From Eledone cirrhosa (taxonomy: Eukaryota): 64,000 bases of DNA. The stretch spans positions 195,486,001 to 195,550,000 of the forward strand of contig OZ024741.1 in assembly GCA_964016885.1 (NCBI GenBank), read 5' to 3'. The notes beneath the pieces were generated by a model. It was not told the origin of the DNA. It made no database searches and saw nothing but the letters and a program-made list of their open reading frames with translations. Shown in pieces: positions 1-64,000 of this stretch (the first letter of the stretch is position 1; every line of letters starts with the position of its first letter). Made by a program: the position numbers and the translations under genes.

Positions 1-773
1 TGTTGCCAGGAAGCTCCAGCGTTAGAGTAATATAGATAAGGAAAGTAGTCTATCTCGGACCAACAACCGCTATATTGGCTCCCACTTTGAAGGATACACT
101 TTTGCAATCCAAGAACAGGAAATCAACACGAAATACCTGATTCACAAAAGAGATAGGATGCAGGCAAAACACCTAGATGTGACAACAAGTGCAGACTCTG
201 CAGAATTAACATCAAAGATGTCACCCATGTCATAAGCAGCTGTCCAAAGATGTCATCACGGTACTATCTACCTATGAGGCATGATGTAGTGGCCAAAACA
301 CTGTACACTGCAATCCGTAGAAAATATAGCCCCGATAATAAACACATTAAAAGCTACAGCAATGTGGAAGACATACATATACATGATATGAAAGAGTACT
401 GGTGGAATGTTCCAGTAAAAGCCCCAATAAAATGCGTAACAGACCAGATATAATGATATGGGACAGGGAAAAGAAGGCATGGATAGTAGTGGAAATTGGT
501 TGCCCAGCAGATGCCAATATAATATCAAACATAAGCGAAAAAGAGAATATTTATGCAGAACTGATGAGAAATCTGCAGATACTCCACCCTCATTATACCT
601 TCAGATTTATGCCTGTGATTATTGGGGCATTGGTATATGTTAGTAACTGCCTCAATACAAACCTTGAGAAGCTGGGTTTCACAGAAAGAATACAACTGGT
701 TAGGAAATTACAAGTACAATCCATTAATGGAGCAGTAAAAATATGTAAAACATTCCAAAAATTCTGCATCTAA
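1..773 (+). mobile_element. 3' fragment of R4/Dong-like non-LTR retrotransposon (CCHC knuckle + restriction-like endonuclease), frameshifted
   Basis: CRLC...HVISSC knuckle, RHD motif (MRHDVVAK), RPDIMIWD...VVEIGCP PD-(D/E) core and PVIIGAL across ORFs 250..453 and 402..773. Confidence 0.85.
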
Positions 774-1099
774 TAACTGCATATACACAAGTACAGATAC
801 AAAGCATATGCACACATACAACTCACTCAGGACATACACATCCACACATACAATAACATCCATACCTGCACACACATGACTGCATGCAGACATACCTAGT
901 TGATGTGTAAATTCCAATGAGAGAGTCTTGTATCTATGTTAGAAACCGACACTCTCTCTATTGGCAAAAATTTGTGAAATTATAAAACCAGAAGAACATA
1001 CTTACATATATGTGTGTATTCATATACATATATGTATCTATATAATTGTATACACATTTATATACATATCTAAATTTAGATATAAATAAGGTTTAATTC

Positions 1100-2352
1100 A
1101 CACACATGGCCTAGAATCAAAAGGCCTTAAATTTAACTTGTCTAAGACTAAAGTCCTAGTTTGTAGAAAGGAAAATAGAGCACATGTGCCCTCTGGGAAA
1201 TGGCCATGTTCAGAGTGTAGGAAAGGACTAGGTAGAAATTCCATTTTATGTCCCAAATGCAAACTACATAAAAGATGTAGTGGGATCACAGGTAAACTAT
1301 CTAAGAACGTAGACTTTATATGTGGCCAATGCTCAGGTGCAATAGGTAGCAAGTGTCCAAAGGATACTAGCCCCTTCTATTGCCCAGATGGTTCTATAGA
1401 AATAGACACTTCCGTTACCTGGGTGACAAAATCAGCAGTGGTGGAGGGTGTTCTGAAAGTACAGTAGCCAGAGTCAGAACGGGATGGAAAAAGATCAGAG
1501 AGCTTATATCACTGTTGGCCACAAAAGGTTTCTCTCTAAAAATGAAAAGCAGATTGTGTGATGCTTGTGTACGAACAGCAATGTTACATGGCAGTGAGAC
1601 ATGGGCATTGTGAGCAGAGGACCTGCGTAGACTAGAAAGGAACGAAGCATGCATGCTCAGTTGGATGTGTAATAGTAATATACGCGAACGGTAAAACATA
1701 AATGAACTAAGTGAAAAATTAGGAATAAGAGATTTCAAATTCTGTTTACTTGAGAGAAGACTATGTTGCTATGGTCACGTGATACGCATGAAAGACGAAG
1801 CTGTATAAAAAGGTGCAGGGCGATCAAAATTGATGGTAGTTGCGGAGTAGGTAGACCCAGAAAAACCTGGGACGATTTGATAAATTCCGACCTTACACAC
1901 TGCACCTCTCTAAAACAATGTCACTGGACCGAGATCTTTAGCACTACGCAGTAATACAGAAGACCCGCCTTGCCTATGCACAAAGCGAAACCTACAGTCA
2001 GTAGGCCCCTCTTAACCAAATATACACCCCAACCCACCACCCTTTCTCTGTAAAGTTATGTTGGTACTACAATATCCAGTCCAAACTAATGAGGTCGTGT
2101 AGGTGTCATGACAAAGAAACACACAGTCCACACTCTAATGTGGCCGTGTAGGTCACACGGTAAAAAGCTCCCAGTCCACACTGTAAATGTGGTTGGTGTT
2201 AGGAAGAGCATCCAGCCATCGAAAACCTACCAGATAGTACTATACGAGTGAGACACGGCCACCCGACCAATATTGCTTCAAGTGGGACAATTCCCGTCTA
2301 ACCCATGCTAGTGTGGAAGATAGACATTAAACGATGATGATGATGATGATAA
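1100..2352 (+). mobile_element. RTE-clade LINE 3' fragment with PHD-like finger, 3'UTR and (GAT)n tail
   Basis: GLKFNLSKTKVL, GKWPCSEC...HKRC...CGQC, FRYLGD, MLHGSETW, GRPRKTW; ends in aacgatgatgatgat. Confidence 0.85.
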
Positions 2353-2372
2353 TGTATCTATGTATGTGTGTA

Positions 2373-2435
2373 TGTATGTATGTATGTATGTATGTATGTA
2401 TGTATGTATGTATGTATGTATGTATGTATGTATGT
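2373..2435. repeat. (TATG)n microsatellite
   Basis: direct reading. Confidence 0.95.
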
Positions 2436-2818
2436 GTACATCACAATAAAAGAGTTTGAAAATTATTTTAAGTTCTGTATATCAGGTGATATCTTGTGAT
2501 GTAGTAATCTAAATTTGGCTTTGGAAAATCCCAAATAGACTTTATTACATTCTTATAAAACTGGTTTGTTGACTTACGTGAATTTTAAAGTGTGTTTGCT
2601 TAAGCTGATTTTACATGTTTATATTTTTTAATATGACGAAACACAGACATACAATGCATAGAAACAAACTGAGCTTTCTGCTTTAGATTCCAAATTGGGT
2701 AATGATTTTAATCCTAAAACTACACCTTTGGTCCTACAATACAAAACTATTAATTTTAAAATGTTTATATTAAATAATATATGGGACCTCACGCCAATAT
2801 TATAAATCAATACATAGA

Positions 2819-3210
2819 TGGTGAATTGGCAGAATTGCTAGTGTTGAATAAAATACTATTGTCGTATTTATTCTGACTCTTTACATTCTGGGTTCAAATC
2901 CTACAAAGATCAACTTTGACTTTCATCCTCTCAGGGTTGATAAAATATAATTGTTTCTACTTTCGGCACAAGGCCAGCAATTATCCCAGTGCATTCCTGG
3001 TACTTTATTTTATCGACCTCGTAAGGATGAAAGGCAAATTTAACCTCGGCAGGACTTGAACTCAGATCATAAAGGGGCGTAACTCTATACTGCCAATCCA
3101 CCACCCCATCGTTGATAAAATATAATACTAGTCAAATACAAGGGCTTGATTTAATCAACTTTGCCATTTTGCCAAATTTGCTGGCCTTGTACATAAATTA
3201 AAAATCAATA
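2819..3210 (+). mobile_element. tRNA-derived SINE (+) interrupted by an opposite-strand copy of the same superfamily (~2947-3105)
   Basis: B-box ggttcaaatcc and core ctttcatcct..gggttgataaaat; reverse-complement core tttatcgacc..aaggatgaaaggcaa nested inside. Confidence 0.75.
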
Positions 3211-3992
3211 TATATTCAAAACATGAATTTAACAATGACAAAGTTAGTTATTTCTCTAAATCCCACCTGATTCTTGATTATTTTCAAAATATTTACAGAT
3301 CATAGGCAGTATCTTTATTAGAATTATGGTAACAAGTGTTAATTATATTTCATCTCTATTTGTTGTAAGTGAAAATAAAGAGTTGGGCATACTCTCTCTA
3401 ATCAAGATTTTATTCTTACATGTAGCTACTTCAAATTCTCTGCCAATATATTTGCGAAAAACGTGGACACTAATACTCCTATTACTCATCTCTTGTCTAA
3501 TCAACAGGTATTTAATACCAGAATAAGAAATTTGTCTGAAGACATTTATTCATCTTTGATTTCATTTTGATGGTAGTGTCATAAATATTATATAAGCTCT
3601 CAGTTGTGGCAGTACAAGATTTCTTCATGTCTTCATTGCTCATATATAGCTTCATGTATCTCTCAATATCAACCCTACATTTAACACCCACTTTTCCAGG
3701 CCAGTAATAATTCGATGTTTCATCACAGATCAAGACAGTATTTTATCAGAGTTACTGTCCTCTCAGAGAGGCAGAGGAGGTGGGGATGAGGTTGGCCCAT
3801 CAGCACTAGGGAGATTGTCATATCCTTGATGCAATTGAAGAGTCCTCTCAATTCATTCTTTGAATGCCCTTCCAAATACCAAACACTTTACAAAGTGCAC
3901 TTGGTGTATTTTATTATGGCACAAGCACTCATTCAAAGATGATGATTATATATGTATCATCATCATCATCACCATTTAACATCTACACACAC

Positions 3993-4010
<18 letters not shown>

Positions 4011-4081
<71 letters not shown>
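4011..4081. repeat. (GT)n microsatellite
   Basis: direct reading. Confidence 0.95.
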
Positions 4082-4082
<1 letters not shown>

Positions 4083-4087
4083 TTTGT

Positions 4088-5270
4088 CTAAACATTGCGT
4101 CTTTTCTGTGTGTAGATTTTATTTTTATTTCTGTTCTCTAATTTGCCCTTATGTTCTATTTTAGCATGTTGGTGGAGTACTGATGATTCTTCACTATCTT
4201 GAAGCTCTCGCCAGTGTTCATTTATCCGTTCTCCTATACTACGAGCTGTCTCACATATGTACACTATATTCTTATCTTTACATTGTCCTTCAGTACATCT
4301 TATGCTATATACTATGTTTCTAGTTTTACAGTTAATATGGGGGCTTAGTTTACAGATTATGCATTTCTTATCTATACAGGGAGGTCTTTGAAAAGGGTAT
4401 GTATTACTAATAAGTGTTTTTATGGAGGTACCTGGTCTTTCTACTATCTTAATATTAAGTTTAAGTTTATCTAGAGCCCTTCTAAAACTTAATATTAAGA
4501 TAGTAGAAAGACCAGGTACCTCCATAAAAACACTTATTAGTAATACATACCCTTTTCAAAGACCTTCCTGTATAGATAAGAAATGCATAATCTGTAAACT
4601 AAGCCCCCATATTAACTGTAAAACTAGAAACATAGTATATAGCATAAGATGTACTGAAGATAAGAATATAGTGTACATAGGTGAGACAGCTCGTAGTATA
4701 GGAGAACGGTTAAATTAACACTGGCGAGAGCTTCAAGATAAAAAAGAATCATCAGTACTCCACCAACAGGCTAAAATAGAACATAAGGGCAAATTAGAGA
4801 ACATAGAAATAAAAATAAAATCTACACATAGAAAAGACGCAATGTTTAGACAAATCACAGAGGCAATAAACATAAATGAACTCCAACCAAAATTAAATAG
4901 AAAACATGAATGGAACAGCAACATCACAACTTACAATTAAGGACAAAATGAAAACACACACACATAGAACAACCAACCAACCAGTAACATGTAAATAAAC
5001 AAATAAATAAACTAATAAAAACACACACAGACACCCGGATGTAACACATGCGCAAACTAAGCACACAACACACACAAAAACAAGATGGCGTATGACAGAA
5101 CAAAGGAGAGGCACAAAACAAAGAAAAGAATCCCCAGTCACTGAAGAGGTCACAGAATGTGTGACGAAAGATCTTTGACAATATATGAACAACCGTCCGG
5201 TTGTGGAACCAACCAACCAACCGGAAATTTATAAATTCTTAAATTTATAAATTTAATTTATAATAAATTG
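4088..5270 (+). mobile_element. Penelope-like element (Nematis-like GIY-YIG) with 5' inverted duplication (arms ~4088-4462 and ~4484-4850)
   Basis: CIDKKCIIC...CKTRNIVYSIRC...YIGETARSIGER...H...RQITEAINI encoded on both strands by the palindrome; HHR downstream. Confidence 0.85.
5137..5179 (+). ncRNA. minimal type I hammerhead ribozyme
   Basis: gtca CTGAAGA g gtcaca-gaatg-tgtgac GAAA gatc TT tgac; palindromic GATC stem III; one extra G before stem II. Confidence 0.75.
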
Positions 5271-5456
5271 GAGTGAAAGCAACTGGTGCATGTGTTTCTT
5301 ATTGGCAACATGGCCCTCCCAAAGTATAACAATATCGGTTTTAACACACGTTTTAAGATAAAGAATCTTGCTAAACAAATTCAGAAACGAAATATATATA
5401 TATATATACATACAATATTAAATAAATGGAAAACTATATTTATAAAACCATATTTA

Positions 5457-5518
5457 TTTCATTATATATATTTCGGGGATATCATATTAACAATATGCTA
5501 TGCCTTCATCAGACAAAA
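5457..5518 (-). ncRNA. type I hammerhead ribozyme
   Basis: minus strand: tttgt CTGATGA aggcatagcatatt-gtt-aatatgatatcccc GAAA tatata TA atgaa. Confidence 0.75.
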
Positions 5519-6509
5519 TACAATATAAACAGTTTTATAGATAAATATATTCGACATACCGTAATAAACATCAACTTCATTTGAAGAGGTTCACTCTAGC
5601 AGTGAAAATACAGAGAGAAAGAAAGAGAGAGAGAAAAGAGGGAAATAGGAAAGAAAGAAAGACAAAACGAAGAAAAGGAAGAAAAAGAAGAAAAAGAAAA
5701 AGAAGAAATGCATGGGACAAAATAGAGAGATGGAAAAATAGATAAAGCGAAGAGCTTCATGTAAAGAGACAGAAAGAGATATATATATAGAGAGAGAGAG
5801 AGAGGAAGTAGAGATAGATACATATATAAATATAGATATAGAAAAATTAGGTAGTGGGAGGTCATTTTGAGTAAGTGTATCAATGATGCATTTATTTATT
5901 TATTTATTTATTTAGCTCAAGTATTAATGTAAGGGAGATATATAGAGAGATATAGAGAGATATAGAGAGAGAAAAAATTTAAAAATAGCCAGACATATTC
6001 GAGGCGTAGAGAACCCTATGTTTTAATGTATTAGTATTTATAAAACTTACACTATATTGTAAATATCAGTATTCCTGAATGAAACAAGTATTCACAATGC
6101 GTGAAAATTCATTATCTTATGTTTAGTTTTTTAAAAAATTCATATGTCTATGTGAATCCAACTGATTCACTCCGCAAATTCAAAGTTACCGGAAAACATT
6201 CTCAATGTGGTATAAAAATTTGAGCGTATTATTATTCTTGCGATTACTCTACAAGATTATCTATCAAGCAGAAATAGAGAGCAGATTTCAATATACTAAT
6301 CGAAAATATATATTATATTATAAGCAGAGATAACAATAATAATGATAATAAGTAAAAATATATAAAAATATAAAAATATAGAATAGAAAACTACAAAAGA
6401 ATATTACGAAAGAATATTACATAATAAAAATATTGCATATTAAAAATACTACGTATTAAAAATATTACGTATTAAAACTTTACATATAAAAATATACATA
6501 TAAAAATAT

Positions 6510-6668
6510 TAAAAATAAAAATAAAATAAAATAAAAAATAAAAATATTATAGAATACTACAATACTAAAAGAATAAAAATAAAAATAAAAATAAAAATAA
6601 AAATAAAAAATAAAAATAAAAATAAAAATAAAAAATAAAAATAAAAATAAAAATGAAAATAAAAATAA
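6510..6668. repeat. (TAAAAA)n simple repeat
   Basis: direct reading; again near 6914-6965. Confidence 0.9.
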
Positions 6669-8065
6669 ACCACAAAGAACAACCCTTCAAAGTTAATTGA
6701 CAATATATTGCCAAGTTCACTACAAGACAAAGCCAAAAATTATCTATCAAATCACATCTAGCAAGGAATATCGCAAAAAAAGATTATGATGTCCAATAAT
6801 GTCTACATATGTTCCTATATTTAATATATAAGTTTATCAAGTGTAAGGTTAATTCAAAAAATTTGGAGCATCGGCTTTTAGGGTAGCTTAATTTTTCATG
6901 AGGAATGTTTAGATAAAAATAAAAATAAAAATAAAAATAAAAATAAATAAAATAAAATAAACAATAAAAAGAGTAAAAAGAGGGAATCAAAGATTTAGGA
7001 ATCAAAAGATTTATCGGCTAGTTCTCATATAAATATAAATCAAACTAAATATACTACATTTTAAATTTAAATTTATATTTAAACGTTGAGTTTAATCTAT
7101 GTTTGCAACAACTGAATAAATTTGTCCGTAGGTTAAGGGAATTTTTAGATTTTAGTATAAAGAATATCTCCTCTGCGCAGAGGTCACATGTCTCAGAGGA
7201 TGAATTAAAAGGAATCCCTCTATATATATACATATATATATATAGGGAAAAGCGGACGTAAAATGATAATGATGATGATATATATATAATAGGTGAAACT
7301 CGATTTCAAGAAATGCCAACACTTGATACTTAAGCATGAACATCACAGGTGTGGCTTTTTAGTCCGGCTAGCGAAGAAGGCTTACCTATGGCCAGCAATA
7401 CCATGCATCGCAAAAAGTGTCACATATCAAACGATGCCTCTACCTGAAACTTTAAATGAGGAAAGGCTTTGCACAAGGCCAATCCCACTCTCTGAACATT
7501 GAATGCATTTGCCCAAAAAGACTGGTCTACATCATTGGATGCAAACGAAGTCTCAGGTTTTATATCAAAGCGACCTTCTCCTAGAGTGATGTCTTAATGA
7601 AGACTAGGAGACTCCCGCTCCACAAAAAAAAAAAAAAACTTTATTGATTCTCCTGAGTTCCTCTGCCCTTTGACAGGTTTTGTTTTTCATCCTGCAGGGT
7701 ATCCAAAATCCTCCTCCTCACCAAGCAAGCTTGGTAGAGTTGCTGGTTTAGTCACCGACAACCCAACCATGCACAGGTTGTACTGGATTACATGTTACCA
7801 GTAGCACAAAAGAGCATTTTTATATGTGCATACATATGTATATATTTGCGTATAATTTTCATGTATAATTTTCATGTATATTCAGAAGATCCCATTAAGG
7901 GTGAAAACAGTGATTCTTTACTGAAACTTTAATCTGTACTTATAATAAATATTTGCTTTATGGGTTTTTATATATATATATTTTATATATATATATTTTA
8001 TATATATATCTAACCCTTATCGAGCCCTCTTTGGATTTTAGTCTTCGCATTTATTATTATTATAT

Positions 8066-8922
8066 ATCATCATCATCATCATCATCATCATCATTTTACA
8101 TCCGCTTTTCCTTGCTTGCAGGGGTGGGACGAGTCCTCTTCAGCACAGCATCTCTCCATTCATCATTGTCCTTCGTCATCTCCTCTGTGAGCTTCAGTGA
8201 TCTGAGGTCTACTCTCACCACATGTTTTCCGTGGTCTTTCTCTACTGCGTCTTCCTTCCACCAGGAAGAGTCTTGTCCTCTTTCTTACTTATCAACACTT
8301 TAGTCTTTGCTAGGTTCACTCTCAGTCCCTTTGATTTCAACTGCTGTTTCCACAGCCGGAATTTATTCTCTAGCTCCTCTACTGATTCTGCTATAAGAAC
8401 CAGATCGTCAGCATAGAGAAGTTCCCATGGACAGCCAGTCTTAACCTCCTCAGTTCTGACTTGGAGAACTATAATGAATAAGAGTGGGCTGAGGACTGAA
8501 CCTTGATGAACTCCTACTTGTATCTGAAATTCCTCACTAAACTCTATTCCTACTCTCACTTTACTGACAGCTCCTCTGTACTTAGCTTGCACTGTCCTCA
8601 CAAGTCATTCCTTTACACCTAGTTTCCTTAGGGACCACCAGATGGCAGATCAGGATACTCTATCATAGGCCTTCTCTAGGTCAACAAAAGCTAAACTTAG
8701 TGGCTTATTCTTCTCTAAGAACCTCTTCTGTAGTTGTCTCACTAAGAAGAGGGCATCTGTTGTACTTTTCCCAGGCACTGCATCTCATCTAATTTGACAC
8801 CTTCTCTAATTAGTTGTGCTAGCACTCTTTCTGTCACTTTCATAACCTGATCCATCAGTTTTATGCCTCTATAATTGCTCCTCTTCTGAGCATTCCCTTT
8901 ACCTTTGTAGCAATTAACAAGA
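8066..8922 (-). mobile_element. RTE-clade LINE RT fragment, internally deleted
   Basis: YKGKGNAQ..NYRGIKL, GVHQGSVLSPLLF, ELLYADDL; tail read as (CAT)n on +; same family as 25505-27790. Confidence 0.9.
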
Positions 8923-8954
8923 ATATGTATATATATATATATATATATAAAAGT

Positions 8955-10202
8955 ACTCCACGTAGCCGTACCAATACTCATCGTAATAACAGAACAGCCC
9001 CTCCAATCCCACTAGTACACACCAGCCGCATAGTTTAAACAACCCTACTCCTACTAATCGCAACCGTAATTGCAACTGCCGTAACCCCCACTGCTTGCCC
9101 GCTTAACGACCAGTGCCTTACGCCCAATATCGTATATAGGTGCAGGGTTAGAACGGCCTCATCCACTAGCTCTTATATTGGCTCTACCTCTAACCCCTTT
9201 AAGGTTCGCTATAATGCGCACTCATTTTCCTTCCGCGACCCTAGCAATAGATGCTCAACTTCTCTAACTAGGCTCATTAAAAACCTTAGACTAGCCAACA
9301 TTGAACATTCACTAACTTGGGATATCTTAGCTAGATCTCCTGCATTTAATGGGAGAAAACACTCTTGCGATCTCTGTCTTACCGAGGCCTATCACATAAC
9401 GTTGTCAAGGCCACTCCCTATCAATGACAGGAATGAGTTGGTCATCAACTGCTACCACCGCAGAGCGAGTTTCTTCGCCACTTCGCCAACAGAATATTCG
9501 ACCCAGCTTAGCCTATCCTTTAGTCATGCCACTCCCTAAAACTAACAAATTAATGACATCATTAGTCCACCACATAAGCACCTATAAGTTACCTCCCTCG
9601 CATTATCTTAGCTACAAATCCCACTGCAACTATACCTATAAGCTACCTCACTACCCTACCTTGGTTACAGCTCCTAGTGGGATTCTTGGCTCTCCAAGGA
9701 GTTACCTACCTTGAAACCCATCTCTATACAATAAGTTAGTTTTCCTACACGAAGCCATTTTGGTGTGTGATAGGCAGCAGTGTTTACCTTCAGCCTCGGC
9801 AGACATCTAATGTTTATTTATACCATACACATGAAATTCTCTAGTGCCAACCTGCCCCATCTAGGGAGTTGCTAATCTGAGGATTCTTGACGGACACGTA
9901 ACCCTCCCATTTTATTTTTATTTCATTTTTATTTTTATTTCTGCTTTATATATAGTAATAATCTCATTATCTTTCCCCAAGTTCCGAAGATCTGCTCCAT
10001 AATATTATTCTATGTTACTTATATTTCTCAGCACCAAATCAATAACTTTCTTACCATCGATTGATCCAGAAACATTATATGGAGTAGTGAAACAATTGTA
10101 AACTGACATTACTATCCCCTTTCTATATTAAATGTACTTAATGTTGATACTCTGTGACTAATGTCTTCTATGTGAATTTGTGGTCTTGATTTGCTTAACT
10201 TC

Positions 10203-10205
<3 letters not shown>
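8955..10205 (+). mobile_element. Penelope-like element 3' part (Naiad/Neptune-like GIY-YIG), flanked by (TA)n
   Basis: manual translation from ~9060: CNCRN..CPLNDQCLTPNIVYRC...YIGSTSNPFKVRYNAH...CDLCLTE...CYHR; HHR-like motif near the 3' end. Confidence 0.8.
9980..10104 (+). ncRNA. hammerhead ribozyme variant with long stem II (core CCGAAGA)
   Basis: agtt CCGAAGA t ctgctccata...tatggagtag t GAAAC aatt GTA aact. Confidence 0.6.
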
Positions 10206-10270
<65 letters not shown>

Positions 10271-10285
10271 ACGTTAAGAAGGGCG

Positions 10286-10938
10286 TTCGTGAAAGTGAAA
10301 GTAAATTTTTTGACAAGTGAATTTTTTTTTTTTTACAATGAAAGTTACGATACACACGCAATGTATGAATTTCTTAAAATATATATATATGTGGGTGTGT
10401 ATATGTGTGTATATATGTGTGTACACTGTGAATTTGTTTGTTTATTTACAACAGGTCTCTATAGTGATATGGTGTTAATTAGTATTGCGTGTGTGATTAT
10501 TTTTTTCTTATATATATATGTGTGGGTGTGTATATGTGTGTATATATATGTGTGTCTGTATGTATATATATATGTGTGTTTGTATATATATATGTGTTTG
10601 TGTCATCATCATCGTTTAGATGTTTTTGTAATATCTTGCTATTTAAAAACACACAATGTCATTATTTAAAAAAAAATGTTCCGTACACACAATACACAAA
10701 AAAAGAAAAAGAAAAAATAATCACACACGCAATACTAATTAACACCATATCACTATAGAGACCTGTTGTAAATAAACAAACAAATTCACAGTGTACACAC
10801 ATATATACACACATATACACACCCACACATTTTTATATTTTAAGAAATCCATACAATTGCGTGTGCATCGTAACTTTCATTGTAAAAAAAAAAAAAAAAA
10901 AATTCACTTGTCAAAAAATTTACTTTCACTTTCACGAA
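10286..10938. repeat. long inverted repeat (arms ~10286-10508 and ~10707-10938)
   Basis: ttcgtgaaagtgaaagtaaattttttgacaagtga versus tcacttgtcaaaaaatttactttcactttcacgaa and onward. Confidence 0.9.
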
Positions 10939-11052
10939 TATTAATCATATCATAAAAGAATTAAAAAATAAAAATTATTAAAGTTTTATAATCCGTTATA
11001 ACGTTTTAGGTACCCGATTGATAAGAGACGTCAAAAATTAGAACCTGTTTAT

Positions 11053-11500
11053 TTAGTGTTTTTTCCTGACTTTTTGCGAGGCTTGGAATGTAGACAGAGC
11101 TTTATGAAGGCAGTTTGAGAATAATTCACTCTTTTTGTTAATTAAATGTTCACAATCAGTAATTATTAAAAGGTATCCATGGTTGCAGTTAGGTGATATT
11201 GACGAATTCAAATAAATTCTACTATTACATAACTTCGCCCAAGAAATCGAGTATTTTAAGTTTTTGTCTTTTAATGGCCATATAAGTTGTGATAAAGAAG
11301 TCGAAGATTTCCTATTAGGATTCGAAAAAGAGCATTTGTGATTCGCAAATCTAGATTTAAATGTCGAAGAAGTTGCACCTATATAGTTGTATGTGATGTT
11401 ATTTGCTTTTACGGTGCATTTATATACCAAATTGTTATCCAGACAGTTATTTTATTTATTGAATCTCTAACAGTTATGTAAATTACTGTTATGTATTTTT
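11053..11500 (-). mobile_element. Penelope-like GIY-YIG endonuclease fragment
   Basis: CLDNNLVYKC...YIGATSSTFKSRFANHKCSF...INKKSELFSNCLH. Confidence 0.8.
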
Positions 11501-11659
11501 AAGCTTTCTTACACGCACCCTCTGTATTATATGGATCATATGTAAGTTTGTTCATGTATCAATCTTAAGGTATATAAATATTGAGTTTTGTCATATCTTA
11601 CTCACTACCATGACTGGATCTTAACCATCTACTATGTCAGGGTATGTCATGCATCATCT

Positions 11660-11726
11660 TATTTTATCTGATGAGGACGTACTGTTGAAGTTAGCTCAGT
11701 ACCTCTGAAATATGTATAATAAAATA
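11660..11726 (+). ncRNA. type I hammerhead ribozyme
   Basis: attttat CTGATGA ggacgtactg...cagtacctct GAAA tatgta TA ataaaat. Confidence 0.75.
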
Positions 11727-11958
11727 TACTTGATCACAATGAAGTTCTATTTTTGTTAATATTTTGAATGAATATTAATAACTCCAGAAAACCATAACTG
11801 TTGAGTGCTTCCAATCTATTGTAAAACTAATTCTTTGATTTATTCATTGAACCTTGTTTAACCTTTAAATATATATACATATATATATAAATATAAATAC
11901 ACACACATATATATATAGTTATACAGACATATATATATATATACATATATATATATAT

Positions 11959-12238
11959 GGAGGCATGTGGCCTAGTGGTAAGGGTGTTCGACTTACGATC
12001 ATAATGTCATGGGTTCGATTCCTGGGTTGCGTGTTGCGTTCTTGAGCAAAACACTTTATTTCACTTTGCTCCAGTATATTCAGCTGAAAATGAGTACCAG
12101 CAATAGCTGGGAGTTTAACCCTGCAATGGACTGGCGTCCTTTCCAAGGAGCAGTCTTGTACTCTTAGTCGCTTCGCGCCATAAACCGGGATAAGCACCGG
12201 CCAAACGAGCCTTCTGGCTTAAGACAAACTTTACACTT
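11959..12238 (+). mobile_element. tRNA-derived SINE with CORE-like domain
   Basis: A box tggcctagtgg, B box ggttcgattcc, ttcttgagcaaaacacttt; related copy at 32208-32420. Confidence 0.8.
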
Positions 12239-12842
12239 TTAGATACATACAAGTATACATACATATATATATATTTGTATGTATAAAATAAATGTTAAAA
12301 CAGAAGTTACATAATCATATTTATTAATTATACATATTTCTGTGAACAGTAAAATGTTGGGTTCATATAAACATCAGCCCTATTTTTTGTATGAGTGTTT
12401 GTAAGTGTTTGAGTGCATAGGTATGCATATTTGCATGTATATATATGCACATGTGTATGTATGTGTGTTTATGCCTGTGAATTCCATTGTGAGTGTGTAT
12501 ATATATATGTACATGTGTGTGTTGGGTATAGGTGTGTGAGGTCCAGAAGGGTTGATGGTCAAACAGACAACACAATATGCAAAACAGGAATGGGACAATG
12601 AACTCCCTTGAAGGGATGGTGTGGAGTTTGGTACTGTGTGGCATTGGTGTAGGTTCAAATTGCCCATCAGACAGCAACAACACCAACAACAGTGACAGCA
12701 ACATCAACAACAACAGCAACAGTAGCGACAACATCCAATACGACAAACAAATTGAGCCATAATGTCAACAGAAGTAGTAGTAGCAATAATCATAATTCTA
12801 ATAAGGACAATAATTAGTACCAGTAGTATCACTAGTAACAAT

Positions 12843-13420
12843 AATTGTTTCTACTTTTGGCACAAGACCAGCAATTATCCCAATGCATTACTGGTATTTT
12901 ATTTTATCGACCCCGTAAAAATAAAGATAATAATAAGGTGATAACAGCTCATACTTATGTATAATCCTAAATACAAAAACATTACTATTAATGTTTTCAT
13001 CATTATTATTATTACGCGGTGAATTGGCAGTATCAGTAGAGAGTCGGACGCATGCTTTGTAGCATAGTTACGTCCCTTTACAATCCGAGTTCAAATCCCG
13101 CCGAAGTTAACTTTGCCTTTCATCCTTACGGGGTCGATAAAATAAAGTACCAGTAATGTACTGGTTAATTGCTGGCCTTGTACCTAAAATAGAAACAATT
13201 ATTATTACTATTATTAATACCTTCAGTCGCTTTATGTTTAATAATTGTTTCTACATTTGGCACAAAGCCAGCAATTACCCAGTACATTACTGGTACTTTA
13301 TTTTATCGACCCCGTAAAGATAAAAGGCAAAGTTAACCTCAGCGGGATTTGAACTCAGATCGTAAAGGGACGTAACTATGCTGGAAAGCATGGTGTCCGA
13401 CTCTCTACCTATACTGCCTA
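12843..13420. mobile_element. cluster of tRNA-derived SINEs: partial (-) 12843-12920, (+) 13016-13200, (-) 13241-13420
   Basis: gagttcaaatcccgcc..aactttgcctttcatccttacggggtcgataaaataaagtacc and its reverse complement. Confidence 0.9.
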
Positions 13421-13799
13421 CTATTATTCCATATATGGCAGCTGGAAATTATTGGGCTATTCTAAAAAGAATATTAGTCCCCTGATTTTTTCATATCAAG
13501 AATTTGTTCTCGCTCTACATAATGACATAATTCTCCTTGCATACATTTTGTTCTTCTCAAGAATACATCCCCACGTATGTCTTCCTGTTTTCTAAAGGCA
13601 ATATTCAAAGAAATACTTTATTTTTATTTGGTCAAACATACAGAAAAAGAAAGTAGCATTGGAAAGGACTATAAATGAGAGGAAAAGGAGGGAAAGAGCA
13701 AGGACTATTAGACAATGGAAGAAAGAAAGGGGGAAGAGGAGAGGGTGACAAACTCTACACCTAGGTCAGAGCAGTGCTTTGGCTATGCCTCGCAGATAA

Positions 13800-15190
13800 A
13801 ATAACAAATGCATTTCCGTGGACAATGGGAAGCGACATACACTGCAACAGTCACTCTACCTCGAGAAAATCCTTCCTCAAATGAGCTGCTTTGATCCAAT
13901 TTTTTGGATGAGGTAAACTGTCTGGGGTTCAAGGATGTCTGAGTTCTTGATGGTGCAAAGAAGAAGCGCCCAGACAAGCTTCATTATTTGTTTGTCTTCC
14001 TGCCCTCTGCATTGTGATTTTTTTGTCCAAAGTGACTAAGTTGACGGTGGAGAATGTGTCACAGCATGTCATGTCCCAGATGAGGGATCTACTTTCTTTG
14101 AAAGGAAAGAAGGTAATTCTGTTGGGGCACTTGCCATCAGCATAGTTGAGGCCTACTGGCTCCTGTTGTGCCGAGAAGCTGGCTACATCTAGGCTTCTTC
14201 TCATTATGTCATTGAGAGAGGCATGTTGGGGGAACCAGCCTGTGCTCTAGCCGCATGATAGTGGATGCAGGCCAAACTCATCAACAACAGCTCCATCTCA
14301 GCATTTATGTGCAGAGGCCAAGGCTACTCTGATGCAAATGCACTTATCATGAAGAAGGTTACTGGTTGATGAAGAGGCTACTGAATTGAGCCACACATCA
14401 CTGTTTGGCTGCGAGGCAGAACAAAGGAAGGCAAGTCGGTGCTGGTTGAATCTAGACTCGATCTGCCTGAAGGTAGACATGCACATGATGTTGTCCCAGT
14501 TACATTTAGGAAGGGTGAAGCAATTCCTCAGGAGGAAGAGTACCAGTTGCGCATCAACGAGGTGCAACCTCTCCTCCATCATCATCAAAAGGTCTGCATG
14601 CTTGGTCTCCAGGCACACTCCCATATGTCTTTTGAGAGAATTGGGGAGCCAAGAATCCAGGCAGCATCTTTGGGCATTTGCTGAGCCCCAAACAAGATGG
14701 GATGGAAGCTGAATATGGCATCATGGAAAGAAATATATGCCAGCCTTCCACGCATATCTGTCATTTTACATAAAAGGAGAGTAAGATTTGCTGCCCACTG
14801 TGATCGTGCCACCTATGAGGCTGTGTCCCCATTAGTGCTTTGGAAACCACAAGCAGTCACTAATAATAAGGGTCTCAAGCTCTCCTATCCCAACATCATC
14901 TCCAGAGATTCTGGTATTGAAATCCATGACTTGGCAATGGCAATGAATGATAGACCCACATGGAGATCAATTGTTGAGTCTATTTCGGCTGAGACCACCA
15001 GATGATGATGATGATGATGATGGTAGTATCCTGGAATTCTGCTTCACCATAGCTAACGTTTATCACCTCGGACTTGGATGGGTTGTTCTTGAATCCAAAA
15101 AGCTTTAGAGCTGGGATGATTAGCCAAATGTTCTCAACTACCAACTCAGCCAACTTTGTTTGAGTTGATGAAATAACAAAGTATGCCAAA
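13800..15190 (-). mobile_element. CRE-clade-like non-LTR retrotransposon relic (RT end + REL endonuclease)
   Basis: LGSPIL, LFLLRNCF, HASLNDIMRRSL, EPVGLNYADGKCPN..LIWDMTCCDT; interrupted at ~14700-15022. Confidence 0.75.
14700..15022 (+). mobile_element. RTE-type LINE 3' end nested in the CRE-like relic
   Basis: LPRISVILHKRRVRFAAHC...LVLWKP...AMNDRPTWR then stop and (GAT)n tail. Confidence 0.8.
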
Positions 15191-15240
15191 TTATAGGTCA
15201 ATTGAATGATATATATCATTCGATTGACCTATAATTTGTG

Positions 15241-17952
15241 AAAAAGTTGTGAAAATGTGCAACCTCTAAATATATTTAGAGGTTACACATTTTCACAACT
15301 TTTTATTTATGACAATTTAAAAATTTTTTTTATCTGGCTTGTTGTATATTGTCCTTCCTGTTCACTTTACTGAATCCAATGAGGAAACCACATGACAGAA
15401 CAAAATAAAATTAAAGTAAATAGGAAAAATATGTTCCAAATACACAATAATGGATTTAAAGAGAGAAACACTTTTTATGGATGAAATTTATAACCAGAAA
15501 CGGCACTCTTTGTCCTCTAGGACACTTGTTTTTCTTTGCTCTGCAACAATTCTTAGGAGGGACTGTTTCTGATTTTCATCCTTCGTAGAATCATTAAACC
15601 CCTTTACATACATTGTTTAGCAGTGTCATTTACAACTTTCAGAGCATCAACAGATGCTTTGATATTGCCATCAATGCAAAAATCCAAATTGTTCGGGACA
15701 ATATCTAGTAGATTGAAAAAGTTATTTGTTTTGTTTGTAACTCAGTTCTTTGTTTTACAGCAGCTTCATCAAATCAAGATGTTTCTTTGGAGCCCATCTG
15801 GGAACCATTGCTTCATTCCAGAATTTAACATACACCAAAGTCACAAAGTAAATGATTTTTTGTAGATCTCTTGACTCATGTGGTGTAAAGTTAAATTGTT
15901 CTTTGAACAGAAGTATCTTGATCACATGTATGGCCTTAGCCATCCAATGAACCTGGTGGTAAGTTCCTGAGAACATGGGAAATGACCAAACATCAAGATA
16001 GAGAAGGAAGGCTTTATGAACTTGGCAAAGTCTTCTCAGGGATGATCTCCAGAAAGCAATACAGTCAGTAGGTATTCAATCATCTCCTCTCTCTTTTGCT
16101 CATAAAAATCTTCCATGGGCTCATAATCGTCCAGGATAGTTTGATAACGAGATATATCAATGGAGTTCCAACATTCCTAGAACTTTTTCAACAGTGGGAG
16201 ACCAGTGGGAGACCAGATGGTGGGTAAAAGATCTCAAATACTTTCTTCAAAACCAGTTTAAGAATGTGATGGTGGCAAGCCAGTCACATGATTGATTTTT
16301 TTCAGAGCTGCTTCAATTTTCATATTGGCTCGTTGAGGTATGCTGGTGTTACAAGCAGTGGTGTCAAAGGTCATACCAATTGTTCTATCCTCAATTTTCA
16401 AATTCCTTCAAAACAACTTCAGCGACTTGTTGTCCAGCTCCATCTCTTGCAATCGGAACAATTTAGAACACCTCCTTTCCTTTTATTGTAATTAAAACTC
16501 CAATCCAATCTTCAAGTTTGCTGGATTGGGAAGCCATTGGTCACAATTCCCCATCTCAGTGGAGGAACTGCCGGGATCTGTCTTCTGGTAGGAAAGCAAA
16601 TAAGTCAATTTCCTGAGCCATCTTCTCACTGCTACTGGTTCTCACTGGATAAACAGTTGAGGGGGAAATCGAGAGTTCAGGCACATCACAACCAAGATTC
16701 TTTGCAGTTGAAGAAGTATTTGTTTGTCATACTGATAGTTTTCCCCATTCCCACATGGCAACAAGAGAGGCATCGTGAGACAGCTTTAATCGTAGTGATT
16801 TTCGGGGTGGTGCTGACTTGAAGATTTCATCATCATCATCATCACTAATAGCTGAGCTGGATGACAAACTTTCAAGAGCTACTTTCTCGGACATCATTTT
16901 GACTTCTTCTGGTGGTGGTTGTGGTGGTTGTAGTAGTGGTGATGGGGGAGTAGGTGGTGATGGTGGTGGTTGTGGTAGTGGTGATGGGGGAGTAGGTGGT
17001 GATAGTGGTGGTTGTAGTAGTGGTGATGGGGGAGTAGGTGGTGATGGTGGTGGTTGTGGTGGTTGTAGTAGTGGTGATGAGGGAGTAGGTGGTGATGGTG
17101 GTGGTTGTGGTGGTTGTAGTAGTGGTGATGGGGGAGTAGGTGGTGATGGTGGTGGTTGTGGTAGTGGTGATGGGGGAGTAGGTGGTGATGGTGGTGGTTG
17201 TGGTGGTGGTGATGGGGGAGTAGGTGGTGATGGTGGTGGTTGTGGTGGTTGTAGTAGTGGTGATGGGGGAGTAGATGGTGATGGTGGTGGTTGTGGTGGT
17301 TGTAGTAGTGATGATGGTGGTGGTTGTGGTGGTTGTAGTAGTGGTGATGGTGGTGGTTGTGGTGGTTGTAGTAGTGGTGATGGGGGAGTAGGTGGTGATG
17401 GTGGTGGTTGTGGTGGTTGTAGTAGTGGTGATGGTGGTGGTTGTGGTGGTTGTAGTAGTGGTGATGGTGGTGGTTGTGGTGGTTGTAGTAGTGGTGATGG
17501 GGGAGTAGGTGGTGATGGTGGTGGTTGTGGTGGTTGTAGTAGTGGTGGTTGTGGTGGTTGTAGTAGTGGTGATGGTGGTGGTTGTGGTGGTTGTAGTAGT
17601 GGTGATGGGGGAGTAGGTGGTGATGGTGGTGGTTGTAGTGGTTGTAGTAGTGGTGATGGTGGTGGTTGTAGTGGTTGTGGTGGTTGTAGTAGTGGTGATG
17701 GTGGTGGTTGTGGTGGTTGTAGTAGTGGTGATGAGAGGCTGTAGGTGGTATAGAGGAACCTGGCTACAATCAACAAATGTTGAAGTATACTCTTTTCATT
17801 TTTTTGTTATAACATTCAAAAAGCACCAAATTGTGCAACCCCTAAATATATTTTGTGTTTTACCTGTGTAGCTTTTATGTTAAATGGGTTTAGCACAATT
17901 GACATGAGGTGATATAAAAAAATATATTTTTCTTATAAATATGCAACACCCT
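15241..17952 (-). mobile_element. hATm-like DNA transposon relic
   Basis: ACHHHILKLVL (CxxH), GTYHQVHWMAKAI, ALKVVNDTAK..TKDENQKQSLL; subterminal motif gtgcaacc(c/t)ctaaatatattt at 15257 and 17833; possible terminus aagggtg on minus near 17952. Confidence 0.7.
16911..17732. repeat. GGT/AGT/GAT-rich triplet-based minisatellite
   Basis: modules ggtggtggttgtggtggttgtagtagtggtgat and gggggagtaggtggtgat; explains the Pro-rich and Gly-rich ORFs. Confidence 0.95.
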
Positions 17953-18493
17953 TGTGTACATTTTATAATAGCACCAACACTAGGAGATTGCCATTATTAA
18001 CACAACTGAAGAGCTCTCTTTACCTTATGTGGTAGAGGTGACTTATCTCAAGTAAACTGTGTTTGAGGGGAATAGAATGGAGGGAGGTAAGGAGGGTGAT
18101 CGACAGGATGTCATGAGTGAAGGGTGGGTGGCTGACATGAATGGTGTCATGGGTGTATTACTATTCATTCAGCCATTTTCTTTTTATTCATATTCCCCCG
18201 TTACTTATACACTTTCTTATTTTCTTTCATACTCCTCTCTAATAAACATGACATTTTCCTGGTAAGAAGTTGTATAAGTTAATTCAATGAAAATTGATTA
18301 ACTCAAATGGATTTTCTTTATAATACATATGTTATTGCAATATCATAATATAATCTGGTCGTAATATGTTTTCAAATCTAATAATTTGCATTGAGAAACA
18401 AAGATTATGTCAGGTCGAAATGTATGTATGATTATTATTATTACTTATGCTGACTTATTGCTTCAACATGATAGCACATTATAATGACTGAAA

Positions 18494-18650
18494 CGTAACT
18501 ATGCTTTCTAGCATAGTTACGTCCCTTTACAGTGTGAGTTCAAATCCCGCCGAGGTTAACTTTGCCTTTCATCCTTACGGGGTCGATAAAATAAAGTACC
18601 AGTAATGTACTGGGTAATTGCTGGCCTTGTGCCTAAAGTTGAAACAATTA
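18494..18650 (+). mobile_element. 5'-truncated SINE flanked by a ~57-bp direct duplication
   Basis: SINE core; attattacttatgctgacttattg.ttcaacatgatagcacattataatgactgaaa at ~18437 and ~18647. Confidence 0.85.
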
Positions 18651-20249
18651 TTACTTATGCTGACTTATTGGTTCAACATGATAGCACATTATAATGACTG
18701 AAATGAATAACAATATACAACACAACATAATTTTCAGTCATTTGTTTATGTCATGCCTCAAGAATATACAACATACCTTGTCTTAGACATCTTTCAGTCA
18801 TGTTTTTAACATCATGGCTCAAGGAAGAGTGATAATCCAAAGAAGCATGTGACTTCATTTATGACTCAGCAACAGGAACATCTAAGGGTGTTAGAAACTG
18901 ATGCTAATACTGTTGCTGCTGATGATGATGATCATGAGGAGGAGGCTAATAACAATGATGAGGATGAACTGTTTAAAATTCTATTTGATTAATAAATAAA
19001 TTATATCTGCTTTTTAATGAATGAATTACACGCTAGACTTCTTGCAGTTCTACTCTATTTAGAGAAATATATCATGGCTGCAGCCCTTTTTCCTCTGTCT
19101 AAACCATAAAATTGAAATGAAAATAAAAAACAAAACAAAAAAGACCAACAAAGTTGCCTAATCTTTGAAAGCCTAGTTTTGAATTAGTTTTGGGGGACAT
19201 GATGGAGTTCCACTGACAATATAGTACAGACTGCAGCTTTTTTTTAATTTAACACTTTTGATACAACATCATCTGTAAAATGACTCTGGTTCTAAGATAC
19301 AACTACATTTATTTTAAAGTGTTTATACTTATCTAAAAAAAACTATCATAATTTTATATAATAACATTTATTAAGTTATGCTCCAAAAACCAACTTAACA
19401 AAATTCTTGATCATTTTCAAAATTATTTGAAAATCAAAGGAAGTATTTTCCATTAGAAATATAGAAATGAAAAGGATAAATCTCTAAACCTACAATAGAC
19501 TTAGATGATAGAAAAAAAAACAAAAAAACATATGCCTTTGTAAAAGTTTGGTCGAAATTAAGTAGGAATATTATATAACTAAAATATTTGAAAAACATTT
19601 ATTGATAATAATGGCAATGATATTTCCTATAGAAATGCATTACCTTTGAAACTTTACTCTTGTATTTATGAGCTAGACACACTTTATTTTCAAATTTAAT
19701 CAAGAACTTTTAAGAAAAATATCATGCTCTTCCTATTAAGAATGGATTTTAGAATTATTCCTTATTAAAGAATTTGTGACTAACTACAGTAAATCTAAAT
19801 TGCTTAAGCTGCAAACAATTGATTCAGTTTCCAATGATTCAACCAAATTAACTGCATTTTAAATTTTGCACTAATAAACCTAAAATATGGTTTCTTTTGA
19901 CAAGATAAAAGCTTAAACATTTGTGGGATATAGAAATAGACTGTATGATATTAATGATTTTCTCAAGAACAGAATTATCTTCAAATAAGGATCAAAACAG
20001 TTGCAGTAGAATCCAATTCCTGAGGATTTACAGCAGGCAATATTGTGCCAACATATAAATAAAAAATATTCTATGCATAGATTATTAAAAAAAATTAATA
20101 GATTTTTTTTTTTTTGTTCAAATATATTTTTCAGTGAGGATTGGATGTTTTAAGCAAATTGAGAGCAAGAGTTTTATATGATAGAACTCTTGCTAATACA
20201 AATTCTACCTTCTCAATTGTAAAATAGGATTGGCCCTTATTATATATAT

Positions 20250-20365
20250 ACTGAGTTCAAATCCCGCCAAGGTTAACTTTGCCTTTCATCCTTACAGGGT
20301 CAATAAAATAAAGTACCAGTAATACACTGGGTAATTGCTGGCCTTGTGCCAAAAGTAGAGACTAT
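20250..20365 (+). mobile_element. 5'-truncated tRNA-derived SINE
   Basis: same core as 13016-13200. Confidence 0.85.
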
Positions 20366-20559
20366 TATATATATATACCGAGAAAGATAGTGTACTCAAT
20401 GTGTGCTAGGTATATGCTACATACCTATAAAAGTCTTAAAATACAATTCAATAGATTTGTTTATTGTAAAAATTATAGAGTGATACTTTGTAACAGAATT
20501 GTTCAAACCATGCATGTAAAATAGATCTTAAGATGATAGTGATGCAACAGTGCTACTTC

Positions 20560-20735
20560 CAGAGGCATAACTAGGGAAAATAGCGCCTGTTGCAAGAAGT
20601 GAAATACTGAAGGAGTTTCTTTTTTCACTCTCCAATAGACTTATTTGACTTTAATAGAATGTACTTCTAATCTAAGTGGCGCCCCCTTCATGTGATGTTC
20701 ATGGCACGTACTTACCATACCCAGATATGCCTTTG
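20560..20735. mobile_element. hAT-type MITE
   Basis: imperfect TIR cagaggcataact / agatatgcctttg; 8-bp TSD gctacttc / gctacttt. Confidence 0.7.
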
Positions 20736-21370
20736 GCTACTTTTAATGGTGAGATTGAAAAAACAAAGATTAGAGCCAGTGTAGTCAGTAAACTGTTTGA
20801 GTACAATAATTATGTTCCTTGACAATTACATAAATGAAATTAGTTACTATTATCTCGAAACTCTGAATTAAGGTAATTACAAATGTGTAGTTACAGAAGA
20901 ATAGTTTATCCCATTTAATATCCTGATCACTATAAATAGATGAAATTTAATTGACTTACCAGGAACTATATTTGATAGAGCTTAATTAAAACTGACTTAT
21001 TGGTAAGTTATATCAAACATTTTTGAAATAATTAGATAATCACTAATTAGTAGAAAAGAAGAAAGGATGCAAAGAATGAGGGAGAGAGTATATATGGAAG
21101 TTACAAACCAATGGAAAATGGAAGGTGGTGGTGTCTGGTTGTAGAGTATTTATAACTAATAAGATAATTTTATTTTATTTATCTATTTATTTATTTATTT
21201 GTGGGGGTTGCATAGAAATGACATGTTTTGCAGAGGGAACTGTTCCAGATGTGTTTTTTTAAGATAAATTCTGGAGTTACTGAATAGACTAGAATTGTTA
21301 TCTTACAGGAGCTTTTCCACATCTAGTGACTTTCATTGCTGCTTAGAATCTTTTCATATTAAGAGATTAA

Positions 21371-21593
21371 CCCTTTATCATTTAAACCAGCTGTATCTGG
21401 CCAGAACTCCCTCACCTCTTTCTGTTCAAACTGGCTCTAACCAGTCACTCATACCAATGTTAAGGTATTGTTCTCAAAATAAATAACATCAAAATCTCAT
21501 AGATTCGATATTATGTGAGATAATTATGTAAGATAAAGCCTTTACTGTGAAAATTTACAATAGTAAATATAAAGTAATGTAAATGCTAAAGGG
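21371..21593. mobile_element. piggyBac-type MITE
   Basis: TTAA-ccctttatcattt...aaatgctaaaggg-TTAA; second copy at 24272-24481. Confidence 0.85.
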
Positions 21594-21610
21594 TTAAGTG
21601 ATAGTTTGGT

Positions 21611-21614
<4 letters not shown>

Positions 21615-21645
<31 letters not shown>

Positions 21646-22262
21646 TTAATGTCTGTTTTCCTTGCTAGCAAGAATTGGACATATCATCACAGACCTGTCA
21701 GTACTCAAGCAGACCCTTTGACCTCCATATGAGCCAGGGGCCTGACATAGCATCTCATGTTCTACCAAATGAATTGTATTGTAACACCAACACTAAGGAA
21801 GTTGTCATGCCTTTGACATATCTGAAGAGTCTTTCTGGTCCTTTGTTTGGCAGGTTTTTCTGGAGCTGGATGCCTTCCCTATCACCAACTACTTTACAGA
21901 GTGTACTGGATGTGTTTATTGTGTAGTTCACCAACACTAGAGTGACTGTTGTGCCCTTGAAAAAACAGAGTTCTCTTGACCTTTTTGGCATGGTTTCTAC
22001 AATGGTGTGCCCTTCCTATCCCCAATTAGTTTACAGGGTATACTTGGTACATTTATCGTGATACCATCACTAGAAAGGTTGTCATTGGCTCAACTGAAGA
22101 GCCTTACCACCAGTACATTGTATCCCTGTATGTCATAAGAAGCGACTAAAAGTGTTGGTGTCAGGAAAGGCATCTAGCTGTTAATCATGGCTGCAAACAT
22201 TCCTATCCAACCCATGCTAGCATGGAAAAGTCGATGTAAAAACGATGATGGAAATGATGATT
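21615..22262. mobile_element. RTE 3'UTR-derived pieces, minus then plus
   Basis: (CAT)n at left, ctggatgcccttcct modules, ggaaaggcatctagc..aacccatgctagcatggaaaa..aacgatgatg at right. Confidence 0.65.
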
Positions 22263-23010
22263 ATTGCATACACAGTTTTGGCCTTGTGATAATTTATTAA
22301 TCGTATGAAAAGAGATTATCATTTAACTTAGGCTCTAATACAGTTCTTGACCTTAAAATCCTTATAGAATGACTGGGTGACACTTAGGAATATGTGAAAG
22401 AGAAAAAGTGCCAGAAACACCTTTGACTCTCATTGGTCTATGTAGAGAAAGACTCAAACTCTATCCCATTCAACTAGAAAATAATATTTTAATGTTTAGC
22501 AGGATAAAAACACTTTATAAAAGGTCCCTATAGTCAGAGAAATTGAGCCTGGCTAATCACATACCAAAAGGGTGTCACCAACAGTAGAGGAACAATAAAA
22601 GCTAGGGAACAGCAGTTGTTTACCTCTTTGTGGTGGGCCCTGGAAACTGATAACTGATCTCTCACCTCAAACAGGCAAATCACAACAACCTGAGGCAGCA
22701 AAGTCTTATATACAAGAAAAAGATTAGATGATAAGGCTTAAATCAATATAGCTTTCTATGGGCAAGTATTAGTAGTCCTATTAACATAGTTAACTTTGCC
22801 TTCATGATCATTATACAGCATTGTTGGGGGTTTTATGATTTCCTATCAACAACTAATAGAATGGACTTGATTTGTTTATCATCCTATCAATGAAGTCTGC
22901 TTCTCTACACCTTAATTTCAGAGTGACTACTTCCTTAGTCAGGTTAATTTTACTGTTAATTATAGAGTGAAATAAAAGTGGCTGATTAGGGGGATTATTG
23001 GAGTGTTGAA

Positions 23011-23089
23011 GGAAGAAGAAGAAGAAGAAGAAGAAGAAGAAGAAGAAGAAGAAGAAGAAGAAGAAGAAGAAGAAGAAGAAGAAGAAGAA
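23011..23089. repeat. (GAA)n microsatellite
   Basis: direct reading. Confidence 0.95.
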
Positions 23090-23124
23090 TGAGGGGGAGT
23101 GAAGAATTTAGAGGGATTTACGAA

Positions 23125-23990
23125 TCTCGCCATCACCCCAGGTAACGCTGCAATCTTTTGCTCTGGTAGCGGCTCGTTTTTCCACTCTTTTGCCTGCATA
23201 TGTTCTGTGGTCTAAGATGTGTGTATTATCTGCTTGTGTATATTTTCTCTTTCTTTTTTTCCTTTCTCTTTCCTTTGTATATATTTGTTAGTGTTTTGTA
23301 TATATTTGTATATATTCTTTCTTGTATATATTCTTGTTTTGTATATATTTGTATATATTTCCTTTGTTAGTGTTTTCATTATGTAATCATTATATTAAAT
23401 GAGTTTAAAAAAAAGAGTTAATAAATAAATAAAACGTTATACTTGTTTTACCCTCCCATTTCCAATTAAACCGATCGCTATCATGGCTGTATGTGTGTGT
23501 TTGTGTATATGTATATGTGTGAATGTATGTATGTATGTTTGTGTGAAAGTATGTTTGAATGTATATGTATTTGTGTGAATTATGTCCGTGAGTGTGTATT
23601 TTTATAAGTTTGTGTTTGCGCCATTATAGTTATATACTCATAATAGTTATATACTCATGATAGTTATACATATAGATGTATGTGTGTGCACACTCATACG
23701 CGTCAGCGTGTAGAAATCATAATCTCTCTATCTCTCTTATCACACACTCTCTCTTTCTATATATATGGTAGTTGAAGTGGTGGCGATGATATCCCAGAAG
23801 TGCAACTTTGAAAAGAAGTCAATTTTAAATTATTTATTTTTACAAAATTATTTGTTTACGAAATTTAGCACATAAATTATGTAATATTCATTCATTATTT
23901 ATTAAAAGTAATCCAACTTATTTTACTAACTGGATTAAAAGAAATAAACCATACACAAGTCCCGCAGCCCTTGCTTTATTATAGTTTAGA
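23125..23990 (-). mobile_element. probable non-autonomous Helitron-like element
   Basis: right end reads a|TCTAAACTATAATAAAGC on minus; internal microsatellites; left end degenerate. Confidence 0.4.
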
Positions 23991-24271
23991 TAACCACTAA
24001 GATTATATTTTGTAAGCTAACTTAATAAGGTGTTCTTATATCAAATTGTTTTGAAGTAGAGGCTGTTTGTAGTAGGCTGTTATCAAAAGAGTTAATGATT
24101 TCAGACTATTCTATACATTCAAAATTCTTTTTCTCATTTTTCATATTCTACAAGTAACATTATAAAATTTATATGTTATAACACATTCTTTTCAACTACC
24201 AATTCTTATTCCAAATTGCTCTGTTAATATTAAATATATGTCGTATTTCTTCCTTTAGACAATTAAATTAA

Positions 24272-24481
24272 CCCTTTAATGTTCAAACCGGCCAAAAACG
24301 GCCAGAATTCTCTACCTCTTTCTGTTAAAACTGGCTGTAACTGGTCGCTCAAACGGATGTTAAGGTATTGTTCTCAAAATAAATACTTTCAAAATCTTAT
24401 AGATTCGATATTATGTGAGATAATTATGCCTTTACCATGAAAATATAATAGTATATATAGAGTAATGTGAATACTAAAGGG
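24272..24481. mobile_element. piggyBac-type MITE (copy 2)
   Basis: TTAA TSD, CCC/GGG termini, alignable to 21371-21593. Confidence 0.85.
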
Positions 24482-24794
24482 TTAAGACAAGAGGGTGTTG
24501 TAGTTTCCTTGAAGCTTTGCAATGATGTGATTTATTAGACAGCTACAGCAATACAAGTGGGACATTAAATGTTAAAAATATGATAACAAAGATGTTGGAA
24601 TGTTACTTTAAGTTGTTTAATAGTCCTTAATATTTTGAGATAAAATCCCTTCATTAAAAGAAGTATTTGTGAAACTAATTCAGAGCAGGATATCTTGTCT
24701 CTTTTTTTATGCTGCCATTTTTCTAATGTGAAAGTAGTATTTTTTTTTATTCTTTTTTTTTTTTTACTGTAAACATATTTACTGAATCAAAAGA

Positions 24795-25175
24795 AGGTGG
24801 GTAAGCATAAAAGCCAAACTCGCTGTCTTCAATTCGGTTTTCATGCCAACGCTTACCTATCGTCATGAATCTTGGGTAATGACCAAAAGAATACAATCAC
24901 GAATACAAGCAGCTGAAATGGGGTAACATTACTCAATAGAGTGCATAGCTCTGAGATCAGAGAGTCACTACAGGTAGAGCCACTACTTCTCCCAATTGAG
25001 AGATCACTGCTCTGATACTATGACCAGCCAAGCTCTAATACCATGAGCTTGGCTGGTCATGCTTGGGGATCCAGCTGGATCAGTTGGAGGACAGGACCTT
25101 CTGGAGGAAGTTTGAGGACCCTGCCCCCATGACCCTCTCAAGAATAAGTGGGTGAAGAAAAGAAGAAGAAGAAGT
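24795..25175 (+). mobile_element. RTE (Rex3/Expander-like) 3' fragment
   Basis: KAKLAVFNSVFMPTLTY.HESWVMT..IQAAEM; (GAA)n tail. Confidence 0.65.
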
Positions 25176-25292
25176 AAACATATTTACCATTCCGTTACAT
25201 ATTTATAGAAAGCAAACATAAACATATGTAAGGCTAGGAATACCAAGTGGAGCAAATTTTAATTCCTCTTTTATGCTTACACACTGTTATAC

Positions 25293-25473
25293 ATGACTGA
25301 TAAGTTTCAGAAAGCCAGTAGAATGTGGTAGAAATATATAAAGGGCAAACGATGATAAATAAAATAATTCAAGTAATGTTTTTACCAAGTATATTTCAAC
25401 AAAATATTTCAGGGTCTGACTCACTTTTCAAATGTAAAAACGTGGTACTGGCTTTCTGAAACCTATCAGTCAT
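25293..25473. mobile_element. MITE-like element with ~28-bp TIRs
   Basis: atgactgataagtttcagaaagccagta / tactggctttctgaaacctatcagtcat. Confidence 0.6.
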
Positions 25474-25504
25474 TTATTACTTATCTCACAATGCTTCATA
25501 ATCA

Positions 25505-27790
25505 TTATCATTATCATCATCATCATTTTACGTCCGCTTTTCTCTGCTTGCAAGGGTGGGACAGGTACTATTCAGCACAGCATCTCTCCACTTGTCACGG
25601 TCCTTCGTCATCTGCACTGTGAGCTTCAGCGATCTGAGGTCTCCTCTCACCACCTCCGCCCATATTTTTCATGGTCTTCCTCTACTACGTCTTTCTTCAA
25701 CTGGCATTTCTTCACCCATCGGTCATCCTTCGGACACAGTTTCTCTCTCAACACATCCATGCTCGGTCATTCATGCACATTGACATTGCACATCCAACGG
25801 AGCATGCTTGCCTCATTTCTCTCCAGCCATCGCATATCCTCTGCAGTTGCTGCCCACTACAATGCAGCATCGCTCACCTCACACAGGCATCATAAAACCA
25901 GCCTTTCGTATGCAGGGAGAAACCCTTCTTCGTCAGCACAGGAAGCAGCTCCCTAAACTTCTTCCATTACGTCCTTATTCTAGATACTATGGCCTCGGAA
26001 CACCCCCTCCCATGCTAATCTGATCTCCTAGGTACCGAAAGCTATCAACCTCTTCTATAGAACCCACCTGCATTTGAAAAATGTGTCTATCAATGTGACT
26101 TCTACTGTCTAATTTCCCTGTACATCTACTGCATACGTATTTCACCCTACCTGTTAGTTTGCCTGCTATCCCACTACATCACTTGTGTACCCAAGATATG
26201 CATTGTGTGCATTTTATAGAATTTATGCCAGTTCCTTCCTTTTCTATATATCGAACATGGCCATTTCCCTGATGGAATCAGAGTTTTGTCCTCTTTTCTA
26301 CTTATCAAAACTTTTGTCTTAGCTATGTTCACTCTCAGTCCTCTTGATTCCAACTGCTGTTTCCATAGCCAGAATTTATACTCTAGCTCCTCTACTGATT
26401 CTGCTATAAGAATCAGATCGTCAGCATAGAGAAGTTCCCATGGACAGCCAGTCTTAAACTCCTCTGTTATGGCTTGGAGGACTATAATGAACAAGAGCGG
26501 GCTGAGGACCGAATCCTGATGTACTCCTACTTGTATCTGGAATTCCTCACTAAACTCCATTCCTACCCCCACTTTACTGACAACACCTCTGTACAAAGTT
26601 TGCACGGTCCTAACAGGCAATTCCTCAACACCTAGCTTCCTTAGGGACCACCAGATGACAGATCGGGGTACCCTATCAAAGGCCCTCTCTAGGTCAACAA
26701 AAGATAAGTATAGTGGCTTATTCTTCTCTAAGAACCTCTCTTGTAATTGTCTCACTAAGAATAGGGCATCTGTTGTACTTTTCCCAGGCACAAAACCAAA
26801 CTGCATCTCATCTAGTTTGACCCTTTCTCTAATTAGTTGTGCTAACACTCTTTCTGCCACTTTCATAACCTGATCCATCAGTTTTATACCCCTATAATTG
26901 CACCTCTCCAGAGCATCCCCTTTACCTTTGTAGCGATTTATGAGAATACTGCTGCACCAGTCTTTGGGTATGACATTGCCATATATAGCCTGACTGATGA
27001 TGCGTGCAACCAGTTTAGTGCCTACATCCCCTGATGCATTCAGCATTTCAGCAACTATCCCCAACAGTCCAGTGGCCTTACCATTTTTCATTTCCTTAAT
27101 TGCCTCTTGGACCCTATATTCGTCAATCTCAATAGCTGGTCCCTCTGTCGGATCTACTGAGGGTAATTTCTCTCTCTCCCATTCGTTTTCCACATTCATC
27201 AATCTCTCATAATGACATTTCCAGGCCTCCTTTTTCTGATCATTCATGATACTAAGTACATTCCAGGCACATTTATCTCCAACAACATCCTGATTTGCAT
27301 TGACAGACTGCCTTGCAATGTGGAACACCGCACGTCTCTGATCTTCCCATCGCAGAACATTGGCAAACCTCCTACTCTCAGCCTCCCTTAGCGGCTGAAT
27401 ATCCTTCTCTACTCCCACCATTTTCCAAGCATTCTTTTGTCTCTAATGGCCCTTTCTACCGTGCTGTTCCACCACCAGGTCACTCTCTGTCTGGTTGGAG
27501 CTCTGCTCCAGCCACAAGTTTCTTCAGTAGCCTGCAGTAAATTGTCACGTAAGAAATTCCAGTTATCATCTATGTCATACGACTCTAAATCGTCTTCTTT
27601 TTCACCATATACATTTTGAAGGGCTTTCCTAAATTTGTATTTTAGTGAAAGGTCTTTTAGCTTCCAGACCTTTCTTCTCCACACCTTCCTGTATGACTCA
27701 TTCCGTCTCTTGCTTACTGAGATATCACTAATGACTAACCTATGCTGTGGGGTACATTCTTACCCGGGGTATGCCTTGGTATTTGACACC
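25505..27790 (-). mobile_element. RTE-clade LINE, 5'-truncated; RT ORF remnant 26174..27421
   Basis: QFGFVPGKSTTDA, FVDLERAFDRVPR, LSPLLF, LLYADDL, PHD-like insert, (GAT)n tail; a plus-strand 3' end of the same family follows at ~27840-27940. Confidence 0.95.
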
Positions 27791-28619
27791 AGGGCATAGG
27801 TGGTGAGAGCTGATTTGCAAATTATTGAAGGTCACAATGGAGATGACGAAAGAACACAAGTGGAGAGATGCTGTGGAGTAAAAGACCCATCCAACCCATG
27901 CAAGCATGGAAAAGCAGATTTAAAATGATAATAATAATAATTTAGGTTAATATAGACACAACAGACATAATGCAATTCAAATTTATAATTTTCTTGAGAG
28001 TGTTCATTTACAATATCTATATCTGTATTATATTTCTGTTGGTTCCATGTCTAGTCATCATCAAGTGTTTTATATATATGGTTCCAAAACTAGATTCCAA
28101 TTAGAAACATTTATTTGTAACCTATGGTGTAACCCGCACCCCTTTTTTGCCACCTCCCTGTATGGTATTCTGCCTCAGTGATATGCGCAATGACAACATA
28201 CAGTGCTGATCGCAACTATGCTGTGTTCTGTGTAACACATTTGATAGCCCCAGTGGGAGTGCTGTGACTCAGAATAATTATTTAAAATATGATTGCTTGA
28301 AGGAGATGAAGGCTCTTTAATTCAGAGAATATGTCTATGTGGGAGAGTTTATGTCTATGTGGGAGAGAATATATCTATGTGGGAGAGCAATTACTGCAAA
28401 TAAAACATAACTACATGGGACAGATATGTATTTCATAAGCCAGAATGAAGCCTGCTAGGCGAAGAGACCAATGACCCAAAACACAAGAAAATGATTTAGC
28501 CTGGAGCAGATGTGGGCTCTGTAAGCCCTGCAGAAAGCAGCCCTTCTAGGAGCGCAATGAAATAAATTAAGACTGCATGAAGTAGATGTGGGCTCCGTAA
28601 GCTGAAATGTAGACAAACC

Positions 28620-28880
28620 TAGTGTTGGTGATCTAGACTAAACACACCCAGTACACACTCAAAAATGGTTGATGATAAGAAGGGCATCCAGCCATAGAAA
28701 GCTTGCCAATCAAGAGTTGGGAGGACCCTTAAGTCATGTCTTTGACATGATGGCTTCCGTAGTGTTAGTGGTCTACATGACAAATGCACTCAGTACACAC
28801 TGTAAAATGGTTGGTGATAGGAAGGGCATCCAGCCATAGAAAGCTTGTCAAAAAAGGTTTGGGAAGACCCTTCAGTTGTG
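28620..28880 (+). repeat. two tandem copies of an RTE 3'UTR module
   Basis: cagtacacact..aaaatggttg.tgata.gaagggcatccagccatagaaagcttg occurs twice. Confidence 0.7.
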
Positions 28881-29652
28881 TCAAAGACATGACAACCTCT
28901 CCTGTCAAACTTCCTGTTATGTTTATAGTATACAAATTTACTCAAAAGTAACTAAATGCTATAAAACAGCTAATTCGTGCTATTTGTTTCCAGGGTTTTC
29001 CCAGCATTGCTATAAGATTTTTCCCATATTTTCATTCAGCATGGTTGACAACCCTATATGCATGCATACACACATACATATATACACACATACATGTATA
29101 TATACATACAGGCAGAAATATATTCATACATACTGCTGACCTACATAAAACTATTGACAATGCTTATCACATGTAAACAAAATAAAAAAAACTACCTCCC
29201 TTCACCAGCAAGGAGGGAAAAATAAAATAGAAACGGTGTATAGAGACAGTAAAAAGCAGAACTCTTCAATACAAGTTGATCACCCTCAAAGAAGAATTAG
29301 GAGCTGTCAGTGGAGAACTCTGCTGTCAGAGGAGGGTAGCTGAAAGAAAAATGATTCAGCCAAAGCCAAACATCAGCCTATAGAGACATGAGGGGCAAAT
29401 CAATAGATGTCACTGAAGCCCCATCCCAGAAAGACATAGATTCCCCTTGGAGAAAAATATGCAGTTAGGAAAAGAAGTTCAACCATGATGCAGTCTGGGT
29501 GAAAAAAGATCAGAATAAACTAGTTCCTCTACATTACTTCAAAATAATTTTTCCGAAACTAGGTATGTGACGTTTGTCACTACCTTAAAATTCATAGCGA
29601 AAGCCCTTCAAAATGTTTTTGAATAAATATACAGTATATTATTAAATATACA

Positions 29653-29810
29653 CGGACGCCATGCTTTCCAGCATAGTTACGTCCCTTTACGATCTGAGTT
29701 CAAATCCCGCCGAGGTTGACTTTGCCTTTCATCCTTACGGGGTCGATAAAATAAATTACCAGTAATGCACTGGGTAATTGCTGGCCTTGTGCTTAAAGTA
29801 GAAACAATTA
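29653..29810 (+). mobile_element. tRNA-derived SINE
   Basis: same core as 13016-13200. Confidence 0.9.
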
Positions 29811-30044
29811 TTAAATATACAATACGTCCAGGTTTGTCAAATTATCCTGAGTTGGTTTTCTCGTTGCTTTGGTCTTTGTGGCTGGCTCACTGGTGCGCAG
29901 TCTTCAATTTGTCAAGCTTTCTAAACGTATGTTATTACTCTAAGGTGACACTACCTTATCGAGTGCTTAGCTGTACATTCCGGATTGCATATCGTTAGCT
30001 TGGCCACAGCCAGAGCTTTGATTTTACCGAACTTCCATTTGTAT

Positions 30045-30110
<66 letters not shown>

Positions 30111-31040
30111 GGGATAACAAATTATTGTTATAAGTAGTCCACTTAGATGTAGTCCAGATAGGGTACTCCGAGTAGTGGATAGTATTAAAGCTTGGCTAAG
30201 TTTGACTCAACAAGACATTTCCACTTGGAGTAATAATAAATCAAGAAAGAAGAGTGACATGGTTTGCTATACAATAAGGGCTTTATTCACATTGGTGACA
30301 ATTGCTTCTCTGAACTGGTAGGTCTAGAGATCGCAACCCGCCTGTTTTTGCGCCAATCGATCACCAATACTTTGTTATGACAAGTCTATTCATCAGAGCA
30401 TGTGAGATTGAAGGATATACACAGGCATGGCTTCTATATATAGTAGTGGCATTAAATCAGAACAGTAATAACAATATTCAAATAAATTAGCTAGATAGTA
30501 AATAGTTAAAACAATCACAACATCAATCTAAGTAAGAAATAGAGTATACTGATGACTTTAGCATGTAAAACGAACTGATACGAAACAGATGTATGAAATT
30601 GACATGTGAAAGCTGTCATGGGGTACACTATATATAGTGTAGAGATAACCTGGGGCTTGAAATAATGGACCATTTACTTTACTGTAGGTTTGCTGACCGT
30701 AAGTTGGAGATTTATTTATTATCTGACAGATAAAATATTTTCATTGTAGTGAGGATGGTAATTTTTAGGTGGTATAAAGTGGATTCGTTATTTAAGTGGT
30801 CTATATTAGATGTAGGGATTGTTAGTTCGAATCATGGGGTCTGTTTAACTTTCACAGCATCAATAACAAATTGTGCATGAATAAGACAACAATAACAACA
30901 ATAGAGGCAATAAGGTAATACAGAGGTTAAGAAAGCAAGGTATATATAGAGAACATGATGAATACTATTACGGATACATTGGGGTGTTCATTATAACAAC
31001 AGGAGGAAAGTGATATTTCAAGGACTGTGGTAGTAGTCAA

Positions 31041-31808
31041 ATAATTGTTTCTGCTTTAGGCACAAGGCCAGCAAATACCCAGTGCATTACTGGTACTTTA
31101 TTTTATCGACCCCGTAAGGATGAAAGACAAAGTCAACCTCGGCGGGATTTGAACTCAGATCGTAAAGGGACGTAGTCAAATAATGTACTTAGAATTAAGT
31201 TCATCTGTTGAAAATCATGAGTGTTAATGTGAGGAGGTGGTGTTGACAGCGGCCGAGAAGAGATATATTTATGGGTTGATAAGATGTTGTTGTTGTTCCT
31301 CTTGATGTTCATTTCATTCTGATGCTGCTGCTGCTGCAGACAAACCGTAGGTTAACCAAAGTGAGCACTCGATGCGTAATTTCCAGTAAGTATATTGGTG
31401 TTGTACTAAGCAAAGTTTAATACTACTAATAGTTATTTCTACTTTTGGCACAAGGTCAGCAATTACCCAGTACATTACTGGTACTTTATTTTATCGACCC
31501 CGTAAGGCAAAGTTAATCTCGGCAGGATTTGAATTCAGACCGTAAAGGGACGTAACTATGCTAGAAAGCATGGCGTCCGGCCCTCTACCGATACTGCCAA
31601 TTCACCGCCAAAATACTAATAATAATTGTTGCTACTTTAGGCACAAGGCCAGCAATTACCCAGTGCATTACTGGTACTTTATTTTATCGACCCCGTAAGG
31701 ATGAAAGGCAAAGTCAACCTCGGCGGGATTTGAACTCAGATCGTAAAGGGACGTAACTATGCTGGAAAGCATGGCGTCCGACCCTCTACCGATACTGCCA
31801 ATCCACCG
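31041..31808 (-). mobile_element. three SINE copies (31041-31173, 31432-31610, 31622-31808)
   Basis: reverse complement of the SINE core; the last two are near full length and tandem. Confidence 0.9.
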
Positions 31809-31811
31809 AAT

Positions 31812-31960
31812 AATAATAAAAAGGATGAAGTGTTAGATATTCATTACGTTCATTGAGGTGTAACACGCGTTTCGCGATTGATCAGTTCAAGGTTTAAAAT
31901 ACATGTCACACCTCAATAAATGTAATGAAGATCTAGCACTTTGTCCTTTTTATTATTATT
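31812..31960. mobile_element. palindromic MITE-like element (copy 1)
   Basis: aataaaaaggatgaagtgttagatattcattacgttcattgag / ctcaataaatgtaatgaagatctagcactttgtcctttttatt; relative at 40353-40470. Confidence 0.7.
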
Positions 31961-31967
31961 AATATAC

Positions 31968-32420
<453 letters not shown>

Positions 32421-32641
32421 AATATATATATATATATATATATATGAGGGTGTTAAAGTTTGCTTGAAGCATTGTGAAATGTGTAAAATATGTAGTTTAG
32501 AAAGCCACAACAATGCAGATGGGAAATCTCGAGGTAAGAAGTGAGTGAGAAATAGGAGAAAAGTGAAAATGAAAATGAAAACAAAACAAAGGTAGAAGGG
32601 TTACCGTAGTGGTAATATGTATGTATACACACATGCGTATA

Positions 32642-33590
32642 TCTATCTATAATACTTATAAAAAGAAAGTTTGTTTGTACGTAGACTCCTAATAACACTA
32701 AATAAAATTTATAACAATTTCGTGAGTTTTCAGCTAATATGACCTCCGATATGCTCAATTTTTCTCTTTAAAACGGAATGAGGGGAACCCTCGGATTTTC
32801 CCAGCCTCGGAGATTTCTTCAGTTTGAATAACAGAGACGGGAAGGGAGAGGGACATTCAGAGTTATGGATAAGCACCTCTCAGCTGTTTAAATTTATAGA
32901 AAAACAATCCCTTGATACCGAAGGATGTTTTGATCCTTCATCATTTTGTACATTTTGCATTGTAAGCTTAATTAATTAAGTGTTCCCCAATTTACAAATC
33001 CGCCATTTCAATGAGGAGTGGATGTGTGAAAGAGCAATCCTTGCTCCCAAAACATCACAGTGAATTTCATCAACAAAATCTCTCACAAATGATCCCTGGA
33101 GGTAGCCAAACCTATAAATCTATTGAACTGTCCGGTATGCTGTCTTGACTTGAAGAAAAGCGCAGTCACCCTGCTTCTCAGAAACTTGAATCAGCCAAGA
33201 TTGTGCAATGGGACGTGTATGGTTGTGACTGAACTACAGTCTCATATTTCGAATCCAAAATCCTTACTAGGTGTGATGAGGGAGACATCGCATTTATACC
33301 TAGAATGCCACTAATACCAACAGATGTGCCCTTTCGTTTCAAATGATTGGAATTCCCAGTGAGAGCCAATTACGCAATGACCATTAACAAGTCCCAAGAT
33401 CAAACTCTGGAGGTTGTTGGTCTCCATCTAGAAGAGGGCTGTTTCTCACATGGTCCATTATATGTAGGTTATTCCAGACTAGGAAGACCCCAGCAAATGC
33501 TTCATGTTTGCTCCAAAGAAGAAAGTTTAAAATGCTGAAGATATTAAAGTTCTGTAAATGTTTTATGTTTGTAGAATACATTTATCTTAA
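32642..33590 (+). mobile_element. Helitron relic (5' TC end and PIF1 helicase C-terminus)
   Basis: a|tctatctataatacttataaaaag start; LLRNLNQPRLCNGT; [32 protein letters not shown]. Confidence 0.85.
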
Positions 33591-34256
33591 TATCTCTTTG
33601 CATATGATGTTCCTTGACACAGTTTTATTACCTTGTCTACTTTGCTTATCAGTGTTCAATACTTTAATTTTTACATCTGACTCTCTGCATACTCTTGAAA
33701 AGTTAACATAAATAGCTAAATACTGGCTCAGGAAGGAACATACCCACTTTATTCTATTTTTGACACTGGCTCTTGTTGATGGTCATAGCATATAACACTC
33801 TTACTGGAAACTAGGCCCTTTCCAAAGTAAAAGGGATGTTGGGATCATTGGGGGCTAACTTCAGTCTTGGGATCAAAACAAGTTCCCCCATTAAAGGACC
33901 ATTGATATGAGAAGTTTTGATAAAATGTTGATGCATTCCCACTACTTCTAATCTTATGCCATTGCATAATCCGTTCTGGATTCAAATATTCTGTTGAAGC
34001 ATTATTATTGATCCTGTTTTCAATTGGAGTTTGTGAGGCAGCATACCAGAATATGTAAGTGCAGAAATTCAGTAGAATATCTGTCCGCCTCTGTAGGCTC
34101 ATCAGCGAACACTCTATCGATACTGTAATAAGTATGGCTGTTACTGGGTAGTTGTCTGAGAATCTCTTTTTGGCAGAAAAGCTCTATCTACACCAATATT
34201 TCATATTGGTGTAGATAGGATCTGAAAGAGATGATGTGTTAAGGCTGCGTGTTTGA

Positions 34257-34640
34257 TGTTGGTAGCCCATGCGGAAGGATAAGAGAGGAAAACGCCGCGA
34301 GGATATATAACAAAGGATTTATTTTTTCTTAAAATATTACAATAAGGTGCTAGGCGCCGTTGTGGCATATATCTAGGTAAGATGTTGCTGAGCCCTTGCC
34401 GAGAGGACCAAAGTTCCTTGGTAAATGATTCATCTTGCCAGTTGCTCCGGGGAATGGATTTAGTAACGTACTGCTTGTCCGAAGAAGCTGCAACTGTTAA
34501 GTAAAAAAAAAAACGCGAATTTTTTAGCTGGACAGAAGTAAGTACCTGATATTTCTACGCTGCCGACTTGCCGGCCTGGCGAGTGACCAAGCGCAACCCA
34601 ATTGTTCCTTCCGCAATAAGTAGTGCCTTTGCTTACTACA
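34257..34640 (-). mobile_element. possible solo LTR
   Basis: TGT...ACA ends with weak TIR, AATAAA on minus near 34320, GC richer than flanks. Confidence 0.35.
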
Positions 34641-34739
34641 TTTTCATTGATTAATAGGTAATCAGCATTCCTGGCAGATAAAATTGCACGCGTTCTTTTC
34701 TCGTTTTGTGTTGTTTCTCTGAAAGTTTGTTTCACTAAA

Positions 34740-36240
34740 CAGTCATTTACACATTATAATGGAAGCACTTCGATATCATCTTCATTCATATTCAGTCCTT
34801 CAATTGGAGGTGTTGTTCCATTACCAAGATGTAGCAGCCACTTCACAAACTCTGATATTCTCTTACTCTGACATTATTGCTTAATCTAAACTGTTAAAAG
34901 AAGTACCACAGATGAGAGATTTTAAGGCATATTTCTAATGTGGCTTCACAAGTCCTCCTTGGTAATATTGGCAGCAGTTGCCTGAAATCACCTCCCAAAA
35001 GCAAAACCTTTCCTCTAAACACTTCATTGGCACTAGTGATGTTTTGAAGGCACTTGTGAATGGCATGAATTGCATAAGAAGGAATCATAGAAACCTCATT
35101 CAGTGTTATGAGATCCAAGTTCCATAAGTAATTGGCATAGGCAGATGAGCCAAACACATTACACACACTGGTCTCTGTTAGTGGAACATGTAGTTTAAAT
35201 AAACTGTGCACAGTTCTACCTCACAGCAGCAGAGTAGATATTATACCGGTCCAAGTACCACAACATACCTGATAGTTATTCATCTGGAGGTGAAAAATCA
35301 ATCTATTGAACAGGTATGTTTTGCCACACCCTCCAGGTACATCTACATAGACGCAGGAATGTGCAGGCCTTTCACTTTTTCTTCTCAGTTGAACAGCATC
35401 AATTATAGCATCAGCAATCACTCATTGCTTCTCAGTAAGAGTATCAATATCAGGATGGTTGATGTCAACTTGGAACTCAGGTTCAAATATTTCAATGTGT
35501 TGAGGTAGGCCCAGTCATACACATTTAGTATCATTTTCAATCAATATTGTGTTAATGTAACCATGTGCCATATTTTTAGCTTACTGGCCATTTATCTCTT
35601 CATACAAATAGTCCTCAATCATTGATTCCTAATGTGTGTTCCACAATTTCAGTGCATTTGCTGGCACAGAATAAACACACAGAGCAGCAAACATCATACG
35701 AAGCTGTTTTGGCATGTGGTAGGTAGCAGCTTCCTGCAGAGCTTGGCTGAAATAGTCATAATTTTCTATAAGACCAAGTCGCAAGCAGGCCTCTTTGAAG
35801 GTTAGAAATGTTTCTCCCTCCAATGTTCATAGTTCTTCAAAACTCTTAGCCTGGTATATGAAGTAACAATATTCTTAAATAAAATATTTTAACAACTCTA
35901 GGGCTGACTGTGTACATTCTACTAATGATGTTATCCTTCCTTCTTCTTGACATCCATTTTCTGTTGGTTTCATTGAACACATAGTGTTCTAGATATAGGT
36001 ATTTGCTTACATTTTTGTCTTCTTCGTTTAGCTTGAACCAGGCAGTATGTCTCTGTGTCCTTGTGTTTCTACCATGACCTCTTTGAAAGTAAATTCTGTT
36101 GGTTCTTCTTCAGGTGTATAGCTAGCCTGTACACTATATGTGATGTACTGTGAAGACACATACCTGCAACCAAGATAGTTTCTTATTTCATCATGGTTGT
36201 GTTGGTTCTGAGGATCATTAGGTAATGCATTATTCGTTAC
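34740..36240 (-). mobile_element. Helitron Rep/helicase central fragment
   Basis: TFKEACLRLGLIE, PKQLRMMFA, Walker A PGGCGKTYL, GKVLLLGGDFRQLLPI. Confidence 0.9.
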
Positions 36241-36779
36241 TTCTATCCCTTGTAAACATATTTAAAGATTCGTAGGATAATGGGAAAAACTCAGTGTAAG
36301 GAAGCTGTTAAAACAGCAAAATGCCGTCTATAACGGATAAGTTGTATTCTTTGTATGGTAGTTTTGATGAAAAGAATAATGCCATGATTGAGTTGTTAAC
36401 AATGTTTATTTTACAATAACAATATTCGATTTTCACATCGAGCAATATTATTTATGACATAAACCGTCGCTACATTAAATTGTTAGCTCTACGAGCCAAC
36501 GTGAATCCATGTATCAGAGAAGACGATATAGCATATAAGTTGTATTGTGTCTTGCAGATACAATATGGCAGGAAAGTTAGGATGAGAGTATAATATAACA
36601 ATATGAACTTACTATGCGTGTGTGTGTGCCTATTCTTAGAATATCTTATTCTCATAGTAGTAATAGTCAATCTGTCAGGCAGGCATGGCTGGCTGTCTGG
36701 CTGTTTCGATGGCCGAGAAAGTAAGCCAGTAAGGGCCAGGAGAAAGATAGAGTGAAAGTTCTGCTAATGCCTACAACGT

Positions 36780-38650
36780 TATCTTGTTGACTGCCGCTTC
36801 GAGTCTGCCCCTTTGGGTTCCTTAACTCCTTGTATTTATAATAAGTGCTTAAAGTTAGAAGGATGGATATATGAGGTTGATCAGCCCTGTGGTTATCGTC
36901 TCCCAAGAGGTTGGGGTCACAGGTCAAATGGAATGTACATTTATCATCGTTGTCTTGACAAGACAATGGTGAGAACCTCCAACGATAGATTGTCCCAGAG
37001 GCGTGAAAGCTCAGATTCGGTTTCGAATCTTCGCCGGTAAAACATAGGAGTATTCCTTTATACGTCAATGACGGCATCGGGTAAAAGACACGAGGAAATC
37101 TTCCAAGAAAAATGCAGCGACGAGGAAAACGAGAAAAAAACACGAGTTTTGTTGAGAAAGTTGGTACCAGTCGAACATGAAAAATACTGCAACTACATAC
37201 TACCGAAGAGTTTTCATTTACAGACTGATCACCGTTACAACTCTAGGGCACTATTTTATTAAATTATGATTTTAAGATGGAGTAACTACCATCCAAATAA
37301 TTAGGACACGCTGATCGTCTCTCATGATTGATACCTAAAAATAGTGAACCGTTTGAAGACACAGTGATCACGGCATTAAGAGCTGAAAAGGAAATAAAAA
37401 GTATATTGTGTAACGTAGTACGGGAATTACCTGTTACCTTCGAAGAAATAAAATTAAAACCGGAAGATGTTTTTATTACGAAAATAAAAAGATTACTGAG
37501 AGCAGAAAAAAAAAGTGAAAATATGCGGTTTGCAGAACTCAGATTCAAACTCGTACGCAATTTATGACAATGTACTGATGTATGCACAAAGAGTAGTAAT
37601 GCTGGTCATACTACGAACGTGAATATTAAAACAATTTCACATTGGTCATCCGGTAATTTCAAGAATGAAAAATCTTATGAGAAGTTATGTATACTGGCCC
37701 AAATTGGACCAAGAGATTGAAAAGTTGCTAAAATACTGCAGAAGTTGTGCTCTAGCAGCAAAATCGCCTACAACAAAATGTCAACCTTGGCCAAAGACGG
37801 ATATTCCAATGTCCAGACTACATATAGATTTCCACTAAACGGTCCACTAAACTATCTTGTAGTGGTAGATAGCTTTACTAAGTGGCCTGAAATCTGTAAG
37901 TGTAAAAAAAAACCAACCTCCTCGGTTACAGTAAGTTTTTTACACGAATTGTTTGCAAAATATCGTATTCCTGATACCATAGTTTCTGGTAATGGGACAC
38001 AAGTCACTGTGTATTCACTGTGTAAAATGTTCTCTATTGAACATGTTACCACTCCGCCGTACCATCCAAGGTCAAATGGACATGCGGAACGGTTTGTGGA
38101 TACATTTAAGAGGGCCGTGAAGAAAGCAAACAATGAAATAGTAGATGATTTAGCACTTCAAGAATTCTTAAGGGTATACGCATTACGCCGAATCCTAATA
38201 CCCCTGCAGGCATGGCACCTGCCGAATTGATGTTCGCAAGGAAAAGTAAGTCGGTGTTTGACAAATTGTTACCGGGTTGAAAAAGAAAAATATAGGATAA
38301 CAAAAATAATACATTTTTCAAAATTGGCGACAAAGTGTATTTTAGAAAAATGGTTAAAAACATGTGAGAAGACGGCGTGATAAGTAAACACATTGGAAAC
38401 ATGTTGTATATGGTAAAAGGTCAGAAATGGGAACACAAGAGACATAAAATAGTTTTAAAAAAGGTTTACTGAAGAAAGTGTCATGAGAAGTGAAGGTTTT
38501 TTATGAAATTTTCGATGTGCCAACTCCCCCAAAGAAATTGTTGAACTTACACGTACGAGGAAAAGGAAACGTACAGAATTATTAGAAGTGGATCCAAAAC
38601 GTAAAAACTATTAAGCTTCGGATGGGGTTAAGTTCTCAAAAAGGGAGAGG
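36780..38650 (+). mobile_element. Gypsy (Mag/K02A2.6-like) LTR retrotransposon relic, PR-RT mostly deleted
   Basis: gag-like KTRVLLRKL..EHEKYCNYILP; RNase H end; integrase HIGHP..RMKNLMRSYVYWP, YLVVVDSFTKWPE, PPYHPRSNGHAERFV; polypurine tract aaaaagggagagg near 38638. Confidence 0.85.
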
Positions 38651-38923
38651 TGGAGTGAAAACTGAAAAAAAATATATATATATATCCACACATCTGAGGA
38701 AGAGGAATCTCAAAGAAGGAGATGTTGTGGGGGGTTGGTGGACTAGGTGAAAAGCCTATAAAGGAGAGCTGAAGTGAACGTACAGAGCGTCGCTGATAGT
38801 TCGGATTTACGCCTAGCGAATACCTTGGTTGTTACCCTCGTTTCGTACAGGTATACAAAACAGGTGTCACGCCATGATAACAGTCTGTCTATCTATTTTA
38901 CTACTATAAATGCTTAATATATA

Positions 38924-40262
38924 CTAGTGGCCTCCCAGCTTTCACCCCAGTCTGTACTGTGCTCCAATCTATTTATAAGTCACCTATTGGAATCTATTGT
39001 AATGCCGATTTTCCTTCAAATAAAAGATGTTAAAAGCTATTTGAATATTGTATAACATAATTTTAAAAAATTATTTAGAATATCTAAATACAGAAAATAA
39101 TAGAAAAATGTATTGTACGAAAATTATAAAACATTTGCAGAACTTCAGTATATACAACGTTTTTAACTTTTATATTTGAAATATTTATGAAGAGTTTGTG
39201 GAGGTCTTCCTAGTCTGGAATAACCTACATACAGTGGACCATGTGAGAAACAGCCCTCTTCTACATGGAGACCAACAACCTGCAGTGTTTGACCTTGAGA
39301 CTTGTTAATGGTCATTGCGTAATTGGCTCTCACTGGGAATTGCAATCATTTGAAACGAAAGGGGACATCTGTTGGTATTAGCAGCATTCTAGGTATAAAT
39401 GCGATGTCTCCCTTACCACATCCAGTGAGAATTTTGGCTTCGGTAATGTGAGGCTGCAGTTTAGTCACAACCATACTCGTCCCATTGCACAATCTTGGCT
39501 CATCCAGGTTTCTGAGAAGCATGATGACTGTGCTCTGCTTCAATTCAAGATTGTGTGGGAGCATACTGGACAGTTCCAGGCCGTTAAGAAATTCAACGGG
39601 ATAATTAACAGCTTCGACCTCGTCGACAACTTTGTCGATAAATATATAGGGCTCATTTATGAGATATTTTGTTGACAGCATTCCATGGATGTTTTGTGGG
39701 GAAAATATTGCTCTTCATTGGTATGGTGGATTTGTAAATTGGGGAACACTTAAATAATTAAGCTTACAATGCTTTTCACAACAGTACAAAAGGATGAAGG
39801 ATCAAAACATCCTTAGGTATCAAGGGATTGTTTTTCTATAAATTTAAACAGCTGAGAGGTGCTTATCCATAACTCTGAGTGTCCCCCTCCTTTCCCGTCT
39901 CTGTTATTTGCACTGAAAAAATCTCCGAGGCTGGGAAAATCCGAGGGTTCCCCTCATGCCCCTCCGCCCCCACTCCGTTTTTGGAAAAGGAGATGATTGC
40001 AAACATGTCTGAGATCGAATTAGTTGAAAACACAAAAACATTTCAAAGCAAATAGACCGAAACGTTTTGCTCTGAGAGTTCCATATACTCTGAGAAAGGG
40101 GATTTTAAGTCCCGAACTATTAGGACAAAAGAAATAATAAAAAAGATAATAATGATAAATACTAGCAAACTAACGTTTTCGTTGCCTTCATTTTACTTTC
40201 TACATTATATACTATACACAATGCTTCAAGCAAACTACAACATTCTAATATATATATATAGA
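38924..40262 (-). mobile_element. Helitron, internally deleted, with helicase C-terminus
   Basis: CTAG 3' end at 38924; [35 protein letters not shown]; inverted homology to 32770-33590. Confidence 0.85.
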
Positions 40263-40352
40263 TAGGGGGTGTAACGTGCAGTTCACCTGAGTGAGCATTC
40301 GATGCGTAGTTTCCCGTCTGTTACGAAGTGTAGAACTACACAGAGTGTAAAT

Positions 40353-40470
40353 ATAATAAAAGGACGATTTGTTATATCTTCATTACGTTTACTGAGCTGA
40401 TCAATAGCGAAACGCGCGTCACTACTCAATAAACGTAATGAAGACATAACAAATCGTCCTATTATTATTA
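40353..40470. mobile_element. palindromic MITE-like element (copy 2)
   Basis: aaggacgatttgttatatcttcattacgttta / taaacgtaatgaagacataacaaatcgtcctt. Confidence 0.7.
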
Positions 40471-40489
40471 AATTGTTTCATACTAGAAA

Positions 40490-40875
40490 GGCGGTGGATT
40501 GGCAGTATCGGTAGAGGGTCGGACGCCATGCTTTCCAGCATAGTTACGTCCCTTAACGATCTGAGTTCAAATCCCGCCGAGGTTGACTTTGCTTTTCATC
40601 CTTACGGGGTCGATAAAATAAAGTACCAGTAATGTACTGGTTAATTGCTGGCCGTGTGCCAAGAGTAGAAACAATTATTATATGCTAGACCAGGGCGGTG
40701 GATTGGCTGTATCGGTAGAGAGTCGGACGCCATGCTTTGCAGCAAAGAGTTACGTCCCTTTCCATTCTGAGTTCAAATCCCGCCAAGGTTAACTTTGCTT
40801 TTCATCCTTACGGGGTCGATAAAATAAAGTACCAGTAATGCACTGGATAATTACTGGCCAAAAATAAAAACAATT
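40490..40875 (+). mobile_element. two tandem near-full-length tRNA-derived SINEs
   Basis: ggcggtggattggc..gagttcaaatcccgcc..core..aaacaattatta twice. Confidence 0.9.
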
Positions 40876-40883
40876 ATTATATA

Positions 40884-41800
40884 CTAGACCACCCGTGATC
40901 CGTTGGGTCACGTTCACTTCAAAATATTTTTTAAAAATCATGTTCACTTAAAAATAATTTTTAAATAATTAAAATATACACAGACATGTATATAGTGTGA
41001 AATGAAACTGGGAGGCCCATATATATACGTGTGAGTATCTGTGGCGAAGGTTAACCTGGAAAGCAGGGCATACAGTCCAATCGCCATGGCGGAAAGTGGG
41101 ACTGTACAGCCTTACCTCCACCCAATTCCCTCTAAATGACCCTCCCGGTCAAAGCCGCAGGCAGTGTGATCCAGTGTGCGTGTGTGTGTGTTATCTTTTT
41201 ATGTGTCTACGATTTAGTAAGCAGTCAAAATTCTGCTTGCCCCAAAGCTGTCGTGCGTTTGTGTGTGTGTGTTATCTTTTTTTGTGTCTATACGTTTTAG
41301 TAAGCAGCCAAAATTCTGCTTGCTTCAACCGACGCAATTGATCAACTCAAGATTCTATAACACATGCACGCACCCTTCGCCCCTGGTGTGTATGTATATA
41401 TATAAATGTGTGTGTGTGTATTCATATATATATATATATATGGATGTCTGTGATCTATATGCACTGGTCATAGACACATACACACATATATATATACACA
41501 CACTCACACACTCACATATATATACACATCACCACCACCAGCTCTATTCCATTCTCCTCTCCCTCTCTCTATGTCTCTTTCAATCTACTTTGTCACAACA
41601 CTATCTCTTTCTCTCTAACGTTCTCTCTCTCTCCTTCTCTCTCTCTCTCTGTTTATGAATGTACCCGGAAAAACTCCATATAACACGCGGTCCGATTTAC
41701 GCGAAACTTGTTTTATTCCATTTGTATTCCCATTTCAGGGTCAACTTCCTTTCAAAGTATTTTCCCATTATGCACCCTTTTGGCTGTATTACATTACAGA
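40884..41800 (-). mobile_element. non-autonomous Helitron-like element
   Basis: a|CTAG next to hairpin cgtgatcc-gtt-gggtcacg; putative TC 5' end at 41799-41800. Confidence 0.55.
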
Positions 41801-41814
41801 TAAGCAGGCAAGCA

Positions 41815-44475
41815 ACGTCCATTTTCCACGCTAGCATGGGTTGTCCTGTTTGAGGTAAGCTGGGACAGATAACCATGTCTTGCTCATACAGAACTGTTTT
41901 GGGCTTCGTTTCTATAGCTGGATGTCCTTCCTAACGCCAACCACTTTACAGTGAGGGCTGGGTGCTTTTTGTCATGACACCTACCCGACTACTTTACAGT
42001 GAGGGCTGGGTGCTTTTTGTCATGACACCTACCCGACTACTTTACAGTGTGGGTTGGATGCTTTTTCTCATGACACCTACCCGACTACTTTACAGTGAGG
42101 GCTGTGTGCTTTTTGTCATGACACCTACCCGACTACTTTACAGTGAGGGCTGGGTGCTTTTTGTCGTCATGACACCTACCCGACTACTTTACAGTGAGGG
42201 CTGGGTGCTTTTTGTCATGACACCTACCCGACCACTTTACAGTGAGGGCTGGGTGCTTTTTGTCATGACACCTACCCGACTACTTTACAGTGAGGGCTGG
42301 GTGCTTTTTGTCATGACACCTACCCGACTACTTTACAGTGTGGGCTGGGTGCTTTTTGTCATGACACCTACCCGACTACTTTACAGTGTGGGCTGGGTGC
42401 TTTTTGTCATGACACCTACCCGACTACTTTACAGTGTGGGCTGGGTGCTTTTTGTCATGACACCTACCCGACTACTTTACAGTGTGGGCTGGGTGCTTTT
42501 TGTTGTGATACCAACACAACTTTACAATGTAAAGGTCGTGTTAACAGAAGTGTGTTTAGGGGCATGGGAAGTGTATGGGGAGGTTATAATGGTTAAGGGT
42601 GCCTACTAGATGTATGTTTCAGTTCGTGCACATGGGATGGTGTGGGTGGGGTGTTAGGATGTGGGAGGTGAAGGTGGTGCATACTCAATGTATGCTTCAA
42701 CCCATGCACAGGGGCATAATGCTAGAGATCTCAGTCCTGTGTCATCAACTTTGAGAGGTGCAGTTGTTCAAGATCAGCTTTTATCACCTCATCCCAGGTC
42801 TTCCTACTTAATAACTACCATCAACTTTGAGCACTCTGCACCTTTTTACAACTCATCCTTCATTTGCACCACATGTCCATACCAATGAAATCTCCTCTCC
42901 TGCACACTGCATCTGATTCCTCTTATGGCTAGTTTCTGTCTCAGTTCATTTATGCTTTGCTGTTCATGTATTACACATCCATCAGAGCATGCATACTTCA
43001 TTTCTTTTCTTAAACAGAGTGCCCAGGACTCACTACCTTTCCAAATTGTTATTCGTATACATGCATCTTAGAATCTGCCCTTAATTTTAAGGGAAAAACC
43101 TTTTGTAGCTAGCAACTGAAGTAGCTCCCTGAACTTACTCCATCCTGTTCTTACTCTGGTTGCTGTACTTTTGGAACACCATCCTCCACTGCTGATTTGA
43201 TCACCTAGTTAACGGAAAATGTCAACTATTTCTACAGAGCCATCTGAGCATTTGAAGGAGCTAGTATTCTGCGGGCACTTGCTGCTTACTGCACCTGTGC
43301 ATTGGCCACATATAAAATCTAAATTCTTTGATCCCTGTGATCCCACTACATCATTTATGTACCCTAGCTTGCATTTGGGACATATGATGGAATTTCTACC
43401 TATTCCTTTCCTGCCCACTGAGCAAGGCCATTTCCCTGAGGGGATCAGTGCCCTATTTTTCATTCTACATACTAGGTCTTTGGCAAGTTAACTTTAAGAT
43501 CTTTTCATTCTAGGCCATATTTCTTCTCTAGTTCTGCCATAGATAGATTCAGCTATGAGGGTTAGATCATCTGCATACAGAAGTTCCCATGTGCAGCCAG
43601 TCTTAAACTCTTCTGTTATAGCCTGTAGGGCAATAATAGGAGAGGGCTAAGGATGGAGCCCCGGTGGACACCTACCTGCACACTAAATTCTTCACTATAG
43701 TTATTGTTAATTTTAACGTTGCTCACTGTTCCTCTATACATGGTTTGTATAGCTTTCACAACCCATTCATCTACTCCTAGTTTTCTAAGAGCCCATCAGA
43801 TAATGGAATGGGGACTTTGACAAAGGCTTTCTCCAAGTCAAGCTAAGTAGAGGGGTTTACTTTTAGCTAGATACTTCTCCTGTAGTTGCCTCATGAGGAG
43901 CACCTTTTACCTGGCACAAATCTAAACTGCATTTTATCAAGGTTAACTCAGTGCCTAATCAGCTGTATGATAACTCTTTCTGTGAAGCTTCATGACCTGG
44001 TCAACCAACTTAATGCCTCTGCAATTTTCTCTGTCTAGAGCATTTCCTTTGCCCTTGTAGCAGTTAACAATGATGCTGCTATGCCAGTCATTTGGTATAA
44101 CCCTATTTTGTATTACTTGGTTTACAATACGGGTGACTATGGAGTTACCCACCATACCAGTTGCTTTCAGCAACTATCCCCAAAGGTCCAGCTGCTTTGC
44201 CTGTCTTCATATCCTTGATTGCCTTACTTACTGTACTACTGCTAACTTGCACAGCTGGTCCTTCTTTTTGGTCAACTTAAGGAAATCTCTCTTTATCCCA
44301 GTCATTCTCCTCATTTGGTAATCTTTCATAGTGGCCCTTCTACTTCAGCATCAGTGAGGGCAAGTACTCCGTTATCGTCAAGGATAACTTCTCCCCAATG
44401 ACATCACAATTTTCCCTGACACATTGCCTGGCGATCTTGATTACCTCACCCCTTTGGTCCTCACATTGCAGAAGA
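41815..44475 (-). mobile_element. RTE-clade LINE, decayed
   Basis: CYKGKGNALDRENCRGIKL, ELLYADDL, PHD-like insert, 3'UTR aacccatgctagcgtggaaaatggacg. Confidence 0.9.
41944..42502. repeat. 48-bp tandem repeat, ~12 copies, in RTE 3'UTR
   Basis: unit ttacagtg(a/t)gggctgggtgctttttgtcatgacacctacccgactact. Confidence 0.95.
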
Positions 44476-44542
<67 letters not shown>

Positions 44543-44637
44543 CAAGAAAATAAGTGTTGGTAAAATCCAGTACTTCAGTATGCGGATAGGGACCATTCAT
44601 CGAAGATATAAGGAAGATATAAGTTCCGGAGTTATAA

Positions 44638-44900
44638 TAGTGACGAAACATAAGTCAATTGCATGAACTCATAATCCTTTATTTACTGCTATATATATTT
44701 CGATGATAACCATTGAATGGCTATGACCTCATCAGGCAGTTAGTCAGTTCTTAGATATGCCAGCTCTGTGTTTATAGTGTTGATGGTATCAGAGCCTTGG
44801 GACATATGAGGTCATAGCCATTCAATGGTTATCATCGAAATATATATAGCAGTAAATAAAGGATTATGAGTTCATGCAATTGACTTATGTTTCGTCACTA
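44638..44900. repeat. foldback element (arms 44638-44732 and 44806-44900) within a (TA)n-flanked cassette
   Basis: arms are exact reverse complements as read. Confidence 0.9.
44685..44740 (-). ncRNA. type I hammerhead ribozyme
   Basis: actgc CTGATGA ggtcatagccat-tca-atggttatcatc GAAA tatata TA gcagt. Confidence 0.85.
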
Positions 44901-45254
44901 TATATATATATATAACGAAGGAATTGTGGTAAGGAACCAGATGGACCATAACGCACCACAGTACTCAATACTTAGGGTAGTAGAGTGGATAATAAGACTC
45001 AGTCTAGAAATAGCCGTCGAAACGGCTTGAGCTCTGCCGTCGGGATCATACTTTTTCCTATATATATAGTTGTTATATAGTAAGGTGCATTATTGGTTGT
45101 GTAAAATGGTCCAATAACTTTATGTTAGTAATATTAAGTTCTCCACGCTTTTGTATATCTCCAATTCCATTCGAGGGAACAGCTAAATGATGTAAAACGG
45201 AGTATAAGTATCAAAATGAAAATCCGAAGGCAAGGTAAAATTCCAATCATTTAA

Positions 45255-45328
45255 TCACGACACATGTTTCAATAAGAGATAGATCGATTGTGAAGCCATG
45301 ATCGATTATCACTGATCTCATCAGGTGA
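45255..45328 (-). ncRNA. type I hammerhead ribozyme (mirror copy)
   Basis: reverse complement of 45465-45538. Confidence 0.85.
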
Positions 45329-45464
45329 AAATGAATTGTCTTCAAATTCTTGATATGAGGGAGAAAAAATAACGATGTTCTCTCACAGAATTCAGTCCCT
45401 CATTCTGTGAGAGAACATCGTTATTTTTTCTCCCACATATCAAGAATTTGAAGACAATTCATTT

Positions 45465-45538
45465 TCACCTGATGAGATCAGTGATAATCGATCATGGCTT
45501 CACAATCGATCTATCTCTTATTGAAACATGTGTCGTGA
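45465..45538 (+). ncRNA. type I hammerhead ribozyme
   Basis: tcac CTGATGA gatcagtgataatcgat...atcgatctatctcttatt GAAAC atgt GTC gtga. Confidence 0.85.
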
Positions 45539-45648
45539 TTAAATGATTGGAATTTTACCTTGCCTTCGGATTTTCATTTTGATATATATCGTATATATAC
45601 ATCATTCAGAAAGAGTGAGATACACATGCAGATAGAAAGAAAAGAGCT

Positions 45649-45652
<4 letters not shown>

Positions 45653-45732
<80 letters not shown>
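45653..45732. repeat. (GA)n microsatellite
   Basis: direct reading. Confidence 0.95.
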
Positions 45733-45735
<3 letters not shown>

Positions 45736-45944
45736 GGGAAAAGAGAGTGAGTCAGATGTCAGACCGGGGGAGGGGGAGGGGCGACAACTAACAAAAAAAA
45801 ATGTTTAAAAGTTTTAGTTAGTTAGAAAGAGGGGAAAGTGGATTAAGTGAGAGCTGTAGTATTTCACTTTCTTTTTATAGATAGCATGAGGGATGACCAG
45901 GCAGTATCACTGTGCTTGAAATAGCAGTAAATTCTCCCCCAACT

Positions 45945-48900
45945 CACTCCCCCATTTCATTCTTGGAAGATAAGTCAACAGTTAGCTTGGTGCAGGTCAG
46001 ATTAGTTAAAAACACACAAAAACTTTAATTATTATCAATTCTATTTAGTGTTATTAGTGGTTAACTTATATTATGAAGTCTTGACACGTGAGAGTCCTCT
46101 CTCTTAGCTTCAGTTCCGTAGTGTTGCACTGTGGGAATCGTTGTCACTGCAATTACACTCAATGTTTGTCTTTTAAGTGATACTGCACAAGTCCTACTTA
46201 GCTCCCCACAGAAGTATTGCTCGTTACTGGAACTTATATGGTACTCTCATTACCTTTCCTGTGTGTGTAGTCAACTGGTTCTTCAGCAACTGTTCATCTT
46301 CAGAGGATGGTGTGGCTTGCTTAAAGTGGCCTCTGTGTGGTGGCTGGGCCACTTGGATGGAGCTATCAATGTCAAGGTGGGCTGGCTTCAATCTGTTGAT
46401 TGAAACTGTGTCCTGCTGTCCTCTGACCAGGAGTTGAAATAACTTGTTCCCTGGTTGAACTACTTCCTACGGTGACTGAAGCAGTTTTGAAGACCACTCA
46501 GGATAGAGGGTCTGTGTTGACATAGGGGTAGGGTGTAGTCAGCCTCTGTGACCTCTCAATTATTCGAGGTGTCTTTTAGCATCGGGATCTGATTTTATAT
46601 TTGGAACAAATTCACCAAGTACTGTAAGATGAGCGCTGTACACCATTTCAGCGGAGGAAGCTTAAAGGTCTTCTTTTGGGGCTGTGTCAATTCCCAACAT
46701 GACCGATGGCAGCTGGTGGATCCAGTCAGGTCCATTAAGTCTAGTGATGAGGGCCTCTTTTAGGTGGTGGTGGAATCATTCTACTAAGCCGTTTGCCTGA
46801 GGGTGATATACTGATGTGTTTTTTATGCTGATGTCAAAAAGCTTACACATGTCATTCCACAGCTTCGAGGTGAATTGGGGGCCTTGATTTTATAAGATGC
46901 TGTCTGGGACGCCAAAACGGGCAACCCAGTTTGTAACGAAATCCCGGGTAACCTCTCATGTTTCTGTGCTGCTAAGAGGTATGGTCTCAGGCCGAGTGAA
47001 TTGGTTCACCATGGTCAGTAGGTATGAGTAACCCAGCGAAGGTGGTAGAGGACCAACAAGGTCTATGTTGACATGGTCAAAATGGGTTTATGGCGCTTCA
47101 TAGCTACTGAGAGGTGCTTTGGTATGTTGGTGGATTTTGGCTTGCTGGCAGAGGTTACAGACCTTGGCCCACTCTCCGATTTGTTTGGCTATTCCATGTC
47201 AGATGAATTTGCACAACATCAGTTGGTGTGTGGCTCAGCAATCAAGGTGAGAGAGTTTGGTGGATTGATTGGCCATGGTTCTCCAGTGGATATGTCGCAA
47301 AGGAGTGTTGTTCTGTTGAGGCCAAAATGTACATGCTGCAAAGAAAGTGAAATGGTTGCAGTGCTGTAGACCTTGATGTCATCGTCTGTTTGTTGAGCTA
47401 CGGCCATAGCTTTATAGCCCAGACCTTCTGTCATCGATGCTAAACAGATATCAGAGTCGATAGGGGCTCTAGAAAGTGCTTTTGCCAGAGATGTGCCGAA
47501 TGTCAGTGGTGTATTTGGAAATGGCTAATAACTGCCACTGCTGTTGTGCAGACAAAGGCTCTGATGGTTTGTTCATAGCGAAGGTGAGTGGTTTGTGGAC
47601 TGTGTATATCATGAATGGTTGGCCTTTCAAAAAGTAGTGAAAATGTTGGATGCTAGCAGTTCCCTGTCAAAAGCACTATATTTCTGTTCAGGTGGTCGTA
47701 GTTGTTAACTGAAGAAAGTTAGAGTTCACCACTGACCATTGATGTGTTGTCTCAAAACACCTCCAACAGCTGCATCAGATGCATCTACCGTGAGTTTGAT
47801 TGGTGATGACATGTCGAGACGGGAAAAGCATTGCTGTTTTTGCCAGGGCTTCTTTTGTGGATTAAAAAACTGAGGTCATTGCCCTGTCCCACTCTATGTT
47901 TTTTGGAACTTTATCCTGACAGCACTTTATACAGTAGTCCCATCAATTTTGCTGCAGATGGAACGAAATGATGGTAAAAATTTACCATTCCTACAAATTG
48001 GTGTAGGGTCTCGCTGGTGATAGGGCATAGAAAGGATAAGATTTCCCTTTCTGATAGACATGTAGTGCTGCTTCCAGTGATTCGATGTCCGAGGAAGTCA
48101 ATTTCTCTAACCCCGAATATATATTTTGCCGGGTTGGCTACTAGGCTGTATCATTCAAGGCTGTCAAAAAGAGCCAGCAGGTGTTTCCTGTGGAGCTCCG
48201 CATTCTGACTAGCAATGAAGATGTCATCCAGATACACAAAAACAAATTGTAGACCTTGGCACAGAGTGTCCATCAAGCGCTGCCTTTTTTAACCCGAAAG
48301 GTGTACAAAGAAATTCATACATACTGAATGGTATAATGATCACGGTATTCTGCAATATTTGATGTTAATCTCAGACGAAATCGATGTTGGAATACTGAGC
48401 ATCCGGCCAGCTGAACCGAGAAGTCCTGTAAATGTGGAATAGGGTAGCAGTTAGGTGTCATGCTTGTGTTCAGGTGGCAGTAATCTCCGCTGTGTCGCCA
48501 AGCTCTGTTGGGTCTAGATGCTACATGTAAAGGGGAAGAGCAAGGGCTATTTGAGCGCCGAACAATGCCCAAAGCTTCCATGTTGGCAAACACTGCCTTC
48601 ACTATAGCCAACACGTGCGGCCGTGTACTGGAAGACCAGTATGTGTTACTCCGTAGCGAGTCGTGGTTTGGGTGAATGTTGGAGTGGTGAGCCTTGGGTG
48701 GTTTAAAAGGAATTCCGAAAACAAGTTCCTGGTCTTCAAGATGTCTGATATGTTTCAAGCTGTTTGCATAGAATTTGCTAGAATGATGGAGGCATACGTG
48801 TTGCTGTTGACAAGTCATTTTCCCTGGAGATCGACCAACAGAGACTTACCTCGAAGGAAGTCGCCTCCGATAATTGGCTGATGGACGTACGTGACAGCGA

Positions 48901-49700
48901 ATGTCCATGCATATTTTTGTGGGGCTATGTGGAGGCATAAGTCCTAACTCTAGATGCATCGGCAGCTGTCAAAGGTTGAGCTCGCTCATGGCCATGGCCA
49001 TTTTGTTGTTACCTGGCAACTGTTGGAGCCTTACCGAAATTTCATCGAGGAAACCGTTCACAAATGTCAGCCACACGGCCCATTCGAGATTCTCTCCTGT
49101 GAATTTCGGTAGCGTAGCCAGCCTCCGTATTTCTGCTGCATCTCACTTTGCCTATCTTGACGAAAGTCCCTTTGTGAATGCTTCCTTCTCCGCGTTCAAT
49201 TGGTCTTCCTGGTCCATTTCGAGGTATAATGCTAATGTATCATCATCAAGATAACGTGTCATGAGGCTAGCAACAATTTCGATGCATTACAGTGTGGCAA
49301 CCATTACATTTTTCTAATCCAGGTGATATCATCCCCCCTTGCCGCTGAAGGCTTTGACTGCATTGTTACCTATTCTTATTTTCATTGCCATATTGTCTGC
49401 GAGATCAGAGAAATTAAATGATGATAAAATAAAATAAAAGTGCTGAAAATAAGAATGCCAAAAGTAAAAAGGGGCACCGAAATAAGTTGTTGTGAAGAAG
49501 TGTAGGGACCTACCTTTGCATCTCCACTTGAATCTAGGCTGAATCTCCCTGCATGGATGTTTACCTGTTTTATGTCCGGCCAAAAGTACAGAGTCTCTTA
49601 CACACAATCACAGCACGTCCTGATGAAAGAGAACACAAAAGGCCCACGAATTCTGATGTGACCTCACTGGTCCCTCGTTTCCAGCAAGACCTTCCCTACA
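45945..49700 (-). mobile_element. Gypsy (CsRN1-like) LTR retrotransposon relic with probable 5' LTR 49488-49700
   Basis: SSPLHV..GDYCHLN..YPIPHLQDF, VYLDDIFIAS, TVDASDAAVGGVL, LLCDISTGEP, YHPQANGLVE; TGTAGGG..ACAACA LTR followed by PBS-like ttcggtgcccc; no 3' LTR seen. Confidence 0.85.
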
Positions 49701-49724
49701 TTTCCAGCACCCTACTCCACCCTA

Positions 49725-49915
<191 letters not shown>

Positions 49916-50208
49916 TATAAATTATGTCCATAGAATCATTTGATAAGATATATACACCATTTCCTCTCCCAATTAGCATAATCAACCACACAAAAAAACA
50001 ATTAAACCAGGCTATAAGATTAAAAGGCACCTATAAAGAAATAATAGATAAATAAACGACAGCCATCTATTCGCGATCAACAGCTATAGAATATTTACCC
50101 AGCATTTCAATAGCACGTGGAAATCGATTAAATATATCGTCAACCATACACAATTAGGTATAAAATTAAAGTTAGAAGAAAAAATGTATATAAACATACC
50201 AGGATTAC

Positions 50209-50290
50209 GTTTCTACCCCTTAGGGTTTCATTCACTTTTGGAAATATCCGATCAAGGATAAATTCTCGAGCTTCGAAATCATCAGGAAAC
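50209..50290 (-). ncRNA. type I hammerhead ribozyme in a (TA)n-flanked cassette (49915-50372)
   Basis: gtttc CTGATGA tttcg...tgaat GAAAC cc-taag-gg GTA gaaac. Confidence 0.75.
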
Positions 50291-50370
50291 AAACTCACTT
50301 GGACGAAGATTTTTCTTAAATGATCCCCGCCAGAAACGAATTCAAAATGACGTGGCAGTGGTCAAGTCAG

Positions 50371-50459
<89 letters not shown>

Positions 50460-50675
50460 TATATATACAAGTCGGGCCTGAATTGGCGCACCAAAGTTTG
50501 AGCTGTCCTGCAAAATGTCAACTATTGGACACACTCAGTACCTTAAAATCACAGATGATAGGATGATGAAAATGATACCTTACTTATTTCAATATAGGTT
50601 TTGTTATTAATTCAATACAATATATATGTATACTAAATTGATTTTAATGCTTTGGTGCGTGACTTATGACCCACC

Positions 50676-50755
<80 letters not shown>

Positions 50756-50761
<6 letters not shown>

Positions 50762-51463
50762 TAGCTCTTGTTTTTTAACTATGGAGCACTTGCCAGCATC
50801 ATTTCTGATTTTTGCGTTTCGTTTCGCCTTTTCTACCCGCCGAAATGCGATTCTCCCTAAATCTATATTTGTATTAATCTCCCGAGTCTTACAATTAACT
50901 TGTTAATAATTTTTATTGACAGGTTAATTGTATAAGTTTATTTTAAAAACCACCCATTCGATTTGTGCTATTTATGCAATTTTTTGCATGGTATACACAT
51001 ACTGAATTCATTTGCCAAAACCTGGGGTTTTCCCCTTGTGAATTCCACATGTGCTTTTACGTGCCTCTGTGTCATTCACAAATTTGGTACAGAGCAAAAT
51101 ACCTGTTGATAACGTGATATTCCTTGTTCGATCATTATACCTAAAGCTTATATTTTTAAGCAGACAGTATTTTGATTTAGGTGTCATAGAAACCCTGCAT
51201 TTGGATTTTAACATCAATTCCAACGGGTCCAGGTCTGTGTTTTTTTATCCTTTATTTTGTTTTGACCTGTTTAGCTTGATTTGCTTTTTGGCTTAGGTGG
51301 TTGATGCTTTCTTGACCACTATTTCAGTTTTGTATGGCGTCTTAACATATTGTTTAGCTCTGGTTTTTTAACTATGGAGCGCTTGCCAGCATCATTTCTG
51401 AATTTTGCGTTTCGTTTTGCCTTTTCTACCCGTCGAAATGCGATTCTCGCTAAATCTATATTT
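50756..51463. repeat. ~593-bp unit present 1.2 times between (TA)n tracts
   Basis: attgtttagctc...aaatctatattt at 50756 and 51349. Confidence 0.85.
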
Positions 51464-51509
51464 ATATATATATATATTAGTTATGTAATAAACAACATAA
51501 GATAATTAT

Positions 51510-51567
51510 TTCATTTACCAGTGGTTTCTTGAAAGCAGATAAATCTGCTTTCAGTCGTCAGAATGAA
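51510..51567 (-). ncRNA. type I hammerhead ribozyme
   Basis: ttcatt CTGACGA c tgaaagcagat-tt-atctgctttca a GAAAC c-act-g GTA aatgaa. Confidence 0.8.
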
Positions 51568-51661
51568 TAAAACATAGTGTTTTTATTAAATGTGGATTTG
51601 AAACAAAAATATAAGAAATATGAAAGTGAGGCTGAGGAAACAACGGGCGAAGAAGAAAAGG

Positions 51662-51692
<31 letters not shown>

Positions 51693-51693
51693 G

Positions 51694-51764
<71 letters not shown>

Positions 51765-51766
<2 letters not shown>

Positions 51767-53642
51767 TGGCTGCCAACTCGTTTTCGAGTACGGCCACTAC
51801 TTTATATCCATGTAGGAGAACCCCTACCGATACGCTGAACGAGTGTGGCTTTTTAGTCCAGCCAGCGACTTGAAAACTCTGGTACAAACATTACACTTGT
51901 GACAATTATTAACACCTAGTGCTGGGTCCATGGTACCATGTGACCCAAGGTATCGTGTGAGATCACTACTCGACCTGCATACCCTGCCACAAACATTACA
52001 TGTCGTCGTCTGATGAACACTTATAGCTCCACAGGTGCCTGCTTCCCTGTTCTTGTGCACTCTCAGGTGACTCTTTAGACCTGCCATGCTCAGACAAACC
52101 CTATTGCAGGTCTCACATGTCAGGTCAGGCCGTCTGTCAGTGCCTTCGGGAAGGCCAACATGGATTCCTTTCCGGACATCTCTTTTTAGTGTCGCGTGTC
52201 TTCTTCTTGTTTCCTCAAATAAACTCTTGCCACTAGCCACTGCTTTCCTCCAATGCGATCGATCGCTAGCGCATGCTTCCCAGTGCTCACAAGGGATGTT
52301 ACTTTTCTTGAGCGCCCCCTTGATGCAGTCCTTAAAACGCATCTTGGGTTTGCTCGCGTTCCTTTTTCCCATTTGGAGCTCGCCATAAATAGCTGCTTCG
52401 GCATCTGCTTGTCATTTATCCTTACAAGATGGCCTGTCCAGCGCAGCTGATGTTTCAAAATCAAGGACTCGACACTATCACAGCCACTTCTGTCCAGAAC
52501 CTCGACGTCACTGACAAACATTTGCCAAGTTATGCCGAGGATCCGACGTAAGCAGTACTGGTGGAACCTCTCAAGTCGCTTCATCTGTCTACGGTAGATC
52601 ACCCATGTCTCACAAGCATAAAGAAGTGCCGCGAGCACACACGCATGATATACTTTGAGCTTTGTCTTTACCGAAATTCCGTGTTGAGACCAGAGACGCT
52701 TGTTCAGTTTTCCAAAAGCATCACTGGCTTTCTGTATCCTGTTTGATATTTCCCCATCAAGATCGCAGGACATACTCGGAGTGCTTCCAAGATATACAAA
52801 ACTGCCAACGACCCTTAGCCTTTCACCATAAACCAAGATGTTGGGCTCACAACATGGCTTCCCAGGGGCTGGTTGATACTTGGCTACTGTGTTTTTCAGG
52901 CTTATGGTATGTCCCAATACAGTACACGCATTAGAAAATGCATCCATGAGATGCTGCATATCAATCTCCGTGTGCGCTACCAGGTCACAGTCATCTGCAT
53001 AAAGCAAATCCCTGATTAGTGACAAGTGAACCTTTGACTTAGCATAGAACCTCCTGATATTAAACAGCTTTCCAGTTGATCGATAGCGAACATATATACC
53101 ATGATTGCAGTTCCCGAAGGCCTGTTCGAAGACAATGGAGAAGTACAAAGCAAAGAGCGTTGGAGCTGGAATGTCACCCTGTTTGACTCCATTCTCGACC
53201 GTCACCGGCTCAGAGAGCTTTCCACCAACATTTACCCATGCCTTCATGTCATCATGGAACAAACGCAAAATGGAAACAAACTTCTCAGGGCACCCCAGCT
53301 TCCTCAAGATATCCCATAAAGCCTTTCTGTTGACCGTGTCAAACGCCTTTGTCAGATCAACAAACACCTGGTAGAGATCCACATTCTGCTCAACACACTT
53401 TTCCTGCAGTTGTCTGGCTGTAAAGATCATGTCCACAGTGCCACGCCCAGCCCGACAGCCCGATTACGACTCTGGTAGAGCTTCATCAGCAATGTGGAGC
53501 AATAAACGGTCCAACAGAATTCTACAGAGAACTTTTCCGACAACAGACAACAGTGATATCCCACGATAGTTTCCGCAGTTATCCCTGACTCCCTTTCCCT
53601 TGTACAAAACAACCATCACAGTATCCTTCCAATCATCAGGAA
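51765..53642 (-). mobile_element. RTE/BovB-like LINE with C-terminal C2H2 fingers, frameshifted
   Basis: NYRGISLLS, DMIFTARQLQEKC, FVDLTKAFD, GVKQG, DLLYADD, YACETW; C-x2-C..H motifs in ORF 51824..52372. Confidence 0.95.
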
Positions 53643-54254
53643 CATATATATATATACACACATATATATAAAATAAATAAATAAACAAACATACACACAC
53701 TCAACCACGCGCATATACTTAAAAAGTACGTAGACATAAGCTGTCACATAAGCGTATATTTATCAACCGGCATAGACAAAATACATACACATGAAGTAAT
53801 AAGAATAAATAAATAAATGAATAAGAACAAAAAATATTCAAAGGCAAAAATAGAAAAATAAAGGATGAAAAAAATAGACAGAGGAAGCGCGTTGACAACG
53901 ATAAGAGGGGGGAGTGGGGAAAACAAATAAAAATAAACAAACACACGAGGTGTGCACTTACATAAAAATACAGATATACAAAATTTTAAAAAATATATAT
54001 ATATACATATACATACATATAAATAAGACTATACAGGCAAAAAACAAAGGCCTATAATCACCGCATACACACAACTAAAAATGTAAACACATACACACAC
54101 ACACACAACATTGAGGGCCGAATAAATTAAATTACCGATATAAAAGACACAGAAGCGAAAAGCGAAAACCAACCAAACAGTGAGTGTGTTCTGTTATTAA
54201 TTCTGGCAATATTACACAAATATGACCTTCCCCAAGTATATATATATATGGTAA

Positions 54255-55350
54255 TACAACAACGCAAAATTATAACTGTACCTGTGTCCAACCAGGAATG
54301 TGTCCGTTGAACAATCAGTGTCTTGAACGCAACATCATATACAAATGTACTATCGAATCGGGTAGCCAGAAGTGGTACTATGTGGGGTCTACAGCTACCT
54401 CCTTCAAATCTCGCCTTTATAAACATCGTTACTCGATAAAACATGAAAACCAGCGTTATATAACAACACTCGCAGACAAGGCTTGGCAGCTGCGAGAAAA
54501 TAACCAACAATTTAACCTAAAATGGGATATAATAGCATCTGCCCCTGCATATTTCAAGGACAGGAATTTTGTAAATTGTGTAACATGGAATTATTTTGTA
54601 TTATGAAATCCAAAAATATTTTATTAAATAACAGAATAGAGCGATCGTTATACTGTAACCATCGCTTGAAATCTACATTTTCATATTACAAACGCTACCA
54701 GGATTGTACGCCTGTCTCCATCTCCGTTTGATTGTCAAAATACATATTAACATTCTCTATTAGTCTTAATTCTATCAACTCTTCTATTCTTTACCATTTA
54801 ATATAAACTGCTATAGATAAAATGAGATTTCTTAATTCAATTCCCTAATGCATATACCAGCAGGCTACCAGCATTGTTGTTATACAGTAGCAGTGAAAAT
54901 CTCCCTCTTCCTTAATTGACACTTTATATCTGTATTAATACTACTACACCAAATGACCAGCCCTGTCCATTGCTCAATTGGTCAAATATAGATTAAAATA
55001 GGCACTCCCAAAAATTCTTATTTAGATAAAATAAGCCATATACTCATTGTATTCTCTTTAAAAACCTTCTATATACTTGTTTACCAGCAAATTGAATTGC
55101 CATCTGTCATATACTATCCCCTCTCTTCTTCCTTTCTTACAACTAATATAAATACTTCAATTTATCTGATTTTTTCCAATTTATCCAATATCTCTGAAGA
55201 AGTGACAACTGATTATACATTTGCTATCGAATACTTGCTAACATTATATGATTACGCAAGCAGCGATACATAGGTATTCCGTCTGTTACAGAAACATATG
55301 TCAATACCTAATAAATTCCTTTATAAAAGCACTTTCATTTTATATTTATC
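54255..55350 (+). mobile_element. Penelope-like element 3' part (Naiad/Neptune-like GIY-YIG)
   Basis: CTC..CPLNNQCLERNIIYKC..YVGSTATSFKSRLYKH..CKLC..CNHR; HHR-like motif downstream. Confidence 0.85.
55189..55306 (+). ncRNA. hammerhead-like motif with long stem II and weak stem I
   Basis: tatct CTGAAGA a gtgaca...tgttac a GAAAC atat GTC aata. Confidence 0.5.
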
Positions 55351-55400
55351 TTTTATATATATATATATGGTGATTATCTCTTTGACCATATATGGAATTG

Positions 55401-55493
55401 CCCCTTGACAAGTTCGGCTATTTAAATACTAGAACTGATTTTTCATTCAGTACAGAATTAGCCGTCGAAACGGCTTGAGCTCAGCCGTCGGGG
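55401..55493 (+). ncRNA. decayed hammerhead ribozyme (core TTGACAA)
   Basis: cccc TTGACAA gttcggcta...tagccgtc GAAAC ggc-ttgagctca-gcc GTC gggg; 3' half repeated at ~45011-45044. Confidence 0.6.
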
Positions 55494-55586
55494 TCTTACT
55501 TACTCCTATTACCCACTCTACTACCCTAAGTATTGAGTACTTTGGTGCGTTATGGTCCACCTGGTTCCTTACCACTTTTCCTTTCG

Positions 55587-55651
<65 letters not shown>

Positions 55652-55692
55652 AAGATATTAATAAATGGAAACTATATTTATAAAACCATATT

Positions 55693-55757
55693 TATTTTAT
55701 TATATATATTTCAAGGGCGACCAAGCCAATCTTGGTGCGCTTTCATCAGATAAAATA
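55693..55757 (-). ncRNA. type I hammerhead ribozyme
   Basis: tattttat CTGATGA aagcgcaccaag-attgg-cttggtcgccctt GAAA tatata TA ataaaata. Confidence 0.85.
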
Positions 55758-55877
55758 CAAAACTTGTTTTATAAATAACGACATACCCATGGAAATCAAC
55801 CTTAACGGTCGGAAATTCGCTGGATAGTTATAAACATTTATGTTTGTCGGAATTCCAACAAATTAAATACAACTTCT

Positions 55878-55953
<76 letters not shown>

Positions 55954-56238
55954 TATAAAGTAAAGCATGTCCAGAGAATTATTTGATAATATATATACAT
56001 CATTTCTTCTCCCAATTAGCATAATTAACCACACAAAAAATCAATTAGACCAGGCTTTAAGATTAAAAGGCACCTATGAAGAAACAGTAAATAAATACAT
56101 GACATCGGCGTCTTCGCGGCCAACCGCTATAGAATATTTACCCAACATTTCAACAGCACGTGGAAATTAATTAAATATACGGTCAACCATACACAATTAG
56201 GTATAAAATTAAAGTTAGAAATGCTTATATACATACCA

Positions 56239-56280
<42 letters not shown>

Positions 56281-56541
56281 GCGTCCCTTAGCGCCTTGTG
56301 CGTGAAGGAACACATATCCTATTATTACTACTCTCCTCTATTGTTGAGAGACAAATTGGGTCGTTCCGACTGCTGCTAGTGATAGTTGCGGCCGGTTTGA
56401 CCTACCTCCCTCTGCCTCTATCTTTACTTCGGCCCTTGAAAAAATTGATTCCACTTCATTCACTCTCATCTCGGGAACAGTTTTGGATAGCGCTAGTTCG
56501 TAATTTAAATTCAAGAATTTTATATTCTTCGAATGAAAAGA

Positions 56542-56624
56542 ACCTTCTGACGAGAATCTTTCTTTGCAACGAAGGCCGTATGGTCTCCGTTTATTTTTGG
56601 GATTCGAAACCGATCGGTAAAGGT
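56542..56624 (+). ncRNA. type I hammerhead ribozyme, unit 1
   Basis: acctt CTGACGA gaatctt...gggattc GAAAC cgatcg GTA aaggt. Confidence 0.92.
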
Positions 56625-57026
56625 AACTATAGTAGGTAAAGTCAATTTTTTAAAATTTATTTTGAAACTTTTTCATTATTTGCTAAACCCTGTTTATATA
56701 TGTTCTGGCTCGTTAATTTATTAACCTGCCATTGAACCACATTGGCATTTGGTTGGACAATACATGCGTCCCTTAGCGCCTTGTGCGTGAAGGAACACAT
56801 ATCCTATTATTACTACTCTCCTCTATTGTTGAGAGACAAATTGGGTCGTTCCGACTGCTGCTAGTGATAGTTGCGGCCGGTTTGACCTACCTCCCTCTGC
56901 CTCTATCTTTACTTCGGCCCTTGAAAAAATTGATTCCACTTCATTCACTCTCATCTCGGGAACAGTTTTGGATAGCGCTAGTTCGTAATTTAAATTCAAG
57001 AATTTTATATTCTTCGAATGAAAAGA

Positions 57027-57109
57027 ACCTTCTGACGAGAATCTTTCTTTGCAACGAAGGCCGTATGGTCTCCGTTTATTTTTGGGATTCGAAACCGATC
57101 GGTAAAGGT
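57027..57109 (+). ncRNA. type I hammerhead ribozyme, unit 2
   Basis: identical to unit 1. Confidence 0.92.
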
Positions 57110-57511
57110 AACTATAGTAGGTAAAGTCAATTTTTTAAAATTTATTTTGAAACTTTTTCATTATTTGCTAAACCCTGTTTATATATGTTCTGGCTCGTTA
57201 ATTTATTAACCTGCCATTGAACCACATTGGCATTTGGTTGGACAATACATGCGTCCCTTAGCGCCTTGTGCGTGAAGGAACACATATCCTATTATTACTA
57301 CTCTCCTCTATTGTTGAGAGACAAATTGGGTCGTTCCGACTGCTGCTAGTGATAGTTGCGGCCGGTTTGACCTACCTCCCTCTGCCTCTATCTTTACTTC
57401 GGCCCTTGAAAAAATTGATTCCACTTCATTCACTCTCATCTCGGGAACAGTTTTGGATAGCGCTAGTTCGTAATTTAAATTCAAGAATTTTATATTCTTC
57501 GAATGAAAAGA

Positions 57512-57594
57512 ACCTTCTGACGAGAATCTTTCTTTGCAACGAAGGCCGTATGGTCTCCGTTTATTTTTGGGATTCGAAACCGATCGGTAAAGGT
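57512..57594 (+). ncRNA. type I hammerhead ribozyme, unit 3
   Basis: identical to unit 1. Confidence 0.92.
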
Positions 57595-57661
57595 AACTAT
57601 AGTAGGTAAAGTCAATTTTTTAAAATTTATTTTGAAACTTTTTCATTATTTGCTAAACCCT

Positions 57662-57724
<63 letters not shown>

Positions 57725-57727
<3 letters not shown>

Positions 57728-59512
57728 TGGCGTAGCTAGGGTAAACGGCGCCCAGGGTAAGCATCGATGTCGTAGTTGTATAGTTCCGCAAGACTGTTGC
57801 ACCTTTGTTTAAGGACAAGGTTATCAGGAGCAGCCAAATAAAACAGATAGTTGACATCAAGAAGAAAGCCAAAACTTGAGTCGGTTACCTTAAGTCGAAT
57901 AAACCGTTCTTCCATTTCTGTTTGAAGACGATTGAGTGAACTTTGCATTGCTCTCTCTATCTCTTTTCTGGCAGTCACCTCGACGTCCTCGGTAATTTCG
58001 GTATTGGTTTGTCGTCTACCTCGCCTTCTCGGAAAATCGGCATTCCATTTCTGGCAGAGGTAGAAGCCCATTTCAAGAGACTCGTGGATTAAGGATGTTC
58101 CTTCTTCTTTAAAATAAAGTTGAAGGGCTCCTATATCAGCTGCAGCATCGTGAAAATTAATTCTTGGATCTTGAAGTCTCTTTTGAACCCGGTCAATTCG
58201 TGAGAGAATCGTGTTCCAGAATCCAATCAAGTTCAGGAATTCATAACTCAGTATCCGATTATGGAGATTACTGGCATCACTTCTACTCTCGCATGTCTCT
58301 GTTTCAACATCACTAATTTTTTCGAGAACTTGAACAATCAGCGTCAAATAATTCGCCACCGGTCTGACTGCGGTACATCTAGCACTCCACCGCGTGTCGG
58401 AAGGATATTTAACAACCACTGGAGCAACTTCTTTACGAGCTTCCCATCGCCGTGGTGAACGAGAAAAAAAGTTGTGTAACGAATCAATGCAACTGAAAAA
58501 GTTCATCATAGCAGAATCGTTTTTGGCTGCATGAAGACCAGCCAGATTAAGTGAATGGTTATCGCAATTAACGAAGTGAATCAAATTATTCTTCTCTCTC
58601 ATTCTCTCTGCTGAACCCCACTGCGGTGCCCAGCCATTGTGGCAGCATTGTTGTAGCACTGCGATCGACAGTTCTGCAGTGGTAGGTCATCTTTTTCTAG
58701 CTCTTTCACGATTGTTTCAACAAGGCTTGCGGCATCTTTTTTGATTACTTGAATGAATCCAAGGAAAGATTTCCTCACAACAACTTCATATTGAAATCAA
58801 CATCGACATATCGCACAACGTTTGACAGTTTTTCTCTGTGCGCCTGGTCAGGGGTCGAATCAATCAGCAGACCATAGTATCTTGCTTTTGGGATACGATT
58901 TAGTAAATTCTGATGAACTGTATTATAGAAGAAAACATTGAACCATCTAACCTGGAGTCAAATTGAATTCCTAATAGAAGCTATCCGATCCTATCTGGCC
59001 ATTTGGATTATGATATCTTTTCTATACGTCTTATGTACCAGTTGTAAAAGACAAACTACTCTGTTTTGTAAACCAGCTTCATAATTAAAATTATCTTGTA
59101 TTGCAATGCATTGCTAAAAATAGCGCCTGCGTGTCCACCAGTTGCACGTCCAAAACTACGTCCCTTCAGTCAGTGTGTGTGTGGGGGGGGGGGGGGGTTG
59201 TGAGGTCAAGTGAGGTATCCGCTGTTTTGCAATGTATAGCTAAAAATAGCGCCCGCATAATTGCAACCCACCCTGTTGTCAGTGTGGAGGCGGGAGGGCG
59301 TTTTTGTGAAGTCAAATCAGACATCTGCTCTGTCTAGTGCACTAGACATGGCGTGGAAGTCGGCTATCAAGAAATCACATGCTTCATTTTTGGTTTATAT
59401 TTTAAAAAATGATAAAAACGACATGGATGTAAATCGATCTAGGTCGAAATTGCGCCCCCCTAAATATGGCGCTCGTGGCATGTGCCCTGCTTGCCACACC
59501 CTAGCTACGCCA

Positions 59513-59515
<3 letters not shown>
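57725..59515 (-). mobile_element. hAT transposon (Tip100-like), internally deleted, inserted in (TA)n
   Basis: perfect 18-bp TIR CAGTGGCGTAGCTAGGGT; YYGLLIDSTPD, FVNCDNHSLNL, DTRWSAR. Confidence 0.92.
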
Positions 59516-59544
<29 letters not shown>

Positions 59545-59548
<4 letters not shown>

Positions 59549-60072
59549 CAAGTAAGTATGTTTTGAAACAGTGAGCAGGTTTGAAATTAGAAAATAGAAT
59601 AGCTTTCACCGTATTTTTTACTAAAGAAATTTTAGCCTGATAATGGGGTTTAGAACCCTCAGATAAATGGAAAAAGATGAGTATTGACGTACATGGGAGT
59701 CGAACCCACATCTTTGGTTATACAGACGACAGTACCATTACACCAACAGAGGGTTCTAAGCCCCTTTATCAGGCTAAAATTTCTTTAGTTAAAAATACGG
59801 TGAAAGCTATTCTATTTTCTAATTTCAAACCTGCTCACTGTTTCAAAACATACTTACTTGTCATTTATACTCGCTAAGAATGTAGCTTCTAATTTGAATG
59901 GAAGGAGATGGGTGATGTGTTGGTGTAATGGTAGCACAGTGGTCTGGATAACCAAAGATGTGGGTTCAACTCCCATGTACGTCAATACTCATCTTTTTCC
60001 ATTTATCTGAGGGTTCTAAACCCCATTATCAGGCTAAAATTTCTTTATTCAAAAATACGGTGAAAGCTATTC

Positions 60073-60083
<11 letters not shown>
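59545..60083. mobile_element. rearranged tRNA-headed SINE-like element: (-) copy, partial (+) copy, (+) copy
   Basis: tgttggtgtaatggtagc..gggttcaactccc at ~59918-59975 and its reverse complement at ~59690-59748; shared body occurs three times. Confidence 0.7.
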
Positions 60084-60123
<40 letters not shown>

Positions 60124-60459
60124 ATACACACACATATATACACTCACGTACTCACATATATATATATATACACACACATATATACACACACACATACAAA
60201 CGTACACATACATACATAAATACGCATGCATACATATACACATTTTGCTCCCTCTTGTCCTCACTTACTCCCCCTCTTGTCCTCACTTACCCACTAGGTT
60301 TTTATGTTCTCACATAGGGCTGTGTGCAGGCGCATTCGCAGACAGACTCATGTCGCAGACAGACTCGTTTATAGTATTTTGATTATTCTTTTGTACATGT
60401 GTGTGTGTGTGTGTGTGTGTGTTTGTGTGTATGTCTGTATGTGTGCGTGTATTTATATG

Positions 60460-60519
<60 letters not shown>

Positions 60520-60562
60520 TTTAGGAATAACCAAAGAGTGCTTAGAAATACATTGTTTTATT

Positions 60563-60609
60563 AGCTAACAGTGTTTCATCCATACCCTAAGGCAGGAATC
60601 ATCAGAGCT
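60563..60609 (-). ncRNA. type I hammerhead ribozyme (mirror copy)
   Basis: agct CTGATGA ttcctgccttagggtatggat GAAAC act GTT agct. Confidence 0.75.
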
Positions 60610-61441
60610 TATAAACAAGAGTATATCAATAGTTGCATGCTCCATCAAGCTGCGTCACCAGGACAAGGTTAAAGGACCAGCAGAGGGGTCCCGAGGCCAG
60701 AGCTATATGGAAAAAGACACAATACATGACGCACATAATGTCATAAAATGTCATAAAAAATTACATAAAAAATTACATAAAAAATGTATCACTTAAATGG
60801 TGCAATAGATGATAAGGAGGTTGGGAGAGGATAGCAAGGAATGAGTGAAGGTGTTACTCAGCATGATCAAAAACAATAATAAAAAACAATAAAAAACAGG
60901 GAAACAAAGAACAAAAAAAAAAAAAAAACAAAGCAAAGCATAGATACATCAAAGCACAAGCAGTGCAAATACAGCGGTGGTGCAGCTTTACATGTAAAGC
61001 TGCACCACCGCTAACCAACTATCCTTCTCACAGACTCATGCTTGCAAGCTCTCTTAATCTGCCTGTACATCCTGTATTTACACTGCTTGTGCTTTGATGT
61101 ATCTATGCTTTGCTTTGTTTTGGGGGGTTTTTTTGTTTCTTTGTTTGTTATTGTTTTTTTTTAATTGTTTTTGATCATGCTGAGTAACACCTTCACTCAT
61201 TCCTTGCTACCCTCTCCCAACCTCCTTATCATTTATTGCACCATTTAAGTGATACATTTTTAATGAAATTTTTTATGTAATTTTTGATTTAATTTTTTAT
61301 GACATTTTAAGACATTATGTGCGTCATGTATTGTCTTTTTCCATATAGCGCTAGCCTCGTGACCCTCCTGCTGGTCCTTTAACCTTGTTCTGGTGACGTA
61401 GCTTGATGGAGCATGCAACTATTGATATACTCTTGTTTATA

Positions 61442-61488
61442 GGCTCTGATGATTCCTGCCATAGGGTATGGATGAAACACTGTTAGCT
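61442..61488 (+). ncRNA. type I hammerhead ribozyme
   Basis: ggct CTGATGA ttcctgccatagggtatggat GAAAC act GTT agct. Confidence 0.75.
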
Positions 61489-61669
61489 AATAAAACAATG
61501 TATTTCTAAGCACTCTTTGGTTATTCCTAAACCTATAACGTCTCTGTAGTATACTAGTTATCCTACATTGAGCTAAAACCACACTGTCATACCAAGGGCA
61601 ATATATCTGCGTGTCTGGGCACATTGATATACTTGTCAACGAAACTATATATATATATTTATTTATATA

Positions 61670-61712
<43 letters not shown>

Positions 61713-61804
61713 GTAGAACACTGGAAGGTAATATCCGTAGTGGTAGAGCACTCAGTCCATGGGACGAGTTAGGTTCAAGTGGTTACACAACAGTTAGTTC
61801 ACCA

Positions 61805-61847
61805 TACCGTGAACAATTGTTTCACCTTAGCGGATCCTCAGCTCGTA
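61805..61847 (-). ncRNA. minimal hammerhead ribozyme (mirror copy, stem I mismatched)
   Basis: tacgag CTGAGGA tccgctaaggt GAAAC aatt GTT cacggta. Confidence 0.65.
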
Positions 61848-61937
61848 ATGGGCATGGTTATACGGAACAGGAAGGACGGGTTTCTGCGCATGCGCGTTCG
61901 TACGGTTGTCCTTCCGGTTCCGTATAACCATGCCCAT

Positions 61938-61980
61938 TACGAGCTGAGGATCCGCTAAGGTGAAACAATTGTTCTCCGTA
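61938..61980 (+). ncRNA. minimal hammerhead ribozyme
   Basis: tacgag CTGAGGA t cc-gctaa-gg t GAAAC aatt GTT ctccgta. Confidence 0.78.
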
Positions 61981-62006
61981 TGGTGAACTAACTGTTGTGT
62001 AACCAC

Positions 62007-62071
<65 letters not shown>

Positions 62072-62296
62072 TATAGATAGATTTCTTTATTTACCATAAA
62101 GGCATAAAAAGAAGGGACAAATACAAAGGGGGAGTTTACATATAATCGAGTAAAAAGGGTGTAACATGAAAATAATCGAAAATAACCTCAAAAGGGAGGG
62201 GACGTGATGGGGGTTGCACACACCCCCGAAAAAGTGTGCAATCCTTTTCCCGGGGAGCACATGGAGAAGGTGCTCCCCTCTCCTTTACTTCTTTAC

Positions 62297-64000
62297 CTAC
62301 AGGATGGTATACAGAGAAGGCCCATTTACACGAGCCATTCTCGCCACTATCACCCACCTTTCATAAAACTGCCTGTGGCCAAGCACCTCTCTCTCCATTC
62401 TTATCCTTCTTCCGAAGTGATATCGGAAGAAGTAGACCAGACTATGGCCAGAGAGGAAGTTGCCTGACCTCAGACCTTTCAATCGTGTCCACCAAACAAC
62501 CTCTTTCAACATGGCTATTACGCACAGAAAAACCGCCTTTGCTTCCTTTATGAAGAGGGGAGGCGGTTTGATTGTCATCACGGACTCGGCGGTCAATTTA
62601 ATCGGCGCCACCCGCGACAGCAGTCGTTCGGCGTAGCCCCACAGATCAGCCACGCCCGGACATTGCACCAATGCGTGCGCAACGGTTTCTTCGTGACGCA
62701 CGCATCTAGGGCAAATCTTTTTTGAGGGATCCCTGCCCGGGCGCCCGTGTCTGTAGAGCCTCTCTCGAACGGGTAGAGCCCCCCAGTAGCACTGCCAGGC
62801 CAGTGACTTCTGGAAGTTGTCCATTGGTCCTGGGCCGAAAGTCCTACCGAACAGGCTGGCCAGTTCGTCCTTTTCCATGTCCAGCGACTCTCCAAGGGTG
62901 TCATCGCCCCTGCTAGCCACCAGCCCTCTATAGAATGATGAGGTGGATTCTCCACCGATGGCCCGGCCCGCTTGCCAGAGAGCCCTGAGCGCCTGGGCAC
63001 ACTCAGTGTGCCAGTCTCCCAGTTTTCCGGATCTTTGCTTGACCCAGGACTGTAGCTCGGTGAGCGAGACGAGTCTCGGAAAGGCTCGTTTCACGAACGG
63101 AGCCCACACCGGTTGACCAGTGAGGAATACCTGTAGGTGCCGTAGCCTTAATGCGTGCCTACGCATCATCAACCACGGCATCCCCAGCCCTCCTTTCGAA
63201 GGTTGTTGGCAGCAGATGGATCTTCTCACCATAGGAGGACGCTTCTTCCAAAGAAATTGGAAGAGCATGCGTTCCATGGTGGTGAGTGTTTCCTTAGGGC
63301 AAGGCACGACAGTCAGGCGGTAGTAAGTGACGGACGCTATGTAAATGTTCGCCACCTCCGCCCGGCCTTTTAGGGACAGCTTACACTTGGCCCATTTCTG
63401 GGTTAGTGCAAACACCTTGTTCGTAACCTCGTTCCAGTTCTTTTCCACCTGGAGGTCCGGTCCAAACCAGACCCCAAGCAACTTTACCGGGCCCTCCGTC
63501 CAGTGTCCGACGACACCGTCAGGAGGCATCGGTCTGCCTCTCCACGTTCCGAGTTGCAGCCCGATGGATTTTTCCCGGTTCAGTTTCGCTCCTGACAACC
63601 TTTCGTACTCCTCCAGTAAGGTACCGATCGCCTCGATCTCCGAGTCGGTTGATACCATTACTGTTACGTCATCGGCGTAGGCCGACACCGCTTTGCTCAA
63701 TCCTGGTTCCAGGGGGATACCCTGCAACAACTCCAACTTCCTCAGTAAAGGCTCGAGAGTCAATACGTACAGAAGGGAGGAGAGAGGGCACCCCTGTCGA
63801 ATGGATCGTGTGATTTCGAACGGCTTCGAAAGGTAGCCGTTCACCTTGATCCTAGAACAGATGTGGTTGCTGTGTAGGGCAGTGATCCAGCCTCTGAAAA
63901 CAGGACCGAACCCAGCCGCCGCTAGCACCGCATCCAGGTAACCATGGTCGACCCTATCGAAGGCCTTAGACTGATCTAAGTTGATCAGGGCCCCACCGAA
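62297..64000 (-). CDS. L1/Tx1-clade LINE ORF2 (RT and CCHC), open to the window edge
   Basis: LDQSKAFDRVDH, IRQGCPLS, AYADD, GGLG, CPRC..ETVAHALVQC; AATAAA near 62090 then (TCTA)n/(TA)n on the minus strand. Confidence 0.92.
   Translation of the reverse strand, partial: FGGALINLDQSKAFDRVDHGYLDAVLAAAGFGPVFRGWITALHSNHICSRIKVNGYLSKPFEITRSIRQGCPLSSLLYVLTLEPLLRKLELLQGIPLEPGLSKAVSAYADDVTVMVSTDSEIEAIGTLLEEYERLSGAKLNREKSIGLQLGTWRGRPMPPDGVVGHWTEGPVKLLGVWFGPDLQVEKNWNEVTNKVFALTQKWAKCKLSLKGRAEVANIYIASVTYYRLTVVPCPKETLTTMERMLFQFLWKKRPPMVRRSICCQQPSKGGLGMPWLMMRRHALRLRHLQVFLTGQPVWAPFVKRAFPRLVSLTELQSWVKQRSGKLGDWHTECAQALRALWQAGRAIGGESTSSFYRGLVASRGDDTLGESLDMEKDELASLFGRTFGPGPMDNFQKSLAWQCYWGALPVRERLYRHGRPGRDPSKKICPRCVRHEETVAHALVQCPGVADLWGYAERLLSRVAPIKLTAESVMTIKPPPLFIKEAKAVFLCVIAMLKEVVWWTRLKGLRSGNFLSGHSLVYFFRYHFGRRIRMEREVLGHRQFYERWVIVARMARVNGPSLYTIL

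Follow-up and report, generated by a model that had tools for sequence, protein, structure and literature searches.

Metazoan non-LTR retrozymes have been described as tandem arrays of non-coding units of 170-400 nt with a GC content below 50%, each unit carrying a type I hammerhead ribozyme (Cervera and de la Pena, 2020; PMC7229834). The same authors proposed a cycle in which a circular RNA is reverse transcribed into tandem cDNA. Units of vertebrate non-LTR retrozymes span 51-972 bp, and 24 of 57 Xenopus retrozyme families match known elements, nearly all of them Penelope-like (Li, Clavereau and Pollet, 2026; bioRxiv 10.64898/2026.07.22.740005; hereafter Li et al., 2026). In the accessible parts of PMC7229834, of Li et al. 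(2026) and of a 2020 review, both the conversion of circle to tandem cDNA and the involvement of a Penelope helper are presented as hypotheses, and the role of the hammerhead in Penelope-like elements has been called unclear in the literature. A palindromic stem III and cleavage of dimers were treated by Cervera and de la Pena (2014). No account of fixed array ends or of inversions was found in the retrozyme literature covered by our search, outside which most subscription papers fell, and a 2026 octopus repeat annotation mentions neither ribozymes nor retrozymes.

The window analyzed here, a stretch of 64,000 nucleotides of Eledone cirrhosa contig OZ024741.1, contains a retrozyme array on its plus strand (56275-57671). 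Exact identity at a period of 485 bp extends over 1,397 bp (2.88 units) with 0 mismatches, in agreement with an earlier sequence-only reading, which had reported 2.9 identical head-to-tail copies in (TA)n. The array is truncated at its 5' end at unit position 141 and lies between (TA)n sequence on the left (56240-56277) and on the right (57665-57724). Unit positions are numbered from 56620, i.e., from the predicted cut. The two cut-to-cut monomers on the plus strand, 56620-57104 (39% GC; a predicted 485-nt circle) and 57105-57589, are identical, and the predicted circular monomer folds at -114.7 kcal/mol, versus -99.1 ± 5.7 kcal/mol for 40 shuffled sequences. As the longest stop-to-stop frame in the array comprised 115 aa and neither this frame nor a 103-aa frame of the unit matched a Pfam family at E ≤ 0.1, a protein-coding interpretation of the 485-bp unit was dropped, which bears out the earlier statement that no credible protein is encoded. 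The minus strand of the array contained no hammerhead core. A variant at unit position 71 (71C; plus-strand positions 56690, 57175, and 57660) was common to all three copies, and a 27-mer containing it had no occurrence in the genome outside this array.

Contigs from four sequencing runs (three samples, two studies) covered the retrozyme unit, none of them crossing the whole array. This observation, together with the 100% identity of the copies, would fit a triplication produced by the assembly. Such an artefact is barely conceivable, since 79 other arrays, located on many contigs, contain 0.3-12 units with unit-specific variants and differing architectures, and since the ends of the window array obey the rule for the family that is described below. 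Contigs from the sequencing runs also included one 241-nt piece of the unit, at a depth of 2, in a second organism. A search for RNA data sets containing the sequence returned none, a result that speaks neither for nor against expression.

Every unit of the window array holds a complete type I hammerhead composed of stem I (ACCTT/AAGGT), CUGACGA, stem II (GAATCTT/GGGATTC), GAAA, and a GUA triplet. The three full motifs recur with a period of 485 on the plus strand (56542-56624, 57027-57109, and 57512-57594), with predicted cuts after 56619, 57104, and 57589, as had been read from the letters alone. Stem III is a perfect palindrome of three pairs with a GAUC loop, or could pair between copies. 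Stem II consists of 7 bp, a 7x7 U-rich internal loop, and a 9-bp distal hairpin. An Rfam search of positions 54000-60000, which the sequence-only reading had proposed as a check, yielded no hammerhead match at E ≤ 1, probably due to the long stem II. The isolated motif folded no better than shuffled sequences (z = -0.89), and its active fold lay 2.1 kcal/mol above the minimum-energy fold.

Covariation was analyzed for 18 distinct aligned hammerheads from the window family (family A) and a sister family. In this alignment, whose stem III had been specified in the search pattern and whose two family A rows are shifted by one column across the distal hairpin, 88.9% of cells were paired, both sides changed in 11 of 25 pairs, and the observed paired fraction was reached by 0 of 500 shuffles in a control that ignores relatedness. 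Within family A, shared variants at paired positions were limited to two GU-to-GC changes. A 24-mer spanning the cut site had 1,206 exact genomic occurrences, versus 0 for a reversed control. The element is thus not confined to a single genomic locus, a possibility that the earlier reading had raised. The excess of cut-site 24-mers and the covarying stems together indicate that the hammerhead motif is more than a chance occurrence, and the covariation supports selection on the predicted ribozyme. The pair closing stem II was broken in 10 of the 18 aligned variants, all from sister-family subfamilies that have nevertheless spread, which counts against a strict dependence on an efficient ribozyme. 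The unbiased part of the hammerhead (1 of 19 columns) did not differ significantly in conservation from the rest of the unit (67 of 402; p = 0.33). Other hammerheads with an identical stem III were sister-family subfamilies or mutated copies, and no link to any ORF was seen for hammerheads sharing this stem.

A search of the 3.0-Gb genome returned 211 matches among the 40 scored of 2,017 candidates. Because the first 100 of the exact 24-mers fall in 46 arrays, approximately 550 arrays are estimated to exist genome-wide. Eighty arrays were examined: the window array, 39 others from the genome search, and 40 chosen by position on contig C1, the latter representing 40 of the 44 arrays there that lay outside the first sample. 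These arrays are 88-100% identical to the window unit and contain up to 12 copies (median 2.0), consistent with the young dispersed family that had been proposed. The sister family was detected in the flank of array L132 (3000-3500; G000:C1:92192500-92193700). Its units of 481-488 nt are 56% identical to the window family over their full length (score 162, versus 31 ± 16 for shuffled sequences), and its 1,825 candidates include several subfamilies that are 83-94% alike (loci L148-L167 and L220-L248).

The combination of tandem type I hammerhead units, a GC content of 39%, lack of a protein, dispersed copies, and coexisting autonomous Penelope-like elements characterizes the window element, on sequence features, as a young non-LTR retrozyme, an already known kind to which it had previously been assigned. 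As in the retrozymes of PMC7229834, as far as its accessible text describes them, the units are non-coding, each has one type I hammerhead, LTRs are absent, copies are dispersed, and Penelope-like elements coexist. In contrast to those retrozymes, the Eledone unit has a long stem II with an internal loop and a distal hairpin and measures 485 nt; the earlier view that the monomer is unusually long applies to the range of 170-400 nt, but not to that of 51-972 bp given in the accessible text of Li et al. (2026). A further difference from the retrozymes described in PMC7229834 is that insertion is strictly confined to (TA)n. Because both flanks are (TA)n, a target-site duplication, which is long in retrozymes that have one, would be masked here. 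Circles have been demonstrated for the retrozymes of PMC7229834 and are predicted for the element described here. A plant LTR retrozyme, which has a type III hammerhead in paired LTRs, was ruled out by the type I motif in tandem units.

The 80 arrays have 113 3' ends, of which 72 were located at a site S1 (around +82), 35 at a site S2 (around +191), and 6 elsewhere; 107 of the 113 adjoin TA repeats. In the window, the UA-rich site S1 (unit positions 74-82; 57663-57671, plus strand) forms the 3' junction of the array with (TA)n and has internal copies at 56693-56701 and 57178-57186. Site S2 (unit positions 183-194; 56802-56813, plus strand, with further copies at 56317-56328 and 57287-57298) is the second 3' junction of the family and is unused by the window array. 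The 5' ends of arrays were distributed uniformly round the unit (chi-square p = 0.79). Dispersed arrays thus lack the circularly permuted ends that had been expected: only their 5' ends vary, whereas 107 of the 113 3' ends lie at the two fixed sites. No stretch of the unit is more TA-like than S1, which matches the TA target over 7 nt; the real junction thus lies somewhere inside S1, and base pairing alone could explain the use of this site. A TA-like 5-nt stretch at unit positions 387-391 matches TA better than S2, yet it was never an end. Microhomology alone therefore does not explain S2, which points to enzyme-directed starts. Alignment folds of both families place S1 just before one predicted hairpin and S2 just after a second. 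The resulting predicted two-hairpin cassette between S1 and S2 (56702-56801, plus strand), whose fold in the window copy alone was ambiguous (z = -1.33), is a candidate enzyme-binding platform.

Head-to-head inversions were present in 31 of the 80 arrays (approximately 39%), with joins that mostly showed an overlap of few bases. Twenty-five of these arrays combine S1 with S2, one is S1/S1, one is S2/S2, and four have another end, so that S1/S2 pairing occurred in 25 of 27 two-site inversions (p = 3e-6 against 50%). In the sister family (39 loci), S1 and S2 occur at homologous positions and were paired in 19 of 20 inverted arrays. Short arrays that are dispersed, end at fixed 3' sites, and are often inverted do not fit an ordinary satellite or minisatellite, whose local arrays lack defined insertion ends. 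In L1 twin priming, a head-to-head 5' inversion with a microhomology join arises from arms that are non-overlapping parts of a linear RNA primed at its poly(A) tail, whereas the retrozyme arms start at fixed internal sites and each may circle the unit several times. Two fixed 3' ends and frequent inverted arrays are not described in the accessible text of PMC7229834. Seemingly chimeric junctions outside TA sequence at L126, L128, and L140 were set aside as apparent secondary insertions of other elements. At L113:2139-2212, a retrozyme arm directly abuts the final 70 bp of a different TA-targeted element, one that carries a minimal hammerhead; this junction possibly reflects a template switch or a later deletion.

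The TA tract round the array has also received Penelope-like insertions, namely a GIY-YIG remnant (54253-54582) and a pseudo-LTR (55376-55593). The former is part of a 3' remnant (54253-55360) that comprises a GIY-YIG domain and a UTR and derives from a highly abundant Penelope family of the Hydra clade. A 741-aa ORF, which terminates early compared with a 781-aa form, is common to many copies of this family. The pseudo-LTR at 55376-55593 and a further pseudo-LTR piece at 44909-45061 belong to Hydra family G, and their hammerhead core is degenerate. The Hydra-clade motifs RWK, DKT, and CxCx5C are present in Penelope-like elements of this genome, in which young intact Hydra-type families were identified: F (714 aa, copies 95-99% identical), G (784 aa, 98-100%), and J (745 aa, 97-99%). 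Autonomous Hydra elements also occur as full-length tandems, at G000:C1:437200459-437213157 and C7:78452879-78461812, with four units at a spacing of 3,531 bp and three units at 4,011 bp.

Hydra-clade elements are reported to insert in (TA)n (Craig et al., 2021; PMC8557442). According to the accessible text of that source, they too have (TA)n targets and a hammerhead, form partial tandems, and show an inverted copy truncated at its 5' end as well as a tail at a single end; unlike the retrozyme, they are autonomous and have an ORF. In each of families F and G, the hammerhead is followed downstream by two sites of junction with TA (around +40/+113 and +20/+103, respectively), and one site per arm was used in 9 of 13 inverted insertions of the autonomous element G. 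The S1-S2 spacing is approximately 109 nt in the retrozyme and approximately 73-83 nt in F and G, compared with a tail of 30-40 bp given for Penelope-like elements in the accessible text of PMC8557442. The 5' ends of short inverted G insertions cluster approximately 25-45 nt upstream of the predicted cut, versus the uniform distribution in the retrozyme.

The retrozyme thus carries a Hydra-type insertion signature, comprising a (TA)n target, 5' truncation, an inverted 5' copy, and two 3' ends past the hammerhead. No DNA similarity was found between either retrozyme family and five of the Hydra families (the neighbor at 54253-54582, F, G, H, and J), and the partner can therefore be named only to clade, by insertion signature. 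The best reading of these data is that the retrozyme behaves as a client of a Hydra-type enzyme, the link being a shared insertion signature. The suggestion of mobilization by Penelope-like enzymes gains support from the (TA)n target, two-site 3' ends, and inversion rule shared with Hydra element G. Li et al. (2026), in the accessible text, described a sequence link to pseudo-LTRs and favored local amplification, whereas only an insertion signature was found here and formation of the multimer at insertion is favored.

The lack of a sequence link to these five Hydra families would also be compatible with copying of a circle by an enzyme from outside the Hydra clade, such as a Naiad, another Penelope-like element, or a LINE. 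We consider this rather improbable, since Hydra G has the same hammerhead-S1-S2 layout and one-site-per-arm inversions. LINEs are not known to prime internally over several rounds. Insertion in (TA)n is likewise a feature of Naiads and would be in their favor, but they are without canonical hammerheads (Craig et al., 2021; PMC8557442, accessible text).

A biochemical parallel to the two fixed sites is provided by Poseidon PAc of the green anole, in which two internal RT initiation sites define the tail and both strands of AT-rich DNA are cut and extended, a dimer being predicted (PMC11167929). The start sites of PAc are not homologous to its target, in contrast to S1, which matches its TA target as noted above. 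The PAc hammerhead is dispensable in vitro (PMC11167929), whereas inheritance in the retrozyme follows hammerhead-delimited units.

Substitutions amounted to 0.10% within arrays and 5.2% between arrays. Both arms were longer than one unit in 8 inverted arrays, and rare variants were common to both arms in 8 inverted arrays, with 0 fixed in one arm only. Low divergence within arrays and rare variants common to arms support the earlier proposal that an array is copied from a single monomer. The identity within arrays would be accounted for equally well by retrotransposition of at most one unit, followed by local amplification or homogenization of the DNA by unequal crossover or gene conversion, as in satellites. 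Local amplification has been proposed by Li et al. (2026; accessible text), and L153 is a local duplication of a partial unit plus TA flank. This explanation is nevertheless considered distinctly improbable: it is at odds with inverted arrays in which both arms exceed one unit and with the rare variants common to arms; no TA occurs between units in arrays; and even arrays of the most recent origin, which share 99-100% identity among themselves, contain 2-12 units.

Array L047 (9 units) contains one unit with 460C and, as the next unit, one with 61C+98C, the variants flanking one cut site. A 45-mer with 460C had five matches genome-wide (that L047 unit and four units of L065), and a 55-mer with 61C+98C also had five (that L047 unit, three in L057, and one in L061). 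None of L057, L061, and L065 carries both 460C and 61C+98C. If L047 is the parent, the template boundary therefore lies in an 86-nt interval that contains the cut, and the data suggest that single units of L047 founded whole arrays. This lineage argument concerns one parent array (L047), and a random boundary would fit with a probability of approximately 0.18 if one daughter is informative, or approximately 0.03 if both count. The 460C variant was also found in three older-subfamily arrays, two other matches of the L047 type were cross-subfamily coincidences, and gene conversion may be an alternative source of the pattern. The spectrum of the 61 single-unit substitutions, which included 14 T>C, 11 A>T, 10 T>A, and 8 A>G changes, bore no clear signature of reverse transcriptase errors.

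Single-unit inheritance with a boundary at the cut would fit a cut but unligated linear monomer as well as it fits a circle, provided that the reverse transcriptase jumped exactly from the 5' end of this template to its own 3' end in each round. Four of 114 5' ends were located within 3 nt of the cut (p = 0.08), as this template would allow. The 1,206 junctions, in contrast, are all exact. A genome-wide search for short inserts with their start at the cut revealed no such class, only 3 insertions beginning there next to TA, and 61 of the 114 arms run across two or more cut sites. The rarity of cut-start inserts and the many arms that cross at least two cuts favor a circle, and we regard the linear monomer as very unlikely.

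Use of an uncut linear multimer as template by the same Penelope-type enzyme, with the same two sites and a hammerhead that is incidental or acts elsewhere in the cycle, is also considered unlikely. For the anole element, the one Penelope element reconstituted in vitro, hammerhead mutations left insertion unaffected and most of the substrate was RNA that had not been cut (Frangieh et al., 2024; PMC11167929), and cleavage was seen for only 1 of 9 predicted Xenopus retrozymes in the accessible text of Li et al. (2026), which speaks against a circle. Homogeneous parents would yield homogeneous daughters, the base of stem II is often broken in sister subfamilies, and a weak excess of 5' ends close to the cut (a distance of at most 10 nt in 10 of 114; post hoc p = 0.02) resembles that expected from a partly cut multimer. 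These points are opposed by the covariation of the ribozyme, by the variants that occupy one unit of L047 yet all units of L057, L061, and L065, and by 71C, which occurs in all three window copies and nowhere else, in a lineage whose parent could be absent from the assembly.

Taken together, the insertion record makes two-site target-primed rolling-circle reverse transcription of a predicted ribozyme-cut circle by a Hydra-type enzyme the probable origin of the arrays. In the first step of such a cycle, an array would be transcribed, the hammerheads would cut, and a host ligase would close a 485-nt circle, as judged from coral, mussel, and axolotl retrozymes. A borrowed RT/GIY-YIG protein would then bind near the two-hairpin cassette and cut (TA)n, which is the observed target. 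The 3' end of the target would prime within the RNA at S1 or, less often, at S2, in keeping with the fixed ends, and synthesis would cross the cut junction for up to approximately 10 rounds before stopping at random, yielding the arrays observed. In approximately 39% of insertions, the observed head-to-head pattern would result if the second target strand primed at the other site and the two cDNAs were joined by microhomology. The window array is most likely a simple S1-primed product of 2.88 rounds.

A more specific version, which we put forward tentatively and consider possible but doubtful, assumes that a Penelope dimer bound to the cassette of one cut circle primes both target strands at the flanking sites, that both of its subunits roll round that circle, and that autonomous Hydra elements are copied likewise. 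If true, a single mechanism would account for pseudo-LTRs and partial tandems, for the tail on one side and the inverted 5' copy, and for what the hammerhead is there to do.

The new part of this analysis is the insertion record, non-LTR retrozymes as a kind having been described before. The youth of the family lets insertion events be read from the genome. It offers exact predicted priming sites, a site-per-strand rule, one traced single-unit founding with a boundary spanning the ribozyme cut, and three young intact candidate enzymes, by which the proposed model of integration becomes directly testable in vitro. Some minisatellites would also have their origin explained if an enzyme inserts small circular RNAs into microsatellites as tandem copies.

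Several other elements were observed in the window. Two more high-copy fragments (55650-55881 and 55958-56239) are nested in the same TA tract as the array; on the minus strand, the first of these has a hammerhead (core at 55749) whose stem III is a TA repeat and which resembles that of family J. Between TA runs, positions 57725-59515 are occupied by a DNA transposon with terminal inverted repeats, which we take to be hAT-like. Its 316-aa transposase-like frame (57736-58686, minus strand) showed no significant Pfam match. A generic motif scan revealed more hammerheads at 11668, 44735, 45324, and 45469, the last two forming an inverted pair. Elsewhere in the genome, a tandem repeat of approximately 600 bp adjoins a TA run upstream of the family H ORF (L199). 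A LINE-type reverse transcriptase frame (52186-53463, minus strand; PF00078, E = 9e-15) occurs in the window together with a zinc-finger-like frame (51824-52411). Finally, a tRNA-like match (59914-59984; 49.7 bits) in repeat-rich DNA is possibly the head of a SINE.
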